From: a virus
Lineage: Duplodnaviria > Heunggongvirae > Uroviricota > Caudoviricetes
Virus record (IMG/VR): IMGVR_UViG_3300026382_000007
Strand: one strand, 5' to 3'
Length of the DNA stretch: 64,000 bases
Shown: one piece after another, positions 1-64,000 of the stretch
Position numbering within the stretch: the stretch's first letter is position 1
How the letters are laid out: the number at the start of each line of letters is the position of its first letter
Made by a program: the position numbers and the translations under genes
The notes under the pieces: model-generated
Databases searched by the model: none
What the model saw: the letters and a program-made list of their open reading frames with translations, nothing else
What the model was told of the DNA's origin: nothing

Positions 1-44
1 ATGACAGTGTAATTCCTGATGGGGCTGAACGATGGGCTGATTAT

Positions 45-1016
45 ATGAAAGTTCTTACTCCCGTAGAAAAGAAGTCAGATGGTATGTGGTACAAAAGGGA
101 AGACAAATTTGCCCTCCTTGGTATCAATACAATCAACGGTTCAAAATGTAGACAACTTCTACACCTATTTGAAACTCGCCCAGCTGGGGTTGATACTGTA
201 ATCCATGCTACAAATGTGAACAGTTCACCTCAAACACCCATGACTGCGGCAATGGCACACCACTATGGCCTGAGATGTATTCAAGTTGCTGGTGGTTCAA
301 GTCATAAAAGTTTATCAACTAAGGACTTGCCACTATTCGCTACTATGTTCGGAACTGAATATGAAACGACAATGGGCTCAGGCTTCAATGTGAATATTCA
401 GCGAAGAGTTCGTGATATTATGAAAGACTTCCCAAATTCGTTTACGATTGAGCGGGACATCACACTAGATCATAAATTAGAGTTCAATGGACCTGAAAAA
501 ATTCTAGCATTTCACGATGTCGGTGCTTATCAGACTAAGAACTTTCCTGATCATATTGAGGAATTGGTCATACCGTTTGGTTCAGCAAACTCAACAACAT
601 CAGTATTGTTGGGTCTATCGAGGGATCGTCCTAAAAATCTTAAGAAAATACACCTTGTCAATGTAGGAGTTGACAAACGAGCTTATATGTTTGAAAGACT
701 TGACATAATGGGTGCTGATTATTCTCAGTATGAATTTGTATGGCACGAAAGCGGTTACCCTTATTCAAAAACACTGAAGAATGTCAAGATTGATGATATC
801 ACATTCCATTATAGGTATGAGGCAAAAGTTTATCAGCATATACTTGATTTTCATCCTGAGTTGTTTAAAGAAACGACACTATTTTGGGTCATTGGATCTG
901 TTCCTGACCTTGCAACAACCGCCAAAAACATTGGCAAGGCTATCCCAGAAGAGATAAATGAATTCTTCTGGGAAGCAAAACCTGAAATTGACGAATGGCT
1001 GAAGGAGTCTGAATGA
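45..1016 (+). CDS. PLP-dependent enzyme (fold type II, ACC deaminase/cysteine desulfhydrase-like), homolog of Kuttervirus ViI gp226 thymidine-hypermodification decarboxylase; probably 5'-truncated
   Basis: Motifs KREDKF..GINGSKCRQ (PLP lysine), SPQTPM, GSGFN, ITLDH, PDHIEELVIPFGSANS, RYEAKV, TLFWVIGS follow the ViI gp226 family pattern as I recall it. The frame is open from nt 3 (DSVIPDGAERWADY-MKV), so the true start is probably upstream of the window. Confidence 0.85.
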   Translation: MKVLTPVEKKSDGMWYKREDKFALLGINTINGSKCRQLLHLFETRPAGVDTVIHATNVNSSPQTPMTAAMAHHYGLRCIQVAGGSSHKSLSTKDLPLFATMFGTEYETTMGSGFNVNIQRRVRDIMKDFPNSFTIERDITLDHKLEFNGPEKILAFHDVGAYQTKNFPDHIEELVIPFGSANSTTSVLLGLSRDRPKNLKKIHLVNVGVDKRAYMFERLDIMGADYSQYEFVWHESGYPYSKTLKNVKIDDITFHYRYEAKVYQHILDFHPELFKETTLFWVIGSVPDLATTAKNIGKAIPEEINEFFWEAKPEIDEWLKESE

Positions 1017-1726
1017 GAGTTATAAATTACATCGGTGCAAATGCAACTGGTAAATCGACAAGGGTTACTGTCCTTGTAAACTACTTAGAATCTAAGTTCG
1101 ATGTTGAAGATGTAGAATTCACATATACTAAGAAGTCTAAGAAAAATGGTGACAAGCAAGTCACTACAAAAGTCGGACTTCGCTTCTCAAATGGAGTTGT
1201 AATCTTTGGTAAGTTTGACGGAAGTCGTAAATGGATTGGCCTTGACACTGGTATGTGTTCATCTTGGGATCAAAGATCAGCATTTATCACTGAAATGAAA
1301 GCTCGTGGGGCTGAAACAGTAGTATTTGAGGGTTATTTTAACAACCGCAGTAAGATTGCTGGTCCTGAGACATTTCACAATGCTGGTGCTGATGAAGTTC
1401 ATATTCTAGCGAGTTTTTACGACAAATGTGAAGACTTCTTGATGAGAACTAATATCAGATCAGGAAAGTTGAGTCGTGGTATGGAATGGGCTGAAAATGC
1501 TCCTGGTTGGAAAGACAACAAGGGCATCATCAACTCACAAAAATATTGGCTAGAACAAGCTAAAGAAAATGACACGGTCACTCGTATTGACATTGATGAA
1601 TCAAGAGGTTATCTTGTTGAAAGATTCTTTGAAAAAGACTTTGATTATAATACATTTTATGAGTCATTTGAAAGTCCCTCAGTTGAAGCGAAAGCCCCTG
1701 GAGCGGACTTAGATGAGTGGTTCTAA
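1013..1726 (+). CDS. P-loop kinase, likely 5-hydroxymethyluridine DNA kinase (5-HMUDK)
   Basis: N-terminal Walker A GANATGKSTR, GK..KWIGLD and VVFEG motifs; ATGA overlap with the PLP enzyme; clustered with the dUMP hydroxymethylase. Confidence 0.75.
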   Translation: MRVINYIGANATGKSTRVTVLVNYLESKFDVEDVEFTYTKKSKKNGDKQVTTKVGLRFSNGVVIFGKFDGSRKWIGLDTGMCSSWDQRSAFITEMKARGAETVVFEGYFNNRSKIAGPETFHNAGADEVHILASFYDKCEDFLMRTNIRSGKLSRGMEWAENAPGWKDNKGIINSQKYWLEQAKENDTVTRIDIDESRGYLVERFFEKDFDYNTFYESFESPSVEAKAPGADLDEWF

Positions 1727-1782
1727 CCTTATATTAACCTTAAAATGGTGTTATTAACCTTTTAAGGTTAATATAGTGATTT

Positions 1783-1814
1783 TAAGGTTAATATAAGGTA
1801 ATATACGGTATAAT
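1783..1814 (+). promoter_or_regulatory. early promoter
   Basis: TAAG..TAAG..TACGGTATAAT (-10 at 1809). Confidence 0.8.
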
Positions 1815-1840
1815 ATAGTATATTTAAACAAAGGCTTAAA

Positions 1841-2071
1841 ATGAAATCTTACAACCTAGCAATGGCAAAGAACTTTTATTTCTATGCAATCACAACCTAC
1901 ATAACATTCATAGTGATATCACCAATAGCAATGACAATGGCGATGATAATCGGTGGACTTTCTTCAGTGAAAGACACTTATGGTAGAATCGCTGGTGAGT
2001 TCAAAAAAGTGAACAAGGTTGAATGGAAAGAAATTAGTAATGCAGTTTATGCGAAGTATGGGGTTGCATAA
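1841..2071 (+). CDS. small membrane-associated hypothetical early protein
   Basis: Directly behind an early promoter and AAAGG SD; hydrophobic stretch YITFIVISPIAMTMAMIIGGL. Confidence 0.6.
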   Translation: MKSYNLAMAKNFYFYAITTYITFIVISPIAMTMAMIIGGLSSVKDTYGRIAGEFKKVNKVEWKEISNAVYAKYGVA

Positions 2072-2901
2072 TGAAGAATCTTATGAAATGTGTAGTACAC
2101 TATATGCAAACTGGCGAACACTATGAGTTTGACACAATGGAAGAGCAAAGAGAATACCAAAAGGTTTCTACGAAAATGTTACTTGCTGGCGGTGGTGATA
2201 CTATTCGTGAGATGGCGACATTAGCTATGATACATGCAAAACCAGTTGAGGGAAAGCATGACTGGGATGGCTTACACGGAAAAACATTCGTTGAGGTCAA
2301 AAATGAAACTATGTCTGAGAAAGGCAAGTTTGGTGGAAAGGGCATCTTCAACAATCTCACTTGGAGATCATATGAGAAATATTCAAAGGGTGGTATATAT
2401 CTTCAAGGCTGTTATGGTCGTGATGGTATTTTGGTCGCAGTTGTAGCATTTCGCATTGAGCACCTACTTCCTAAGCTACATAAAGCACTGACTAGAGTAA
2501 TGCCAAACGGTGATGTCTCCGGGAAGAATGTTACGATCAATATTAGTGCCAGTGATTTCCCAGAAGAGACCGAATTAGTGTATCTTCGTGAGGATGCACA
2601 TCGCTCTCTATTCCCAAAGGCAATGTGGGCTCTTATGGCCGTTAGTTATGCTAACGGAACTAAGATTAAGGGTAGATCATACCTGAAAACCGAAAAGAAG
2701 TCAAAGGTCAAATTCACTAACCAAAAGGAAACTGCCGCGAAATATACCAAAGTTGCTGAAATGGTTCGAACCATTTACAACTCAAATATATTCACGATCA
2801 ACTATGATACTGAAAGAATTGAAATTGGTGATACATCAGTCAAACTTTCATCACTCAAACAACGATATCGTCGTGTAATCAAAAATAAGGAAGCTAAATG
2901 A
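2071..2901 (+). CDS. PD-(D/E)XK nuclease, resembling the Hef-like putative homing endonucleases of Campylobacter phages
   Basis: KHDWDG..FVEVKNE catalytic motif followed by GGKGIFNNLT; basic C-terminal extension. Confidence 0.6.
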   Translation: MKNLMKCVVHYMQTGEHYEFDTMEEQREYQKVSTKMLLAGGGDTIREMATLAMIHAKPVEGKHDWDGLHGKTFVEVKNETMSEKGKFGGKGIFNNLTWRSYEKYSKGGIYLQGCYGRDGILVAVVAFRIEHLLPKLHKALTRVMPNGDVSGKNVTINISASDFPEETELVYLREDAHRSLFPKAMWALMAVSYANGTKIKGRSYLKTEKKSKVKFTNQKETAAKYTKVAEMVRTIYNSNIFTINYDTERIEIGDTSVKLSSLKQRYRRVIKNKEAK

Positions 2902-4007
2902 AACATATAACAGGAAAAACAATAAACGAGGTTGTGTACAAGTCGCTTGATGCACTGATTTCAGAGGGTTATAGATCCCCATCTAGGAACGGTGACATTA
3001 GTACGATTTACAATGCATTCGTTGAAATTGAAAATCCTCGTTCTAGACATTTAAGTCTAGTTGGCCGTGATAGCAACATCTTTGCTACTATCGCTGAAAC
3101 ATTCTGGGTGTTCGCTGGTGATAATGCAATTGACCCTTATTTACAATTCTTTTTACCTCGTGCTAGAGATTATGCTGATGATGGTGAAACATGGCGAGGC
3201 GGTTATCCCGAGAGAATCAAAAATGGTAACCAGATTGATGATGTTATTCAGCAATTCAGAAATGAGGGGCTTTATACTCGTCGTGCTGTAACTGCTATTT
3301 ATGACACAAACCTTGATACTGCTGTGAATCTGAGAAAGGTTTATGGCCTTGAAACTACTAAAGATCGCCCATGTAACCTGATTATGGACTTCTTCGTAAC
3401 TCCTGACAAGCGGTTACACATGAATGTTAAGTCTCGTTCAGGTGATGTGCTTTGGGGATTTGGCTCAATTAACATTTTTGAGTGGACTTTCTACCAAGAG
3501 ATGATACTTCAGTTCTTACAAGATGAGATTGACCCTGATGTTACTATGGGCGGTTACAATCACCATGTGACAAACTTACACCTATATGATTTCAGCGGTG
3601 CTCAAGGGTATGCTGTTGTTGAAAATAAGCTGAAGCAATCACTTGGTGTTCAGAACTTTGACCGTTTGGTTTTTCCTGATGTAGATTTTGTACATAGTTA
3701 TTTCAAGTTCTTCGTCGCTCGTGTAAACACATTCATTGAAGAGGGTCGCACTGACTACACTGAAATGGTTGAAGAAATGACAAGGTTGTTTACTGATAAT
3801 GGTATTCCAACTGAAGACAACTTACTTTATGACTACATGAGAGTGACAGTTGCATACACTGCCGCAAAGAACATGAAGCTTCCAAAGGGTATAAAAACAC
3901 CCGATATTGAAGTTAATCTTGATGCTTGTGGGCCTGAGTTTGTCCGTGCTATCGCCAATTCAAAGTTTCGTAAGTTCACAATCTATTACAATGGAGTTAA
4001 GCAATGA
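2898..4007 (+). CDS. thymidylate synthase-family enzyme, likely dUMP hydroxymethylase
   Basis: Catalytic PC (KDRPCN), RSGDVLWGFGSINIFEW (Asn = dUMP rather than dCMP specificity), HHVTNLHLY; 369 aa; adjacent to kinase and PLP enzyme. Confidence 0.85.
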   Translation: MKHITGKTINEVVYKSLDALISEGYRSPSRNGDISTIYNAFVEIENPRSRHLSLVGRDSNIFATIAETFWVFAGDNAIDPYLQFFLPRARDYADDGETWRGGYPERIKNGNQIDDVIQQFRNEGLYTRRAVTAIYDTNLDTAVNLRKVYGLETTKDRPCNLIMDFFVTPDKRLHMNVKSRSGDVLWGFGSINIFEWTFYQEMILQFLQDEIDPDVTMGGYNHHVTNLHLYDFSGAQGYAVVENKLKQSLGVQNFDRLVFPDVDFVHSYFKFFVARVNTFIEEGRTDYTEMVEEMTRLFTDNGIPTEDNLLYDYMRVTVAYTAAKNMKLPKGIKTPDIEVNLDACGPEFVRAIANSKFRKFTIYYNGVKQ

Positions 4008-4804
4008 TAAATCTAAAATCAGTCAATAAGGCACTATCTGAGGATGGAGCCTATGTGCACCGTGCTCTTGATATTGAACTTGGTATTTCGCTGGAGGGTG
4101 TTACAGCTGAATTAGATGCGATCAGTGCTTCATACAGTGATGTCGCAGTTACTCAAAAGCTTTACAGACCTCGTGAAAACCACCCTGATCGCACAGGCGA
4201 TGCTGTTATGAGCACTATTGGCGAGCCTAAACATGCTCCTTTCTTGAAGATGCAAGGCAAAAACAAAAACCTTATGCGTCTCCAAATGCAGTATAATGAT
4301 ATTCTAAGCTACTTCTTCGGGGAAGATATGAGTGATACAAAGTCACTAATGAATTGGCAACGGTATAGACAAGGTGGGGACAATGCTCTTCCTTTCCATG
4401 TTGATTCCGAGTTCTTCAAAGGGCAATGGGATAAAGATTATATTGATCTTGAAGATGGGTTGATCCCTCGCTTTGTGATGGTTATGATAACTGAAAATGA
4501 AAATGCTGGTGCTGGGTTACAAATCAAGGGGAAAGATGGTGAGGTTTCAAATCTTGAACTGAATCCTGGTGATATGGTGATATTTGACAATACTAAGATG
4601 CTCCATGGAGTTCCAGTATCAACACCAAATAAGAGATCAATGGTCGGCTTCCGTAATTTTGAAGCTTATCCACTTTATTTCAATAAAGTTGAATTTGATG
4701 GTTCTCAACCATATGAAAATGGTCATATCAAGGGCTTCGCTGAAACAGTTGATCCTGATAAGGCTAGAACTATGCTATTCGAGGAGGAATTCACATATGC
4801 TTAA
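4004..4804 (+). CDS. 2-oxoglutarate/Fe(II)-dependent dioxygenase
   Basis: NWQRY..ALPFHVDSE (HxD), GLQI, PGDMVIFDNTKMLHGV (distal His), KRSMVGFR (2OG-binding Arg). Confidence 0.85.
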   Translation: MINLKSVNKALSEDGAYVHRALDIELGISLEGVTAELDAISASYSDVAVTQKLYRPRENHPDRTGDAVMSTIGEPKHAPFLKMQGKNKNLMRLQMQYNDILSYFFGEDMSDTKSLMNWQRYRQGGDNALPFHVDSEFFKGQWDKDYIDLEDGLIPRFVMVMITENENAGAGLQIKGKDGEVSNLELNPGDMVIFDNTKMLHGVPVSTPNKRSMVGFRNFEAYPLYFNKVEFDGSQPYENGHIKGFAETVDPDKARTMLFEEEFTYA

Positions 4805-5333
4805 TTTAAACTTGTTCGGTGGTCCAGGGCTTGGAAAGTCCACGACTGCTGCGGGAATATTTCATGAACTGAAGAAAACTGGTTCTAAAGTTGAATACAT
4901 CACTGAGTACGCAAAAGACTTGGTGTTTAGTAAAGACTTTTATCGTCTGAAAGATCAGACATACATTTTAGCTAAACAACATCACCATTTATTCAAACTC
5001 AAAGATCAGGTTGATTTGCTAATCCATGATGGCCCATTCCTACTTGGTTTGGTTTACCTACAAGAAAAGGACGGTTTTCCGGCTCAACAATTCCGAGACT
5101 ATTTATTAGCACTATGGAATTCTTATGAGCATGTAAACATATTCCTGAAAAGAAATACTGATGCGCATGGATATCAAGAGTATGGTCGTGAACAAACACT
5201 TGAGCAAGCACAAGCACTCGATGAACAAGTTCAAGACATGATGGATAAAAACGGTATTCCGTACCACATTGTTGAAGTTGGTGAAAACTCGGTCAAACAT
5301 ATCCTGGAAATCCTCGTAGGTCGTAGAAGTTAA
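4797..5333 (+). CDS. NadR/AAA_28-like P-loop nucleotide kinase
   Basis: Likely start ATG 4797 after GAGGAGG (the track's 4584 extension overlaps the dioxygenase); GGPGLGKST, EYITEYAK, LIHDGPFL. Confidence 0.7.
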   Translation: MLNLNLFGGPGLGKSTTAAGIFHELKKTGSKVEYITEYAKDLVFSKDFYRLKDQTYILAKQHHHLFKLKDQVDLLIHDGPFLLGLVYLQEKDGFPAQQFRDYLLALWNSYEHVNIFLKRNTDAHGYQEYGREQTLEQAQALDEQVQDMMDKNGIPYHIVEVGENSVKHILEILVGRRS

Positions 5334-5362
5334 GCAAGGTTTAAGCTACATTATAGTATAAT
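5331..5362 (+). promoter_or_regulatory. early promoter
   Basis: TAAG 5331 and 5342; TATAAT 5357. Confidence 0.85.
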
Positions 5363-5389
5363 ATAGTATATTATCTGAAAAGGCTTAAA

Positions 5390-5629
5390 ATGAATAACAT
5401 CCAATTAAAACTACACAAGATCTCAACACTTCTGAACCTCTTATCAAAGGTGACTTTGGAGGAAGAAGTGTTGATTGATACTTTCTCAACATCTATTTTA
5501 TTCACTATTGATGAAATTGATGAGCGAGCTGTTCGTGAATCTTTTGAACAAAATGGTGTTGAGTTTTCATCTCGTATGGAAAGATCCGGTCGTTGGACAT
5601 TTGACATTGATTTGTTAGGAGACGAGTAG
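5390..5629 (+). CDS. hypothetical early protein
   Basis: First ORF after early promoter plus AAAGG SD. Confidence 0.6.
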   Translation: MNNIQLKLHKISTLLNLLSKVTLEEEVLIDTFSTSILFTIDEIDERAVRESFEQNGVEFSSRMERSGRWTFDIDLLGDE

Positions 5630-5853
5630 TGACTGCGAAGGAAGTTCTTGATGAACAAAACAAAATCACGGTTGACATTGATGGGGGCGGAGACTACCTC
5701 TATTGTGTCACAATAGGTAAATGTTGGAAATTTGTTGCTGAAACAGACTTCCAAGCTTACGAAAAAGCACTGAAATACATCATGGACAACGGTGTCAGAA
5801 CTGATGCTGAAATAAAATATGAATACGAGAGAGGTAAAAATGCACTTCAATAA
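5629..5853 (+). CDS. hypothetical protein
   Basis: GTG start overlapping the upstream stop; tight packing. Confidence 0.55.
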   Translation: MTAKEVLDEQNKITVDIDGGGDYLYCVTIGKCWKFVAETDFQAYEKALKYIMDNGVRTDAEIKYEYERGKNALQ

Positions 5854-6025
5854 AAAGACTATAATCAAATCATTTAAGTTACTTGTAACTACGAAGCGGA
5901 AGCAAGGGGTTGTAGTTGAAAAACCTGAACTTGTTATACTATGGGACGATTATGTTCGCTCAGCAGTTAGTCAAGGGCTTGTTAATCCCAAAATGGCGAT
6001 CAAGTGGGTAAATCCATATGGTTAA
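5840..6025 (+). CDS. hypothetical protein
   Basis: GAGGT SD before ATG 5840; overlaps both neighbours. Confidence 0.5.
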   Translation: MHFNKKTIIKSFKLLVTTKRKQGVVVEKPELVILWDDYVRSAVSQGLVNPKMAIKWVNPYG

Positions 6026-6311
6026 GTTATCATTTGAAGAATACAAAACAAACTATCAAGGTGTTCGTATCAAGGAAACTTGCTCAGCACTGAAAATGTC
6101 CAAAAAGGAGTGTGAGCAACTGCTTCGTGATGGTTACAATGACTATCTAAAAGAGTGTGGATTTGCTGGTGAGCCTATGTCATATGATGTATGGTCCAAT
6201 CAACCTGGCCAAAAAGAGTTCTTCGCTAGGCTGTTTGTCTCAGAAGAGCGGTCTACTAGACACTTTAAGATGCAGCAAGCATATAAAAAATATAAGGAAA
6301 ACTTCAAATGA
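6018..6311 (+). CDS. hypothetical protein
   Basis: Operon packing, coupled to the dNMP kinase. Confidence 0.55.
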   Translation: MVKLSFEEYKTNYQGVRIKETCSALKMSKKECEQLLRDGYNDYLKECGFAGEPMSYDVWSNQPGQKEFFARLFVSEERSTRHFKMQQAYKKYKENFK

Positions 6312-6859
6312 AAATAGCTATTATGGGACAAGCCGGAGTCGGTAAAGATTTTGTTGTAGATGTATTTACAAAGAAATATGATTATACAAGGGTGTCATTT
6401 TCTGACCAACTGAAAAAATTAGCAGTAAAGATTTATCCTTGGTTTGAGCGGGATTATGCACCCGAAGTGAAAGAAAAGCCTCTTAACATTACAGTTGCTG
6501 GTGAACTTATCACCAAGACACCTCGTGAGATTTGGCTGAGTCTGAATAAACTCAGAGACATTGAAGATGGTATGTTCGTCCGTATGCTCGGCCAAGAAGT
6601 TAAGCTACTGAATGTCCCAAATATCATTATCAGTGATATCAGAACTCAAAATGAATATGACTGGTGTAAGGCAAATGACTACACAGTAGTTGCAGTGCTT
6701 CGTGAGAACATTGAACATGCTGAAAATAGCTTTGATGACTTCGTAAGAAGCCAAATTGCATTCGGTAATTATGAGTATGAGTTCAGAAATGATGAAACTG
6801 GTACTGATGAGATTGAGAAGTTCATTGAAAGTTGCTTCGTGGAGATATCTGATGATTAA
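6308..6859 (+). CDS. deoxynucleoside monophosphate kinase
   Basis: MKIAIMGQAGVGKD, SFSDQLK, TPREIW, IISDIRTQNE pattern of phage dNMP kinases. Confidence 0.8.
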   Translation: MKIAIMGQAGVGKDFVVDVFTKKYDYTRVSFSDQLKKLAVKIYPWFERDYAPEVKEKPLNITVAGELITKTPREIWLSLNKLRDIEDGMFVRMLGQEVKLLNVPNIIISDIRTQNEYDWCKANDYTVVAVLRENIEHAENSFDDFVRSQIAFGNYEYEFRNDETGTDEIEKFIESCFVEISDD

Positions 6860-7220
6860 TTTTGACTTGGATCGACTAGCAGTACCACTTCGCGGTCGTG
6901 GTGGTGGACAGACCACCTCAGGGTTAGTTCAATTATTATCTCATATGGAATTTCTAGATGAAGATGTAGTGATAATCTGCCATGAACAACAAGTCATGGA
7001 ATTTCACCTTGAACAAGCTATGAGAATCGCAAAACTCATGGGATTTAAAGCGGTTCGTGTTGCTGCTCAAACCATTGAGATTGACCGTGAAAAGCGGATT
7101 TACTGGGAACGACCAGGACATACGATTCGCCAGCGAAAGAAACATGCATACTACTTATCTTCTATCACAAAAGAACTTGTGTCTGAAGAGACTTTCTATA
7201 GAATGGATGGTCACCAATAA
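6852..7220 (+). CDS. hypothetical protein with a degenerate P-loop-like motif
   Basis: RGRGGGQTT; start likely ATG 6852 after GGAG. Confidence 0.5.
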   Translation: MINFDLDRLAVPLRGRGGGQTTSGLVQLLSHMEFLDEDVVIICHEQQVMEFHLEQAMRIAKLMGFKAVRVAAQTIEIDREKRIYWERPGHTIRQRKKHAYYLSSITKELVSEETFYRMDGHQ

Positions 7221-7222
7221 AA

Positions 7223-7239
7223 ATCGGGGTTTCCCCGAT
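7223..7239 (+). terminator. stem-loop, probable terminator
   Basis: atcgggg-ttt-ccccgat between a stop codon and the next early promoter. Confidence 0.5.
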
Positions 7240-7262
7240 ATCCCCAAATTTCTTATCAATCT

Positions 7263-7294
7263 TAAGCAAGCTCTAAGCTAACTTTAGGTATAAT
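7263..7294 (+). promoter_or_regulatory. early promoter
   Basis: TAAG 7263 and 7274; TATAAT 7289. Confidence 0.85.
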
Positions 7295-7323
7295 ATACTA
7301 TATCAAAACTTAAAAGGCTTAAT

Positions 7324-7569
7324 ATGAACATCTCAATTGACTTACAACTTAATGGCAAGATCGAAAACCGTGTTATTACTGAATTCGATAAACTGGTTAC
7401 ATTTACAGACGACGACTTAATGAAAATCGGTAACTTACAAATTGGTGGAGTTCCTGAAGAAGTTGAGTATGAAATCTCTAAGCTGATTTTTAACCGTGTT
7501 GAGATTGCTAATCTCAGATTAGACAACGAAAAACTGGCTCTGAAAATGGCTTCCACAAGGATTGCATAA
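7324..7569 (+). CDS. hypothetical early protein
   Basis: First ORF after early promoter plus SD. Confidence 0.6.
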   Translation: MNISIDLQLNGKIENRVITEFDKLVTFTDDDLMKIGNLQIGGVPEEVEYEISKLIFNRVEIANLRLDNEKLALKMASTRIA

Positions 7570-7755
7570 TATTACTTAGAATCAGCAGACAGTAAAATCA
7601 GGGTCTATTGAAGGAAATGTTTGAGGACACTAGTGATTCAGAGGCTTATAATAAGCTTATGAAACTCAGAAACTCAGGCATGGGGTATAATCTACTGACA
7701 TTAAAACGAATGAAAGATCGTTGATGCTCACTTAAAAGATATGGAAGAGATAGAT

Positions 7756-7787
7756 TAATCTAACTCTAAGCAACATTATGGTATAAC
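7756..7787 (+). promoter_or_regulatory. early promoter variant
   Basis: TAAGC..GGTATAAC at 7782. Confidence 0.6.
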
Positions 7788-7811
7788 ACCATAACAAAGA
7801 AAGGTAATTCA

Positions 7812-8885
7812 ATGGAAAAACTAATTAAAATGCCATCAATCGGGCAATTTCGCAATGCGGTTCACGACCTACAACATCAAGTAAGATTCGTGGGAGTAGA
7901 TGAGGCTGGTGAGGCTATTTACGACAAGGGAATTCAATACCCTACAGTCGCATTCAAGGGAACTTGTAAGATTCACGGTACGAATGCCTCATACTGCCTA
8001 GATATAGACGGTAACGACTGGTTTCAATCTAAGGGAAATGTCCTTTCAATTGAAAAAGACAATGCTGGCTTTTGCTTCTTCGGCACGGCTCGTAAAGAAG
8101 AATTCACTAGAATGGCTTGTGACCTTGTACTGAAAATAGGTGAACTTGAAGTTGGTGAGCGAACTGTAACACTATATGGTGAGTTCTGTGGTGGTAACAT
8201 TCAAAAGGGTGTAGCTGTTTCAGGGCTTGACAAGATGTTCGTACTATTCGGTGCTAAACTATCACATGCTAATGTTGAAGACGGTGCTGCTGAATGGGTT
8301 GATATCTCAACCATTGAGTGTGACCACTCTAAGAACATCTATAATATCAATGATTTCCCTACATGGAAAATTGCTGTTAATCTAGCTGAACCAGCTGAGG
8401 CTCAGAACACTCTTATCAACCTGACTGAAGAAGTCGAAAGAATCTGCCCTATTGGCGCATTCTTCGGTAGAACTGATCCCGAGTCTGAGGATTACAATAC
8501 AATCGGTGAGGGGATCGTATGGGAATGCTCATTTAATGGGTCTACTGTCCGCTTTAAAGTCAAGGGCGAAAAACATAGTTCTTCAAAAGTTAAAAAACTG
8601 GCATCAGTTGATCCGGAAAAGATGGCGAATATCAAAGAATTCGTTGAATACTCAGTAACTGAAAACCGACTGAATCAAGGTGTTGAACAAGTTTTTGCAG
8701 GTGGACCAGCTATAATTGGTGGTACTGGAGACTTCGTAAAATGGGTCAAAGGTGATGTCATCAAAGAGGAACTTGACACCATGGTGGCGAGTGGACTGGA
8801 GATGAGAGAAGTTGCTGGGCCAATTAGCAAAAAGGCCGCAAATTGGTTCAAAGAATATCTTAATAAACAATCTGGTTTGATCTAA
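7812..8885 (+). CDS. RNA ligase, Rnl2 family
   Basis: Motif I KIHGTN, LYGEFCG (III), FVLFG (IIIa), GEGIVW (IV), RFKVK (V). Confidence 0.85.
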   Translation: MEKLIKMPSIGQFRNAVHDLQHQVRFVGVDEAGEAIYDKGIQYPTVAFKGTCKIHGTNASYCLDIDGNDWFQSKGNVLSIEKDNAGFCFFGTARKEEFTRMACDLVLKIGELEVGERTVTLYGEFCGGNIQKGVAVSGLDKMFVLFGAKLSHANVEDGAAEWVDISTIECDHSKNIYNINDFPTWKIAVNLAEPAEAQNTLINLTEEVERICPIGAFFGRTDPESEDYNTIGEGIVWECSFNGSTVRFKVKGEKHSSSKVKKLASVDPEKMANIKEFVEYSVTENRLNQGVEQVFAGGPAIIGGTGDFVKWVKGDVIKEELDTMVASGLEMREVAGPISKKAANWFKEYLNKQSGLI

Positions 8886-9082
8886 TGAAAGATTTTGAGG
8901 GTTATACTCTTGAAGTTGGGATGACGGTTGTTTTTGCATATACATTTGCAAAAAATACTACACTCAAAAGAGGTACAATAACCAAAGTTGGTATCAAACA
9001 AGCTAACATGGACATGGCTGAGATTGAGCATTCAGGTGGATCTAAGAACCGTGTCATTGGACACAAAATCACAAGGATCTGA
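8885..9082 (+). CDS. hypothetical protein
   Basis: TAATG coupling to the ligase; SH3-like composition. Confidence 0.55.
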   Translation: MKDFEGYTLEVGMTVVFAYTFAKNTTLKRGTITKVGIKQANMDMAEIEHSGGSKNRVIGHKITRI

Positions 9083-9083
9083 C

Positions 9084-9416
9084 ATGAACTATAACTTCAA
9101 AATCAAGGCGAAAGCCTACTTTAAAGACTGTACACATTACGAGAAAGGGATTGCTGGTGTTGTAAGAGGCACTAAATTTATCCGATGTGATCGTTGTATG
9201 TGTGAAATTCATGAGTCTGAGACTAAATTCACGAAATTCGTTGATGGTGAACATGGAGCTGATATGGCCAAGATTTGTTCTGAATATCTAGGGATGAAGC
9301 AATACAATAGTTATTTGAATTTTGAAGCGGTTGATGTTGATGATATTAGTGATGATTATAAAAAATTGTGTCCCGCTTGTTCTGAAGAAATATTTGAAGA
9401 TTTTTATAATAATTAA
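9084..9416 (+). CDS. hypothetical protein with CxxC motifs
   Basis: CDRC and CPAC; AAGGA SD before ATG 9084. Confidence 0.55.
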   Translation: MNYNFKIKAKAYFKDCTHYEKGIAGVVRGTKFIRCDRCMCEIHESETKFTKFVDGEHGADMAKICSEYLGMKQYNSYLNFEAVDVDDISDDYKKLCPACSEEIFEDFYNN

Positions 9417-9445
9417 GCCTACTATAAGCTTATTTTAGGTATAAT
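9414..9445 (+). promoter_or_regulatory. early promoter
   Basis: TATAAT 9440 with two upstream TAAGC. Confidence 0.85.
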
Positions 9446-9469
9446 ATAGTATAACTAAAAAGGATTAAC

Positions 9470-9853
9470 ATGTTAAAAGATTATTCAAGTGAGAGTTACC
9501 CTCTCACAGTAAACGAACAAAGGTTTATCAAAGGTTTCATGGGTGAAAATGGCTGTGGTGCCAAGACTCCTGGAGATTTACTGAATGACAATTATAGCTG
9601 GCAGTGTATTGAGGATCTTCGTACTAATATGAAAGATCTATCAAATCGCCAAATCGCTGGTTATCTGAGCTCACTTCAAGACAAAGGTGTTCTTGGTGTT
9701 GAGGTTCGTGATGGTAAAGTGTTTGAGTCTACTTGTAAGAATGAGGAAGACCTGAAAGTTCTTCGGGATAATTTTGAGGCTGATTTGTACTGGGTTCTCG
9801 AAGAATACCTTACTACGATCCCGAGTAACCTACAATTCGCGGAGGTGGTTTAA
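9470..9853 (+). CDS. hypothetical early protein (possible winged helix)
   Basis: After early promoter; LSNRQIAGYLSSLQDKGVL. Confidence 0.55.
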   Translation: MLKDYSSESYPLTVNEQRFIKGFMGENGCGAKTPGDLLNDNYSWQCIEDLRTNMKDLSNRQIAGYLSSLQDKGVLGVEVRDGKVFESTCKNEEDLKVLRDNFEADLYWVLEEYLTTIPSNLQFAEVV

Positions 9854-10173
9854 TGTTAGTGATTGATATATCCATTAATCGTGAAGTTCGTGTTGAGGAA
9901 ATTGGTATCGTCCGTATTGAGGGTGGTACAAATCCTGATGATATGAACAAATATGAGTTCGGCTTCGTAGAGAATGGTCGTCTAAGTGCTGTTCTAGGGA
10001 CTACTCGCCATCGTTATGGCGATTCAGGACTGATGCTTAGTGCAAAGGTACTTAGCATCCTTAATGACCAGGATATGAGCGGAGAAATTGCTCAGACTCG
10101 TAGAACCGCCCGTGAGCGAAAAGAAGCATTTGAGCACTTTGAAGCGGTTTCCAAAGCTTTGGAGTCAAGATAA
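9853..10173 (+). CDS. hypothetical protein
   Basis: TAATG coupling, GGAGG SD. Confidence 0.55.
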   Translation: MLVIDISINREVRVEEIGIVRIEGGTNPDDMNKYEFGFVENGRLSAVLGTTRHRYGDSGLMLSAKVLSILNDQDMSGEIAQTRRTARERKEAFEHFEAVSKALESR

Positions 10174-10703
10174 TGAAGAAACTCATAGTATCTCTAGCTA
10201 TGTCAGCACTGTTTATTACAAAGGCTTATGCCCTTTCTAAGGAACAACTGACAAACTTACAAATTGCTTATTCTATTGGTAAAATCACCAAAGGCAAGGA
10301 CGGTATGACCTTTGAAAAGGCTATGGCAAGCATGATGTTGACTGAATCATCCGCTGGGGTCAATAACAAAGGTGATGATGGTGCGAGTCTCGGACCTATG
10401 CAAATGCAATTGGCTACAATTCGTGATATGCAAAAGCGGATTAAGGAATTAAGCTGGTTATCAGCCTTGAGCGATAAGCAAATCAAAGAGAAACTGATCA
10501 ACAGTACTCAGTTCAGCTGTATTCTAGCTGGTTTCTATATAAGACATAATTATAATTATGCTGTAAAGCAGAAGATGTGGAATCCTTATTTCAAGTCAAT
10601 CAGCCGTTACAATGGCGGATGGAACAATAAAGAATACTATGGTCGTGTTATGAAAAATATGAAGATAATCAATAAGCTTATTGCTGAAGGGAAGTTGAAA
10701 TGA
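10173..10703 (+). CDS. SLT-type lytic transglycosylase with an N-terminal signal/SAR segment
   Basis: MKKLIVSLAMSALF signal-like segment; TESSAG catalytic Glu, GPMQMQ, RYNGG. Confidence 0.75.
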   Translation: MKKLIVSLAMSALFITKAYALSKEQLTNLQIAYSIGKITKGKDGMTFEKAMASMMLTESSAGVNNKGDDGASLGPMQMQLATIRDMQKRIKELSWLSALSDKQIKEKLINSTQFSCILAGFYIRHNYNYAVKQKMWNPYFKSISRYNGGWNNKEYYGRVMKNMKIINKLIAEGKLK

Positions 10704-10867
10704 CAGTATATTGGGTAGATGTTGATAAACTTGAAATCAAACAAGAGAGTTTTGATGTAGGCAATTTAATGGCATTTAGTGAGGAGATGGATCAAACCCA
10801 TCAGGACGGCTGGTTTGGCAATGAGGAAGATGCTCTTGAAAACCTAAAAGATCTCTTGGAGGATTAA
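10700..10867 (+). CDS. small acidic hypothetical protein (55 aa, below track cutoff)
   Basis: ATGA overlap with the upstream gene; MTVYWVDVDK...LLED fills the gap exactly. Confidence 0.5.
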   Translation: MTVYWVDVDKLEIKQESFDVGNLMAFSEEMDQTHQDGWFGNEEDALENLKDLLED

Positions 10868-10868
10868 T

Positions 10869-11618
10869 ATGAACTGCGAATCAATGAAAATAGAATGTTT
10901 CTTTACTGAACTTGAAAAGGTAAAACCAAAAATTGACCCTGTGATTGATAAAATCAACTGGAGAGAATTGAGTCGCCATATCACTATTGATGAAGCTATT
11001 CTTGATTATTACCAAAAGAATATCAACTGGACCATGATGGGTGCTCGCTTATTTAGTGAAAATGTTGACCTATTCAACAAATACGAAAACCTTGGTCTTT
11101 TTAAGATTGGGGAACTTCGTGGACAACCGTCTTATGACCTATTAATGAGTCGTTTTTACGAAATCCATAAAGACTGTATTAATCCGAACAATTTTAGTTC
11201 TGTCAACACTATTAATATAGTGAAGCTTATGATTGCTGATCCACGATTTACTCCCGAAGAGTTGGTTGAAATGATGTTCAGAGAGAGTAGCATGTTCAAC
11301 CATTCAAAAAACCTTAGAGAGTTGATGCTTGAAACATACGGCAATGACTTCTCAATGAAGTTTTGGGCTCGTGTCGAAGAAGGAAATTCAATTGGTTATT
11401 TTGAAGATTGGATTGAACACGGCAAGGTTCGTTCATACTATGATAAAACTTTACCATCTCACCGTCGTGCTGTGCTTAATCGACTTTCTCGCAAAAGCTT
11501 AGAGGAACTAATGTTCCCAATTGATAAATTCACTCTAAGAGAACTGATTTATCACAATTTCGTATATGACCTGAAAACTATTTTCAGATTTGTATTCAAA
11601 GGAAAATTAAAATGGTAA
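10869..11618 (+). CDS. hypothetical protein
   Basis: GGAGG SD; 249-aa ORF. Confidence 0.6.
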   Translation: MNCESMKIECFFTELEKVKPKIDPVIDKINWRELSRHITIDEAILDYYQKNINWTMMGARLFSENVDLFNKYENLGLFKIGELRGQPSYDLLMSRFYEIHKDCINPNNFSSVNTINIVKLMIADPRFTPEELVEMMFRESSMFNHSKNLRELMLETYGNDFSMKFWARVEEGNSIGYFEDWIEHGKVRSYYDKTLPSHRRAVLNRLSRKSLEELMFPIDKFTLRELIYHNFVYDLKTIFRFVFKGKLKW

Positions 11619-11965
11619 TTGCAAGATTAAAAACTACTGATAATCCAGCTATGGCTGAAATATTTCAGGGAACCCTTGGTAAGCTAGATTTGAACATGAT
11701 GATGTCAATCAGCTTCGAAAGAGTTGGATATATGTCAATCAGTGACATTAGACTGAGCACCCTTACATCTTCAAGAATTGAAAGCATCAATTATGAGTAC
11801 AAGGAAGAAAGTGTGTTTCTCACAGTAGCTACTAAGAATTCAATATATGTTTTTGAGGCTCTATATGATCAAGAAATACCTGAGTTTGAGGGATACAGTG
11901 AGAAACAAATCAAGCGAATAAAGCGACAAAATGAAATAGCGGAGGTGAAGCTTGAAGAGTCATAA
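11612..11965 (+). CDS. hypothetical protein
   Basis: Operon packing. Confidence 0.55.
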   Translation: MVIARLKTTDNPAMAEIFQGTLGKLDLNMMMSISFERVGYMSISDIRLSTLTSSRIESINYEYKEESVFLTVATKNSIYVFEALYDQEIPEFEGYSEKQIKRIKRQNEIAEVKLEES

Positions 11966-12581
11966 AGAAATCAATGATGAACTGGAGACTGTCTATAAAT
12001 GTGAGCCAGTGGAAACTGAGGAATGTGAGCCAGTGGAAACTGAGGAATGTGAGCCTGGTATGACCGAGGCTGTACCATTTGACCCGAAAACTTCAAACTT
12101 ATACCAACATGCTGTTAAAGAACTTCAATGGCTCACTGAAGAAGAGGATGATGAAGATCCAAACGGTGGACCGAATAAATGGGCTTATGATAATATCCTT
12201 GAATTAATTGAGGTTTTTGCTAGACAAGGTCATTCAGGAATGTCTGCTCCTTATGTGATCAACATATTCAAAGAACTTGCTAACTACAAGATAATTGGCG
12301 GTTTGACTGGTGAAGATAATGAGTGGAATGATGTTAGTGAGTATGGTGATGGGACTATGCTTTATCAAAATAATCGTGACTCAAGAGTGTTCAAAGATGA
12401 CTCCGGTGCTTGGTTTTTAGATGGGACTCTATTTGAAGATCCCATCTATCCAGGAAACTATATGTCAACAATAAAATCAAGACATTATATCAAGAGTTTT
12501 CCTTACACACCCAAAACTGTGTATAAAAAGGCTCCGATCTGGAAAAAGATTGCTGCGAGGCTATTCCCTTCTAAGTTTTAA
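11952..12581 (+). CDS. conserved phage hypothetical protein with an N-terminal CEPVETEE repeat
   Basis: QGHSGMSAPY and LTGEDNEW motifs; 24-bp repeat about 2.4x at 12000-12057. Confidence 0.6.
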   Translation: MKSHKEINDELETVYKCEPVETEECEPVETEECEPGMTEAVPFDPKTSNLYQHAVKELQWLTEEEDDEDPNGGPNKWAYDNILELIEVFARQGHSGMSAPYVINIFKELANYKIIGGLTGEDNEWNDVSEYGDGTMLYQNNRDSRVFKDDSGAWFLDGTLFEDPIYPGNYMSTIKSRHYIKSFPYTPKTVYKKAPIWKKIAARLFPSKF

Positions 12582-12727
12582 GTCAATATACAGCATAATA
12601 TTCAAACAAAGGCTTAAAAATGAACTTCTCGGGAAAATGATGTTGGGTCTATGTTCTGTGAACAGTACGGAGCAGAGTTATTCAGTGGCTTTAATACCAC
12701 CTTACAATATATCAATTAGGAGATACA

Positions 12728-13033
12728 ATGAGAAATAAATTTAAGACAAGGAACAAATCGATGTTCAGCTTGGGTCAGAAATCCAAATTCATGATTTCAA
12801 ATAGTAGCGGAATCCTCGGGCTTATCGGTATCGTATTATTCTCCACTGGTATGGTAGCCTTTTTTACATGGTGGCTAGGAGCTGGAATTACAGCTATATA
12901 CAGCTTTGGGCCATCTGGGCTCAGTATTGGTATGGCTTTATGGAATAGTGTCATATATGCCGTTTCAGCACTACTTGGCGGTGTAGTAGTTTTATCTACT
13001 GGAGTAGTATTTATGGTCGCGAGTTATGACTGA
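12728..13033 (+). CDS. membrane protein
   Basis: Two to three long hydrophobic segments; AGGAG SD. Confidence 0.6.
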   Translation: MRNKFKTRNKSMFSLGQKSKFMISNSSGILGLIGIVLFSTGMVAFFTWWLGAGITAIYSFGPSGLSIGMALWNSVIYAVSALLGGVVVLSTGVVFMVASYD

Positions 13034-13442
13034 AGAAAAGAAGCCTCTCGAGGAGACTCTTTTTGAGAAATATAACGAGTTCATAGTATTTGAACTCAAG
13101 GATGTTGACCGCAAACTCATTGAGTTGGTTGGTGTCGTTGGATTCTATCAAAGTTCATATTTCACTCTAAAGAAAAAGTTCGATATCTACAGTAATAAGC
13201 TTGACCGCATGTGGACTGAGAAATACTTGTACTACAAGAATGAGTACAATATCACTCTCAATAACACTGAAATCAAGCAGTTCATAGAAAAGGATCTCGA
13301 ATATTTAGACCAAAAGATGAAAGTCCAAACGGTGAAAACATTAGTTGAACAAGTTGAGTTGACCCTGAAAGGGCTTGACTCTTTAGGTTGGCAGTTGAAA
13401 ACTATCGTTGACTGGGAAAAATTCAAACAAGGAAGCTATTAA
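13026..13442 (+). CDS. uvsY: UvsY-like recombination mediator
   Basis: 138-aa helical protein directly upstream of UvsW; LGWQLKTIVDWEKFKQG C-terminus. Confidence 0.6.
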   Translation: MTEEKKPLEETLFEKYNEFIVFELKDVDRKLIELVGVVGFYQSSYFTLKKKFDIYSNKLDRMWTEKYLYYKNEYNITLNNTEIKQFIEKDLEYLDQKMKVQTVKTLVEQVELTLKGLDSLGWQLKTIVDWEKFKQGSY

Positions 13443-15130
13443 TGGAGATTTATGACCTGAATGAGTCCCACTCAATCGTTGATTTCAGTGACATGGACCC
13501 TGATGAAAGTTTAGCTATAAAACTTGAGATGATGGAATCACTGTCAGTGTTTGTTGAGGGTTACAAATTCATGCCCTCATATAGAGCTGGTGTATTTGAC
13601 GGTAAAAGGCATTTCTTTGAGATGACTCCTGAAATGAATATCAAGATCCCAAAAGGGTTGGTTGAAGTTGTAATCAAGAAATTCGGTAAGTATTTGATCG
13701 AGGACTATGTCCCTATTAAAGAGGCTCCGTCCGTTACACTTGAAACTCTGAATGAGATTGTTGCTGAATTGAATTTACCCTTTCCACCATACGATTATCA
13801 GCTTAATGCTGTATATATTGCCCTGAACCAGCCTCGAAAGGTGCTCGTTGCGGCAACTGGTGCTGGTAAATCACTAATCCTGTACATAATGATGCATGCT
13901 TGGCAGTCACTCGGTTTGAAAGGGTTATTAATCGTTCCGAATATCGGGTTGGCCGAACAGATGAGGTCTGACTTCATAGATTATAGTAAGAATTATCCTG
14001 ACCCTGAGAAAGTGGTTGATGAATATCTTCACTTGGTCTATGGTGGTAAAGAAAAACACTTTGATAAGCCTATGACAATTAGTACATGGCAATCAGCTAT
14101 TCGTATGAAAAAAGACGGATTCCTTGGTCTTGGGTATGTTGCTATTGACGAGGCTCACTTGGCGACAGGTGATTCACTCCAACACCTACTTGAAATTAGC
14201 TCAAATTGTCAATATAAAATTGGCTTGACTGGGACACTTCCTACTAATCATGAGCATAGATTTACTCTTGCTGCTACATTAGGGAAGTCTGAGCAAATAA
14301 TCAATCCTCAAGGATTGATTGAAAGGGGATTAGCTACACCAGTACAGATCAACATGTGGTATTTGAACTATTCTGAAGATGAGAAAAAACTCGTTAAGCG
14401 AATGAATTACCAAAAAGAGATGAAATTCGTTGAGGAGCATTTTGCTCGTAACAACTTCATTGCTAAATTGGCTATTGGTGCGACTAAGAAATTTGGGAAT
14501 ACTCTAGTGCTCTATAATACGATTTCACATGGTGAATTCTTATTGACACTGATACTACAGAACAAATTCGGTATTGACTCCGCATATGTCCTTGAGAAGT
14601 GTACTCCTATGCAAGTCAAGAAGTGTTTTGAGGCTGAACCTGAGAAAATATTCACTACTAATCCATTGACCCCTAAGGACAAGAAAGCATTATCAAAGCA
14701 TTTCAGTGCTAAGGAGATTGAGGAAAGATTTGATACTTTAGTTAAGTACAATATCTATCTTATCAAGGGATCAGTAGAGGGTGATATCAGAAATGACATC
14801 AGGGCTTATGTTGAAAATGCTGATGAGGCTATTGTCATTGCGACATATGGTACTGCCTCAACTGGACTGAATATTAAGCGGTTACATAATATCTTTATGA
14901 CCTCAAGCACTAAATCATCAGTCCGTCTTAGGCAGTCAACTGGTCGTGGTATGCGACTACATGGCGATAAAGACATGATGAGATTATTTGATTTCGTTGA
15001 TGATTTCAGTAAAAAGCTAAAGAACGGTAAGGTACAAAATAAGAATTACATCCTCAAGCACTCATTTGAACGACTTGAAAGCTATTTCAAGGATGGATTC
15101 CCTATTATTGAAAAGGAAATTGACATTTAG
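13442..15130 (+). CDS. uvsW: UvsW-like SF2 DNA helicase
   Basis: PYDYQ, ATGAGKS, DEAH, GLTGT, STGLNIKRLHN, RQSTGRGMR. Confidence 0.9.
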   Translation: MEIYDLNESHSIVDFSDMDPDESLAIKLEMMESLSVFVEGYKFMPSYRAGVFDGKRHFFEMTPEMNIKIPKGLVEVVIKKFGKYLIEDYVPIKEAPSVTLETLNEIVAELNLPFPPYDYQLNAVYIALNQPRKVLVAATGAGKSLILYIMMHAWQSLGLKGLLIVPNIGLAEQMRSDFIDYSKNYPDPEKVVDEYLHLVYGGKEKHFDKPMTISTWQSAIRMKKDGFLGLGYVAIDEAHLATGDSLQHLLEISSNCQYKIGLTGTLPTNHEHRFTLAATLGKSEQIINPQGLIERGLATPVQINMWYLNYSEDEKKLVKRMNYQKEMKFVEEHFARNNFIAKLAIGATKKFGNTLVLYNTISHGEFLLTLILQNKFGIDSAYVLEKCTPMQVKKCFEAEPEKIFTTNPLTPKDKKALSKHFSAKEIEERFDTLVKYNIYLIKGSVEGDIRNDIRAYVENADEAIVIATYGTASTGLNIKRLHNIFMTSSTKSSVRLRQSTGRGMRLHGDKDMMRLFDFVDDFSKKLKNGKVQNKNYILKHSFERLESYFKDGFPIIEKEIDI

Positions 15131-15138
15131 ACAGTTTT

Positions 15139-15170
15139 TAAGTTGTTTTTAAGTTGTTTTCAGGTATAAT
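15139..15170 (+). promoter_or_regulatory. early promoter
   Basis: TATAAT 15165. Confidence 0.85.
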
Positions 15171-15198
15171 ATAGTATCTTAAAAGTAAAAGGACTTAA

Positions 15199-15780
15199 AT
15201 GAAAATCATATTTTCAACCGCCTTGCAAAAGTTGATATGGGATAAGTGTATTATCCCACAAATCGACACTGGTGTTTGGGCAAACTCAAATATGCACAAT
15301 AAGATGGTTTGGTTAAGAGCTGACACTTATTCAACGGATAACACTCATGCCGGAACTGATATTCCAAAGTTTGAGACTCGTTATGACTTTTTCAAGGATG
15401 AATTCCTATTTGTTCATGGCTGGTCTATAATTGCCTATATCCGTGTTCACTACTCGTACAATGCTAAGGTATCAGTTTCTATTCCAGAGTCCGTGAGGGA
15501 TCTAATAGAGCATATCATAGCCATTGACGACCGTGATCAGAATAAAGACTACAGAATATCTCAAGTACGAAGTGTTTCTGAAATGAAATGCCGAGTTCAG
15601 GGATATAATACTGATGCCCAAAAGCGGTTTTCAAAATTGGTTCTTGATGCTAAGTCTAAGGGATTTGAACTTAAAGATATAATCTCAGTCCTGAAGATTG
15701 AGTGTTATGACAAGCGGTCTTTAAATCGTGATATTCAAGTAATGATAAAAGATTTAAAAACTAAGCTTGTATTAAGCTAG
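15199..15780 (+). CDS. hypothetical early protein
   Basis: After early promoter plus AAAGGA SD. Confidence 0.6.
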   Translation: MKIIFSTALQKLIWDKCIIPQIDTGVWANSNMHNKMVWLRADTYSTDNTHAGTDIPKFETRYDFFKDEFLFVHGWSIIAYIRVHYSYNAKVSVSIPESVRDLIEHIIAIDDRDQNKDYRISQVRSVSEMKCRVQGYNTDAQKRFSKLVLDAKSKGFELKDIISVLKIECYDKRSLNRDIQVMIKDLKTKLVLS

Positions 15781-15793
15781 ATTACGGTATAAT
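15762..15793 (+). promoter_or_regulatory. early promoter (no ORF follows)
   Basis: TATAAT 15788. Confidence 0.8.
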
Positions 15794-15853
15794 ATACTTA
15801 TAAACAAATACAACGGTCGGACTTTTAAAAAGTTTTAAAACATGACTTAAATT

Positions 15854-15885
15854 TAAGCTTAATCTAAGCAAAGTTACGGTATAAT
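15854..15885 (+). promoter_or_regulatory. early promoter
   Basis: TATAAT 15880. Confidence 0.85.
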
Positions 15886-15914
15886 TACTGTAACTTAAAA
15901 CTAAAAGGTAAAAT

Positions 15915-16226
15915 ATGCAAATCTCTGCTAATGTAATTCTTGACTTCCGTAACGAACTTGTGGCATATGCTAAATCACTTCAAACTGAGGCTCTTTCAGT
16001 TTCTCCTGTTAATTCAGCTATGGCTGATGCACTTGGTGGTATCGCTGAAGAAATCGAGCTCGCTCCTTCAAATTCAACGAACATGAATACTATCTGTGAG
16101 AAATACATTCAAATCTTCGCTGATGACATGAAAATCAAAGGTGCTGATCGTTACCTTGCTGCTCGTATAGCTAAAGAAATGGTTCCAAAAGTGCTAGCAG
16201 ATGTAATGTTAGAGATCGAAGACTAA
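15915..16226 (+). CDS. hypothetical early protein
   Basis: After early promoter; codon use typical of highly expressed genes. Confidence 0.6.
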   Translation: MQISANVILDFRNELVAYAKSLQTEALSVSPVNSAMADALGGIAEEIELAPSNSTNMNTICEKYIQIFADDMKIKGADRYLAARIAKEMVPKVLADVMLEIED

Positions 16227-16250
16227 TCCAAACCAAAACAAGGAAAATTA

Positions 16251-16937
16251 ATGTTAAATGAAAATACGAGGAAAGTGCTCAAATCACTCACTTCTGTGTC
16301 TGGCTCAGCCATTCTAAGATATCCAATATCAACTGTGTCTCAAAAGGACAAGAGTTTGATCGCATTCGTCGATCTAGAGGCTTTAGATGAGGCTGAGTTT
16401 GGTGAATTCGGTGTGAGTTACCTGAGTGACCTATTAAGTCTTATTGACTTTTATGATGATGCTAATATTGAGATCAATGCTGGTATCATCGACATTAAGA
16501 CTGAAACTTCTCATCAGAGATATCGTACAACTGAACTTGATATGATGAAAGCATTTGATGTTAGTCCTAAGATTCTTGATAATCTACTGGCTGAAACACC
16601 TCAAATCCGCTTCGATATCTCAAAAGACGAGCTTGACCGCTATAAGAAGATTGCTTCTTTAGTGAAATCTGAGTATTTCGTAGTTCAGGACGGTAGTATC
16701 ACTGTTTGTAAGCTTGATGCGACAAATACCTTACTTGATGAGTCTACAACTGACCATATCATGGATGCTTCGACTGAAGATCGTGTTGCCTTTGCCATGA
16801 CAAATATCGATAAGATCCCGTCTGGTAGTTATGAAGTTTCATTGATCAAAAATCCTAAATCTGGTAATTATATCAGCCTTTGGACTAGTGAAAATGATCC
16901 GTTCAAAATCGTGGTATCAGTAGCGAAGACTTTCTAA
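16251..16937 (+). CDS. 45: sliding clamp (gp45-like)
   Basis: 228 aa; begins MLNENTRKVLKSLTSVS, like the gp45 N-terminus; FGVSYLSDLLSLI; next to gp32. Confidence 0.65.
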   Translation: MLNENTRKVLKSLTSVSGSAILRYPISTVSQKDKSLIAFVDLEALDEAEFGEFGVSYLSDLLSLIDFYDDANIEINAGIIDIKTETSHQRYRTTELDMMKAFDVSPKILDNLLAETPQIRFDISKDELDRYKKIASLVKSEYFVVQDGSITVCKLDATNTLLDESTTDHIMDASTEDRVAFAMTNIDKIPSGSYEVSLIKNPKSGNYISLWTSENDPFKIVVSVAKTF

Positions 16938-16986
16938 AAAGTCTACTTTTTAGGCTTGATAAGGTGGCTTTTTAGTCACTTAGTCA

Positions 16987-16993
16987 TTAAATA
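16987..16993 (+). promoter_or_regulatory. late promoter TTAAATA
   Basis: Intergenic, upstream of a mini-ORF and gp32. Confidence 0.55.
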
Positions 16994-17151
16994 GCTATAA
17001 GGAGAAACAATGAAAAAAGTTATGGCATAGACTGTAATTTACACAGATATCTAGGAAAATAGTTTGGGCTTTCAAGTCTACTTGAATGTCCTACACAATA
17101 CGAAAATATAAAAATATTACGCAAAATAAAAACGAAAATAAGGAACTAAAT

Positions 17152-18156
17152 ATGGGAAAATACGACTGGGGTTCAATGAAAGCTGGATTACAAAAAGGTG
17201 TTGGTGAGAAGAGTGATAAAAAGGATTATAACGATCCTCGTGAGTGGAAACTAACAGTTGATGAAAATCAAAATGGAACAGCGGTTATCCGTCTTCTTCC
17301 GGGAAAAGGTGGTACAACTCCTCCTATTGTAAGAATCTTCGAGCACTCTGTAAGAATCTTTAACAAGAAAAGTAACAAATATCGTTACTTCATTAATCCA
17401 TCTCCTGCTTCAATTCAGGAAGACTGTCCAGCTTCTAAGCTATGGTACGAACTTGGTGACATTGGTACGGATGAGGCGAAAGCTTTACAAAAAGAGGTAA
17501 GTCGTTCAACGAAATTCATCTCTAATATCCTTGTAATCAATGATCCAGGAAATCCTGAAAACAACGGGAAAGTGTTCTACTGGAAATACGGTGTAAAGAT
17601 GTTTGAGAAGTTCCAAAAGGCACTTGAGCCTACTGAAGCACAACTCAAAGTTGGTAAAAAAGGTGTTGAGCTTTTTGATCCTATGCTTGGTGCTGATATC
17701 GTAATTGATGCTCAAAAAGTTGCTGGTTTCCGTAACTATGATGGTTCTACTATTGAAGCACCATCTGCGGCATTCGCTACTGAAGCTGAAGCTGACGAAG
17801 TTGTTGATGAAAAATGTTTTGATTTGACTGAATTCATTTCACCTGATCATTACGAGCCATATGAGAAGTTACTTAAAAATCTTCGCTGGACTCTTGCTGG
17901 TTCTCCTATTGAGGCACTTGCAATTCTAAGTGGTTCTGAAGTTATTACTGAAGAATATAAAGAGAGAGGTAACACAAGCGGAGCAAATGCGAAAGCTGAC
18001 TCTGCTACACCATCTGCTGGTACTGCTTCTAAGCCAAAAGTTGAGCCGACTCCTGAACTGGAAACGACTCCTCAACCTCAGGTTGAAAAACCAAAGCCGA
18101 AACCAAAGCCAGTTGCATCTGACGATGATGTACTTGCTATGCTAGACGATCTTTAG
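17152..18156 (+). CDS. 32: single-stranded DNA-binding protein (gp32-like)
   Basis: DPREWKL..NGTAVIRLLP, CPASK, SNILVINDPGNPENNGKVFYWKYG, RNYDGS, acidic LDDL tail; likely start ATG 17152 after AAGGA. Confidence 0.9.
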   Translation: MGKYDWGSMKAGLQKGVGEKSDKKDYNDPREWKLTVDENQNGTAVIRLLPGKGGTTPPIVRIFEHSVRIFNKKSNKYRYFINPSPASIQEDCPASKLWYELGDIGTDEAKALQKEVSRSTKFISNILVINDPGNPENNGKVFYWKYGVKMFEKFQKALEPTEAQLKVGKKGVELFDPMLGADIVIDAQKVAGFRNYDGSTIEAPSAAFATEAEADEVVDEKCFDLTEFISPDHYEPYEKLLKNLRWTLAGSPIEALAILSGSEVITEEYKERGNTSGANAKADSATPSAGTASKPKVEPTPELETTPQPQVEKPKPKPKPVASDDDVLAMLDDL

Positions 18157-19208
18157 TCATAGACTAAATCGAGTGGCTTATCCGTGGGCTTCCTTTGAGG
18201 CTCACGACCCAAACCACTGAAGTGTTTTATAACATCTTCGTGTAGAGGAAATCTTATCTTGAGACTCCTCTTTAATTCATCCTCTGAAAAATCATCATAC
18301 GGATTAATTCCTGTGATTTTAATGAAATCATCTAACTGATAAATCCTCCAACCAAACTTATGACTATGACGACCATTCTGCCATAACGGAATCCATCTGA
18401 CTACATCCGCATACATAGGGTATTCTCTTAATCCGAGTTTCCGTTGAGTCATTCTATTCTTACTAAAAAGCTCTAGACTGATTTTTAACTCTTTGAGCAC
18501 ATACCCTTTCATGCCTCTTAAATGACGAGCCTGAACTTCCCCTTGCATATCTAGTATAACAATCCGAGTCTTAGGATTCAACTGAAAATGAGGTCTTGAA
18601 GATTTACCGCCTTTCGGACGACCACCCTTATTACTCTTTGGTTTAGGAATCCCTTTTTGAGCTTTGGTGATCGCTTCCTTGTGTGCTGGTGTTAAAGTTC
18701 GTTTACCACCGTATTCCTTTAGTGCTTTGGTTTTCGCTTTAGACTCTTGGGTCTTATTTATATAAATCTCTTCTGGGACTTCATCATTAGTCTGAATATA
18801 CTCTACGAAGAAGTCCGAGCTGAAAGTCGTTCCTGCACCCAAAGTCTCAGAGGTCTTGATTATAAGAAGTTCGTATTCTGATAAATCAGTGATTTGTAGG
18901 CTTCTATAATACCCCTTTATTGATCTTAAAGATTCCTTAATCTTAATTTCAAGCTGACTCTTATATAGTTCAAGTTGATCCGACCGTTTGATTTTACCTG
19001 ACGGCAGCAAAAAGGTCCTGACCCTTTTAAACTTCAAGTTCGAACTATCAGATTCTAAAGACTTAAAAGTATCACCATTAACACTCGAACTCGAATAACA
19101 AAGAAAAAATAATTTATTAAAATAAGTCACTTGGTAAAGATGCATATAACTCATTTCACTACTCTCACTACTCTCACTACTCATTCCACTATTATTCATT
19201 ATACTCAT
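18153..19208 (-). CDS. degenerate GIY-YIG (Seg-like) homing endonuclease derivative with NUMOD3/NUMOD1-like DNA-binding motifs
   Basis: HLYQVTY..FFLCYS (decayed GIY-YIG), TPAHKEAITKAQKGIPK (NUMOD3), IVILDMQGEV (NUMOD1-like); the only plausible minus-strand gene. Confidence 0.5.
   Translation of the reverse strand: MSIMNNSGMSSESSESSEMSYMHLYQVTYFNKLFFLCYSSSSVNGDTFKSLESDSSNLKFKRVRTFLLPSGKIKRSDQLELYKSQLEIKIKESLRSIKGYYRSLQITDLSEYELLIIKTSETLGAGTTFSSDFFVEYIQTNDEVPEEIYINKTQESKAKTKALKEYGGKRTLTPAHKEAITKAQKGIPKPKSNKGGRPKGGKSSRPHFQLNPKTRIVILDMQGEVQARHLRGMKGYVLKELKISLELFSKNRMTQRKLGLREYPMYADVVRWIPLWQNGRHSHKFGWRIYQLDDFIKITGINPYDDFSEDELKRSLKIRFPLHEDVIKHFSGLGREPQRKPTDKPLDLVYD
19168..19195. repeat. 9-bp tandem repeat (actactctc) encoding SES repeats
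   Basis: Seen directly. Confidence 0.7.
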
Positions 19209-19310
19209 TTACAACTCCTATTCATTATGAGCTTATTTACTATATAGATAACTATAACCTCGACATCCACAAGTGACCCTCACTCACCCTGACACATAAC
19301 TACTAAATTT

Positions 19311-19364
19311 AGACTGACTAGACTGACTAGACTGACTAGACTGACTAGACTGACTAGACTGACT
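19311..19364. repeat. 9-bp tandem repeat agactgact x6
   Basis: Six exact copies. Confidence 0.95.
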
Positions 19365-19464
19365 AGGCTCTATTGGGGGTGGTTCAGACGGTAGTTCGAT
19401 ATTAGTCTCTAGGAGAGGGTCACTTTCGGGTGATGAGGGGTTCAGTGCTTTTTTTGCATTTTTG

Positions 19465-19568
19465 GTTTCAGTGTTTCAGTGTTTCAGTGTTTCAGTGTTT
19501 CAGTGTTTCAGTATTTCAGTATTTCAGTGTTTCAGTATTTCAGTGTTTCAGTATTTCAGTATTTCAGT
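19465..19568. repeat. 8-bp tandem repeat (g/a)tttcagt x13
   Basis: Thirteen copies. Confidence 0.95.
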
Positions 19569-19680
19569 GCGGTTCAGGGGTTTATTTTATTTCAGGGCGG
19601 TTCAGGGGTTTATTTTATTTCAGTGCGGTTCAGGGGTTTATTTTATTTCAGTGCGGTTCAGGGGTTTATTTTATTTCAGG
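19569..19680. repeat. 28-bp tandem repeat gcggttcaggggtttattttatttcag(t/g) x4
   Basis: Four contiguous copies with no spacers. Confidence 0.95.
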
Positions 19681-19920
19681 GGTTTGGTCACGGTTCGCAA
19701 TGGGTTTTATACCACGCACAACACTTCAGGGAACTCTTTATTAATTTTATCCCTGATCTCTTAGCTTCTTATTATGGAACATTATCTATGCCCTTAATCA
19801 CCACCTCTTCTTCACGACACGGCATACTTAAGAGTCCTTGATACAAATGCTTGAGACAACACCCGAACAGAGGAGAGGGCATCTGAGGAACTTATAAGTC
19901 ACACAGTCTACTTGATGATA

Positions 19921-19954
19921 GAGTATATATGAGTATATGAGTATATGAGTATAT
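19921..19954. repeat. gagtatat x4
   Basis: Seen directly. Confidence 0.85.
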
Positions 19955-20217
19955 GGTATCAGTTCCCTAAACTTCTTAACTAATCCCCTGGAGTGTTACA
20001 ACGGAGACCTCTAAATATAGACCTTTGAGGTCATGTGTTCGAGGGGATTAGTTAAGCTTGATCAGATCAAATCAGATGTACACGACACAGAGTACAACCC
20101 TTAAAGTCTTAAAGTCTTAATGCTCTAATAATATTATAAAAAGTTTACTATATATGGAAATGTTTATAGGGAACTAGGGAATGATAGAGGGAATGATATA
20201 GAGAACTAATCTTCACA

Positions 20218-20290
20218 TGAACTTCACACAGTCACTTGACAAAAGTATTTTGAACTTCACACAGTCACTAGACAAAAGTATTTTGAACTT
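20218..20290. repeat. 33-bp tandem repeat about 2.2x
   Basis: tgaacttcacacagtcact(t/a)gacaaaagtattt. Confidence 0.9.
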
Positions 20291-20321
20291 AAGCTGGATC
20301 AAAGCAAATTTACGGTATAAT
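20290..20321 (+). promoter_or_regulatory. early promoter inside the non-coding region
   Basis: TAAGC..AAAGC..TACGGTATAAT at 20316. Confidence 0.75.
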
Positions 20322-20356
20322 ACGGTTGGAATGAGAACTATGGAGGATCAGAACTA

Positions 20357-20391
20357 GGTATTGGGAATGGTATTGGGAATGGTATTGGGAA
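20357..20391. repeat. 12-bp tandem repeat ggtattgggaat x3
   Basis: Seen directly. Confidence 0.9.
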
Positions 20392-20721
20392 CTTTTTGAG
20401 AATAAAAACACCACCAAATGGGTTGGAGAATTTTGATGGTTGATGGTGGGTGTTTCGCCCTTTGCATTCCAAACGAACTTTTGAAAAGGGTACTGCGAAC
20501 CGAGGAGTATCCCGAGATTGCCACGAAGATGCCCCGAGGAGTTTTTGAGAATAAATGTCAACTTTCTCCAGATGAAAAAGGTCCAAACTAACTTAGTAAA
20601 AAACACCAAAAAATTTTCGGGGGTGATTTTGGAAAGCCTATCGGGAATTGGAGTGAGGGAGCTCTCCGGGAGATATTCATAAACGAGTTAATTTCTTAAG
20701 GGTATTGAGGTTCAGAAAGTC

Positions 20722-20746
20722 GTTTCCGGAGCTTTCCTCCGGAAAC
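20722..20746 (+). terminator. perfect 10-bp stem-loop
   Basis: gtttccggag-ctttc-ctccggaaac. Confidence 0.55.
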
Positions 20747-20790
20747 CTAAGTAACCTCTAAGTAACCTCTAAGTAAGTTTACGGTATAAT
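20747..20790 (+). promoter_or_regulatory. early promoter with three 11-bp-spaced TAAG boxes
   Basis: ctaagtaacct x2 plus ctaag; TATAAT 20785. Confidence 0.85.
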
Positions 20791-20813
20791 AGAGTAACTA
20801 AAAAGGATTAAAA

Positions 20814-21185
20814 ATGGATTACAAAAGGATTGATCTGGATAAGATCACATTCAAGTACGAAAGATCAATGAATCCTCAGGAGAGGCTCATACAACTTCAT
20901 CAACTGTTCACTCGGGGTTTCGGGTTCAATCCTCACTTAGATTTGAACGAGCACATTGAGGGTTTGTCCAAGGAGCACTATATAAAAGATTGTGTGATAG
21001 CTTACTTGGAAAATGCGAATTGCTACATTACAAAGAAAGATGTGTATTGGTTTGTTGGTCTTGAAAAGGCGAATGAGTCATTTAATAAGTTCTGGGAGTT
21101 TTTAACCAGATCTAGATCTAATGGCCAATACTTGATATTTGACAAAACTGTAAATGCATGGGGATTTACTTATGACAGACTTTGA
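20814..21185 (+). CDS. hypothetical early protein
   Basis: After early promoter plus AAAGGA SD. Confidence 0.6.
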   Translation: MDYKRIDLDKITFKYERSMNPQERLIQLHQLFTRGFGFNPHLDLNEHIEGLSKEHYIKDCVIAYLENANCYITKKDVYWFVGLEKANESFNKFWEFLTRSRSNGQYLIFDKTVNAWGFTYDRL

Positions 21186-21633
21186 ACTTGCAAGAGAACT
21201 AAGGCGGAAATATAAGTTACCTATTATGAAATGTAAGATGCTTACTAACTCATATGAAACTATGGAGGCAATTGAAAATTATATTGCTGGGACAAAACCT
21301 CATCACTTTGAATTCGGAGTATTGGATTACAAAGAGTCGGATGAAATAAAACAACTAAGGAACCAAAAAATGAAAACTGGATATATGACTGTAGAACAAT
21401 TTAATGATTTTGTAACAAGATGGGGCAACTCAACTGATGTTGAAAGATTTGTTGCATTGAAAGAATACAAAAATGAGTTGCCTGATTTTAAAGTAAATAT
21501 TGATAATGATGCTGTGTTTGTTACATTTGATGAACAAGCAGATGAACCCATCACACTTGATTTTGAAGAGTTCGGTTATGTCTTACTTACTGAACTCTTC
21601 AACTTCTCAGGTATCAAAGCGGAGATGGTATAA
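21172..21633 (+). CDS. hypothetical protein
   Basis: Operon packing; start likely MTDFELA at about 21172. Confidence 0.55.
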   Translation: MTDFELARELRRKYKLPIMKCKMLTNSYETMEAIENYIAGTKPHHFEFGVLDYKESDEIKQLRNQKMKTGYMTVEQFNDFVTRWGNSTDVERFVALKEYKNELPDFKVNIDNDAVFVTFDEQADEPITLDFEEFGYVLLTELFNFSGIKAEMV

Positions 21634-21941
21634 TGGGTGCTGGACTTTGCCCTGATTATAACAATCCGAAGCCCATCTATAGAGACCGTTGCTCAATATG
21701 GAAGTTACAATTACATGATTGGGCTTCAATCATGAGTGACCGTTGTTTTATGTTTCAGGGAGAACCTTGTGTTGCTGATGTTGAGGTTTTCAGAAAGTGT
21801 AGAAAGTGCGGTATCATTCAAGAACAAAAGCACACAATGTCAAGCTCATTTTATTGGGAAGACTTGAACTCATGTGAAACAAAAATTGTTGAAGATAAAC
21901 TTACTAAAGGACTTCTTTGGTTTAAGGTGTATCAAAGCTAA
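21633..21941 (+). CDS. Cys-rich hypothetical protein
   Basis: CRKC and other Cys; TAATG coupling. Confidence 0.5.
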   Translation: MGAGLCPDYNNPKPIYRDRCSIWKLQLHDWASIMSDRCFMFQGEPCVADVEVFRKCRKCGIIQEQKHTMSSSFYWEDLNSCETKIVEDKLTKGLLWFKVYQS

Positions 21942-21954
21942 ATTATAGTATAAT
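21923..21954 (+). promoter_or_regulatory. early promoter
   Basis: TATAAT 21949. Confidence 0.8.
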
Positions 21955-21980
21955 ATAACATATTAAAACAAAGGTCTAAA

Positions 21981-22274
21981 ATGAAATCATTTACTTCGGC
22001 TGAAATAGCTACACTAGAACAAAACTACAAAGATATGTGTGATGCGCATAACGAAATTACATTTGACGATGTCACACAACCTATTTTGGATGAGCTTATT
22101 GAATTGATGCAAATTGTTTGCGGAGAAGCTTATGCCGTTCAAGGGATGAATATGCCTCGTTTACCTCACATAGCATTATCCGATCTTGATGCTTCGACAT
22201 TTTACGGAATGGTTGCAAAGCTTACTGAAAGTGCTCGTGACTTGCTAGTGGTAGCTAGAACTAGGAGAGTGTAG
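21981..22274 (+). CDS. hypothetical early protein
   Basis: After early promoter. Confidence 0.6.
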   Translation: MKSFTSAEIATLEQNYKDMCDAHNEITFDDVTQPILDELIELMQIVCGEAYAVQGMNMPRLPHIALSDLDASTFYGMVAKLTESARDLLVVARTRRV

Positions 22275-22585
22275 TGGTGAAAATACTTAAAATACAAGAC
22301 CTTGATAATATTGCTGACCAACTTAAGCTTCAACAAGGGCTTATTATTTCTCTCAATCATGCTTTATACGGAGGATTGAACTCTGAAAATATAAGTCACA
22401 TTTTAAATGTGACTCTTTCGAGGGATTATTCGGTAGATGAAGAATTTACTGGTGCTATGGATGATTATCAAAATGCTCTGGATGATTTACAAAGAAAACA
22501 CCGCAAAGTTCAGGATCTAACTTATAATAGACTTAATAGACTTAACAAACTCAAAACTCAAAGGAAAATTGATGGTTCTAATTGA
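22274..22585 (+). CDS. hypothetical coiled-coil protein
   Basis: GTG start coupled to the upstream stop. Confidence 0.55.
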   Translation: MVKILKIQDLDNIADQLKLQQGLIISLNHALYGGLNSENISHILNVTLSRDYSVDEEFTGAMDDYQNALDDLQRKHRKVQDLTYNRLNRLNKLKTQRKIDGSN

Positions 22586-23669
22586 TTATTCACACTTACA
22601 AATGCGCAATTTATATATTGCTTTAGGAAATGCTCGCCCAAAGAAGAAAAATGGTGTTTTCGTAACTGAAGATTTCATAAAAATGTTTTATCATCAGATG
22701 TTAATGTCATTTAACCTCATTTCCCGTGAATTTAAAGATTACGGTGAAGTGGTTGTGTGTATCGATGCTAGAACTTACTGGAGAAAGGATATTTATCCAG
22801 CATTCAAGGCTCACCGTAAAAAAGATCGCGAAGAAAGTGATATTGACTTTGATGAATTCTTCAAATATGCAACTGAATTTATTAGCTTACTTAAAACCGC
22901 CTTTCCTTACACTGTAATTGAGGTTGATAAGTCAGAAGCTGATGATATTATCGGTGTACTTGCTAAAGAGTACGGAAGAACTGAGAAAGTTGTAGCTGTG
23001 TCTTCAGATAAGGATATGAAACAGATTCTTGAAGACGGTGCGGAGCTTTATGACCCTATTAAAAAGAAATTCATAAGAATGACACCTGAAGAATACAAAG
23101 CTTGGAAATTTGAGCATATTCTGTGTGGTGATGAGGGTGATAACATACCTCATATCAAAAGAGAAACGATTTTCACTGAAAATTACTTAAAATATCTTGC
23201 GACTGAAGGAATTCACCTCAAAGATACAAAAACTCAGACAATTTGTGAGCAATATAATGAATTGTCTATCGCTGAACACCTTTTTGCTAAATATGATGTG
23301 TGGCGAGAGACTAAAAAGGACGGAAAGTTCAAAGATATCTACAAACCGACTCCATTTGGCCCAGCTGGTGCGGTTAAATTCATCGGAAACGGTAAAGAAG
23401 ACCTTGCGGAAAGCTTAAAGAGCAACACTCTTTACATGAAGCACTTCAATCGGAATAAAGAACTTGTTCTGAACGACTATATTCCTGATTATCTCCGTGC
23501 TGAGATTATAGAGGAATATAAGACTGTTGAAAGAACTTATAACTCAAAAGATATGATGTCATTTTTCATGAAGCATGGTTTGACACAGCATATGATGAAT
23601 ATCACTGCTTTTGAACTCCAGGCTCAGAGAATGCACCCTACTACTTCCTCAACGGACGAATGGCTCTAG
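22569..23669 (+). CDS. rnh: T4-type RNase H / 5'-3' flap exonuclease
   Basis: LIDYS, CIDARTYWRKDIYPAFKAHRK, EADDIIG, SSDKD, GDEGDNIP. Confidence 0.9.
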   Translation: MMVLIDYSHLQMRNLYIALGNARPKKKNGVFVTEDFIKMFYHQMLMSFNLISREFKDYGEVVVCIDARTYWRKDIYPAFKAHRKKDREESDIDFDEFFKYATEFISLLKTAFPYTVIEVDKSEADDIIGVLAKEYGRTEKVVAVSSDKDMKQILEDGAELYDPIKKKFIRMTPEEYKAWKFEHILCGDEGDNIPHIKRETIFTENYLKYLATEGIHLKDTKTQTICEQYNELSIAEHLFAKYDVWRETKKDGKFKDIYKPTPFGPAGAVKFIGNGKEDLAESLKSNTLYMKHFNRNKELVLNDYIPDYLRAEIIEEYKTVERTYNSKDMMSFFMKHGLTQHMMNITAFELQAQRMHPTTSSTDEWL

Positions 23670-23686
23670 TCATTCCGCTCCTCTCC

Positions 23687-23693
23687 TTAAATA
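23687..23693 (+). promoter_or_regulatory. late promoter TTAAATA
   Basis: 20 nt upstream of the fibre-like gene. Confidence 0.65.
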
Positions 23694-23712
23694 ATCTTAT
23701 CAAGGAACTCAT

Positions 23713-24603
23713 ATGTCAGAAATTTTACTTAGAAGAGATACAAAGGCGAATTTAATCGCAAATCCCCCAGTTATTGGCGAAATGGTGTATGCTTTCGATA
23801 CAAATCAATATGGATGGCTACATTCCGTTGTTGGGCTAAGATGGTCTACTGAACAAGGGAAGACTGTCATAAATTCTGAGCCATATAATCTTTCAGAATC
23901 AGAATTAGGAACAAATTACGAAGGGAAAATCGTTTTCCAGAATAAATTGAAAACTACTGAGCTGGAAGACAAGGCTGTGTATGAACTTGCTGATGCGAAT
24001 GCGCTTTATCCGAATTCATACGGAATAAAATTCATGGGATTTAGTCATGGTGCTTATAATGGCCAAGCAGAAAATGTTGGGTCTTTTATTGGACCGAAAG
24101 GAGCGAGTCCAGTATGGGAACTTCTTGGATATCTCCGCGAACAAGATGCAGAAGATCAAACTACAGCGAGCAGTGATATGCAAGAATATACAGAAAATTA
24201 TGTCAACAAATATTACAAAGAAGTATTATATTTCACACCGATAGGAAATGCTCGTAGAAACGGTGTTCACACGATCGAAGGAATTGAAGTAGTTCTCGAT
24301 GACTCTAACTGGGTAGTCGATTCTCAAGGTCAGGGTGCATATTTCATGGGTGTAAATCCAGCAGACGGGATTGATGATGGACCATCATCAATCGCGAATA
24401 CACTATCCGCGAGACAAGCTATTTTAGAAGCGATGAGTTCAGATCTAAATGTAGAATATATTTGGCATCACGAAAAGGAAATTCCATTTACAGAATGGAT
24501 ATACTTAAAAGGGGATTGGGTAATAAAAAGTGACAAGTTAGAAGGAAGTGCGAATGTTGACATTTCTAGAATGATTGACGGCACACTCGTGTTCGATTTA
24601 TAG
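23713..24603 (+). CDS. putative short tail fibre/receptor-binding protein with Mtd_N-like N-terminus (paralog 1)
   Basis: ILLRRDTKANLIANPPVIGEMVYAFDTNQYGW; TTAAATA late promoter upstream. Confidence 0.5.
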   Translation: MSEILLRRDTKANLIANPPVIGEMVYAFDTNQYGWLHSVVGLRWSTEQGKTVINSEPYNLSESELGTNYEGKIVFQNKLKTTELEDKAVYELADANALYPNSYGIKFMGFSHGAYNGQAENVGSFIGPKGASPVWELLGYLREQDAEDQTTASSDMQEYTENYVNKYYKEVLYFTPIGNARRNGVHTIEGIEVVLDDSNWVVDSQGQGAYFMGVNPADGIDDGPSSIANTLSARQAILEAMSSDLNVEYIWHHEKEIPFTEWIYLKGDWVIKSDKLEGSANVDISRMIDGTLVFDL

Positions 24604-24611
24604 GGGATGAT

Positions 24612-25331
24612 ATGGCGAATGTAGGAATTATAGAAAAGAGAAACACAAAAGCTGAACTTGAAACTCAAACCTCAATACAAGCTGAACTTGTTTACTCTAC
24701 TGACACAGGCGAATTCGGTTGGCAAGATCCAGCCGGAAGTTTCGTCTGGCAAACATTTTCATTTTCAAATATAGGTGACAATGGACCAGATGGTCCTGGA
24801 TCTAATGGTGACATCTATTTTGAAAAACGAAAAGAGCCAACCCTCAAAGAAGCTAAAAATGAAATAACATTTTTATTTGAAGAGAACTCGCAATATAAAT
24901 CTTGGACATATATGGATTTTAAGGGAATTACAAAAGGGGAAGGAACAATTTCAAGTAATATCGTTTTTGTTAAGATTGAACTCAGGAGAGGGGATTATTT
25001 GGTCGTATTTGCTGCTGCGGAACCAGTAGAGTACATATACATGAACGGAATGACTTTAAAAGTTCCTAGATGGGAAGCTGTTGATGGTGCTTTCTTCTTC
25101 GAGATTAATAGTGGGTTTGTTGAACCAGATATTGTTGCTTTTTTAGCGACAGTTGAATCGATAACCATTGCGAATTATATGGAAATAGATTTATCATATA
25201 CTTTCTTACAAGAAATGAGAGTTTGGGTATATTATGAAGACAAATGGAATGTTAAGAATACGATTTTCATGAATGAATCAGAAAGGGACACATCTGATGA
25301 TCCGACTGGAACATTATATTTACAATTTTAG
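24612..25331 (+). CDS. putative short tail fibre/receptor-binding protein (paralog 2)
   Basis: IIEKRNTKA..AELVYSTDTGEFGW; GDNGPDGPGSNGDIYF; ends DPTGTLYLQF. Confidence 0.5.
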   Translation: MANVGIIEKRNTKAELETQTSIQAELVYSTDTGEFGWQDPAGSFVWQTFSFSNIGDNGPDGPGSNGDIYFEKRKEPTLKEAKNEITFLFEENSQYKSWTYMDFKGITKGEGTISSNIVFVKIELRRGDYLVVFAAAEPVEYIYMNGMTLKVPRWEAVDGAFFFEINSGFVEPDIVAFLATVESITIANYMEIDLSYTFLQEMRVWVYYEDKWNVKNTIFMNESERDTSDDPTGTLYLQF

Positions 25332-25339
25332 GGGATAAT

Positions 25340-26101
25340 ATGACGACTGGAATTATTTTAAGAAGAAAGAACAAAACATTTTTTACCGATTCACCTCCAG
25401 AGTTTGGCGAAATAGTTTTCGCCATCGATACGAATGAACATGGGTGGAAACACACAAATGGATCAATTATTTGGAAAGTGTTTAATACGAGTACGAGCGG
25501 TGAAGATGCACCGACTGATTCAGGGATTGTTGGTGATACATACCTACAATACGGTGTATCACCAACTCAAACAGTTATACAAAACACGATTCACTTTGCT
25601 GAAGACGGTGGAATGATTTACCTCGCGGAAGACAATGGGTTTACTGGAGACCATTCCGGATCTATGGACTATCCCAATGATAACATTCTATTCATTCTAG
25701 TAGATAATGATGGGACGGAAATTGACCCCAATTGGATATTTTGGTTTTATTGTAGAACTCCGATTTTAGGGTCATTTATGATGGGTGGTGTTGAGTTTAT
25801 TTTCACGGTAGAACATTGGGGTTCACTAATGGGTGAGGTGAGTGTTCTATCTGCGGATCCATCTGAGCTCTATGCTGAATTGTTCGTTATGAATGATGAC
25901 CAAAAGGCGGTTTGTGCTGCCATTTCAGATACTCAAGAGACTACTATTGAAACCGTGTCAACTGTTTTCACTCCAAACAAACTTTGGGTGTATGGCGACG
26001 AAGGTTGGGAGTATCTATACAAAGAGGTGTTTGTGAAATCACCTCCGACTGATGAAAGTACGACTAACGATCCTGTCGGGACTTTCTATATACAATATTA
26101 G
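25340..26101 (+). CDS. putative short tail fibre/receptor-binding protein (paralog 3)
   Basis: IILRRKNK..PPEFGEIVFAIDTNEHGW; ends DPVGTFYIQY. Confidence 0.5.
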   Translation: MTTGIILRRKNKTFFTDSPPEFGEIVFAIDTNEHGWKHTNGSIIWKVFNTSTSGEDAPTDSGIVGDTYLQYGVSPTQTVIQNTIHFAEDGGMIYLAEDNGFTGDHSGSMDYPNDNILFILVDNDGTEIDPNWIFWFYCRTPILGSFMMGGVEFIFTVEHWGSLMGEVSVLSADPSELYAELFVMNDDQKAVCAAISDTQETTIETVSTVFTPNKLWVYGDEGWEYLYKEVFVKSPPTDESTTNDPVGTFYIQY

Positions 26102-26109
26102 GAGACATC

Positions 26110-26241
26110 ATGGGTTTAAAATACAAATTTAATATCGGTGTGTACAAACCGAGAAAGATTTCAGTAAAAATTGGAGACAAATTAGTCGGTGTCATCGCAT
26201 GCTTTGTAAAAAGTCCGGATGGCATCAAAAAAGTTTATTAG
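26110..26241 (+). CDS. small basic protein (43 aa, below track cutoff)
   Basis: AGGAG SD; MGLKYKFNIG...KKVY. Confidence 0.5.
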   Translation: MGLKYKFNIGVYKPRKISVKIGDKLVGVIACFVKSPDGIKKVY

Positions 26242-26249
26242 GAGTGAAC

Positions 26250-26663
26250 ATGAAAAAGGTAGAGTTTTATATTGATTTTCAAAATGACAGAAGTATTTTG
26301 GAACAAGGAATAAATGATCTCGGGAGTCCGGATCATAGAGTGGTGGTAATAACTGGTGTGGAAATTTTCCATAGCCTCAGTGATATTGAAGTTCTTCAGG
26401 TGGAAGATCTTTCAAACCTTGAAAATATCGTAGATGGTATTTTGAGTTTATGCCAAGATGGTGAAACTATCATTGTCAACCGTGAATTCACTAAAAGAAA
26501 TTTCGAATACACCGTGACGAGAATATTCTACGGTAAAGAATTCGAATATTCAGAACTATTGGCTATCTATGAAAGTTTCAAGAGCACAAAACCTAAATAC
26601 TTCAAAAAAAGTAATATCATTTCACATATGATACAACTTCAGAACGAAATATACAAGTCTTAA
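26250..26663 (+). CDS. hypothetical protein
   Basis: AGGAG SD before ATG 26250. Confidence 0.55.
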   Translation: MKKVEFYIDFQNDRSILEQGINDLGSPDHRVVVITGVEIFHSLSDIEVLQVEDLSNLENIVDGILSLCQDGETIIVNREFTKRNFEYTVTRIFYGKEFEYSELLAIYESFKSTKPKYFKKSNIISHMIQLQNEIYKS

Positions 26664-26670
26664 TCAAAAT

Positions 26671-26696
26671 TTTGGGGAATCACTCGGTTCCCCAAA
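26671..26696 (+). terminator. stem-loop, probable terminator
   Basis: tttggggaa-tcactcgg-ttccccaaa. Confidence 0.55.
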
Positions 26697-26699
26697 TAC

Positions 26700-26731
26700 T
26701 AAGTAAGATCTAAGCTACATTACGGTATAAT
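26700..26731 (+). promoter_or_regulatory. early promoter
   Basis: TATAAT 26726. Confidence 0.85.
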
Positions 26732-26760
26732 GTAAAATATTAAGAGTAAAAAGGCTTATC

Positions 26761-27240
26761 ATGTCACAAAACATCTTCAATCCCCAGAACAACAATCCCA
26801 TATTTGAATTTCAAGGTTCTGAATACAAAGAGTTACTATCATTCGAGCAGTTTTCAGAAGTTACTGAACTTTTCAAAACTGAACAAGAACTAGATGATGC
26901 TTACATGATGTATCAAGCTCACTCAGACTCAGAAGTAGTGTTATATAAAGGATTTGCCACAGTAGCACAGGAAATGCCGGAGAAGGCATTAGAGACGGTT
27001 GTAGACGGTTCACTCGAATCGTGTAATGTAGCACTGGAAACATTCTTTGAGATGGCTCGTAAAGCTAAATGTGAATCTACTACTATCCAGGCTATTGTCT
27101 ATGGTCGCTTTATCGTAAATCGTTTTGAGTACGGTAAACGGAATCATGTACTTGAGAAAGTTTCAGAAAAGCTTGCCAGTCTTGAGAAAGTGTGTGAGTT
27201 CAACGGTGTTTCTATTTTGGATCTTTCTAAAAATGACTAA
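26761..27240 (+). CDS. hypothetical early protein
   Basis: After early promoter. Confidence 0.6.
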   Translation: MSQNIFNPQNNNPIFEFQGSEYKELLSFEQFSEVTELFKTEQELDDAYMMYQAHSDSEVVLYKGFATVAQEMPEKALETVVDGSLESCNVALETFFEMARKAKCESTTIQAIVYGRFIVNRFEYGKRNHVLEKVSEKLASLEKVCEFNGVSILDLSKND

Positions 27241-27344
27241 GGCAAAACGGAGAGCACTCGGGGTATTCCTAATGCTGAATACTATTCTTTGCGAATGGGT
27301 CATTATAGCTTATGACTTATATCATTGGTAATTCTTTTCAAATT

Positions 27345-27376
27345 TAAGTAGGGTCTAAGCTTACTTACAGTATAAT
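27345..27376 (+). promoter_or_regulatory. early promoter
   Basis: TATAAT 27371. Confidence 0.8.
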
Positions 27377-27575
27377 ATAGTAACTTAAAACAAAGGCTGT
27401 ATTCTTTTTAGAATGTCCAGCTTGCGGAAACACTTATAACTATTTCGAAACTGAATATGAAGTTTTTGATATGTGTAGTTGTCGTGAAGATAGAATGACT
27501 CCAGTCATCATGTCTGAAGACGGATCACCTGAATATGATGGTGAAAAAAATTGACTTTTTTACGGAGGCTGTAAA

Positions 27576-27767
27576 TTGAAAACACAATTACAAATATGGT
27601 ATATACTGAGACAAGTTGCTATTGAACGAATGATGTCTAGAGAAATGCATCCGAACGATTTACCCTTGGATAAGATCGAACGAAAGGCTTCTTGCCTTGC
27701 AGTTCAGAATTGTTGGTATTTTTTTAATCATCAATACGAATTACCAGAACCACTTTTCAAGGCTTAA
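27576..27767 (+). CDS. hypothetical protein
   Basis: GGAGG SD, TTG start. Confidence 0.5.
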   Translation: MKTQLQIWYILRQVAIERMMSREMHPNDLPLDKIERKASCLAVQNCWYFFNHQYELPEPLFKA

Positions 27768-27768
27768 T

Positions 27769-29190
27769 ATGAGAACACTAGAGCATATTAATGTGAAATA
27801 CTTCAAATATGCTTGTGATGAAATCGGTAAAGAAACTCCAGTTGACATTAATGCGAAGTGTATAATTTGTGGGGACTCCGATAAGGACAAGCGACAAAAA
27901 AGGCTTCACCTCTATACAAAAGCGAACTATGATGGTGATGCTATTAAATGTTTCAATTGTGAGTGGACTGGAAATATGTTTAGTTTCCTGAGAGAAGTTG
28001 ACTCAAGTTTATTCGAACTTTATAAAAAAGAAACTCGTGAAAAAAGTTTCAACAACCTTAAACGAAAACATCACGAAAAGAAGGAGTACAATGATGCAGC
28101 AATCCAGATGGGATCGTACAAGAGAAAGGCGAGAACAGAATCGGGAACGAGCAAAGCGGACGGAGTATATGGATCTGATAGCAAAACAGAAACTGGAGGA
28201 AGCGATGAAAGCTTCAGTCAGAACAATGGGTATAGTGAGGGTGAAATAGATGAGACCAATAGCGGAAGATCTGGACGGGATTTGCAAATTCATAGCGGAA
28301 AGGAACCACAACGACTTGATGAGAACGATGGGGGCCAGGGAGTCAATGTTGGACGGAAGCGAAATTACAGTTTCAGTATGTCAGGTTTCGCAGGAGCAAA
28401 TGGGGTTGAACTTGAAGAAAGCGGTACAACAAATGCGGTCTCAAATGAGCCCATACGAGAAAGTGAAAGTGGATCTAATGGGACTGACAACGAACATCAA
28501 ACCTCTGATGATAAAGTCAAAGGATTGGGAAAGCTCCCAGATGATGTATTCGAGATGCCTGACGAATTCAGACCAGCATGCGAATCAGCTGATGCCGTTG
28601 GTTATTTGCGAGGTCGTGGATTAGATCCTGAGTTTTATTACTACTCACCCGACTGGATAAACTTCAACGGAAAAAGTATGCCATTGAAACATGCTATTAT
28701 TGTTCCATTATGGGTTCTCAAAGATGACAATGTAATGTACGGTTTTCAAGCTAGACATATTGACACTAAGTTCTTCTACACTTACATCCCTGAGGAAAAT
28801 ACGGGATTCAAAGTTTGGAATTGGTATAATATCGATAAGTCAAAACCTACTTTCATATTCGAGTCGGTATTTGATGCTGAGTCAAGTGGTTTGCCTCAAG
28901 ATCGTATTTGTGCTGCTCTCGGGGCTGATCTAAATGATGAAAGACTTGCGGAGTTGTTCGAACCAATATTTTGTTTTGACAATCAACGGTATGATGAAAC
29001 ATCTCGTATTAAGACCGTTAAATTATTAAAACGAGGCTTTAGGTGTTTCGTTTGGGACAAGCAGATTCAGTACAAGGATACTAATGATGCGATACAAGGC
29101 GGTTTACCAAAACCTGATATGGCTAAATATATTTTAAGTCATCTTGAGACTGGTATGACCGGAATCATTAAAACAAAATTAAAGAGGTAA
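27769..29190 (+). CDS. 61: DNA primase (gp61-like) with a ~145-aa low-complexity insertion
   Basis: Zn finger CIICGDS..RLHLY..KCFNC, GYLRGRGL, IIVPL, GFQAR, TOPRIM FIFESVFDA, FCFDN, YKDTND; AAGGC SD before ATG 27769. Confidence 0.9.
   Translation: MRTLEHINVKYFKYACDEIGKETPVDINAKCIICGDSDKDKRQKRLHLYTKANYDGDAIKCFNCEWTGNMFSFLREVDSSLFELYKKETREKSFNNLKRKHHEKKEYNDAAIQMGSYKRKARTESGTSKADGVYGSDSKTETGGSDESFSQNNGYSEGEIDETNSGRSGRDLQIHSGKEPQRLDENDGGQGVNVGRKRNYSFSMSGFAGANGVELEESGTTNAVSNEPIRESESGSNGTDNEHQTSDDKVKGLGKLPDDVFEMPDEFRPACESADAVGYLRGRGLDPEFYYYSPDWINFNGKSMPLKHAIIVPLWVLKDDNVMYGFQARHIDTKFFYTYIPEENTGFKVWNWYNIDKSKPTFIFESVFDAESSGLPQDRICAALGADLNDERLAELFEPIFCFDNQRYDETSRIKTVKLLKRGFRCFVWDKQIQYKDTNDAIQGGLPKPDMAKYILSHLETGMTGIIKTKLKR
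28091..28249 (+). CDS. candidate overprinted small basic protein nested in the primase (+1 frame)
   Basis: AAGGAG SD at 28081; helical-looking RWDRTRERREQNRERAKRTEYMDLIAK. Confidence 0.5.
   Translation: MMQQSRWDRTRERREQNRERAKRTEYMDLIAKQKLEEAMKASVRTMGIVRVK
28250..28624 (+). CDS. candidate overprinted protein nested in the primase (+1 frame)
   Basis: ATG directly follows the TAG of the nested upstream ORF; GAGGGTG SD-like sequence. Confidence 0.45.
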   Translation: MRPIAEDLDGICKFIAERNHNDLMRTMGARESMLDGSEITVSVCQVSQEQMGLNLKKAVQQMRSQMSPYEKVKVDLMGLTTNIKPLMIKSKDWESSQMMYSRCLTNSDQHANQLMPLVICEVVD

Positions 29191-29191
29191 C

Positions 29192-29308
29192 ATGGAACAG
29201 TCGGAACTCACATACGGAGAAGTCCAAGAAGCTAGAAAGCGGATGGCGGAAGAAGCTAGAAAGCGGATGGCGGAAGAAGCTAAAAAAGAGGTTGTGACTT
29301 ATGCCTAG
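29192..29308 (+). CDS. 38-aa peptide with a 24-bp repeat (EEARKRMA)
   Basis: GAGGT SD; repeat gaagaagctagaaagcggatggcg. Confidence 0.4.
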   Translation: MEQSELTYGEVQEARKRMAEEARKRMAEEAKKEVVTYA

Positions 29309-29473
29309 ATTAAAAGGTTGGATTATCACGATGTGGCTGAATATGTCATCGGTAGGAGTAGGGGTGTCAAAACCAGTCAGCACTTTATATGATATGAGTG
29401 CAGAAAGTTCAGCGGACGACATGGGTTTGGTACAGAATATCCACCCTACACAGTTCATGAACAATTTTTAGCA

Positions 29474-29480
29474 TTAAATA
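29474..29480 (+). promoter_or_regulatory. late promoter TTAAATA
   Basis: Upstream of the ATPase. Confidence 0.6.
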
Positions 29481-29506
29481 AACTCAAATAACAACGAGGA
29501 TATAAA

Positions 29507-30961
29507 ATGATTAGAGCTGCAATTGCAATCGCTAACAAAACAGAGATTTCAGAATCTTCATTCAAGGCTTCTAAACTTAAAAAGGTTTCAGATCTTCTGG
29601 CATCAATTTTAGGTAAAGAACTGGGTGGAAATTTTAAACTTCTTGGTGGATCTTTCGGTACGGAAGAATTCAAGAAAAAGGGTGGTCTTTCAGGGAAAGG
29701 TTACAAATATGGTAATAATAAAGGTTACATGGTCCGTTTTGGTTGGTTGAACAAAAACAAGTCAAATTTTCAAATTCAACAAGTTGACCTTTGGGAACCA
29801 GGAATGGGCGGAAGTTGGGAAAAACCGACAATGTCTGTTACACTTTATGATTGGATGAACATCGTTGATGTTGTTGCCGAACTTAAAACAATTCTTTTAA
29901 CTGGTGCGATTTCTGAAAGCCTTGATGAAAGCTTAGAAGTTCTTTCTGAGACAATCAAAGATTCAAATCGTCCTCCTCGTAAAATGATTGCATTCGCTGC
30001 ATCAAAAGATGTATCTTATGACATTGAAGTTGACACATATACTGGGTTCATTAACAAGCTTAAAGATGCTGGTGTTTGGGACGAAGATGAATACAAAGGT
30101 TTCAAGGTTCAGAAAGGTGTTTCTGAAACAAACTCAACTTCATCTACTATGAAAAAAGCTGAAAAACTTCTTGCTGAAAGAAAGTTCGCTGATCCTGATA
30201 TTGTATTTGATGACATTGAAAAGCTTACTAAAGTCGTTGCAATGGGTCTTCAGAATTCATTGATCGTGGCTGGTATGGCTGGTATTGGTAAGACTTTCCA
30301 TGTTGAAAAACAAATGAAAGAACTTCTTGGTACTAATGAGGGTCCAAATGCTAAGTGGAGACATCGTAAGGGTGCGAAACTGAGTCCATTTGGTTTATAC
30401 CTTGACTTGTTCATGAACAGAGACGATATGACTATCGTTTATGATGATTCAGATTCAGTTTGGAAGGATGCTGATGCGGTGAATATACTTAAATCTGCCC
30501 TTGATACTTACAAAGAAAGATCAATTGCTTGGACATCTCGTGCTACAACAAATGTTGAAATCATGGATGATGAAGAAAGAGAAGCATATTATGCTAAACT
30601 TTATGACGCATTAGCAAACAGTCCTGAGGATGTTGGAACAAAAATCAAGCTTCCGAGTGGGTTCAAATTCACAAGTCGTGTAATTTTCATCTCAAACTTA
30701 AAACCTGAGAAAATTGATTCAGCGATCCGTTCAAGATCACTATTCATGGATATTTATCTAACTCAAACTGATGTTATCAGACGAATTAGATCAATCCTCC
30801 CGTTTGTTGAGCCGTCTATTTCGATGGAAGACAAACTTGAAGTCCTTGATTCACTTATCGAAAGTGGTGGTGACTTAACAATGAGAGCAGTAACCGCTGG
30901 GATCGCAGTTAAGTCTGGTGGATTTAACGATTGGAAACGATTGGTATCTGAATACAGCTAA
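29507..30961 (+). CDS. late P-loop/AAA-like ATPase of unknown function
   Basis: GMAGIGKT Walker A, IVYDDSD Walker B, VIFISN, AIRSRS; TTAAATA at 29474. Confidence 0.75.
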   Translation: MIRAAIAIANKTEISESSFKASKLKKVSDLLASILGKELGGNFKLLGGSFGTEEFKKKGGLSGKGYKYGNNKGYMVRFGWLNKNKSNFQIQQVDLWEPGMGGSWEKPTMSVTLYDWMNIVDVVAELKTILLTGAISESLDESLEVLSETIKDSNRPPRKMIAFAASKDVSYDIEVDTYTGFINKLKDAGVWDEDEYKGFKVQKGVSETNSTSSTMKKAEKLLAERKFADPDIVFDDIEKLTKVVAMGLQNSLIVAGMAGIGKTFHVEKQMKELLGTNEGPNAKWRHRKGAKLSPFGLYLDLFMNRDDMTIVYDDSDSVWKDADAVNILKSALDTYKERSIAWTSRATTNVEIMDDEEREAYYAKLYDALANSPEDVGTKIKLPSGFKFTSRVIFISNLKPEKIDSAIRSRSLFMDIYLTQTDVIRRIRSILPFVEPSISMEDKLEVLDSLIESGGDLTMRAVTAGIAVKSGGFNDWKRLVSEYS

Positions 30962-31031
30962 ATGTGACTTCGGTCACACTCTTCCTTAAAATATACCTTT
31001 TATCTAACTTTAGGTAAAAATAGGTATATTT

Positions 31032-31063
31032 TAAGCTTCTTCTAAGTAACATTACGGTATAAT
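31032..31063 (+). promoter_or_regulatory. early promoter
   Basis: TATAAT 31058. Confidence 0.85.
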
Positions 31064-31089
31064 ATAGTATATTTAAACAAAGGCTATAA

Positions 31090-31350
31090 ATGAACACCGA
31101 CTCTCCAACCAAAACACAAATTAGACAGTTCGAAAACGAACTAGGAATAACTATGGGTTCTATCATGTACAATAAGAATGGAAAAAATTCGGCATTCATG
31201 CTGTTTGGATCTATGTACACCACGAACTTCAAAAGGGTTAAAATTTACTCAATGGACGACCACGGCTGGGTGAAAACTGAGTCGACAGGCATCCCATTTA
31301 TCTCAAAGTGTTGGCAAGTGCTGACAGGAAAGGTTAAAAAATTAAAATAA
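31090..31350 (+). CDS. hypothetical early protein
   Basis: After early promoter. Confidence 0.55.
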   Translation: MNTDSPTKTQIRQFENELGITMGSIMYNKNGKNSAFMLFGSMYTTNFKRVKIYSMDDHGWVKTESTGIPFISKCWQVLTGKVKKLK

Positions 31351-31356
31351 GGAGAA

Positions 31357-31569
31357 TTGATGTTTGATTTTATACCACAATTGGTATTCGCTATGTTGTT
31401 CCAGGTTTCTGGGATTATGTTGCTATTTATTTCTGTTTACTTGACTTTGGGGTTTTTCGTAAAGCTTGCGCAAGTGATAAAAAGCGGACGGTATGATGAT
31501 GTTGCTGGTGCAACAATGATGGCGGCGATTGTAGACACAATGAGTCTATATGTTCACTGTATAATGTAA
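31357..31569 (+). CDS. small membrane protein
   Basis: Hydrophobic; AAGGAG SD. Confidence 0.5.
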   Translation: MMFDFIPQLVFAMLFQVSGIMLLFISVYLTLGFFVKLAQVIKSGRYDDVAGATMMAAIVDTMSLYVHCIM

Positions 31570-31582
31570 AAAGGTAAAAAGT

Positions 31583-32053
31583 ATGAAAGCACTAAAATTA
31601 AGTTCAGAAGATAAAATTGTTCTTCTAGAAAATGTTTCAACGATTTCGTTGGATAGAGAACGATCTCGTATTGTATTCAACTTCATGAATGCGATTCAGT
31701 TGGTAGGGAGAAAAACCCCTGACTATCATTATTTTCAATATGACACTGAATCGGAAGCGACAACAGCATTTGAAACTATCATTGAGATGACTTACATCAA
31801 AATGAATTTCTTAGTGAGTGAAAACTCAGATAACACTGACATAGTGAATGTCAAGGCTATAACAAGCTTTATCCCCGATGATGAAAACCTGAAAATCGTT
31901 TTCAACCTGAACTACCCAGTTACATCGTACCGTGAACGAGACAATCGACAGGTAGAGATTTCAAAGGTTATTTTTTGGAACTACAGAACTGACACACCAT
32001 ACGAGGGCGATAAATTAGAGATCGATAACTTACTAGACATTTTTGAAGTCTAG
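31583..32053 (+). CDS. hypothetical protein with an internal domain duplication
   Basis: IVLLENV..RIVFNF..YHYFQY and IVNVKAI..KIVFNL..IFWNY. Confidence 0.6.
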   Translation: MKALKLSSEDKIVLLENVSTISLDRERSRIVFNFMNAIQLVGRKTPDYHYFQYDTESEATTAFETIIEMTYIKMNFLVSENSDNTDIVNVKAITSFIPDDENLKIVFNLNYPVTSYRERDNRQVEISKVIFWNYRTDTPYEGDKLEIDNLLDIFEV

Positions 32054-32077
32054 TCCAAACCAAAACAAGGAAATACA

Positions 32078-32389
32078 ATGGGTATAGATATATTTGAAGA
32101 AATTGAAACAACAACAGACGGTACAGCCTCGGAAGAGATGGATTTATATGATTATGCGAAACAAGTGATTGCTTGTCAAATGGAAGTTAAGGCTATTCAG
32201 GATGACATCAAAGTCATCAAGACGGAAGCGAAAGAGAAAGGAGTTCTTGTAAAAGAGATTGACTCGGCTATTTCACAACTGAAAAAAGAAGCTAAGCAAA
32301 ATCCTCAGGAAGCTCAACTTGAAGAAGAAGTGCTTGAAAAACTGAGAGAAAATAAAGATATAATTGATTCTATATCAATGATTATCTAG
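32078..32389 (+). CDS. DsbA/GapR-like dsDNA-binding protein
   Basis: CQMEVKAIQDDIKVIKTEAKEKG coiled pattern. Confidence 0.55.
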   Translation: MGIDIFEEIETTTDGTASEEMDLYDYAKQVIACQMEVKAIQDDIKVIKTEAKEKGVLVKEIDSAISQLKKEAKQNPQEAQLEEEVLEKLRENKDIIDSISMII

Positions 32390-32404
32390 ACTTCAGGGGT
32401 CATA

Positions 32405-32866
32405 ATGTTAATTGACAAATTGAAAGCCGACCAACTGTCGGCTCGTAAAAAAGGTTTGCCAGCTGGCAAATATCTGACTACACTAATTGCTGAAATTGAG
32501 ATGGTTGGTAAAAATGCTAGAAATGGTGCAAGCACGGAAGATGAAACTATTAGTGTAATCAAAAAGTTCATCAAGGGTGTGATTGAAACTTATCAACTCA
32601 AAATTGCAAACGGGACTGATGATGAACTTGCTGTTCTGAATCATGAATTGCAAGTGTATGAGAAATATCTTCCAAAGCAACTGAGTCTTGAAGAACTGAA
32701 AACAGTTGTTAAACGGAGTGTTGATCGTGCCACTGATGAGAAAAATGAAAAGCTTACTATGAGAGATATGAGCTATGTAATTTCACTCATCAAAGAAGAG
32801 TATGAAAACATGTATGATGTAAAATCAGCAAGCCTACTTATTCGTGAATTAATCATGCGCAAGTAG
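32405..32866 (+). CDS. GatB/YqeY-domain protein
   Basis: LKADQLSARK, VIKKFIK, EKYLPKQLSLEEL. Confidence 0.8.
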   Translation: MLIDKLKADQLSARKKGLPAGKYLTTLIAEIEMVGKNARNGASTEDETISVIKKFIKGVIETYQLKIANGTDDELAVLNHELQVYEKYLPKQLSLEELKTVVKRSVDRATDEKNEKLTMRDMSYVISLIKEEYENMYDVKSASLLIRELIMRK

Positions 32867-32873
32867 TTAAATA
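32867..32873 (+). promoter_or_regulatory. late promoter TTAAATA
   Basis: Upstream of mini-ORFs. Confidence 0.55.
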
Positions 32874-33092
32874 CATCAATACAAGGAGTTCAAATGAAAA
32901 AAATCATTTGCGGTGCAGATTGCTAGTCACTGATTGGGGTGACATCTAAAACAAATTAACAAAGGAGCACTTATGAGAAATGAAAACACATTTACCAACT
33001 ATGCATCTGGAAGTTCAATTCGTTTATTCCAGGATTATGACACTTTTTAAGGTGGTGATCCTCTAGGAAATTCATACCACCTTGGATGTATC

Positions 33093-33515
33093 ATGCAAGG
33101 ACTGTGGAAAGACAAACGAAAACATGTTTTGAAGGATAAAATCAAAATTCTTCATAGTAAGCTTTACAAGGACGAAGACTCAGTCAAAGTTCTTGAATAC
33201 AAAACCAGAACTGATATAGTTTATGACTCAGCTAAATATTATAATGTTTATGCAAATGTCAGAAAGCAAATCGGACAGTCTGGAATGAAAACTCTGTCTC
33301 ATGACCGTGAAAAACTCTTTGCATACGGAAAGCCTCTCCCTGAGGATTTTTGGAACCAGTACGGTTTTTGGGCTACAAAGGCTCGCAAGTATGCTCAAAA
33401 GTATGCGAGTTCGATGGATAGACAAAATATAAGAAAGTTCATAACCAAAGGCGATTGGGATGCAGAAGTTAAGACTCATGCTCTACAAAAATCTATAGCA
33501 TGGGAAATATACTAA
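33093..33515 (+). CDS. basic hypothetical protein
   Basis: 140-aa ORF preceded by a leader peptide and hairpin. Confidence 0.6.
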   Translation: MQGLWKDKRKHVLKDKIKILHSKLYKDEDSVKVLEYKTRTDIVYDSAKYYNVYANVRKQIGQSGMKTLSHDREKLFAYGKPLPEDFWNQYGFWATKARKYAQKYASSMDRQNIRKFITKGDWDAEVKTHALQKSIAWEIY

Positions 33516-33761
33516 TGAAAAAGAATCTCAGTAATCTTCGTAACCGCTTGAACGAACTAACATCAGATGATCTAGATTTCATTGATGTTTTGTTCAAGAA
33601 TGGTAAGAACCTCTCTATCAAGATGCGATGTATATCTAAACTCAGAGAAATACACGACCGCTTAGATGAAGTTGAAAAACTTCACTCAAAATCCCTCAAA
33701 TCCTCATAAAATTAAATAAATTCCGGAACAATTAAACAAATTCCGGAATTTACAATAAATT

Positions 33762-33793
33762 TAAGCAAGGTCTAAGTAATATTATGTTATAAT
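33762..33793 (+). promoter_or_regulatory. early promoter
   Basis: TATAAT 33788. Confidence 0.8.
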
Positions 33794-33817
33794 ATAGTAT
33801 AATTAAAAAGGCTTAAT

Positions 33818-34135
33818 ATGACAATCGGAAACTTAAAATTTAAAATCAAAAGATTTATTACTCTTAACACTCGTGGTCCAAGGCAAATGTCACTTGACAT
33901 TATTACTGAATGGATGAATGCATCCAACGGTGATTTCAACAATGCGAGATATTTACAACACAACAACATCACTTACAAACTAGATATCACATATAATGGT
34001 GTTAGTACAAAATATGCATTTTACCGCCAGTCCCACAGAGTGTTTCGTTTTACATATATAGACGGTGAGATCAGAGTGAACTGCCAAAGAAATGAGTTCA
34101 ACCTACTTTATAAAATGTGGAAGGAATTAGTATAA
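33818..34135 (+). CDS. hypothetical early protein
   Basis: After early promoter. Confidence 0.55.
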   Translation: MTIGNLKFKIKRFITLNTRGPRQMSLDIITEWMNASNGDFNNARYLQHNNITYKLDITYNGVSTKYAFYRQSHRVFRFTYIDGEIRVNCQRNEFNLLYKMWKELV

Positions 34136-35085
34136 TGAAATTTACACCGTACAGCTTCAGTAAAATCAACCTATTCGAAACTTGTCCTTTGAAATTCAAG
34201 TATCAATACATCGATAAACTAAGAACTCCGTTCAAAATGAATGCAACTCTTGAAAAGGGATCATACATCCACCTTATGCTGGAGGAATTAGCAAAGAACG
34301 AGATGGTGGCACAAAAGGTGTCATATAACTTCAAACACTCCACTAAGGAGCAAGTACAAGGCTACAATGCGATATTCCATGACTTTGTTTTTTCAGAACT
34401 TGGTTACCACTATCTAAATAATCCTGAACAGAAGTTCTTCGGGGCTGAAGTAGAGTTTGGTGTCGTCATAGAAGACGGTGAATGGAGAGCAACTTCATAC
34501 TGGAATAAGAAAGCTTTGTTCCGTGGTAAAATTGACCATGTAAACAGCTCAGATGGTGTGATGCACTTACTTGATTGGAAGTCCGGTAAGGTTTCAGCAT
34601 TTCCGGCTCCATTACAATTAGTTATGTATGCTGTGTGGTGTTTCCTGAAGTATCCTGATGTTCACACGGTTCAGACTGCATTTGTGTATCTTGAACATGG
34701 CGAGGAAAAACCTTATGTTTTCAAAAGAGAGCATCTTGAAGCACTGATGAAAAAAGTTGCAGAAAAAATCTACAATATTGAACATGAAACAAAATTTACT
34801 AAAAAAGAAAGTAAGCTTTGCGACTATTGTGAATTTCGTTTACAAGGCATTTGTGAGTCTCAAACCGGAACTGAACTTGCTGATGATATGATGAAGTTCA
34901 ATCCTAAGCCTCGTGTTAAACTTTGGTTCTACATGCATCCTGAAAGTGGTTGTGCTTGGAGACAAGATTGGCAAATGACTAATGACGAGCATGATGAATT
35001 AACTGAAGAAATCGATGAAGAGCTTTTTTGGCAACTCGAAGACCTTGGGTATGATATAGATCGTAATATATTAAGCAAGGCTTAA
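34135..35085 (+). CDS. PD-(D/E)XK RecB/Cas4-like exonuclease
   Basis: YSFSKINLFETCP, GSYIH, RGKID, LLDWKSG, QLVMYA, CDYCEFR..C (Fe-S Cys). Confidence 0.8.
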   Translation: MKFTPYSFSKINLFETCPLKFKYQYIDKLRTPFKMNATLEKGSYIHLMLEELAKNEMVAQKVSYNFKHSTKEQVQGYNAIFHDFVFSELGYHYLNNPEQKFFGAEVEFGVVIEDGEWRATSYWNKKALFRGKIDHVNSSDGVMHLLDWKSGKVSAFPAPLQLVMYAVWCFLKYPDVHTVQTAFVYLEHGEEKPYVFKREHLEALMKKVAEKIYNIEHETKFTKKESKLCDYCEFRLQGICESQTGTELADDMMKFNPKPRVKLWFYMHPESGCAWRQDWQMTNDEHDELTEEIDEELFWQLEDLGYDIDRNILSKA

Positions 35086-35103
35086 GCTACATTACAGTAT
35101 AAT
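35072..35103 (+). promoter_or_regulatory. early promoter
   Basis: TAAG 35072 and 35083; TATAAT 35098. Confidence 0.85.
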
Positions 35104-35129
35104 ATAGTATATTTAAACAAAGGCGAAAA

Positions 35130-35336
35130 ATGATAAAATATCTTGGCGGAGGTGAACATGAGTTCAACCTCGAAAACGGCGAAACTATAATTTTGACTGA
35201 CAGAGATCTAATCAACCTTAGAGTTGATATGCAAGCACAAGCTAAAAACACAAGCACACCAATGTATGATATCATGCAAATTGCTCGTGCAGAAAATCCG
35301 AGTTCAAAACATCGCAAGAAAAAAGGACGCAGATAA
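35130..35336 (+). CDS. hypothetical early protein
   Basis: After early promoter. Confidence 0.5.
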   Translation: MIKYLGGGEHEFNLENGETIILTDRDLINLRVDMQAQAKNTSTPMYDIMQIARAENPSSKHRKKKGRR

Positions 35337-35779
35337 TGAAAGAAACTATTTCAGACGCAGTGTACAATTTAGCTTGTACACTCATAGATCAGAACTTCGA
35401 GTTTGCAATACAAATTCATAATGGTAATGATTGGGACAAAGAACTTCCAGACCGTTTAAAAAGTCAAAAGGGGTTCTTACTTAAGCTTGATGGTGATACA
35501 TTAGCCGATATTGAATTTGACGACAATGACAATTTCATAGTGAGTACGGAATTTGATGATGAGCTTTATACGAAAACATTCGGACCAGCCGATGTTCAAG
35601 CGATTTACGGCATTGACTTGAAGCCACTTCTAGTTAAAAACTTCGTCGAGGCACACCCAATGCCTGAACCAAAAAGACAACCGTCTGAAGTGTCATTGAC
35701 TAATAAAAGAGAGCCTGATTCAGAAGGTTTGAGGGTGTCAATGGAAATGTTTAAGAAATATAATCCAGACCTCTTCTAA
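35336..35779 (+). CDS. possible SspB-like (ClpXP adaptor fold) protein
   Basis: FAIQI..ELPDRL..LLKLDGDTL..EFDD and C-terminal SMEMFKKYNP, resembling a conserved Campylobacterota hypothetical family as I recall it. Confidence 0.4.
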   Translation: MKETISDAVYNLACTLIDQNFEFAIQIHNGNDWDKELPDRLKSQKGFLLKLDGDTLADIEFDDNDNFIVSTEFDDELYTKTFGPADVQAIYGIDLKPLLVKNFVEAHPMPEPKRQPSEVSLTNKREPDSEGLRVSMEMFKKYNPDLF

Positions 35780-35982
35780 CCACCACTGGAACTTCATGTG
35801 GTGGAACATTTATGTACTTTTTCACCAAACCTCTATTTATAGGAGTTTGGTCGTGAGTACCTGAATTTCATAAACACTTTTTTATTTACAACGAGAAGTT
35901 TTAAAAACTTTTTTGCATGTATATAATAGTAATTTTTATTTTATATAAACTTATTTTTCGTAGAAATATTATAGGACGAATA

Positions 35983-38646
35983 ATGGAAAAATTGATTAAC
36001 CTTACTGTCTTCACTTCTGATTTCACGAAATCAAAAATACCAAACTCACCGTTTGGTGACAAGACATTCGAGTTCGAAACTGTAAGTTGTAGCTTCCGCG
36101 AATCTATTGATATCATGCGAGAGAACTTCATACTGAATAGATGTTATGACATACCTGAAAACACTAGATTAAGAAGAACTAAAAAAGACCTATTTAATTA
36201 TAAAGAGGCAAGTTTATCTTTAGTCGTGTTGGACTTTGATGAGATCGGAAGTTTATACTCAAGAAAGAAAGTGATCCATAAACTTAAAGAGATGGATCTT
36301 TACTTCGTGCTTGGTACTTCTAGATCAAATAACGACATAGACAACTTCAATATGAAAGGTGTTATGCTTGCGACGGGAACTAACAACAGAGTTTCAGTGA
36401 CCGCTATTTTACAAGAGCTGAAATCAGAACTTCACCGATATTGTAAAGTGGATCTGAGTGCGGCAAACGATGCAGCATTTCAAGCACCGACACTGACCGG
36501 AAAAGAACTGGTGTTCCATGAGGGAAAATATATACCTCATTATGAATTAGTCGATGCACCAAAAACTCATATTGACTCTTCTGGAACCCATGCACACCAG
36601 CGAACTATTGACATCTGTCTTGATCATTTTAAGAATCTCGGATATCAATTAACTGCTCAGACAGATGACGGCATACTTAACTTTGAGCACCCTCAAGAAA
36701 GTACAAAGGGTGGTTGGTTTTTATACCTCAATAATCCATTTACGATGCACCACTTCAATAATTACAGATCGTTTAGCTGTTTTGATGATGTGAAATCTCG
36801 CCAACCAGTGCAAGATTTCATTGATGAATATAATGCCAAGAAGCGAGAAGAAACTCTACGAGGTGTTGGTTCTTCAAATATGGTTCTTAATGTGAACCAG
36901 CGGTATCTATCAGTAACAACAGATGTAAAGAAAATGGTCAGTGAATGGCAAGAGGCGGACGGATTACTGAAAATCAAGTCACCCATGGGTACAGGAAAGT
37001 CAAATGTTCTTGAATATATCATAGCTGATTCACTTGAGCGGAACAAACCTGTGCTATTGATTACAAATCGTATATCAGTTGCTAAGGATTTCAAAGATCG
37101 TTATAAGCTGAAGTTATACTCCGATGGTGTTTATAAGATTGGTGACTCTATGATTGTTCAGTTTGATTCACTTTGGCGATTCAGTCTCCGTGATTTTGAA
37201 ACTGTAATCATGGACGAATTTATGTCAATTTTAATTCACTCAAGAAACACACTCGGTGATTACAGTAACCTGAACAAAGTGAAGCTTCAATATGGGCTGA
37301 AAACAAAGGCGGTTGTGATTGCTGATGCATTCTTATATGGTGCCGAGGAAAACTTCCAAACTGCGAAGCCTATTTTTAGTCTGATAAATGAATTCAGGGA
37401 AGATATAGATCTACTTGAATACCCTGATGTGAATTCAATCATACAAACTCTCGTGCAACGAGGGGTTCAAGCTAAAAAGCAACGGAAAAAGGTAACTGTT
37501 AGCTGTACATCAAAGATTATGGCACAAACAATTGAGCATATCTGCATTGCTGCTGGTTTGAAGACGATGGTTTTAAGTGCTGACTCTAATGACTCTGATA
37601 AAGAGGTTATTTATGACCAGTTTAAAAGAATTCGCCACGATGCTTGGGATGTGTTCATTTATACTCCGACATTGACAGTTGGTGTTTCCATTTTGAATAA
37701 ATGTAGTGACCATTTTCATATAGATGAATCAAATACAACCGATGTCGTTTCATCTTTACAGATGACTAGGCGATCACGAAAGGCTGAGAACATTCACTTC
37801 TTTTTGAAGGAGCGAAAGCGGTTTTTAGCTACTGATGCAGAGCAACTGAATAATGAGATCAGTAAAAACATTCAAAAGTATTATACTAAGAATAAGAACT
37901 CGTTATTGATCTCTATAAATGATGTTGGTGACTTTGAATTATCTGACACTGGTAAATTTGTCAATGAAGTTGAGGTGGTTTACAATATTTTGGAAAACAA
38001 CCACAAGCATTCATTTGAGATTCTTCTATCTCACCAAATTAAGAGTGAACCGAATATGCAAGCTGAGGCAATAGCCAAATTTGACATTAACGGTATAAAA
38101 AAGAATATCAAGGAAGCTGAAAAAGAAGCATTACTTGCTTCTTTGAGCAGTTTAGACCCGATTGAATATGAGAAAGAGATTCTTGAAGAATATAAAGAGC
38201 GAAACTATCTTGTGACACAAAAAGACAAGACAATTAAGCTCATGAGTACAATTCAGGAGCACCTGAAGCCAACTGCTTCACAAGAGCAAGTGAGGTTAAT
38301 CACGGAACTTGAAATCGCGAGTAAATTCAAATTCATTCAGGAAATGAAGCGACTAAAAATATTCCTGACTAAGAACACACAAGAGGTTAGATCTTTTATC
38401 AGCTATATTGTGTCAGAAGACATTGTGAACAAAGGGCAAATAGAATATTTCAAGTATATGTCAGCGGTCAAGACTAAAGACATAAAACTTAAAGAAAGGT
38501 TTTCAGCGAATGAAATCAAGGAAATTGACTCTAGGGTCGGGTACGGAGATTTCAAATCATTCTGTTCTAAGCTTGGTTACAAGAAGAGAGGTGGGATTTA
38601 TTTCCTAAGTGGAGACCATAGTACACTTGTTCGCTTATTAAAGTAG
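35983..38646 (+). CDS. UL9/origin-binding-like SF2 helicase with an N-terminal primase-polymerase-like domain
   Basis: LVVLDFDE; KSPMGTGKS, LITNRIS, IMDEFMS, YTPTLTVGVSI, QMTRRSR; AGGA SD before ATG 35983. Confidence 0.7.
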   Translation: MEKLINLTVFTSDFTKSKIPNSPFGDKTFEFETVSCSFRESIDIMRENFILNRCYDIPENTRLRRTKKDLFNYKEASLSLVVLDFDEIGSLYSRKKVIHKLKEMDLYFVLGTSRSNNDIDNFNMKGVMLATGTNNRVSVTAILQELKSELHRYCKVDLSAANDAAFQAPTLTGKELVFHEGKYIPHYELVDAPKTHIDSSGTHAHQRTIDICLDHFKNLGYQLTAQTDDGILNFEHPQESTKGGWFLYLNNPFTMHHFNNYRSFSCFDDVKSRQPVQDFIDEYNAKKREETLRGVGSSNMVLNVNQRYLSVTTDVKKMVSEWQEADGLLKIKSPMGTGKSNVLEYIIADSLERNKPVLLITNRISVAKDFKDRYKLKLYSDGVYKIGDSMIVQFDSLWRFSLRDFETVIMDEFMSILIHSRNTLGDYSNLNKVKLQYGLKTKAVVIADAFLYGAEENFQTAKPIFSLINEFREDIDLLEYPDVNSIIQTLVQRGVQAKKQRKKVTVSCTSKIMAQTIEHICIAAGLKTMVLSADSNDSDKEVIYDQFKRIRHDAWDVFIYTPTLTVGVSILNKCSDHFHIDESNTTDVVSSLQMTRRSRKAENIHFFLKERKRFLATDAEQLNNEISKNIQKYYTKNKNSLLISINDVGDFELSDTGKFVNEVEVVYNILENNHKHSFEILLSHQIKSEPNMQAEAIAKFDINGIKKNIKEAEKEALLASLSSLDPIEYEKEILEEYKERNYLVTQKDKTIKLMSTIQEHLKPTASQEQVRLITELEIASKFKFIQEMKRLKIFLTKNTQEVRSFISYIVSEDIVNKGQIEYFKYMSAVKTKDIKLKERFSANEIKEIDSRVGYGDFKSFCSKLGYKKRGGIYFLSGDHSTLVRLLK

Positions 38647-38650
38647 AATT

Positions 38651-38682
38651 TAAGCTTGTTTTAAGAGAATGTACGGTATAAT
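38651..38682 (+). promoter_or_regulatory. early promoter
   Basis: TATAAT 38677. Confidence 0.85.
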
Positions 38683-38707
38683 ATAACATAACTAACGAAG
38701 GACTAAC

Positions 38708-39163
38708 ATGAAATATGTAAAAATCTCACAAGATCAACTTGATCAAATCCAGTCATTACTAGATGCTAAAGACAAACGGGTAGAAGCACTACAAAGTGAA
38801 ATTAGAATCTGTAATGCTCAGTTAGAGTCATCTGGTTACAATATGATGGCTAAACAACTGTATATTGGTCGCGAAGTGATTGACACTATGCAAAAAGACC
38901 GTTGTAAAATGGTACAGGAGGCTGAGAACTTTGAAGCACAGATTGAGAAGTATCAAAATACTATCCGTAACTTGGAGTCAGCACTAGAAGTTGGCTCTCG
39001 TGACTCCGATCAAATGTTTGAAAGAGTGAGCCGTCTTGAATGTGAACTGTCACTTCAAAAGTCAGTAAATAAAGCAGCAGTGAAGCACCTGAATGAATTA
39101 AACAAAACTGGTTCAACTTTAGAATCAGCAGACCTTTCTAGAATTCTGGATAAAAGAGCATAG
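38708..39163 (+). CDS. coiled-coil hypothetical early protein
   Basis: After early promoter. Confidence 0.6.
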   Translation: MKYVKISQDQLDQIQSLLDAKDKRVEALQSEIRICNAQLESSGYNMMAKQLYIGREVIDTMQKDRCKMVQEAENFEAQIEKYQNTIRNLESALEVGSRDSDQMFERVSRLECELSLQKSVNKAAVKHLNELNKTGSTLESADLSRILDKRA

Positions 39164-39164
39164 T

Positions 39165-39392
39165 ATGTTTGAAGCACAAAATCACACTTATGATATCGCT
39201 AAATTCTTAAATGACAAGGGTGTTGCTGAAGAATTTGGTGTTGATTTTAAGGCGGTATTAACAGAAGCTTGGACTGAGTCCAGAACAAAGGCTGTTTGGG
39301 TGTTCCGTGAGTGGGCTCCACATATCGGAATCTCTGACATAAAAATTGGTCTTGAGGACTATTTCAAAGAGGGTGAAAATGAAAAATCGTAA
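39165..39392 (+). CDS. hypothetical protein
   Basis: Operon packing. Confidence 0.5.
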   Translation: MFEAQNHTYDIAKFLNDKGVAEEFGVDFKAVLTEAWTESRTKAVWVFREWAPHIGISDIKIGLEDYFKEGENEKS

Positions 39393-41202
39393 AGTTGAAG
39401 AAAAAACAGATAGAGAATGGTTACTACTGAGACCACAAAACATCATTGGTGCGATTCAGGCTGTGAAGACTGAGGGTTTTTTACTTGAGAATGGTAAGTT
39501 CGTTTGGAAAGATTATTACTTCGTACCAGCATTCTTTAAAATTGTCAATGAGATTATTGATAATACACTAGATGTGTATGTGAAGTCAGGTGGTAAATCA
39601 GGTGACAAGATTGATATTAAAGTTACCAACAAAAAGGTAACTGTAACAGACAATGGTTACGGAATTCCTGTTGAAAAGGATAAGGGTGCAAGTGCCTACA
39701 TGCCTGAGATTGCATGGGGTCGCCCTCGTGCTGGATCTAACTTCAACGACGATGATAACCAGGGACAACTTGGAATGAACGGAATCGGTTCATATGCAAC
39801 CGCTGTATTCAGTAAAAAGTTCACTGGTACAACATCAGATGGTAAGAATAAGATGGTGGTTGAATTCAAAAACAATTTACTTGAAACTAAAATCACTGGC
39901 CCGACAAAAACTAACCGCTCAGGAACAAAAGTTGAGTTTGAACCAGACTTAGAAAGATTTGGACTGACTGAGATTACTCAGGTTTATAAGAACCTGATTG
40001 AGCAACGACTCGTGAATGTAGCATTCACATATCCGAACATAAAAATCACTTTTAATGGAAAACTGATTTCAGTGAAGCCAAAAGAATTCGTGAATATGTT
40101 CAGTGATGATGCTTGTTCATTTGATGGTGACAATTACACTGTAGCATTCTTCCCGAATGACACGGATGACTTCAAGTTCTTCGCATACACAAATGGTCTT
40201 GCGAATACTAAGCACGGATCTAATATTGACTATTTCCTTGAAAGGGTTTCAACACCTCTTACTGCTAAAATAGACAAGCGGTTCAAGGGTATCAAACACG
40301 GTGATGTGAAAAACAAAATGACAATGCTTGTTTTCTTTAGGGGCTTCAAGGCTGCAAAGTTTGACGGTCAGATGAAAGAACAATTCACTTCACCACAAGG
40401 TAAGATTACTGAATTCCTTGGGAAAATTGATTTTACTGTGTGGGTCGATAAGCTTTATAAAAACAAGGCTCTTATAGATCCCATTATTGAAGTCTATAAG
40501 GTCAAAGAAGAACTTCAACGACGAAAGGATTTGAAAGGGCTTGAAAAACCTAAAAAGAAGATTGTTAGTGAAAAATACACACCAGCTATTGGTAAGAAAA
40601 AGTATCTCATTATATGTGAGGGTGCTTCAGCTTCGGGTGGTTTAATTCCTGTTCTTGGTCGTGATGAAATTGGTTACTATGAATTGAAGGGAAAACCACT
40701 TAATGCTTACACGGCAACACAAAGTAAGTTTACCAACAATCCTGAGCTGAGTGAACTTTATCAGATCATAAAGAGCGAGGGATATGAATATCCAATATTC
40801 GGAACTGACCAGGATCTTGATGGGTTTGCAATCAGGGGCTTACTTGTTGGGTTCTTTCATAGATACTTGCCTGAGAAGCTACATAATGGGATGGTTGGAA
40901 TGTTATCAACACCTATTATGGCAGCACGAAAGAATGGTGGTCTTGAAAAATGGGTTTATAAGTTATCTGAGAAATCAAAGCTTGACAAATTCAAAGATGT
41001 GAAGTATTACAAAGGGCTTGGGTCATGGACTGTTCCTGAACTGAAGCAAGTTGTGAAAACTGATGGATTTGAGAAGATGGTTGAGTTCTTTGAGTATGAT
41101 GATGATGCTCAAGAGACTATTGATGCTTGGTTGAGTTCAAAACGACCTGAAGATAGAAAGGTTTTCCTAAGAGAGAACTCTTTTGATATTGTCAAAGCAT
41201 AA
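39379..41202 (+). CDS. 39: type II DNA topoisomerase large subunit (fused gp39+gp60, GyrB-like)
   Basis: EIIDN, DNGYGIP, GSNF, GMNGIG, CEGASA, ELKGKPLN, TDQDLDG, YYKGLGS. Confidence 0.95.
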   Translation: MKNRKVEEKTDREWLLLRPQNIIGAIQAVKTEGFLLENGKFVWKDYYFVPAFFKIVNEIIDNTLDVYVKSGGKSGDKIDIKVTNKKVTVTDNGYGIPVEKDKGASAYMPEIAWGRPRAGSNFNDDDNQGQLGMNGIGSYATAVFSKKFTGTTSDGKNKMVVEFKNNLLETKITGPTKTNRSGTKVEFEPDLERFGLTEITQVYKNLIEQRLVNVAFTYPNIKITFNGKLISVKPKEFVNMFSDDACSFDGDNYTVAFFPNDTDDFKFFAYTNGLANTKHGSNIDYFLERVSTPLTAKIDKRFKGIKHGDVKNKMTMLVFFRGFKAAKFDGQMKEQFTSPQGKITEFLGKIDFTVWVDKLYKNKALIDPIIEVYKVKEELQRRKDLKGLEKPKKKIVSEKYTPAIGKKKYLIICEGASASGGLIPVLGRDEIGYYELKGKPLNAYTATQSKFTNNPELSELYQIIKSEGYEYPIFGTDQDLDGFAIRGLLVGFFHRYLPEKLHNGMVGMLSTPIMAARKNGGLEKWVYKLSEKSKLDKFKDVKYYKGLGSWTVPELKQVVKTDGFEKMVEFFEYDDDAQETIDAWLSSKRPEDRKVFLRENSFDIVKA

Positions 41203-41203
41203 T

Positions 41204-41235
41204 TAAGTTGGTTTTAAGCTAATGTACGGTATAAT
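41204..41235 (+). promoter_or_regulatory. early promoter
   Basis: TAAG 41204 and 41215; TATAAT 41230. Confidence 0.85.
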
Positions 41236-41261
41236 ATAGTATATTTAAACAAAGGCTTAAA

Positions 41262-41543
41262 ATGAAATTTGAAGATTATGAGGCAACAGTTGCGATACTA
41301 ACTAAATATGAGAAGTATGGTGACAAGGTTACAGCAAGGGAACTTGAGTTCGTTGCTAGTCGTGTAAAAGATAAGTCTCTTGAAGAAGCTTACGAATTCT
41401 TTATGGAAAGAGAAGAGTATTTTGAAAACAAGCTTAGTAACATTTACAACGAAACTGAGCAAATGGATATTGATAAACAAGGTGTGTCAACTGAAATGAT
41501 GTATGCTATTCGTAAAATTCCCGGAGTGAAGATTACACCATGA
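41262..41543 (+). CDS. hypothetical early protein
   Basis: After early promoter. Confidence 0.6.
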   Translation: MKFEDYEATVAILTKYEKYGDKVTARELEFVASRVKDKSLEEAYEFFMEREEYFENKLSNIYNETEQMDIDKQGVSTEMMYAIRKIPGVKITP

Positions 41544-41728
41544 GCTTATTAGATGAAATATTGGATACTATGGATGCTAACATCGAGTTCAACAATTTAG
41601 ATGAACTCGCGAACGATGAACGAAACTGTATTTCCAAACAACAAGCTGAGTTTCAGCAAGATTTAGAAGAAATACAATTTGAAATGAGAGCAGAAGAGGC
41701 GAATAAACTTGCCCTTTGGTGGTCATGA
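41540..41728 (+). CDS. small acidic hypothetical protein
   Basis: ATGA overlap. Confidence 0.5.
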   Translation: MSLLDEILDTMDANIEFNNLDELANDERNCISKQQAEFQQDLEEIQFEMRAEEANKLALWWS

Positions 41729-41742
41729 TTTTAGGAGATTAA

Positions 41743-43077
41743 ATGAAAATAAGTACATTTTTTGCCACTGACTATGTAGATGCAGCAAGCTATGATTCAA
41801 TTCGTAAACTCGCATCGTATAATGATGGTCTGAAAAACTCTGGAAGAAAGGCTCTTTGGGCTATTTTACAGAAGAATCTTACAAATGGTGTTAAGGTTTC
41901 ACGACTGGCATCAACCGTGTCAGAGTTTACAGAGTATCTCCATGCCGAGGACTCACTTCAGGAAGTCTTAATGAAGTTTCCAAAGCGATACCCTGGGACA
42001 AACAATATGCCTCTTCTACGGGACGAGGGAAACTTTGGGAAGCGGTTCAAGAATGAAAGTTCTGCTGCTAGATATGTATTCACTGCCCTTGAGGATTACA
42101 CAAATAAGATATTCATGAAAGTTGATGATGCTACTTTAGTTCACCAGGAATTCGAGGGTATGCAAATTGAGCCTAAATATCTAGTTCCTATTCTACCGAA
42201 CATTCTGATCAATGGTTCTATAGATGCGATTACAACTGGGTTCACTCAGCAAATCTTATCTAGACCAACAGCAAAAATCCTTAAAATGACTAAGGACTAC
42301 ATCAAGAATGGGAAAGTGAAAGTTCCTGATCCAGGGTGGAGTAACTGGGACGGCTATGTTAAGGCTGATCCAAAGGTTCACGGAAAATGGTTCATCTATG
42401 GGAAATACACAAAGCGGAATTCATATACATTGACGGTCACAGAACTTCCAGTCGGAATTGATTTAGCTACTTATGTGCAAATTCTAGCTGACCTTGTAGA
42501 GTCAAAGGTGATTACCTCATACGAAGATAAATCTCGTGATGAGAAGTTCAACTTCATTGTAAAAGTGCCTCGTAAGTTCTTTGACATGACTGAAGAAAAG
42601 ACTATGGAAACACTTGGGTTACGATTACCATTTACAGAGAAATACAACTGTATCGGTCTTGAAAATGACATCGTTGAATTCAAAAACCTTGAAGAGTTGT
42701 TTTATGCTTATGCGGTTGTCCGTGAAAAACACTACACACTTAGAAAAGAAAAAGAAATTGAGCGGTTGACTAAACAAATCAAAGAGAATGCATCCAAATA
42801 CCTTTTTATTAAGGGAATTGTTTCAGGTACTCTTATTGTGTCAAATCGTACTAAAAAACAAATTGTAGTCGATCTTGAAAAGATGGATGGTCTCGTTAAA
42901 AGAGAAGATTCGTTTGATTACCTACTCAACATGAGCATCTATTCACTTACAACTGAAAAGATGAATGAACTTCGCGAACAGATTAATGGATTGAAAGTCA
43001 CCTTAGACTTCTTTAAGAATGTATCTGAAAAAGAGCTATGGTCTACGGACCTAGACAATCTTACAATAAAGAGTTGA
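41743..43077 (+). CDS. 52: type II DNA topoisomerase medium subunit (gp52, GyrA-like)
   Basis: DGLKNSGRK, YLHAE, GNFG, SAARY (catalytic Tyr), EPKYLVPILP, ITELP-like VTELPVG. Confidence 0.95.
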   Translation: MKISTFFATDYVDAASYDSIRKLASYNDGLKNSGRKALWAILQKNLTNGVKVSRLASTVSEFTEYLHAEDSLQEVLMKFPKRYPGTNNMPLLRDEGNFGKRFKNESSAARYVFTALEDYTNKIFMKVDDATLVHQEFEGMQIEPKYLVPILPNILINGSIDAITTGFTQQILSRPTAKILKMTKDYIKNGKVKVPDPGWSNWDGYVKADPKVHGKWFIYGKYTKRNSYTLTVTELPVGIDLATYVQILADLVESKVITSYEDKSRDEKFNFIVKVPRKFFDMTEEKTMETLGLRLPFTEKYNCIGLENDIVEFKNLEELFYAYAVVREKHYTLRKEKEIERLTKQIKENASKYLFIKGIVSGTLIVSNRTKKQIVVDLEKMDGLVKREDSFDYLLNMSIYSLTTEKMNELREQINGLKVTLDFFKNVSEKELWSTDLDNLTIKS

Positions 43078-43115
43078 GGATTCTCCCTCGCTCTACACTC
43101 CCCATCAAAACCTTA

Positions 43116-43122
43116 TTAAATA
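43116..43122 (+). promoter_or_regulatory. late promoter TTAAATA
   Basis: Start of the structural module. Confidence 0.7.
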
Positions 43123-43140
43123 CTTCTAAAGAGGTGTACA

Positions 43141-43731
43141 ATGAACAAGCAAATACCAACTGATTTAATCGAAGTTGAATTAGAAGAAGCCTTTGCCGAA
43201 ATAGACGAGATTACTGGTAACCATTCAAGGGAGTTTTCTAATATTTCAGATATGACTGAAAATCTAGGACAACAAACTGAAGAATTGGTGCGAGGACAAA
43301 CACTTCCTCAAAAGGAAGTTATCGGGGAAGTGTCAACGACTGACATGGTTATCGATTTAAGTCTTGCCAATATAGCTAAACAGACATCCGTGAAACTTTC
43401 AAAAATGGAAACATTTTTAAGTCGGATTGAAGATAGGTTATACGATGACAAGACACTTGAAAAGATGAACAAGCACGAATTGATGGCACTTTACACGAAC
43501 ACACGACTAATGAGAACGGATGCATTCAAAATGCTCGCGGAAATTAGAAGAACTGTTGACTTTAGTGCTCTAGAGGCTCAACTATTAAGTATGCACTCAA
43601 AAGAGTCTATGCGAGACGACACTGTTGGTCAAGGTGATAAGATGAAAGGTATGTTAGAGCAAATGCTAACAAATCCGGAGTTCTTAATCACTGCAGCAGC
43701 AAACCAAAAATCAAAACTACAGGAAAAATAA
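43141..43731 (+). CDS. late helical protein, possible terminase small subunit
   Basis: TTAAATA promoter; position upstream of TerL; no diagnostic motif. Confidence 0.35.
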   Translation: MNKQIPTDLIEVELEEAFAEIDEITGNHSREFSNISDMTENLGQQTEELVRGQTLPQKEVIGEVSTTDMVIDLSLANIAKQTSVKLSKMETFLSRIEDRLYDDKTLEKMNKHELMALYTNTRLMRTDAFKMLAEIRRTVDFSALEAQLLSMHSKESMRDDTVGQGDKMKGMLEQMLTNPEFLITAAANQKSKLQEK

Positions 43732-44583
43732 ATGAAATTCAAACTATCTGAATCGGAAACAGTAAAACCAACGGAACTAACAGAGGCATCATTGTCTGCA
43801 ATTCTTGCTCAAGAATATAGACACTTGCTTGGTGTAGAGACTCATGCTCTAGAAGACGAAAACTGGAAAATGTTAGATGAGGTTGGTCGCTTACAATCTA
43901 AAATTGCTAAGAAACTTGCTAAGATTAAAACTCCAGTTTCATTTGATGAAAGTGCTATTGTGAATCAAATCGTTAAAAGAATGAAAGCAGTAAACAAAAA
44001 GAACGGTTATGTTCACATGGTTGATGATCGTGGAATTGAAGTTTCAATTGACATTGATTCACTTGATGGTGATTATGTATATGGTATTGATCAACACGAC
44101 AACGAGGTTGAAATTGACCTTAGATCTGGTGACTATGTAATGTTAGAAGCTTGTGACAAAGACGATGAAGAAGAAGTTGAAGAGGGTGGCGGTATCGCGA
44201 ACTTTGGTAAAAAGAAAGCGAAGCCATTCAAAAAAGAGGCTGATGGTTCAACTAATGATGCCCCAGTAGTTACTCAAGGTGCTTCAACAAAATTCAAGCT
44301 TAAAACTGGGTCAAAAGACAACTTGGACGAAGTTCAAGCGAATAAAGATGTTAGTGCTAAGAAGTTAGCAGCAAAAATGGCTAAAATGAAAAAGAAAGCT
44401 CATTGTACTGGGAATAAGACTCCAGAATTAATTCCTGGGAAGAAAATCAAGTTCAAATGTTCAACTGTCGACAAAGCTAAATCTCGTGCAGCTTCAAAAG
44501 CTGGTAAGAAAAGAGCTCAATCTGCGGCTGGTAAACAAGCAGCAAAAGCAGCAGCAAAAACTAGAGCATTTAGAGCAAAATAA
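43732..44583 (+). CDS. putative prohead core/internal head protein
   Basis: Acidic middle, Ala/Lys-rich basic tail, several (L/I)xE(S/A) protease-like sites. Confidence 0.45.
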   Translation: MKFKLSESETVKPTELTEASLSAILAQEYRHLLGVETHALEDENWKMLDEVGRLQSKIAKKLAKIKTPVSFDESAIVNQIVKRMKAVNKKNGYVHMVDDRGIEVSIDIDSLDGDYVYGIDQHDNEVEIDLRSGDYVMLEACDKDDEEEVEEGGGIANFGKKKAKPFKKEADGSTNDAPVVTQGASTKFKLKTGSKDNLDEVQANKDVSAKKLAAKMAKMKKKAHCTGNKTPELIPGKKIKFKCSTVDKAKSRAASKAGKKRAQSAAGKQAAKAAAKTRAFRAK

Positions 44584-44595
44584 AAAGAGGTCATA

Positions 44596-46425
44596 ATGGA
44601 ACTTAATGAAAATATGACAGAACTTACAGATTATGATTTAAAACATCTTTATGATCTGTATGCACGAACAAACGGTTATACAGAAACTCCGCCTACTATC
44701 GAGGAGTTTATTTCTGACCCTTACTTCCTTGGTGACTCACTTAATTTCGGCGAGGCAGTTTTCCCATATTGGAGGGAAATTCTCGTCGATGTCTACCCTA
44801 CACCATTCTATGAAACGAATAAATACAAGGTTATTGTACTATCTGGTGCAACTGGTATCGGTAAATCTACAGTTTCGAGTATTATTTTCTTATATGACTT
44901 GGCTCGTTTATTATGTCTAGATGAACCTCAACTCAAGTTTAAACTCCCAAAATCTGCGAAGATGTATTTCACTTTGACCAACAGTACATTAGAGAATGTG
45001 GAACAAGTCAACTATGACCCGATTATGTCTCTTATTAGACAATCACCATTCTTTAGATCGAAGTTCAATAACACGAAAACAAAAGCTTCTTTATTTATAA
45101 ATAACATTGATATTAACATGGTGTCTAGAAAGGTTTCATTAGTTGGTAAGAATGTCTATGCAGCGAGTTCGGATGAGATTAACCAGGAAATCAATAAGGG
45201 TGGTTCGAAAAACATTGTAACGGAGATGTACAATAGAATTAACTCCCGTTTTCTTATCAAAGGAAATAATTGGCCAGCACACTACACGATGATTTCATCA
45301 GCTACGACGGAAAGTTCACTTATTCAAACTATGATGGACAATGCGGAAGAAAAGGATGACTCGTCGTTTAATAAAAATGATATCCTTGTACTTGCCGCAC
45401 CTCGTTTTGCTGTTCTAGAACACAAGATTGATTACTGTGGTGAATATTTCAAAATATTCGTTGGTGACTTTCAGTCTGACCCTTTCTTCATAGAAAATGA
45501 TACTGATCAGGTAAGAGCGGAAATGCTCGATCCCACGAAGATTTTTGAAGTGCCGATTGAGCACCTTGGAGAGTTTGAAAACGAAATGTATGCTGGTATT
45601 CGAGATGTTCTCGGTTTATCGGTTTCTGATGTTAGGACATTTATTCCCTTCAAAGATAAGGTTAAGAAAAGCCTTCAACTATCTCGTATATGCGAGCTTG
45701 ATGAAATTATTCTCGATGAGGACTCTAAACTTATAGATTTCTTTAATAAAGACTTAATTGACTCATTCAAACCAGGATCTCAAAAGGTCATTGGTCTAGA
45801 TATTGCTTATGCTGGGGATAGATATGGGTTGGCTATGGCTCATGTACACGATGCGGTTGGAGCTGGTGATTTACAGGAAATGACATGTTGGGTTGACTTT
45901 GCGGTTGGTATAAGACCGCCAAAAGGTAAGCAGTTGCAACTTTATCAAATCCGTGAGTTCATTACAGACCTCATGAATATGGGTGTTGGGATTACATATG
46001 TGGTTTCGGATAGCTTCCAGTCTACAGATACACTCCAGCTACTTGCTAAACAAGGTATTGAGACAATTATGAATTCAGTCGATAGAAAGAAAGATGCATA
46101 CTATGGTCTTAGAAATGGTATTCTAGAGAATAGACTTTTTATGCCTTACAATAAGATCTTATATCAGGAACTTGTTTTTCTTAAAGAGACTGAAAAAAAA
46201 GTGGATCACCCTGACTTCTTCCCAGACGGAACGGTTGGTTCTAAGGATATCGCGGATGCAGTTTGTAATGCGATTTATATATGTCAGACTAAAATGGATT
46301 ATATACCGTATGCGGATTCTAAATTCATAGATGAGCTGAGTGCCCTCATAGATGATGAAGCGGATGATGATTTCGCCTCAAAGGTATTCGGAAAAGGAAC
46401 AGAAGCGACATTCGTCGATATGTAA
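44596..46425 (+). CDS. 17: terminase large subunit
   Basis: SGATGIGKS Walker A, SSDE Walker B, IGLDIA RuvC motif, SDSFQS, SKDIADA. Confidence 0.9.
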   Translation: MELNENMTELTDYDLKHLYDLYARTNGYTETPPTIEEFISDPYFLGDSLNFGEAVFPYWREILVDVYPTPFYETNKYKVIVLSGATGIGKSTVSSIIFLYDLARLLCLDEPQLKFKLPKSAKMYFTLTNSTLENVEQVNYDPIMSLIRQSPFFRSKFNNTKTKASLFINNIDINMVSRKVSLVGKNVYAASSDEINQEINKGGSKNIVTEMYNRINSRFLIKGNNWPAHYTMISSATTESSLIQTMMDNAEEKDDSSFNKNDILVLAAPRFAVLEHKIDYCGEYFKIFVGDFQSDPFFIENDTDQVRAEMLDPTKIFEVPIEHLGEFENEMYAGIRDVLGLSVSDVRTFIPFKDKVKKSLQLSRICELDEIILDEDSKLIDFFNKDLIDSFKPGSQKVIGLDIAYAGDRYGLAMAHVHDAVGAGDLQEMTCWVDFAVGIRPPKGKQLQLYQIREFITDLMNMGVGITYVVSDSFQSTDTLQLLAKQGIETIMNSVDRKKDAYYGLRNGILENRLFMPYNKILYQELVFLKETEKKVDHPDFFPDGTVGSKDIADAVCNAIYICQTKMDYIPYADSKFIDELSALIDDEADDDFASKVFGKGTEATFVDM

Positions 46426-46443
46426 GTGTCACTTAGTTGACAC

Positions 46444-46450
46444 TTAAATA
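46444..46450 (+). promoter_or_regulatory. late promoter TTAAATA
   Basis: Upstream of the portal; overlaps the hairpin taagtgtca..tgacactta. Confidence 0.7.
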
Positions 46451-46478
46451 AAGGTGATAAGACAATAAAGGAGAGTTC

Positions 46479-47945
46479 ATGTTCGATGGATTAAACAAAA
46501 ATTTTAAGCAGTTGACCAATAAAATGTTTAACTGGACTATGTCAATGGATCCAGCAATCATGGCTCAGCAACAAATGGCTGGGGCAAAAGAAAGCACTAT
46601 TAACCAACATCTTTTAACGAAGTTTTTTGACATCAGTAACACGAAAGAGGGTATCATTGCAGATATCGATTCTATTAAAGAGTTCTACTTCTCACAAATG
46701 ATCGTAGATAGAATTCTTGATGATGCTCTGAATCCTACTGGTAATGATAATAGAACTTTTAAGATTGACATCTTAGCTTCTGATAAGACAGTTGATAAGA
46801 CTGCCACACAATTAGTTGGTGATTTCCTTGAAGAGTTCAATATACAAAAACTTGTGATTGACCTTGCGGCAGATCTACTATATTATGGAGAATATTTCAT
46901 TCGTTTAGATGTGAACGGTGAAAGTAGTGAAAACTCTACAAAAGGAATCTTCAATATCCACGATGATGTTGATATCACTACTGCACTTCCAGTATTCCGT
47001 GACTCAGATGTGAGTTACATTTTAAAGCTTGGTGATAAATCAATTGAAACGGTTCAACCGACATCAATGATCTATTTTTCACTTCCTTCGAGTCGACTTA
47101 AAATTAAGATTGACGGAATTAGTGATAAGATTACATACCTTAGAATGGGGAAGAGTCTTCTATACCCAGTTTATGGATTAATAAAAGAATTGAAATTCCT
47201 TGAGGCTCTTATGCCTATTGGGTTTATCAATGATGCATTGAGCACGAAGCTTGTTTCGGTAAATGTTCCGAGTACAACAAAACCAGCTGAAGCACAGAAG
47301 ATCGCCCAAACATTCGAAAAGATGATCAATAAATCACTAACAATCAAACAGTCTGACCGCACCGAAGATGCTATTATTAAGCAAGTTTCTTCTAAGGTGG
47401 GTGAAGTTAAGGTTATCCCGAACTTCGGCGATAAGGGTGATTTACAAGCCGAAGACTTCAACTCTGATAACAACTATGACGAGATGAATGATAAGATTAC
47501 AGATCTTAGAAAAATGATCCTCACGACTATCGGTATTCCGGCATCTATTATGGATGAAGAGGGCATGAAGTCAGATGTGATCAAAGACCATATCCGTTAT
47601 ACTAAGAAGTTGAAATCTATCCAATTTGCAATTAAAGAGGGTCTTCAGCGAATGATGATTGTCCATCTTACAAATAATGGGTTTAGTAACTATCTTAAAG
47701 AGGATATCCGTGTCACATTCTTAAATGTATTGAACACAGATGACCTTGAGAAATTAGAATACATTGACCTTACTGTGAGTATGATTGACAACTTCAAATC
47801 TTTCGTTGAAGATTTTGATGACAATGAACATGTTGATGTAAACTATAAAGAATATGTTGCATTCATTAACAAACAATTTGAAAATGTAGCTGGGTTCAAC
47901 CTATTTACATATAAAGAACCTGATGAAGATGGAGATGATTTTTAA
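46479..47945 (+). CDS. 20: portal protein
   Basis: Follows TerL; ILDDAL, LYYGEYFI, GKSLLYP, ILTTIGIP. Confidence 0.8.
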   Translation: MFDGLNKNFKQLTNKMFNWTMSMDPAIMAQQQMAGAKESTINQHLLTKFFDISNTKEGIIADIDSIKEFYFSQMIVDRILDDALNPTGNDNRTFKIDILASDKTVDKTATQLVGDFLEEFNIQKLVIDLAADLLYYGEYFIRLDVNGESSENSTKGIFNIHDDVDITTALPVFRDSDVSYILKLGDKSIETVQPTSMIYFSLPSSRLKIKIDGISDKITYLRMGKSLLYPVYGLIKELKFLEALMPIGFINDALSTKLVSVNVPSTTKPAEAQKIAQTFEKMINKSLTIKQSDRTEDAIIKQVSSKVGEVKVIPNFGDKGDLQAEDFNSDNNYDEMNDKITDLRKMILTTIGIPASIMDEEGMKSDVIKDHIRYTKKLKSIQFAIKEGLQRMMIVHLTNNGFSNYLKEDIRVTFLNVLNTDDLEKLEYIDLTVSMIDNFKSFVEDFDDNEHVDVNYKEYVAFINKQFENVAGFNLFTYKEPDEDGDDF

Positions 47946-48655
47946 TGAAATTCAAAAATAAAACAGATGAAATGCAATATAAGATTCTTCGCCTTGACGA
48001 AGTAGAAGTCCGTAAAAGATTTCTACTTGTTGGAAAGGTTAAAGACCTTAAAAAAGTGCGCACATCAAAAGACCAATGGCGAAATAACAAGGCTTCTATT
48101 AAAAAGGGGCTTGCAAAATGGCATACATCTACTGCTGGGAAGCGGTTTCACCGTGCTCTTGGCAGATTCAATGCACTTCGTGAGACAGTAGGGTATCAAT
48201 ATTACTATTCTCGTGAGTCAGATCCTATTGTTTCAGACAGTGCGGTAAAAACTTTGACTATGGCACAAGTAAATGACGCACTTTTAAGTTTGAGCTCTAT
48301 AGAAACACACTTGAACCTTGAACTTGGTTTTTACGAACCAGATCCAGAAGCAATGTCACAATTTATTGACATTGTAAAGATGTTCCATGTTGATGCTAAT
48401 GTACTTCGCTCTAAATTAGTAATGGCATATGGTACTGGTGAAATTACAGTTGAAGATTATATGCTGTTGAATGACATCATCCAATTCTTTCAAGATCCTA
48501 AAATGTATGTTTATTCAAAGCGAGAATTAGAGGGGTTCAGTAATGACTCCGATACTATCGACTTTGTAGAACAAGTTTCACTGGCTGAAGCTACAAACCA
48601 TTGTACACCAGGAAATGAAATCTACGAAGCAATAGATAAATTGTTCGTTAAATAA
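47945..48655 (+). CDS. putative prohead core protein
   Basis: Basic N-terminal half; lies between portal and protease. Confidence 0.4.
   Translation: MKFKNKTDEMQYKILRLDEVEVRKRFLLVGKVKDLKKVRTSKDQWRNNKASIKKGLAKWHTSTAGKRFHRALGRFNALRETVGYQYYYSRESDPIVSDSAVKTLTMAQVNDALLSLSSIETHLNLELGFYEPDPEAMSQFIDIVKMFHVDANVLRSKLVMAYGTGEITVEDYMLLNDIIQFFQDPKMYVYSKRELEGFSNDSDTIDFVEQVSLAEATNHCTPGNEIYEAIDKLFVK
48648..48654 (+). promoter_or_regulatory. late promoter TTAAATA
   Basis: Upstream of the protease. Confidence 0.7.
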
Positions 48656-48677
48656 TAATAATTAAGGAGAGTTTTAT

Positions 48678-50534
48678 ATGGAAGAATTATTTGAAAATAT
48701 ACCATCTAGCGGACTCGTTATACAAGAGGCGAAAGGCGGTTTAAAAGAAGGAGTTTTGGCAGTAGTCAAAGGTCCATCATTTTTCAGTGACGGATATTCA
48801 AGAAACGGTCGTTTCTATCCAAAAGAACTTTGGGAAAATGCACTGAAAGTAAACAACACAAAAGAGGCTATTTCTCGTGGTCTTATGTTTGGTTGTATTG
48901 GTCATCCGAAGGACTATTCACTTGACGAACTTCTAGAAAGTGGTAAAGTGTCACACAAAGTAGTTGATATCACTCTTGACCCAAAGACTGGTGACGGAAT
49001 CGCTACATACGAAATTATGGATACACCATCAGGTCGTATTCTAAATACAATTCTTCGTTCAGGGTCAGAAATGTATGTTTCTACTCGTGCATTCGGTGGT
49101 TTCACTAATGAGACAAAACGAAAGGGTGGTAAAGAATATAAGATTCTTGACACTAAGAACTTTGAACTTGAGTCGATTGACTTTGTAATCCAGCCTGGAT
49201 TTTTACAAACTAATCCGAAGTTGGTTGAAAGTATCTCTGAAGACATGGCCATGTTAATGGAAGATAAATCTGAAATTAAATGTTCTGAAGGAATTTGCCA
49301 ACTACATGAAGACATGGGTTCTATCAATGAAGATTTGGACGGTGCTCCTGACCTTTTTGAAGATATCGAAGATCTCAGTAAAGCAGACATCATCAACATG
49401 CTTAAAAATGTTGTAGCTGAGAACAAGATTCTCAGTGAAGAACAAGCTCCAGTATCTACGAATACTGAAGCGGACAAAGAAGAAGTTGTTGATGTGAACA
49501 AAAAGCTACTCGCAACTTTCCTAAGCTATGTTGAAATTTTAACAAAGTTGGTTCGTTATTCTGTTGAATTTGAAGCCCACTATGAAGCACTAATCGAATT
49601 CTTAGATAAAGACAACAAAATGTCTATTGCAGATGTGAAAAGCATGTCTGCAATCGTTGAAAAGATTTTAGCTGAAGAACTTTTAGATGAATCTATCATC
49701 GTTGTTTGTAATAATATTCAAAATGTGATAGCAGTAATTAGTTCTACAAAAACTGATGAAGAAAAGATTGAGTCATTTGATGACAACTTGGCCGAAGTTA
49801 TGGCTTCACTAATTTTTAGAGAGTCTACGAATTTCGCATTAGTTGAGGCTGAGTCAACTGTCTTAGAATTAAAAGGTCAAAATGCTCGTCTCCGTGAAGC
49901 TACTATCGTTCTTTCCGAACAGCCTATGAAGACTGAAATCGTTGAAGTTGAGAAAGAAGTTGTAATTGAGAAAGAAGTTTCCGTGACTCCAAAGGCGATT
50001 ACTGAAAAACTTGTAACTCTGACTGAAGAAAATAAGCGATTGTTAGAAGAAGTTGAGAATGCTCGTTCTGAAATATCTGACATGAGTGAGGGACAAGAGG
50101 AATTAGTTGAGGAATTATCAGCTGAGGTCGAAAGCCTTAAAGAAACTATATCAGAAAACAATGGTTTTGCGAAAGAAGCTCTTATTGAAAATAAAGCTAC
50201 TATTAAAGAACTACAAGAAAGTCTAGCAACTGCTGAAAATACGGTATCCGTCCACGAGGCGAAAGTTTCTAAGATGGTTGCTAAAGTTGCATCAGCTGAA
50301 AAAGCTAAACTTGAAGCTCAAATCGCTTGTGAGTCTAGTGTGTATAGATTAGACAAAAAGATCGTTGCTACGATCTTTGAAAACTTCAAAGGAAAGGCTG
50401 AAAGAGAGTCTGCTCTGAAGAAACAAGTTAAAATGCAACGAAAAAATAAGCCTATTAAGGAAGAAGTTCCCCAATATGAGCCTAAAAAGCGACAAAGAGA
50501 AGCTACTTCTCGCCTGGAAAGCCTTATCTCTTAA
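48678..50534 (+). CDS. 21: prohead protease (gp21-like) fused to a coiled-coil scaffold
   Basis: NGRFYP, GCIGHP, VSHK, DTPSGRIL, VSTRAFG, IDFVIQPGF, then about 400 aa of Glu-rich coiled coil. Confidence 0.85.
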   Translation: MEELFENIPSSGLVIQEAKGGLKEGVLAVVKGPSFFSDGYSRNGRFYPKELWENALKVNNTKEAISRGLMFGCIGHPKDYSLDELLESGKVSHKVVDITLDPKTGDGIATYEIMDTPSGRILNTILRSGSEMYVSTRAFGGFTNETKRKGGKEYKILDTKNFELESIDFVIQPGFLQTNPKLVESISEDMAMLMEDKSEIKCSEGICQLHEDMGSINEDLDGAPDLFEDIEDLSKADIINMLKNVVAENKILSEEQAPVSTNTEADKEEVVDVNKKLLATFLSYVEILTKLVRYSVEFEAHYEALIEFLDKDNKMSIADVKSMSAIVEKILAEELLDESIIVVCNNIQNVIAVISSTKTDEEKIESFDDNLAEVMASLIFRESTNFALVEAESTVLELKGQNARLREATIVLSEQPMKTEIVEVEKEVVIEKEVSVTPKAITEKLVTLTEENKRLLEEVENARSEISDMSEGQEELVEELSAEVESLKETISENNGFAKEALIENKATIKELQESLATAENTVSVHEAKVSKMVAKVASAEKAKLEAQIACESSVYRLDKKIVATIFENFKGKAERESALKKQVKMQRKNKPIKEEVPQYEPKKRQREATSRLESLIS

Positions 50535-50553
50535 AAAAGGCAAGGTTTGAGGC

Positions 50554-50560
50554 TTAAATA
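50554..50560 (+). promoter_or_regulatory. late promoter TTAAATA
   Basis: Upstream of the MCP. Confidence 0.7.
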
Positions 50561-50654
50561 AAATTAACTATAACAGGTAAGAACGATTTTGGGTAGCAAA
50601 GAATGCCTTAGATTCTACGACTTAAAACAAAAAAATAAAACAAGGAGAGTTAAA

Positions 50655-52058
50655 ATGACTCATACTAAAATGAACGACAAGGTAGAACAATATTTCGAAG
50701 CATACCGTGATCACATGGAATTTTTCGAAGCTAAATCAAATGTGGCTGGTACTCGTGGAGTAACTAACGAAGATTTATTCGCACTTGGTCAACAACTAGA
50801 AAATTATGAAGATTTTCAAGCATTCACTGAAGCAAATGGTTCAAAAGGTGATCTTGGTGTTCTTCCAAATATCGCTCTTGATGTAATTACTGCATCATCT
50901 GCTCAAAGTCCTATTGCATTATTTGCATCAATCCAACCTCTACAAGAAGAGCAAGGTACAATCTACTTCAAAAATGTAGTAGCTTCAACAACTCGTGGTA
51001 ACATCTCAAAAGGTGATACTCTTACTAATGTTGCAAACGGTCGTGTTAAAAGACCTCAAGCATTTTCTGGTGAAGAAGTTTACGGTGAAGAAAGTGGTGT
51101 TGTTGGTGATGGTACTGAAAAGGCTGCAAGTTTCACAGTAAACTATGCCCCAGTTCGTGCTCGTAATGTTGAAGTAACTCTTGATGACGGTGGAGCTGTT
51201 AAGCTTATCGACGATGGTCAAGGTAACTTAATTGGTCTTGGTGGTCAAGGTACAGTTGATTATGTTACTGGTGCTGTTACAATTAACTTTGTAGATGCTC
51301 CTGCTGATGGTGTTAAGGTTCTTGTATCTTATGCTACTAACTTCGAAGTAATGAATGAGATTCCTACAATCCGTTCTGAATTCGATTCAATTGGTGTTCG
51401 TGCTCGTACATTCGCACTTCGTTCTGATATCGGTTTATTCAAGTCTTTCAGTCTTGGTAAAAGATTTGGAATCAATGTTGAAGAAACTATGGCAAAAGAT
51501 CTTACTCAAGAACTTACAACTGAAGTTGCTTCTGGTGTTGTTATGCAAGCTTATCTTGCTGCTACTGGAAATACAAACTGGGATAAAGCGGTTCCAGCTG
51601 ATGCTTCTTACTCATACACTGAGCACAAACTAACTTTCTTCGACGCACTTGCTGAGTCTGAGTCTGTAATGTTAGCTAATGCTGGTCGTTCTGGTGGAGC
51701 TACTGCAATGGTTGCTGGTCACAAAGCTTGTTCAATCATGCGCACAATGCCAGGATTCAAAACTGCTGGTGATTTAAATGCTGTTCTTGGGACACATTTC
51801 TATGGTACACTTGATGGTAAACCAGTTATTCGTACAAGTGTTATTCCTGCAAACGAGATTATCCTTATCTCTAAGGGAACAAGTATGTTTGACACATCTG
51901 TTGTTTATGCACCTTATCTTCCATTATTCGTAACGAATATGACAGACGGTGGGATTGATCACAATCCACTTCGTAACCAAAAAGGTGTTGCTCTACAAGC
52001 CGGAATGGTTGCTCCAGTTCCAACACTAATCACAAAAATCACTATCATTAATCCGTAA
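50655..52058 (+). CDS. 23: major capsid protein (gp23-like HK97 fold)
   Basis: ASIQPLQEEQGTIYF, RARTFALRS, VVYAPYLPL; AGGAG SD before ATG 50655. Confidence 0.9.
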   Translation: MTHTKMNDKVEQYFEAYRDHMEFFEAKSNVAGTRGVTNEDLFALGQQLENYEDFQAFTEANGSKGDLGVLPNIALDVITASSAQSPIALFASIQPLQEEQGTIYFKNVVASTTRGNISKGDTLTNVANGRVKRPQAFSGEEVYGEESGVVGDGTEKAASFTVNYAPVRARNVEVTLDDGGAVKLIDDGQGNLIGLGGQGTVDYVTGAVTINFVDAPADGVKVLVSYATNFEVMNEIPTIRSEFDSIGVRARTFALRSDIGLFKSFSLGKRFGINVEETMAKDLTQELTTEVASGVVMQAYLAATGNTNWDKAVPADASYSYTEHKLTFFDALAESESVMLANAGRSGGATAMVAGHKACSIMRTMPGFKTAGDLNAVLGTHFYGTLDGKPVIRTSVIPANEIILISKGTSMFDTSVVYAPYLPLFVTNMTDGGIDHNPLRNQKGVALQAGMVAPVPTLITKITIINP

Positions 52059-52075
52059 GGATTAATGGTGACAAT

Positions 52076-52094
52076 GAGTAGGATTTTCCTACTC
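52076..52094 (+). terminator. stem-loop after the MCP gene
   Basis: gagtagga-ttt-tcctactc followed by T. Confidence 0.6.
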
Positions 52095-52112
52095 TTGTGC
52101 TTTGCAATGCAA

Positions 52113-52119
52113 TTAAATA
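52113..52119 (+). promoter_or_regulatory. late promoter TTAAATA
   Basis: After the MCP terminator. Confidence 0.65.
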
Positions 52120-52154
52120 TAAGTAATTATATCTCAAAACACAAGGAGAACAAA

Positions 52155-52592
52155 GTGATTGTACCAAAATATAATGCGAAAAACTTACTAGAACATACTG
52201 TGATCTTAAAGATCAATACAGTACCGACATCTATCCCAAAAGGGAAGACGACAGTCGTTGAATTCACAGAAGGAAAAGATTTAGTCCTATTCCCAAAAGG
52301 ATCAATTGAGTTCACTCCATATGGATCAAATGATGAGGCTGAAAAAGCTAAAGAAGCACTTGAGGCTGAAAAAGCTAAAGAAGCACTTGAGGCTGAAAAA
52401 GCTAAAGAAGCACTTGAGGCTGAAAAAGCTAAAGAAGCACTTGAGGCTGAAGCAAAGAAGTCTGAATCTGAACCAAAAGTAACGGAAAAGAAAGAGACTG
52501 CTTCACAATCTAAGGCTCGTAAAGCAAAAGAGGCGAAAGCTTCAAGAGCTTCAAAAGCTAAAGATGTAAAAATTGAAACTGAAGATAAATAA
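52155..52592 (+). CDS. late protein with an EAEKAKEAL x4 repeat
   Basis: TTAAATA plus AAGGAG before GTG 52155; 27-bp repeat at 52335-52451. Confidence 0.65.
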   Translation: MIVPKYNAKNLLEHTVILKINTVPTSIPKGKTTVVEFTEGKDLVLFPKGSIEFTPYGSNDEAEKAKEALEAEKAKEALEAEKAKEALEAEKAKEALEAEAKKSESEPKVTEKKETASQSKARKAKEAKASRASKAKDVKIETEDK

Positions 52593-52601
52593 GGAGATAC
52601 T

Positions 52602-53126
52602 ATGGTAAACTTAGAATCACTTGCTGAATTCTTAAAAAGTAGCGACAAGCTTGAAGTTAAAATGACTGAAAGTGGGTTAATCGTTACTGAAAAGGGACTT
52701 AACGAGAAAAACATTATCCCTTCTGATCTTTCTTCTTTCGTTGGTGTTTATGAACAAACTGAAATCACTGCTAGTGGTTCGGGGTACAATATCACTGTTG
52801 AACGAATGTCTGCTAATAACTTCATGAAATTACTTATGAGTGTTTTTGCTGCTGAGTACAACTTTGAAGTTACTGGTGAATATACGATCTCTGCAACTAA
52901 AAAAGGCGCAAACGAAAGTGTTAAGGAACCAGAAGCTGTTATGACTATCGATGAAATCGCGGAAGCGATTGATGCGGATGGCATTGAGATTGAGCTCCAC
53001 GAAGATGGACTTAAAATCGTAGCATCAGACCTTATGGCTGTAGCTGAGAAGATTGATTCACTGAATCCAAACCTTGACATCCAACTTATGGATGAATACC
53101 TTACTGTAATGGATGGAGAAAAATAA
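52602..53126 (+). CDS. acidic putative head-associated protein
   Basis: AAGGAG SD; late operon. Confidence 0.55.
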   Translation: MVNLESLAEFLKSSDKLEVKMTESGLIVTEKGLNEKNIIPSDLSSFVGVYEQTEITASGSGYNITVERMSANNFMKLLMSVFAAEYNFEVTGEYTISATKKGANESVKEPEAVMTIDEIAEAIDADGIEIELHEDGLKIVASDLMAVAEKIDSLNPNLDIQLMDEYLTVMDGEK

Positions 53127-53740
53127 TGGCAATTAAAGACCTAAGAAAATTAGACGAAAAGGCGACTGCTATTGCAGCAGCAAAGGCACTTCTTGAAGAA
53201 GCTGGTATGACAATCGTTGAGGGTGACATTGAAGTTCCTCTAGAAGATGCAATCGCATTAGTTGAGAGTGCTGGGCATTCTGTTGTTGAGTCGTCTGCTG
53301 ATGTAGATGCTGATACAAAAGCGAAAGTTCTTGCAGAACTTAAAGAAGATGGCATGACTGTTCTTTCGGAAGAAATGATGGACAAAATCGATGAAGAGTT
53401 AGAAACAATCATCGCTGACCGTGTCGCTGAAGCAAAGAAAATTGAAATGGACGACAAGTCTGATGACAAAGCTGATGACGACAAAGACGAAAAGAAAGAG
53501 TCTGATGACAAAGATGACAAGTCTGATGACAAAGATGACAAGTCTGATGACAAAGATGACAAAGATGACAAAGATGACAAAGATGACAAGTCTGATGACA
53601 AAGATGACAAGTCTGATGACAAGTCTGATGACGACAAAGACGAAAAGAAAGAAAGTTACTTAGAATCTTTAATGGGTTCTACTGATGCTACAGTAAACGA
53701 GTCATCAAGAAAAGGTTCACTTCTAGAAAAACTAATGTAG
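53126..53740 (+). CDS. acidic putative internal head protein with DDK(S) repeats
   Basis: gacaag/gatgac repeats at about 53450-53645. Confidence 0.6.
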   Translation: MAIKDLRKLDEKATAIAAAKALLEEAGMTIVEGDIEVPLEDAIALVESAGHSVVESSADVDADTKAKVLAELKEDGMTVLSEEMMDKIDEELETIIADRVAEAKKIEMDDKSDDKADDDKDEKKESDDKDDKSDDKDDKSDDKDDKDDKDDKDDKSDDKDDKSDDKSDDDKDEKKESYLESLMGSTDATVNESSRKGSLLEKLM

Positions 53741-53755
53741 TCGAAGGAGATATTT

Positions 53756-54328
53756 ATGACTATCACAGAATTAAATGAATATCTCCACATTAACTCCCTA
53801 CAATATTTTGTCGGTGATGACATAGAAGTCACTGAGGAAATATTATCTGGTCTCGTAAAAAGATCGTTAAATGTCTATGGCAATTATCGACCTATTCTCC
53901 TCGAGTCCAGAGAATACATTTCCGCCTACTCACACAAGATGAGTACACTTGACGGAAGAAAAATCACAAACATTCAATCAATTTCATATATAGATAAAAT
54001 CTTAGACAGAAACGCAGATGTTCCATTTGACTGGCAATGGTCTCGTGAATCTAAAGTTCTAAGAATGCAAGCTGGTGGATCATACCATGTAGAGGCTCTA
54101 GTAATGCCTATTCTAGATGATATCGACTACGATCAAACCGAGTTCCTTGATATGACACAAGGTTTGTATATGATGTATGTAGGGCAATCTCGCAAGGGGT
54201 TCACTTTAGGTGAACTTCCTTTCGAAAATGATGGACAAGATATTTATAACGATGGAAAAGAACTTTACGAGACAACAATTCAAGAGCTCGGTGAAGTAAA
54301 TGACAATTGGTATTTATCAATTAACTAA
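53756..54328 (+). CDS. neck/head-completion protein (gp13-like)
   Basis: Position; C-terminal RKGFTLGELPFENDGQDIYNDGKE. Confidence 0.6.
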   Translation: MTITELNEYLHINSLQYFVGDDIEVTEEILSGLVKRSLNVYGNYRPILLESREYISAYSHKMSTLDGRKITNIQSISYIDKILDRNADVPFDWQWSRESKVLRMQAGGSYHVEALVMPILDDIDYDQTEFLDMTQGLYMMYVGQSRKGFTLGELPFENDGQDIYNDGKELYETTIQELGEVNDNWYLSIN

Positions 54329-54338
54329 TGGATATAAA

Positions 54339-54548
54339 ATGGAAAACACAACTGAAATTAATGAGGGGCTTGTAGAAGTCCTTTTTAAAACATTTAGATC
54401 AAGCATACAAGTTCGCGATATGGGAACTATTGTAGAGTTCAAATTAATGTTCACTGAAACAAAGACTTTCTTTAGTCTTAAAGTCAGAAAGAACACTTTA
54501 AAAGATTTTCACGATTGGTGGAGCAAAATTTACAAAGAGGTTGAATAA
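54339..54548 (+). CDS. hypothetical protein
   Basis: Fills the operon gap. Confidence 0.45.
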   Translation: MENTTEINEGLVEVLFKTFRSSIQVRDMGTIVEFKLMFTETKTFFSLKVRKNTLKDFHDWWSKIYKEVE

Positions 54549-54976
54549 TGGCACTTATAGAAAGATCATTTAAGTTAGCAACAAATATTTCAGGGATAGC
54601 GGTTAAGCAACTGCAACGACTGAATGGGTTGAAAGCAAATATCTATTTTCCTGTTGCCAAACCGTCTTTGTATAATGACTCATCTCAAGCATATGAGTAT
54701 TCGACTTCACCTGATGACGACGGAAGATTCCTCTTCACTGGAATTTATGGTACTCAAGAAATGACAGGATTTGAATTAGAGGGCTATTCCTCGTTCAATG
54801 ACGGTGATGGAAAGATGTATGTAATTGGTGAAGATGTTACAATCCCTCGTAATTCTAAGGTCGAAGTGTTATTCGAAGCTGGGATCAAAGTTTTTAGAAC
54901 TCAAGATCTTAAAATAGTGAACGGTGTCAATGGGAAGCCAGTTTATGGGGTTCTAGATATTGTACCATTTTCTTAG
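54548..54976 (+). CDS. head-closure/neck protein (gp14-like)
   Basis: Synteny; beta-rich composition. Confidence 0.45.
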   Translation: MALIERSFKLATNISGIAVKQLQRLNGLKANIYFPVAKPSLYNDSSQAYEYSTSPDDDGRFLFTGIYGTQEMTGFELEGYSSFNDGDGKMYVIGEDVTIPRNSKVEVLFEAGIKVFRTQDLKIVNGVNGKPVYGVLDIVPFS

Positions 54977-54983
54977 TTAAATA
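54977..54983 (+). promoter_or_regulatory. late promoter TTAAATA
   Basis: Upstream of the gp15-like gene. Confidence 0.7.
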
Positions 54984-55005
54984 AAACTAATGAAAGGATA
55001 AATAT

Positions 55006-55653
55006 ATGCAAACATCAATGGTAATAGAGGGATTACTAGAACATGTCAAAGATACGATATTAAGGGAATTCACGATCATCCCCACATTCGTTTTTGACGA
55101 CAGTCTAGATTTCAGAGAAAGAGCGGTTCAATATCTTGCTAGAGAAGGAGTTTTCCAGACACTAGAGGGTGAGACACCAAGCGAGTGGGCTTTGTTCATA
55201 TGGACAAGGTCGCCAATAGTTACACCGTCGCAAGTTATTAGACCACATCAAGTTCCGTATTCAAATACGATGAACGATGTTTTACACGGAGAGTTCAACC
55301 ATCGTCTAGCACAGGTTGATATCACATGTAAAATTGTTTCCAATAGTATTGAAATGTCGGAAACGATGGAAGAGCATATGTTTGTCCATGGCGGTGAACG
55401 AATCGACTTCGTTGTCGATTATGGTGGTGTGTTGGGTAAAATCCAATGTGCTGCGGAGGCCCAAGCCTCAACAAACTTTGAGGCTGAGGACTTAGATGGA
55501 AATGGAACAGTTGTTGCTGTATCTATGGACATTTCTCTGACTTATCCCGTGTTAATTCATCAAGAGGAATTCGCGAATATCGCGAATATTCCAGCGACAT
55601 TTAATCCTTCTGGGAACAAATTCGGCGAGAAAGATGATTTAGCGGTCGACTGA
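55006..55653 (+). CDS. tail terminator-like protein (gp15-like)
   Basis: Synteny immediately upstream of the sheath. Confidence 0.45.
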   Translation: MQTSMVIEGLLEHVKDTILREFTIIPTFVFDDSLDFRERAVQYLAREGVFQTLEGETPSEWALFIWTRSPIVTPSQVIRPHQVPYSNTMNDVLHGEFNHRLAQVDITCKIVSNSIEMSETMEEHMFVHGGERIDFVVDYGGVLGKIQCAAEAQASTNFEAEDLDGNGTVVAVSMDISLTYPVLIHQEEFANIANIPATFNPSGNKFGEKDDLAVD

Positions 55654-55655
55654 CC

Positions 55656-55662
55656 TTAAATA
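55656..55662 (+). promoter_or_regulatory. late promoter TTAAATA
   Basis: Upstream of the sheath operon. Confidence 0.7.
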
Positions 55663-55686
55663 AACTAAACTACAATGGAGTCTAAT

Positions 55687-55839
55687 ATGGCAAAATTAAT
55701 TTCTACAGTGAAATTTCCAGTAACTGTTAAATATGATGGCGAAGAGATCGTTGTTTCGCCTCGTGAAACAATCAAAAAAATTGATGTGAATAAACTTCCT
55801 GGTAAATTGCCAGCTGGTCTTACATTAATCAACAAATAG
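55687..55839 (+). CDS. small late protein (50 aa, below track cutoff)
   Basis: TTAAATA plus GGAG SD; MAKLISTVKFPVTVKYDGEEIVVSPRE... Confidence 0.6.
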   Translation: MAKLISTVKFPVTVKYDGEEIVVSPRETIKKIDVNKLPGKLPAGLTLINK

Positions 55840-55850
55840 GAGTCTGATAT

Positions 55851-58175
55851 ATGGGTGCTGCAAATGTATTTATAAAGGAGAGAGACCTCTCTGTAAGAGT
55901 TCCTGGTTTTGACGGAGTTTATAACTCAATCTTAATTAGAGCTAAAAAAGGTCCAATTAACAAACCAATTCTAATTTCTGATGAAACTGCTCTATTGAAC
56001 TATTTCACACCAGAAAAAACTGTAAAAATCGGTTACGATTTTGCTTATTACTCTGCTCTTGCTGTTTTACAAAAAACACATAGACTTTGGGTTACTCGTG
56101 TTGCAAACAATGCTGAATATGGTGCTGCTGTAATTAATGTTGCTGGGTCTGCCAAAGCATTTACACAAATGGACGAAACTGCTCCGGAAAAGGCTGAAAT
56201 TACATTTACTGTAAATTCAATCACTGACGGTTCTGATAAAGTAACTGTTGCAAACCTTAACGGTGGAATGGTTGACGATCTAGTTGGTCGTATTATCAAT
56301 ATCGATACAATTGGTGAATATACGGTATCTGCTGTAAATGTTGCTGAATTAACTCTTGATAGAGTTGTTACTTCTGGTGTTTCTTTCGTTGGTACTGGTA
56401 CTGGTACAGTTGCTGCTTCTGCTGATTTCGTAAGTTTTGAGTGTTCTACGCTTCAAGATGGTGACGATACTGTTGATGTAAGTAACTTATCTGTTGGTAT
56501 TCCTTCTGACCTTTCTGGGAAAGTTGTGACATTTGTCATCGATGGTGTTGCTGAAGCGAAAACGGTTACAAGTGTAAGTGGAACAACTTTGACTTTAGAT
56601 TCTGCTGTTTCTGCTGCTACTGCTGATGATGGTATCGGTTATGTTGGTTCTCCTGAGGTGACTTTAGATCTTCTTGATGTAATTGACGGTGCTTCAACTC
56701 TGACTTTCACTAACTTTGCTCCGGCATATATTAGTGCTTCATCTTTAGATGGATCTGGTGTAGATGTTGTTCTAAACTTAACAAACGGTCAAGTTCAATC
56801 TGAAACAATTCTTGTTGACACAGTTACTGGTTCAACTATCAATGTGAACGGTACTATCAATAATGCATCTTTAGATGACACATCTGCTGCTGTTGCTCCA
56901 TTCGTTGAAGCTCAGGCTCCAGGTATTATTGATCCAACTGCATATATCTTTGCTGACGAAGCAATGGCGATCTTTGCATCTGATCAAGGTGAATGGTCGA
57001 AAGACTTAAGAGTTGAGATTGTAACTGATCCTACTGTTGTCAAAGAAGCTGATTCATTTATTGTAAATGTTTACTTCAAACAAAATGTTGTTGTCCCAGT
57101 TGAGACTTTCACTTGTTCTAGAATCAATGGTAAAAAAGACGGATACGGTCGTAACATCTTTTTAGATGAGATCTTAGAAAGTTCAAACTACATTAGTGGT
57201 ATTTCTAATCCAGCTGTTGACGAACTCGTTCTTCCTGCTGCTACACCAAGCAAAAATGCACTTATTAAATTTGTAAGTGGTGATGATGGTATGCCAGTTT
57301 CTGACTCTGATATGATTTTTGCGGCAGACTTGTTTGCTAATAAAAATTCATACCCAATGTCTTTATTCTTAGATGGTGGATGGGCGACTGTTGGTTTCCA
57401 AAAGAAACTAATCGAAATCTGTGAAACTAGAAAAGATTCAATGGCAATCTTATCTGTACCTATTGGTAACGAGTTTTCAAATGATTACTTAAATGAAATC
57501 GTTGATTATCGTAAAAATGTGTTAAATGCAAACAGTTCACACGGTGCACTATTTACATGTCATGTTGAAATCACTGATAAGTTCAATGATCGTACGATCT
57601 ATGTTGCTCCTGATGGCTATGCTGCTGCCGCAGTAAACTTTAGTGCATCAAACTACGAAATTTGGTATCCACCAGCTGGATTCAAAAGAGGGTTGTTAAA
57701 AGTTAATGATACACTTCGTCGTTTCAAAGACGGTGATATGGATTATCTATATGACGAAGGAATTAATCCAATTCGTTTCTATCCTGGAAAAGGTATTTCA
57801 ATTTGGGGTCAAAAAACTCTAAGTGCTAGACCATCAAGCCTTGACAGAATGAATGTTCGTCTATTGTTAATGGTTATTGAACCAGCGATTGCTGAGTTCC
57901 TAGAAGACTACTTATTCGATCTAAACACAGACGGAATTCGTACTCTTGTAAAAGTTGGTATCGACAACTATATGGAAAATATTAAAGCTAGAAATGGTGT
58001 TTATGACTTCTATACTATATGTGACGAAACTAATAACACTGGTGTTGACATTGACAATCATAGATTAAATGTTGACTTATTCATCAAACCTGTTCAATCA
58101 ATTGAGTATGTGTATTTCACTACTGTTCTGACTCCAACTGGTGTTGATTTCAAGCTTGCGCAAGCTGCACTTTAA
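55851..58175 (+). CDS. 18: contractile tail sheath protein
   Basis: VFIKERDLS, RLWVTRV, WYPPAGFKRG, GINPIRFYPGKGISIWGQKT, RMNVRLL. Confidence 0.95.
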   Translation: MGAANVFIKERDLSVRVPGFDGVYNSILIRAKKGPINKPILISDETALLNYFTPEKTVKIGYDFAYYSALAVLQKTHRLWVTRVANNAEYGAAVINVAGSAKAFTQMDETAPEKAEITFTVNSITDGSDKVTVANLNGGMVDDLVGRIINIDTIGEYTVSAVNVAELTLDRVVTSGVSFVGTGTGTVAASADFVSFECSTLQDGDDTVDVSNLSVGIPSDLSGKVVTFVIDGVAEAKTVTSVSGTTLTLDSAVSAATADDGIGYVGSPEVTLDLLDVIDGASTLTFTNFAPAYISASSLDGSGVDVVLNLTNGQVQSETILVDTVTGSTINVNGTINNASLDDTSAAVAPFVEAQAPGIIDPTAYIFADEAMAIFASDQGEWSKDLRVEIVTDPTVVKEADSFIVNVYFKQNVVVPVETFTCSRINGKKDGYGRNIFLDEILESSNYISGISNPAVDELVLPAATPSKNALIKFVSGDDGMPVSDSDMIFAADLFANKNSYPMSLFLDGGWATVGFQKKLIEICETRKDSMAILSVPIGNEFSNDYLNEIVDYRKNVLNANSSHGALFTCHVEITDKFNDRTIYVAPDGYAAAAVNFSASNYEIWYPPAGFKRGLLKVNDTLRRFKDGDMDYLYDEGINPIRFYPGKGISIWGQKTLSARPSSLDRMNVRLLLMVIEPAIAEFLEDYLFDLNTDGIRTLVKVGIDNYMENIKARNGVYDFYTICDETNNTGVDIDNHRLNVDLFIKPVQSIEYVYFTTVLTPTGVDFKLAQAAL

Positions 58176-58189
58176 GGAGGGTATAGAAT

Positions 58190-58693
58190 ATGGGTAGACC
58201 TACTATCGAAAACATCAGAAGTCTTGGAGACTTCATGGTGTCAAACCTATGGGACATTAACATAATCGGTGCTGGATCAGTATTCGAAGTTGCGGGACTT
58301 AACTTCCGTGCAGTTTCATGTGAACTTCCGAAACGAACTGGTAACTCTCTTGAGGTAAACATTCGTGGTCAGAAGATCAAACAACCTGGAGATTATGATT
58401 ATAGTGGTTCAATCACTATAACACTTGCCGAGGGTGACAATGCTGAGGTACACAAAGCAATTACTGCTCTTCGTGAACTTACAGTGACAACTCTTACAAA
58501 TTCACAACTGCCAAAAGCAGCAGTCGAATCTGTAATTACAATCAAAAGATTGAACAGACAAGGTTCTCTGACTCATGGTTTCATCATTCGTGGTGCATTC
58601 TTAGAAGACTACGATCTTGGTGAACTTTCTGATGCTGGTGACATTGTTCAACCAACTGTTACATTTAGTTACGATTATTTCATCGAACTATAA
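58190..58693 (+). CDS. 19: tail tube protein
   Basis: ELP..LEVNIRGQKIKQPG, ITITLAE, VTFSYDYF. Confidence 0.85.
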   Translation: MGRPTIENIRSLGDFMVSNLWDINIIGAGSVFEVAGLNFRAVSCELPKRTGNSLEVNIRGQKIKQPGDYDYSGSITITLAEGDNAEVHKAITALRELTVTTLTNSQLPKAAVESVITIKRLNRQGSLTHGFIIRGAFLEDYDLGELSDAGDIVQPTVTFSYDYFIEL

Positions 58694-58706
58694 TTGAGGA
58701 GTCCCC

Positions 58707-59192
58707 ATGGCACTAACAATTGAACAAGTTCGTGCACCTCAATGGGACAAATCAAACCTTTGGAGTGTACTCATACAAGGGGTCGCCACTTTAAGAGGCG
58801 GTCTCTTCCCAATCAATGATATAGAAATTGGTTATCATGGTATTCAAAATGGTACACTAAGTGGTACAAGTCTTGAGTTCGCTCAAACTGCCACTTTCCC
58901 TATTTTGACAATGTCATATATAGATGATCAAGACCTTAAATTTACAAAGGGTCTTCGAAAATGGATGGCTGAAATAGTATCCGAAGATGGCCTGGTTGTT
59001 CAACCGATAGAACAAGCGATGAAAGCTATTATTTTTTCAAAGCAAGGTTCTTTAAGATTCTCCGAAGACGATTCAGCAATATGGGCTTATCCAACTGGTC
59101 AAATCACTTATCATGGTGACTCTGACGGTTCAAGTCCTATCTATTCGATCCAATTCACTGTCGTTTACAGTGATCTACACTCAAAAATATAG
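58707..59192 (+). CDS. tail tube-like protein (gp54-like initiator)
   Basis: Tube-fold pattern; follows gp19. Confidence 0.55.
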   Translation: MALTIEQVRAPQWDKSNLWSVLIQGVATLRGGLFPINDIEIGYHGIQNGTLSGTSLEFAQTATFPILTMSYIDDQDLKFTKGLRKWMAEIVSEDGLVVQPIEQAMKAIIFSKQGSLRFSEDDSAIWAYPTGQITYHGDSDGSSPIYSIQFTVVYSDLHSKI

Positions 59193-59207
59193 AGGGCTTC
59201 CCTCTAT
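59189..59207 (+). terminator. stem-loop
   Basis: atagaggg-ctt-ccctctat. Confidence 0.5.
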
Positions 59208-59233
59208 ACTTCCCCAACTCACTTTATCATCCA

Positions 59234-59240
59234 TTAAATA
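59234..59240 (+). promoter_or_regulatory. late promoter TTAAATA
   Basis: Upstream of the gp26-like gene. Confidence 0.7.
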
Positions 59241-59251
59241 CTTGTAATAGA

Positions 59252-60184
59252 ATGCAAGGAATGAAAATGGAAAAACGAAAAAGACCTGTCACATATGCAG
59301 AAACTCTTCAAGCTAAGAAATTTGCAGAAGATCTAGATAGGAAACTCATTGACGAGGAAAAGGCACTATTACCTAAACTCGAAACATCAATGACTGGTAT
59401 CGAAGTTGATACTCTCCCATCACACGGAATTTTATACCCTGAAGATTTTACTGTATATTTTGCACCGCTGACCTTTGGTGAAATGAAGTTTCTAAGTGGA
59501 TCTTCGATCCAAGACAAAGAAAGTATCGAATTCTTTCTTAGTAAGATCACAACTAATATCGATGTAAAGGATTTGACATACTTTGACTTCTTCTACATCA
59601 CAGTTCTAATAAAACTAGCTACATTTGGAATTGGTGAATACAATATTGTATTTGAGTGTTCAGAATGCGGGAATGAAAATACTGGCAGCTTCTCTTCTGC
59701 GGATGTTATATTTGAAGAATTACGAGTCCCATTCCCAGTCACAGCTGAGGGTGATTCTGGTAAATCTTACGAATTCAAGCCTCTGACAGTTGGAAGTTAC
59801 TTACATCTTGTCAATCGCAAGGTTGAAGATGACTGGGACGAATATATGTCCTATTGTATTCAAGGCGAAGAAACACACCTTGCTCAATTAGAAACAATGA
59901 AGAAAGAGTTCAAAGGGGTGTCCGCTTCAATACTTGAAATGATCGATGCCTCTTTTTACCATGGTGTACAAGACATTCCAGTCAAGTGCTCACACGAAGA
60001 AATTATAAATACTGGAAAATACGATGTCGAGGGTGTAGAAATCACTCGCAAGGAGGTTTGTGGCAAAGTCCATAATATCCCCTTTCAGTCACTCTCCGAA
60101 TTCACTATTACCACAGATGGATGCAAAGAGTCTATTAGAAATAGAATCCATTTTGGCTTACAAGATGCACATAAGTCCAATTGA
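59252..60184 (+). CDS. baseplate hub/tail assembly chaperone (gp26-like)
   Basis: LPSHGILYP, APLTFGE, LTYFDF, FECSECG, FKPLTVG. Confidence 0.7.
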   Translation: MQGMKMEKRKRPVTYAETLQAKKFAEDLDRKLIDEEKALLPKLETSMTGIEVDTLPSHGILYPEDFTVYFAPLTFGEMKFLSGSSIQDKESIEFFLSKITTNIDVKDLTYFDFFYITVLIKLATFGIGEYNIVFECSECGNENTGSFSSADVIFEELRVPFPVTAEGDSGKSYEFKPLTVGSYLHLVNRKVEDDWDEYMSYCIQGEETHLAQLETMKKEFKGVSASILEMIDASFYHGVQDIPVKCSHEEIINTGKYDVEGVEITRKEVCGKVHNIPFQSLSEFTITTDGCKESIRNRIHFGLQDAHKSN

Positions 60185-60269
60185 CCTAAATCAAATGGAA
60201 TATGGTGAAGTAATATTTGTGGAACAACAACTCGCTGACTTCATAGAAAAAGAACAACCTGATAATTAA
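60117..60269 (+). CDS. gp51-like small baseplate hub chaperone segment
   Basis: LAYKMHISPIDLNQMEYGE pattern; overlaps the gp26-like stop; no SD. Confidence 0.45.
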   Translation: MDAKSLLEIESILAYKMHISPIDLNQMEYGEVIFVEQQLADFIEKEQPDN

Positions 60270-60280
60270 CGGAGTTATAA

Positions 60281-63070
60281 ATGCAACCATTAGAAAACAA
60301 CAAACCAAAGCCAATAAGAGAATCTGGGTCACTCGCTTCTACAGATGGTGTCGAGGGAACTTTAGAAGATATTTCATCTGGGATAAAAAATCTAACTGAA
60401 ACTACTAGAGATTCACTCGAGGCTGATGCGAAAAGAGATGCAGCTGTCAAGAAATCTAGCCTTATTAAGAAGTCGTTTGACTCTGTAAAAAAGGGAACTG
60501 CTGGAGTAGCAGAAAATGGACTGAAAGGTTCAAAAGGTGCTGCGAAGAGTTTATTGAATTCTACTCCTATGGGAATGCTTGCAAGTAAAATTGCTGATTT
60601 CACGGGAGTATCTGAAAAACTTGGTTCTGCATTTGATAGCGGTGTTGATAAATTAGCTGGGAAAGATGAAAAAGACGACAGTGGTGAAGAGGTTAAGAGT
60701 GCAATCAAAGATTCTACAACAGCGATTACTCAGGCTCTTAACAAACCAGCGAAATCTATTGATAAAGATGTTAAGGTCGAACAAGCAATACAAGCAGATA
60801 AAGATCGTATTGTATTTGAAGACATGAGAGACTATCTTGAAGAAATTGCAGATAAGGAAGAATCGTCTTCTTCTTATATCACACCAGAAAAGAAAGAAAA
60901 GAAGAAAGATATTTTTAGCAAGCTCTTCGAGCTTCTAGGGAAAAAGTTCCTTGGTCCACTGAAATCTATTGGTGGGGAAATAGGATCAATTCTATCTTCT
61001 GCTACTGGGAAGATGGGCGGAGTTTTAAAAGGCTTCACTGGGAAATTCGGTGGTATGGTCAGTAAAATGGGCGGTATGTTTAATGGTCTCACTGGAAAAT
61101 TAAGTGGGTTATTCACTGGAAAGAACGGGTTTCTAAGTAAACTCGGAACCATGCTCAAAGGCGGTGTCGGTGGGAAACTTATGGGTGGTCTCGGTAAAAT
61201 GGGAGGCATGCTTACTAAGGGATTAAAATTTCTAGGTCCAGTTGGTGCCGCACTTGGTGTTGCTGCTAATGGACTAGGCGGTTTTATGGAAGCTGAAAAC
61301 ATCTTCGGTAAAGATGCTACTATTGGGAACAAGATTTCATCTACAATCGGCGGTATAGTTTCTGGACTGTCTTTAGGCTTAGTATCAACGGGAACTATGG
61401 CAAAAGGAATTCAAGGTGCTGCAGATGCTGTTAGCGATGCAGCAAGTTGGGCTGGTGATAAACTCATGGGCGGTGTTACTGCCATGGGTAAACAATACCT
61501 CGATGGTGCTGATTGGCTTGGTGAAAAGCTGGGACTCGGGGCCAATGCATATAGCGGTGCAATGACCAAAGGTGCTGACTATCTTGGTGCTACATTTGAT
61601 GATGGAATTCTAAACGGATTCGGAACAATACTTGGTGATGCCAGCGGTTGGTTCGGTGACACTATGAAATCTGCGAATGACAGTATTTTAGGTGTGTTTG
61701 GTACAAGTACGGATGAAATGGGTGAAAACCTCAAATCATCTATGGATGATATGCTAGATATGTTCAGTGGTGTCGGTGATTGGTTCAGTGACAAATTCAA
61801 AGGAATTTCTGAATCAGCTGGTAGTGCATGGAATTGGGTCAAAGGAAAAGCTGGTAGTGCAGTAGATTCTGTTAAATCTGGCATGGGATTCTCTAAAAAG
61901 TCAGATAAAAAGTTTAAGAACTCTGGTGACTTCTACGATGACATCAATGCATCAATTATGAAAGAAGAAACTGGTCATGCTGGTGGTACTTTTAATGCAG
62001 CAAAGGATATTGGCGACGGAGCTGGTATTTCTTTCGGTGCTCACCAACTAACTGAAAAATCAGGTGGTGTTAAAGAGTATGTACAGAAAATGGCAAAGGG
62101 TGGAGATTCTAAAGCACAAGATATACTCAAGGGCTTCGGAAAAAATAAACGATTCCAAGGTGACAAAACAGATCTTATAAAATACCTCAAGAGTTCTGGT
62201 AATTCTAAAGAGGGAAAGAAGACTCAAGAAGACATGTACAATAGAAAGTACAGAGACCCAGCAATCAAGCTTGCTAAAAAATACGGTATCACGGACAAGG
62301 GTGCAATTGCACAACTTATAGATCACTCGGTAAATGCTGGCCTTGGTGGTGCTGAAAGAATGCTTAAGAAAGCTGGTGGTGATTATTCATCAGGCGGTTT
62401 ACAAGAGGCAAGAAAGCAAGATTATAGAGGTCTTAAAACTTACAAGAAATATGGAAAAACTTGGGAGGGTCGTGTAGATCGTACTGCTGATAGAATGAAG
62501 CAATATGAGGGAGGTTCAAAAACTCTTAGAGAAGGGTTGATGGGTAAAAAGAAAACTCCTTTAGTTGAGACCAAGAAAGATGCAACTATATGGCAAAAAG
62601 CTGTTGGTGTTACATGGGGAACAAAGGCTGGGTCAAAAGAGGGAAGAGAAGAACGGATGAAACGATCCACTGAAGCTCTTGCTCGATATAAAGCTCGTAA
62701 AAATATGAACACTAATGGAAATATAAGAAGTTCTATCGAATCGAATATCGCTTCAAGGGTTGATCCCGAAAGATTGTTACCAAAAGTTGTTTCCAAAATC
62801 AAGGGTAGTACATCTGATGTAACTACGATGAAAGAAAAGATTAAGATGGAAACTCTTGCAAAGTCTAGGAATCAAAAGAAGTTACTTGCTAAGGCAAATG
62901 TAACTTCTTCGAGTCAACCTCCAGTGATGGATGGCGGTTCAATGCCAATTGAAAGTTCAAAACCAGCTTCCGCTCCTTCCTTTCCAAAGAAAGGTTCAAC
63001 TGGCCCATCTAAATCTAGTGTAATGGACAGTGATCTATTACTATTAAGTGGTGTATTCTTAAATAAATAA
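60281..63070 (+). CDS. tape measure/hub protein with a C-terminal-half muramidase domain
   Basis: Gly/Leu/Lys-rich amphipathic repeats; EETG..GDGAGISFGAHQL..DHSVNAG lysozyme-like domain. Confidence 0.75.
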   Translation: MQPLENNKPKPIRESGSLASTDGVEGTLEDISSGIKNLTETTRDSLEADAKRDAAVKKSSLIKKSFDSVKKGTAGVAENGLKGSKGAAKSLLNSTPMGMLASKIADFTGVSEKLGSAFDSGVDKLAGKDEKDDSGEEVKSAIKDSTTAITQALNKPAKSIDKDVKVEQAIQADKDRIVFEDMRDYLEEIADKEESSSSYITPEKKEKKKDIFSKLFELLGKKFLGPLKSIGGEIGSILSSATGKMGGVLKGFTGKFGGMVSKMGGMFNGLTGKLSGLFTGKNGFLSKLGTMLKGGVGGKLMGGLGKMGGMLTKGLKFLGPVGAALGVAANGLGGFMEAENIFGKDATIGNKISSTIGGIVSGLSLGLVSTGTMAKGIQGAADAVSDAASWAGDKLMGGVTAMGKQYLDGADWLGEKLGLGANAYSGAMTKGADYLGATFDDGILNGFGTILGDASGWFGDTMKSANDSILGVFGTSTDEMGENLKSSMDDMLDMFSGVGDWFSDKFKGISESAGSAWNWVKGKAGSAVDSVKSGMGFSKKSDKKFKNSGDFYDDINASIMKEETGHAGGTFNAAKDIGDGAGISFGAHQLTEKSGGVKEYVQKMAKGGDSKAQDILKGFGKNKRFQGDKTDLIKYLKSSGNSKEGKKTQEDMYNRKYRDPAIKLAKKYGITDKGAIAQLIDHSVNAGLGGAERMLKKAGGDYSSGGLQEARKQDYRGLKTYKKYGKTWEGRVDRTADRMKQYEGGSKTLREGLMGKKKTPLVETKKDATIWQKAVGVTWGTKAGSKEGREERMKRSTEALARYKARKNMNTNGNIRSSIESNIASRVDPERLLPKVVSKIKGSTSDVTTMKEKIKMETLAKSRNQKKLLAKANVTSSSQPPVMDGGSMPIESSKPASAPSFPKKGSTGPSKSSVMDSDLLLLSGVFLNK
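63059..63065 (+). promoter_or_regulatory. late promoter TTAAATA
   Basis: Upstream of the gp48-like gene. Confidence 0.65.
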
Positions 63071-63081
63071 AAGGACTAAAA

Positions 63082-63684
63082 ATGACATACATACAAAAAC
63101 TTGTCAGTAATGACATAAACAGAGTTACCATCACTGGTGCAAATGGTGCTCTCATAGGATATATCGAGGCTGAACAAATGTTCGGTGCGACGGCATCCTA
63201 TTCTCCCCTTACAGGAAATGATGGCAACGAAACAATTGATAAGGCGACACAACAATTCAACTCTGTCGTTGGGACAGATATAGCAAGAACTGCTCGTCCC
63301 ATTAACACTCGTGTTGGTTGGGAAAGTTCAGCTGTTAATGGTCTCTCGTTCAGCCTATATTTCTTATCGTATGACGGGTCTAATGTGATGGAAGAAATTG
63401 CTCCAGTTTGGGACATGGTACTCCCAACCACTGGTGGAATTAATTCTTTCATTGCTCCTATGGATTATATGCCAAACCAAAAGTCCAAGCCAAAGAACTT
63501 CCTCGAGGTAAAAATCGGGAATTGGTTTTTCGCTGAGGGGTTTGTAATGGAATCTGCACTTTTAACGGTATCACGGGAGAAGATCGATGCAGCGGGAACT
63601 ATGCCACTTTATGTGAAATTGGATATTGCTTTAAAACCACTTCAAATATTTACATCAGATGTTGTAGCATCTTGGTTTACATAA
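63082..63684 (+). CDS. baseplate tube-initiator-like protein (gp48-like)
   Basis: Follows the tape measure; VKIGNWF, PLYVKLDIALKP. Confidence 0.55.
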   Translation: MTYIQKLVSNDINRVTITGANGALIGYIEAEQMFGATASYSPLTGNDGNETIDKATQQFNSVVGTDIARTARPINTRVGWESSAVNGLSFSLYFLSYDGSNVMEEIAPVWDMVLPTTGGINSFIAPMDYMPNQKSKPKNFLEVKIGNWFFAEGFVMESALLTVSREKIDAAGTMPLYVKLDIALKPLQIFTSDVVASWFT

Positions 63685-63696
63685 CATTTAAAAAAT

Positions 63697-63728
63697 TAAG
63701 CTTGTTTTAAGCTAATGTACGGTATAAT
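63697..63728 (+). promoter_or_regulatory. early promoter
   Basis: TAAG 63697 and 63708; TATAAT 63723. Confidence 0.85.
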
Positions 63729-63743
63729 ATAGGAGGAAGTCTA

Positions 63744-64000
63744 ATGACTCAATCAGAACTACTAAAATCACAACAAGCGAGTATTCAAACTAAGGAAACT
63801 GCGGAAGCATTCTTAGTTTTTAGCAAGCATCTTAAAAAGGATGCATTGGCTCGTGTAGAAATACAAGAAGATGAACTCAAAGCTCTTACAAAGAGTGTGG
63901 AAATTTCCACGGAAAATTTTGCACAAGCGGTTAAAAAAACTGCGGAAGATGCCTTAGTTATAAATCCTCTTTGGAAGCCCCCAATTTTCAATGCTTATAG
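63744..64000 (+). CDS. hypothetical early protein (starts after the last early promoter, ends at the window edge)
   Basis: Promoter plus AGGAGG SD; MTQSELLKSQQASIQ... Confidence 0.55.
   Translation, partial: MTQSELLKSQQASIQTKETAEAFLVFSKHLKKDALARVEIQEDELKALTKSVEISTENFAQAVKKTAEDALVINPLWKPPIFNAY

Follow-up and report, generated by a model that had tools for sequence, protein, structure and literature searches.

The first genes of the window (the whole stretch of DNA analyzed, 64,000 nucleotides from an uncultured large tailed phage) belong to a single co-directional array of ~13 kb that holds nearly the whole thymidine hypermodification enzyme set of phage ViI. This array likely lets the phage build its DNA on hmdUTP and, once replication is over, hypermodify a portion of its hmU by the ViI route. 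The basis for the proposal is homology, conserved catalytic residues, and gene order together with its conservation in relatives, from which we infer all enzyme activities as well as the nucleophile used and the base ultimately formed. At the gene level a ViI-type reading is supported by homologs of gp63, gp65, gp66, gp160, gp226, gp243, and gp247, bearing out the gene set proposed in a first-pass annotation of this DNA.

The array and its predicted route to a hypermodified base

We recovered 9 kb of sequence 5' of the window on the parent metagenome contig, L005. The region appears to be the downstream two-thirds of one operon-like array in a myovirus with T4-like core genes. The array comprises genes for a gp160-like (HMUDK_hel) protein, a dimeric dUTPase, an NT5C nucleotidase, a gp247-like aGPT-Pplase2, a gp226-like PLP enzyme, an HMUD2-type 5-hmdU DNA kinase, a PvuII-like nuclease candidate, an Ackermannviridae-type thymidylate synthase (TS) homolog, a 2OG/Fe(II) oxygenase, an AAA_28 kinase, and a gp65-like dNMP kinase. 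The window genes lie on the + strand and in most cases have overlapping junctions of the ATGA type. All five genes named in the first-pass annotation (PLP enzyme, P-loop kinase, TS homolog, 2OG oxygenase, and second kinase) are present, and two open reading frames that it left unnamed lie between them, encoding proteins of 76 aa (1841-2071) and 276 aa (2071-2901). The gene order is repeated in an independent 165-kb contig whose proteins are 40 to 84% identical, and the triplet of aGPT-Pplase2, PLP enzyme, and HMUD2 kinase recurs in contig L015. Gene calling turned up no radical-SAM gene in the array, which favors the ViI route over that of M6.

The chemistry of the pathway, from hmU through 5-PmdU and an amino-acid adduct to decarboxylation, is taken from work on ViI (PMC5889632, PMC8989533). 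Here, the TS-family enzyme would hydroxymethylate dUMP supplied by the dimeric dUTPase, while the NT5C nucleotidase may drain dTMP. Conversion of hmdUMP toward hmdUTP for the phage polymerase would fall to the gp65-like dNMP kinase, perhaps together with the AAA_28 kinase. Once hmU is in DNA, the HMUD2 kinase would phosphorylate it to 5-PmdU, and the gp247-like aGPT-Pplase2 would exchange the phosphate for an amino acid via a Cys-linked exocyclic methylene intermediate. Decarboxylation of this adduct by the gp226-like PLP enzyme would be expected to yield 5-NeOmdU or a close analogue.

The TS-family enzyme (2898..4007, +), a predicted dUMP 5-hydroxymethyltransferase like ViI gp66, is 38% identical to gp66 (tblastn E 1e-40), as it is to its Ackermannviridae homologs. 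It matches phrog_3676, the Ackermannviridae TS-family PHROG, at E 1.4e-79, compared with E 2.5e-8 for the Pfam Thymidylat_synt model, and retains the catalytic Cys158 along with Arg180, Ser181, and Asp183. Two further genes probably serve nucleotide supply. The dNMP kinase (6308..6859, +), predicted to act on hmdUMP toward hmdUTP, is 28% identical to ViI gp65 (dnk; tblastn E about 1e-13 to 4e-13) and gives weak matches to Pfam DNMK and P-mevalo_kinase. The gp63-like dUTPase, encoded upstream of the window on L005, matches ViI gp63 at E 1.5e-8.

Downstream of hmU incorporation, candidates for each DNA-level step were found. The HMUD2-type 5-hmdU DNA kinase (1013..1726, +), whose activity is predicted from Pfam and ViI homology, scores 36.6 bits against PF18747 (cut-off 25), is 28% identical to ViI gp243 over 170 aa (E about 3e-6 to 9e-6), and has an intact Walker A motif at residues 8 to 15. 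The first-pass annotation had suggested that the missing transferase might lie just upstream; indeed, a search past the window edge located a 411-aa aGPT-Pplase2 amino-acid:DNA transferase directly upstream of the window (L005:7723-8958), with 30% identity to ViI gp247 (E 1.2e-26). A Glu and a Cys are common to this protein, gp247, and a mycobacteriophage homolog in our alignment, and these are probably the residues published as essential. The PLP enzyme (window 1..1016, corresponding to L005:8955-10004; +, 349 aa), a putative decarboxylase of the amino-acid adduct, truly starts 34 nt 5' of the window. It is 32% identical to ViI gp226 (tblastn E 1.6e-48), matches phrog_3650 at E 5e-60, and shows weak matches to ACC-deaminase and other fold-type-II PLP enzymes. 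Its Lys60, the PLP lysine within a common NGSK motif, aligns with gp226 K92, the reference Schiff-base lysine (PMC8989533). Pfam recognizes neither the transferase nor the PLP enzyme. Further upstream, a gp160-like protein (aGPT-Pplase1/HMUDK_hel; L005:2633-3802) matches PF18723 (HMUDK_hel) at E 1.3e-61 and is 36.5% identical to ViI gp160 (E 3.5e-65). A tblastn search with gp67 for a second 5-HMUDK of that type returned no match at E<=1 in the window plus 9 kb upstream (73 kb); whether gp67 is needed in ViI is itself not known (PMC5889632).

Several observations weigh against the proposal. Identities to the ViI enzymes are just 28 to 38%. The transferase is nearer to a mycobacteriophage protein (39%) than to gp247, so that neither serine specificity nor the appended group is established. 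The tetranucleotide ACGT is totally avoided (0 observed versus 96 expected), which suggests that some sites containing T are left unprotected by the modification. Lastly, the extra oxygenase could alter the final product.

Three additional conserved genes

The 276-aa protein (2071..2901, +) is conserved and, from a structure match and a motif, a candidate PD-(D/E)xK (PvuII-like) nuclease. It has no match in Pfam, PHROG, or cultured phages, and only 4 homologs among 5.8 billion proteins. Residues D66 and E75-V-K77 are invariant, forming a D...ExK-like motif that resembles those of type II PD-(D/E)xK enzymes. Confidence in the AF2 model is modest (pLDDT 66); every one of its leading structural matches is a PD-(D/E)xK protein (PvuII, then DpnI, NhoI, I-Ssp6803I, and Hjc), with Z scores near background. 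The core, residues 67 to 173, superposes on PvuII over 98 residues (Z 8.1, rmsd 3.1 Å). Unlike PvuII, to which it has no sequence similarity, no methyltransferase partner was seen; and in contrast to restriction enzymes it is positionally conserved across related phages, as an ordinary phage gene would be, with its position unchanged in L008 and L009. Such a protein may cut unmodified (host) DNA. The neighboring 76-aa open reading frame (1841..2071, +) has no assigned function and no match in Pfam or PHROG; it has no counterpart at the same place in the relative L008, where no gene was called between the kinase and the homolog of the 276-aa protein.

The 2OG/Fe(II) oxygenase (4004..4804, +) belongs to a family without a name, recognized from its motifs and AF2 model. 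A 34-sequence alignment of the family, which has 98 representatives at E<=1e-3, shows no variation at H132-x-D134, H201, R211, or R217. Pfam gives weak matches to 2OG-FeII_Oxy_3 and TauD, with no others listed. The model is confident (pLDDT 89.6), and prolyl hydroxylases are the folds that it matches best (Z 15.2, TM about 0.5). The 50 highest-ranking structural matches include no TET/JBP chain, though a distant relation could escape such a search.

Following the oxygenase is a 178-aa AAA_28 P-loop kinase of the nucleotide/nucleoside-kinase type (4797..5333, +). The first-pass annotation had started this second kinase at 4584; the real start is at 4797, so that the two genes share 8 nt at the oxygenase stop. 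The kinase matches Pfam PF13521 at E 7.5e-13 and phrog_2107, annotated "thymidylate kinase," at E 2.4e-20. We rejected it as a second 5-HMUDK, since it has no similarity to ViI gp67 and its homologs occur in many jumbo phages, including Lak, Caulobacter, and Erwinia phages; it is instead a generic nucleotide-type kinase. The oxygenase, which had been grouped with the ViI-type genes, has no place in the ViI pathway. In 8/8 phage contexts the kinase gene follows that of the oxygenase, in most cases with the stop codon of one overlapping the start codon of the other, and the two are a linked module without an assigned role.

Alternative readings of the array

A role for this module in the nucleotide pool, salvaging host T into hmdUTP alongside the de novo route through the TS homolog, is rather unlikely. 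The oxygenase would hydroxylate thymidine or dTMP derived from host DNA to the hydroxymethyl form, and the kinase would phosphorylate the product. Such a role would suit the strict coupling of the pair, its position directly 3' of the TS homolog in four lineages, the PHROG annotation of the kinase, and the presence of a candidate nuclease and an NT5C nucleotidase within the same array. Thymine-7-hydroxylase provides a precedent among 2OG enzymes and matches the oxygenase model at Z 11.6, but many unrelated oxygenases score better, placing it 44th, and the similarity is not specific. The hydroxylase-then-kinase logic is our conjecture, however, and the AAA_28 family also takes in ribosylnicotinamide kinases. 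In one context, L018, the genes upstream of the pair are NMNAT-like and NAD-kinase-like rather than hmU genes, hinting at a tie to NAD-related genes.

The L018 context also argues against a further reading, which we regard as quite improbable, in which an hmU/5-PmdU-type pathway would end in a base other than 5-NeOmdU and thus in a new hypermodified thymidine. This could come about if the transferase used another nucleophile, or if the oxygenase, together with the AAA_28 kinase, further oxidized and phosphorylated the side chain or hmU in DNA. The distance of the transferase from gp247 and the uncharacterized status of its nearest cultured relative leave room for the former. Consistent with the latter, the oxygenase lies beside hmU genes in 6/8 phage contexts, follows the aGPT-Pplase2, PLP enzyme, and HMUD2 triplet directly in L015, and has no homolog among 50,697 cultured phage records. 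Its fold, however, yields no hint of substrate, its constant partner is a kinase with homologs in many large phages, which suggests work on the nucleotide pool and not on DNA, and the genes beside bacterial members of its family, for an aldehyde dehydrogenase and an MFS transporter, speak of small molecules. It is far less probable that the array serves ordinary nucleotide metabolism, with a TS homolog that makes either dTMP, like any thymidylate synthase, or hmdCMP, and DNA containing canonical T or hmC. Although the protein lies within the thymidylate synthase superfamily and a CMP hydroxymethylase is its closest relative of solved structure, it scores 19 to 34 bits against the NCBIfam ThyA equivalog models, all below their cut-offs of 108 to 405 (174.6 for the model giving 34 bits, with 19 to 31 bits for the others). 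At the base-specificity position it has Asn192, the uracil-type residue, where the CMP hydroxymethylase MilA has Asp. The hmU-specific DNA kinase, the HMUDK_hel protein, and the aGPT-Pplase2 would have no substrate unless hmU were in DNA, and no TET/JBP enzyme that could make hmU by another route was recognized among the genes.

Relation to known systems and phage identity

The closest known counterpart is the 5-NeOmdU pathway of ViI, a Kuttervirus of Salmonella, which comprises the dUMP hydroxymethylase gp66, the 5-HMUDKs gp67 and gp243, the serine:DNA transferase gp247, the PLP decarboxylase gp226, and gp160 (PMC5889632, PMC8989533). Each of the seven ViI homologs listed above is the best match to its ViI counterpart, and the PLP lysine, the transferase Glu and Cys, and the kinase P-loop are kept, again with no radical-SAM step. 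Whereas the genes are spread from 36 kb to 152 kb in the ViI genome, here they form one array, with the PvuII-like protein, the 2OG oxygenase, and the AAA_28 kinase inserted and the gp67-type kinase not found in the 73 kb searched. Among cultured phages, the closest homolog of the transferase is gene 3 of the Mycobacterium phage Coopervirus (VioletZ, Magpie, Apex; 39% identity across 86% of the length, E 1e-62), but homologs of the PLP enzyme, TS homolog, and HMUD2 kinase were not detectable in the 8.8 kb around that gene.

The wide occurrence of thymidine hypermodification clusters in metaviromes is already established, and the array is a further case of a known strategy against restriction. 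Lee et al. (2021; Fig. 2, IMG/VR2 and GOV2.0) described combinations of 5-HMUDK, aGPT-Pplase2, and PLP decarboxylase beside dUMP hydroxymethylase in contigs of uncultured viruses and estimated that such clusters occur in at least 1 in 2000 phages. The Fe/2OG dioxygenases in their clusters are TET/JBP enzymes that replace the hydroxymethylase, whereas here an oxygenase not recognized as TET/JBP coexists with it, paired with the AAA_28 kinase. What the array adds to the known strategy is three extra conserved genes.

The first-pass interpretation, sound for the gene set and the upstream transferase, erred on the role of the second kinase, on the oxygenase, and in taking canonical dT in virion DNA as a refutation, since some T persists in phages of the ViI type. 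At most half of T is hypermodified in M6 and ViI (PMC8989533), and PhiW-14 and SP10 turn part of their hmU back into T (PMC5889632). It had also proposed a Campylobacterota host and a new host/modification pairing; there is no evidence either way for such a host, and the pairing cannot be claimed. The nearest cultured relatives of the capsid come from phages of Rhizobium, Ralstonia, Acinetobacter, and Yersinia, and none is from a Campylobacter phage. Membership in the Ackermannviridae was rejected, as the capsid has no match to that of ViI and is best matched by Rhizobium phages (39% identity).

A predicted ViI-type hypermodification array

ORF listing of window positions 1-5333 gave a tight series of plus-strand ORFs, with overlaps of 1 to 8 nt at most junctions. 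The first ORF (1-1016, truncated at its 5' end by the window edge) encodes a PLP enzyme (phrog_3650, 5e-60). In tblastn against cultured phages it matched proteins of Ackermannviridae and of Vibrio phages, among them one that carries the annotation of a tryptophan-synthase-beta-like PLP enzyme. It is followed by an HMUD2 kinase (1013-1726; Pfam HMUD2, the "5-hmdU DNA kinase 2" family, 36.6 bits; cut-off, 25), an ORF at 1841-2071, a 276-aa protein (2071-2901), a TS homolog (2898-4007; a strong match to phrog_3676 at 1.4e-79 and a weak one to Thymidylat_synt at 2.5e-8), an oxygenase of the 2OG/Fe(II) type (4004-4804; weak matches to 2OG-FeII_Oxy_3 and TauD) and a second kinase that matches AAA_28 (4797-5333). 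Walker A motifs are intact in both kinases. Cultured phages yielded no nucleotide match to window positions 1-6000, and a promoter and terminator scan gave a result no better than chance.

We fetched the Vi01 genome and searched the pathway proteins of Salmonella phage ViI against the window. Matches were obtained for gp226 (32% identity, E 1.6e-48), gp66 (38% identity, E 4e-40), gp243 (E 9e-6) and gp65 (at 6308-6859, E 4e-13), and none within the window for gp247, gp160, or gp67. The PLP enzyme keeps the NGSK-motif lysine, which aligns with gp226 K92, a residue named in PMC8989533.

Looking up the kinase protein by identity led to the 137-kb parent contig of the window, JGI Ga0256838_1000018, which supplies 9 kb of upstream sequence. 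The part of this contig that we used (L005) differs from the window by a single base over the shared 11.7 kb. Directly before the PLP gene lies a 411-aa homolog of gp247 (L005:7723-8958; 30% identity over 313 aa, E 1.2e-26), so the prediction of an amino acid:DNA transferase just upstream of the window was correct. Two residues of the transferase, a Glu and a Cys, are shared with both gp247 and a homolog from a mycobacteriophage; they probably correspond to the essential Cys and neighbouring Glu reported in PMC8989533. A PDB sequence search with the transferase found no meaningful match. Further upstream are genes for an NT5C deoxyribonucleotidase, a gp63-like dimeric dUTPase and a gp160 homolog (Pfam HMUDK_hel, 1.3e-61; 36.5% identity, E 3.5e-65).

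The TS homolog has the catalytic Cys (C158) and an R-S-x-D motif and scores far below every NCBIfam ThyA equivalog cut-off. Its Asn192 occupies the position of an Asp in MilA, a CMP hydroxymethylase and the best solved relative, which argues for uracil rather than cytosine as the substrate. Further, the array encodes a transferase and a DNA kinase specific for hmU, both of which need hmU in DNA, and no TET/JBP enzyme was recognised in it, making a predicted dUMP hydroxymethylase the best reading of this protein.

Taken together, the ViI homologs in and upstream of the window bear out the first-pass annotation largely as to gene content, and every gene that it named in the cluster is present by ORF listing and family matches. 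The exact product that it proposed goes further than the evidence. It also held that canonical dT in virions would refute the model; in these phages a portion of the hmU finishes as thymidine (PMC5889632), and virion dT would therefore not do so. The pathway itself was established by Lee et al. 2018 and 2021, who also found clusters of 5-HMUDK, aGPT-Pplase2 and PLP decarboxylase beside dUMP hydroxymethylases to be widespread in IMG/VR and GOV2.0 contigs, and the main pathway here adds no new principle. Hypermodified thymidines are a major phage defence against restriction enzymes and a source of DNA-chemistry enzymes. Here the ViI enzyme set is seen outside Ackermannviridae and condensed into a single array of about 13 kb, whereas in ViI the pathway genes are spread from 36 kb to 152 kb of the genome. 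The compact layout offers a convenient cassette for heterologous reconstitution.

Relatives that carry the array

Gene order is shared by an independent 165-kb contig (L008, which also appears in IMG/VR as locus L020), with 40 to 84% protein identity. In another related locus, L015, an aGPT2-PLP-HMUD2 series is followed directly by the oxygenase. Three further loci (L009, L010, and L011) encode two additional proteins, one of GATase_6-ADDT type and the other an HMUD1 kinase, placed after the HMUD2 kinase and before the 276-aa protein, TS homolog, oxygenase, and AAA_28 kinase. We considered whether a different transferase replaces the ViI-type genes in such relatives. This reading was ruled out because L009 begins with the C terminus of HMUD2, so that the GATase_6-ADDT gene belongs to an inserted extra module.

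In the 588-aa L009 protein (L009:250-2016), a class-II glutamine amidotransferase domain (GATase_6) is fused to an ADDT/aGPT-Pplase2-like domain, and the HMUD1 kinase follows it. Such a fusion could deliver glutamine-derived ammonia to 5-PmdU. In L005, the family-B DNA polymerase upstream of the window (L005:1-2460) is divided over two genes, one for the exonuclease domain (504 aa) and one for the polymerase domain (403 aa), with three small ORFs between them, and the L008 polymerase is split in the same way. A PemK-type toxin-like gene (L005:6604-6924) sits inside the nucleotide-metabolism array, about 2.1 to 2.4 kb upstream of the window; a genome-collection scan found no close relative of it.

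Oxygenase, AAA_28 kinase, and nuclease candidate

The oxygenase is well modelled as a DSBH enzyme (pLDDT 89.6) with a complete iron- and 2OG-binding motif, and its likeness to prolyl hydroxylases is only generic. A tblastn search of 50,697 phage records found nothing similar, and PDB sequences gave no meaningful match. ESM Atlas features hinted at a HalD/BesD-like amino-acid hydroxylase, a candidate that we rejected as the shared features are too few. The family comprises 98 representatives at 50% clustering, including bacterial members that adjoin an aldehyde dehydrogenase. A broad alignment of the family proved too divergent to scan for loci; a narrow alignment matched only two IMG/VR loci, neither of them new to the set. 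In the clusters of Lee et al. 2018/2021, the dioxygenases are of the TET/JBP type and take the place of the hydroxymethylase, unlike the oxygenase of this array.

The AAA_28 kinase follows the oxygenase in all eight readable phage contexts (in L015 as a truncated N terminus at the locus end), and the pair lies beside hmU genes in six of the eight, indicating a module linked to hmU genes. On the identity of this second kinase the first-pass annotation goes further than the evidence; the protein is of the AAA_28 type and unrelated to ViI gp67. On its own, the kinase has homologs in many jumbo phages, and a PDB sequence search returned only spurious designed-repeat matches. In one related locus (L022:1002-2613), the oxygenase is duplicated in tandem, and the two copies, which share 46% and 28% identity with the protein of the window, are flanked by the TS homolog and the AAA_28 kinase.

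A search of 5.8 billion proteins found only four homologs of the 276-aa protein. D66 and E75-V-K77 are invariant. The best structural matches of its model, which is of modest confidence (pLDDT 66), are all PD-(D/E)xK nucleases: PvuII (Z 8.1), then DpnI, NhoI, I-Ssp6803I, and Hjc. No tblastn match was found in 50,697 phage records and no meaningful match in a PDB sequence search. With moderate confidence, we take this protein for a candidate nuclease that would act on unmodified DNA.

These three conserved companions may explain host-thymine disposal or base diversification in such phages, and it is modestly probable that they carry a more novel reading than the main pathway. On this reading, which we think less likely than not, the oxygenase and AAA_28 kinase might perform an undescribed step of hmU-DNA biology: either a hydroxylase followed by a kinase would convert host thymine nucleotides to hydroxymethyl-dU nucleotides, or the pair would tailor the base into a thymidine derivative so far unseen in phages. 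By cutting unmodified DNA, the neighbouring PvuII-like nuclease would supply the system or shield it. Between the two, a putative nucleotide-pool role is slightly favoured over side-chain tailoring.

Phage identity and site avoidance

The remainder of the window encodes a gp23-type capsid, gp32, UvsW, topoisomerase II, RNase H, a tail sheath, and T4-type baseplate proteins; no tRNA was found in the window. The best cultured matches to the capsid are Rhizobium phages (39% identity), followed by Ralstonia, Acinetobacter, Escherichia, Vibrio, Thermus, and Yersinia phages, and neither a Campylobacter phage nor ViI is among the matches. The tests aimed at the host (tRNA content, the scan with the PemK-like toxin, capsid relatives) pointed to none. 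The Campylobacterota host suggested earlier overreaches the evidence.

ACGT is absent from window positions 1-64000, against 96 sites expected under a second-order Markov model. Observed and expected counts over the same positions are 1 and 66 for GCGT, 10 and 46 for ACGC, and 11 and 31 for GCGC. The 20 most under-represented 6-bp palindromes are also absent, with a Markov expectation near zero for most. This avoidance suggests that the T modification does not protect these sites. Cleavage by the phage's own PvuII-like nuclease was rejected as the cause, as L008 has a homolog and normal ACGT counts (21 observed against 22 expected). Since L008 carries the same modification cluster and does not avoid ACGT, the avoidance is lineage- or host-specific.

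A large minus-strand ORF (18153-19208) lies where the GC skew is reversed. Pfam has no match to it, an Atlas search gave nothing informative, and structural hints of a GIY-YIG nuclease are very weak. A 209-aa protein at 11952-12581 matches Pfam Tad3, a type I Thoeris inhibitor (E 8.8e-33). Downstream of the array, positions 7812-8885 encode a 357-aa RNA-ligase-family protein (Pfam RNA_ligase, 4.8e-6), which has a homolog of 60% identity in L009.

Follow-up and report, generated by a model that had tools for sequence, protein, structure and literature searches.

In the dsDNA phage lambda, the whole of one gene, Rz1, is contained within another, Rz; the two share a strand, Rz1 being read in the +1 frame, and both are translated. 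The two open reading frames that we describe here, ORF1 and ORF2, lie in the same way inside the DNA primase gene of another dsDNA phage, where both frames would likewise be translated. The Rz1 product, a lipoprotein that carries a signal peptide and a lipobox, is encoded in the lysis cassette and works together with its partner; ORF1 and ORF2, in contrast, begin with charged N-termini (MMQQSRWDRTRE and MRPIAEDLDGICKF) that have neither a hydrophobic signal nor a lipobox, and they lie inside a replication gene whose own frame appears to be neutral with respect to sequence. An embedded spanin of the Rz1 type was rejected for this reason and because the neighbours of the primase are replication genes rather than a lysis cassette.

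Overprinted genes are also found in small phages, such as E (in D), K and B (in A) of phiX174, and L of MS2. In Bacillus subtilis, comS, encoding a 46-aa peptide whose partner is MecA, is nested out of frame in srfA-B. ORF1 and ORF2 resemble comS in being small out-of-frame coding sequences within a large gene with which they would be co-transcribed, but comS is bacterial and its product is a regulatory peptide with a known partner. The likeness to the overprinted genes of small phages is that of a de novo gene in the shifted frame of an older one, with an orphan product of unusual composition (reviewed in PMC8227390), but those genes belong to tiny genomes under size pressure whereas here the phage has a genome of at least 150 kb and the overlap occupies an expanded linker between domains. 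The kind of arrangement, a +1 gene nested in a phage gene, is thus known from lambda, phiX174 and MS2; the primase case and its protein would be new, and the literature searched contained no account of a phage primase gene overlapped by another gene.

The host gene encodes a primase related to gp61 of phage T4. Both consist of a CHC2 zinc-binding domain, a flexible linker and a Toprim RNA-polymerase domain. The linker of T4 gp61 (Lys97–Lys115, ~19 residues) is a disordered loop that has been proposed to limit primer length, and insertions into it, tried up to a length of 5 residues, were tolerated and had only subtle effects (PMC10187150). The linker described here, by comparison, has ~170 residues and would double as a coding region in another frame.

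A gp61-type primase with a long linker

The window analysed is a stretch of 64,000 nucleotides, part of a large T4-like phage genome in which almost every gene is on the + strand. The sequence of the locus described below is identical across independent JGI, ENA and Logan assemblies and is therefore no assembly error. The primase gene (27769–29190, + strand, from the ATG at 27769 to the TAA ending at 29190) encodes 473 aa arranged as a zinc-binding domain, a long linker and a catalytic (Toprim/RPD) domain. The PHROG_47 “DNA primase” profile matches residues 255–443 with E = 2.2e-31. The match of the N-terminal region to Zn_ribbon_DnaG is weak (E = 0.039, under the Pfam cut-off), but the four metal ligands of a CHC2-type zinc-binding domain, C31, C34, C61 and C64, are invariant in an alignment of 13 relatives. 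Judged by these matches, the host gene has both of the gp61-type features tested, the N-terminal CHC2-type zinc-binding domain and the C-terminal Toprim/RNA-polymerase domain.

Using tblastn with the window primase, gp61-type primases were matched in 687 phage records, the nearest being those of Vibrio phage Va1 and of Campylobacter phages, at 28–35% identity. Primases from these records are ~330 aa long and align as two pieces, the window primase having ~150–170 extra residues between them. A protein search found further primases with long linkers (P0002, at 81% identity, P0003, P0004, P0006 and P0007) as well as many with short ones. The DNA loci of relatives are referred to as L002–L008, L013, L014 and L016–L021, and the window itself as WIN. 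About six lineages are usable for the comparisons below; the pairs are not independent and the strongest signal comes from WIN, L002 and L005. L001 and L004 are one substitution apart and uninformative as a pair.

In the primase frame (frame 0), the linker covers residues ~95–262 (28051–28554, + strand) and is rich in G, S, E, N, D and K, acidic (pI 5.0) and hydrophilic (GRAVY −1.36). Its length varies from ~0 to 170 aa among aligned relatives. The DNA is purine-rich with a T content of just 17.6%, and its GC content is 46% compared with ~36% in the surroundings. The initial annotation regarded several linker codons as atypical for this genome, which holds for GGA (65% in the linker vs 24% in window genes), AGC (33% vs 6%) and GCG (43% vs 13%) but not for ACG, the use of which is ordinary (11% vs 10%). 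GCT is absent (0% vs 50%), and among arginine codons CGA is favoured (44% vs 13%) and CGT absent (0% vs 28%).

Open reading frames in the +1 frame

The same DNA contains, in the +1 frame and on the + strand, a Shine–Dalgarno sequence AAGGAG (28081–28086) of the type used by the real genes of the window, followed by ORF1 (28091–28249), which is 52 aa long from the ATG at 28091 or 51 aa from a second, conserved ATG at 28094. The ORF1 stop codon, TAG at 28247–28249, is directly followed by the ATG of ORF2 (28250–28624, stop TAG at 28622–28624), a frame of 124 aa preceded by a second SD-like site, GAGGGTG (28236–28242). ORF2 extends by its final ~30 codons into the conserved beginning of the primase catalytic domain. 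These elements had all been described in the initial annotation and each is where it was placed, but the length of the ORFs and the presence of an SD, from which it argued, are insufficient on their own. A stop codon in +1 requires a T at position 2 of a primase codon, and T is scarce at this position in a hydrophilic linker, so that long open runs in +1 are to be expected. When primase codons were resampled synonymously, the longest open +1 run averaged 120 codons and P(≥124) was 0.34; ORF length was accordingly rejected as evidence of coding. The +1 frame of the L014 primase is open for ~215 codons, an unrelated run that bears no resemblance to ORF1 or ORF2. In purine-rich DNA, neither an open frame nor an SD-like string proves anything by itself.

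Of the predicted products, ORF1 is basic and Arg-rich (pI 10.9, charge +6.5), and its AF2 model is a single long helix spanning residues 5–47 with a pLDDT of 84.6. ORF2 is near-neutral and predicted to be mostly helical; its AF2 model is poor (pLDDT 47.5) and was set aside as unsuitable for a structure search. The composition of ORF2 is odd (9.7% Met, 3.2% Cys) and like that of an off-frame translation. In a codon model, the two +1 ORFs score −0.04 and −0.09, compared with −0.57 ± 0.15 for ordinary +1 off-frames, and the scores of the linker region in both frames fall between those of real genes and ordinary off-frames. The confident ORF1 helix and the +1 scores speak for coding, the composition of ORF2 and its poor model against it. 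A search for an internal promoter gave nothing above chance.

Both ORFs are orphans. Neither has a domain match in Pfam, PHROGs or NCBIfam (for Pfam at E ≤ 1, the TnpV family included), nor a match among PDB sequences. We found no homologue by tblastn in 50,697 phage records, none outside primase linkers in IMG/VR, none in an index of 5.8 billion proteins and none among shorter primase fragments; JGI metagenomes returned just the already known L003, an exhaustive profile search of 1.84 billion representatives gave zero matches, and a search of the ESM Atlas gave nothing, recognition being below the mark.

The +1 ORFs could then be untranslated by-products of a T-poor hydrophilic linker, and this is the most serious rival to a coding interpretation. 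Their chance length, the unrelated open run in L014, their orphan status, their odd composition and the poor ORF2 model are all in its favour. The substitution pattern described in the next section would, on the same account, come from a recombination tract together with small-sample noise, or from constraint at the nucleotide level on the third positions of primase codons.

Relatives of the primase provide more direct information. Counted from the ATG at 28094, 40 codons of ORF1 can be aligned gap-free in six lineages (WIN, L002, L004, L005, L008 and L013), all of which share the N-terminal pattern M-x-[QK]-S-[RK]-W-[ED]-R-x-R-[EK]-R. An AGGAG or AGGAA is kept at the same spacing from this ATG in all six. 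For most pairs amino acid identity over ORF1 is higher in +1 than in frame 0 (0.97 vs 0.78, 0.54 vs 0.38, 0.51 vs 0.35 and 0.49 vs 0.33), the two being at parity in pairs that include L004. In the primase tree, the lineages with ORF1 fall in one clade with an SH-aLRT support of 100. Six of its seven members have the +1 gene and, in the genomes compared, the gene is restricted to this clade, the outgroup primases L014 and L016–L021 being without it. The seventh member, L007, is nested inside the clade and its +1 frame is broken, which suggests that the gene has been lost and is dispensable there.

The boundary between the two ORFs is itself variable. In WIN and L002 and in L004, a +1 TAG is followed by an ATG 0–3 nt downstream, whilst in L005, L008 and L013 ORF1 and ORF2 form one uninterrupted +1 ORF of 165, 125 and 79 codons, respectively. 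The three fused ORFs reach the same stop, at the primase G-L-D codons. TAG is an ordinary stop codon in the window, where it ends 12 of 43 genes and there is no tRNA; recoding of TAG as a means of fusing ORF1 to ORF2 was rejected on these grounds. Given the fused ORF in three of the six lineages and the ordinary use of TAG, ORF1 and ORF2 are probably one functional unit that is split in this phage, the two halves being coupled, we infer, by termination and reinitiation.

Frame-specific selection in the linker

The substitutions between WIN and L002 are distributed quite differently in the linker and in the domains on either side of it. In the flanking domains, differences at third positions of primase codons amount to 0.43 per site compared with 0.03–0.15 at positions 1 and 2, as expected of a gene read in frame 0. 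In the linker, the order is reversed: the differences per site are 0.139, 0.121 and 0.079 at positions 1, 2 and 3 (23, 20 and 13 substitutions), so that the third position, dominant in the flanks, is the least variable. Estimates of omega by the Nei–Gojobori method (NG86) change frame in the same manner. In the flanks they are 0.07–0.13 in frame 0 and ~2 in +1; in the ORF block, over all comparisons, they are 1.07–2.3 in frame 0 and 0.17–0.34 in +1. For WIN vs L002 the block values are 1.07 in frame 0 and 0.34 in +1, and for WIN vs L005 the +1 values are 0.33 over ORF1 and 0.17 over the ORF2 C-terminus with frame 0 at 1.7–2.1.

A permutation test, in which each observed substitution was moved to another site of the same base (5000 permutations), gave 26 codons with an amino acid change in +1 against 40.1 ± 3.2 expected, and none of the 5000 permutations had a number as low. 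The other frames serve as controls and are close to expectation (frame 0, 39 vs 40.0; frame +2, 36 vs 39.9), and the catalytic domain shows the opposite pattern to the linker. With alignments made independently of frame, z for +1 is −4.8, −5.0 and −6.3 in pairs of WIN, L002 and L005, and −2.9 for L004 vs L005.

We also estimated dNN/dNS in an overlap-aware way, following the logic of OLGenie (PMC7531306), with bootstrap confidence intervals. In +1 the ratio lies between 0.30 and 0.50 with bootstrap P < 0.001, indicative of purifying selection: it is 0.30 (CI 0.16–0.52) for WIN vs L002, and 0.50 (CI 0.38–0.65) for ORF1 codons 1–41 across six lineages, where dNS is 0.78. Over ORF1 the WIN vs L002 comparison has ~0.5 NN and 8.5 NS differences. 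ORF2 taken alone gives 0.47 (CI 0.26–0.91, P = 0.013) for WIN vs L002, and its C-terminal part 0.26 (CI 0.11–0.54) for WIN vs L005. In frame 0, dNN/dSN over the same regions is 0.87–1.77, and for the linker as such 0.87–1.07. The catalytic domain, as a control, has 1.27–1.36 in +1 and 0.26 in frame 0. In a sliding-window analysis, the +1 signal extends from primase residue ~91 to ~258; the final ~40 codons of ORF2 are without it in WIN vs L002. By these substitution patterns, the +1 frame is under purifying selection in the linker and the primase frame is approximately neutral (~1.0), the signature switching from one frame to the other. Conservation of the ORF and its start signals, and a dNN/dNS below 1 with overlap-aware statistics, are two of the features by which a functional overlapping gene is recognised; both are seen here, the first in six of the seven clade members. 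The constraint is thus in +1 and not in the primase frame, the opposite of what would be expected if related primases conserved the linker at the amino acid level.

Recombination has to be considered here. WIN and L002 co-occur in the same samples, and their identity is mosaic along the entire 3-kb contig, with other near-identical tracts in addition to the ORF block. At synonymous sites in the flanks, WIN is as distant from L002 as it is from L004 or L005, and the middle of the linker is mosaic between lineages, being of one type in WIN and L002 and of another in L004 and L005. The near-identity of the block in WIN and L002 is therefore probably a recent recombination tract, and the low synonymous divergence within it is not evidence in itself. 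Recombination leaves the frame-specific pattern of substitutions unexplained, however. The mosaic would suit the by-product account, but recombination lowers divergence and cannot make the third positions of primase codons the least variable, nor can it make changes that are synonymous in +1 two to four times commoner than those that are nonsynonymous in +1. The signal also recurs beyond the young tract, in the divergent and saturated six-lineage comparison of ORF1, and the negative controls, frame +2 and the catalytic domain, behave as they should. As to constraint at the nucleotide level, the region has no match to an Rfam family and folds no better than shuffled sequences (z = 0.03), and an RNA element was rejected. 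Taking the evidence together, we think it unlikely that the +1 ORFs are untranslated by-products.

One further frame could mimic part of the signal. An antisense ORF (28009–28311) lies codon for codon opposite frame 0; it is open only in WIN and L002, with stops in L004, L005 and L008, and was rejected as the target of selection.

Neutrality of sequence in frame 0 does not extend to its openness. The initial annotation had noted that the primase frame is open throughout the overlap in this phage, and the same is true of all six lineages with ORF1, in which there are no frame-0 stops in the linker. When the +1 proteins were held fixed and their synonymous codons randomised, 12–18 frame-0 stops were expected in each of the five long-linker lineages and ~7 in the short-linker one (P < 1/3000 for each lineage); the third frame of the same region holds 5–23 stops across the six. 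Selection thus keeps frame 0 open, from which it follows that the primase is read through. The linker appears to be selected in frame 0 for being open and hydrophilic whilst its sequence drifts, which fits a flexible tether. Frame 0 may not be wholly passive: strings resembling [KR][KR]..Y.[FIV]..S[GD][FG], as judged by eye, occur at differing positions in all six long-linker primases, and in the window a weak candidate for such a short linear motif is RKRNYSFSMSGF (28354–28389, + strand, frame 0).

Origin and possible role of the putative nested gene

We consider it likely that the DNA of the primase linker is read in two frames, and that the +1 frame carries a lineage-specific orphan gene born in place by overprinting. 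In frame 0, the linker would be translated within the primase as a long, acidic, disordered tether. Ribosomes would enter the primase mRNA internally at the AAGGAG and start at the ATG at 28094, or possibly at 28091, to give ORF1 as a 51-aa basic single helix; after terminating at its TAG they would restart at the abutting ATG to make the 124-aa ORF2. Half of the related lineages would produce the same gene as a single uninterrupted ORF of 79–165 codons. The initial annotation proposed that the DNA truly codes in both frames and that the primase tolerates its own reading as a flexible linker, a view supported by the substitution pattern among relatives and by the maintenance of an open frame 0. 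Its proposal that a two-gene module had been inserted is not borne out. Overprinting in situ, accompanied by a lengthening of the linker, appears to fit better because no homologue was found outside primase linkers, because the start of ORF1 sits inside an ancestral primase motif and ORF1 is present even in a short-linker primase of 378 aa, because three of six lineages have a single continuous ORF in place of the two genes, and because the composition (~10% Met) resembles that of an off-frame.

A variant of the insertion idea is that the two genes already existed as a cassette, perhaps a mobile one, which entered the primase in frame, spread by recombination between co-infecting phages and was shielded from deletion by its site in an essential gene. 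The higher GC content of the block, its near-identity in two phages that occur together but have saturated synonymous sites in the flanks, and the mosaic middle of the linker are what such a cassette might leave behind. Against this, no free-standing or relocated copy was seen in any of the phage records, IMG/VR, the JGI metagenomes, or the 5.8 billion proteins and 1.84 billion representatives searched, and the recombination tracts run along the whole locus and are not confined to the block. The ancestral motif in which ORF1 begins and its presence in a short-linker primase also count against a cassette, as does the lack of any nuclease, integrase or intein domain. Insertion of an intein or homing endonuclease was rejected in particular, there being no Hint, HNH, GIY-YIG or LAGLIDADG domain in the primase, ORF1 or ORF2 in Pfam, PHROG or NCBIfam, and the linker being of low complexity (G/S/E/N). 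The cassette therefore seems to us improbable. Slippage of the ribosome or the RNA polymerase at the A6G run (28024–28030), yielding a zinc-finger–ORF1 fusion isoform, is very improbable indeed: +1 is open from just past the zinc-binding domain through ORF1 in WIN, L002 and L005, and the conserved tract has A6G at its left end, but L004, L008 and L013 have +1 stops between A6G and the conserved ATG, and all six lineages keep the SD and ATG.

The product might be a small cytoplasmic protein, made along with the early or middle replication proteins, whose Arg-rich N-terminal helix binds nucleic acid or the replisome, but we would not put this forward as more than a working guess. More speculative still, and on present evidence unlikely, is the idea of the linker as a gene nursery, in which selection on the +1 protein drove the linker from ~20 to ~170 residues. 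The nested protein would then be a built-in and stoichiometrically coupled regulator of the primosome or of replication, and its position in an essential gene would hinder deletion and ease its spread by homologous recombination between co-infecting phages.

The usual hierarchy of an overlap appears to be inverted at this locus: all that the annotated, essential gene would contribute is a hydrophilic frame that stays open, and the constraint on sequence would fall on the frame that is unannotated. Gene callers forbid long overlaps between genes of one strand, which is why such genes are seldom recognised in large dsDNA phages. For the primase itself, a tether about nine times as long as that of T4 raises the question of primer length, given the primer-limiting role proposed for the T4 linker. 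If our reading is correct, the locus would define a new family of orphan proteins associated with phage replication genes, disordered linkers between domains could be birthplaces of new genes, and the long “low-complexity inserts” in other phage enzymes may hide real genes.

Relatives without the nested gene

In L014, an outgroup locus, the short-linker primase (L014:906-2072) has a + 1 frame that is open for ~ 215 codons, spanning both the linker and the catalytic domain, and this open run has no similarity to ORF1 or ORF2, the two abutting + 1-frame ORFs of the nested gene. The L014 primase serves as a natural control: a long + 1 ORF in one of these genes need not mean anything. The gene directly 3' of it (L014:2079-2534) carries a precomputed annotation as Pfam Tad5 (PF25190), an anti-defence family. 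A second relative, L007, is placed within the ORF1-bearing clade and has a long-linker primase of 426 aa (L007:172-1452); its + 1 frame contains four stops and the conserved ATG is absent. The nested gene has apparently been lost here and the long linker kept.

Other frames and motifs in the primase

Exactly opposite the codons of the primase, on the minus strand, is a 100-aa antisense ORF (28009-28311). Only the window phage and the related locus L002 have it open, and stops close it in L004, L005 and L008, so that it probably arises incidentally from the purine richness of the strand.

The sequence TATAAAAAAGA (28021-28031) contains an A6G run, where the stretch of near-identity with L002 has its left boundary. 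As the + 1 frame of the window phage is open from 27992, slippage at this run could join the zinc finger to ORF1; the arrangement is not conserved in three relatives.

The primase frame itself contains RKRNYSFSMSGF (28354-28389), a candidate short linear motif. Similar strings occur in every long-linker relative (YSFANISGG, YAVDLSGF, YNISMSGF and YKINFSDF), at linker positions that differ between them. If it is such a motif, the primase frame may not be entirely passive in the linker.

A tandem repeat 3' of the primase, and mosaic identity with L002

Immediately 3' of the primase, a 38-codon ORF (29194-29310) includes 2.6 tandem copies of a 24-nt unit, GAAGAAGCTAGAAAGCGGATGGCG, at 29225-29288.

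Comparison of the whole 3129-nt L002 contig with window positions 27400-30600 gives a mosaic pattern of identity: 98-100% at 27400-27550, about 72% at 27850-27950, 92-99% at 28100-28350, about 40-50% at 29200-29400 and 86-98% past 30138. The two phages share source samples (JGI 3300026488 and ERZ27262635), and this, together with the mosaic, suggests that co-occurring relatives recombine frequently.
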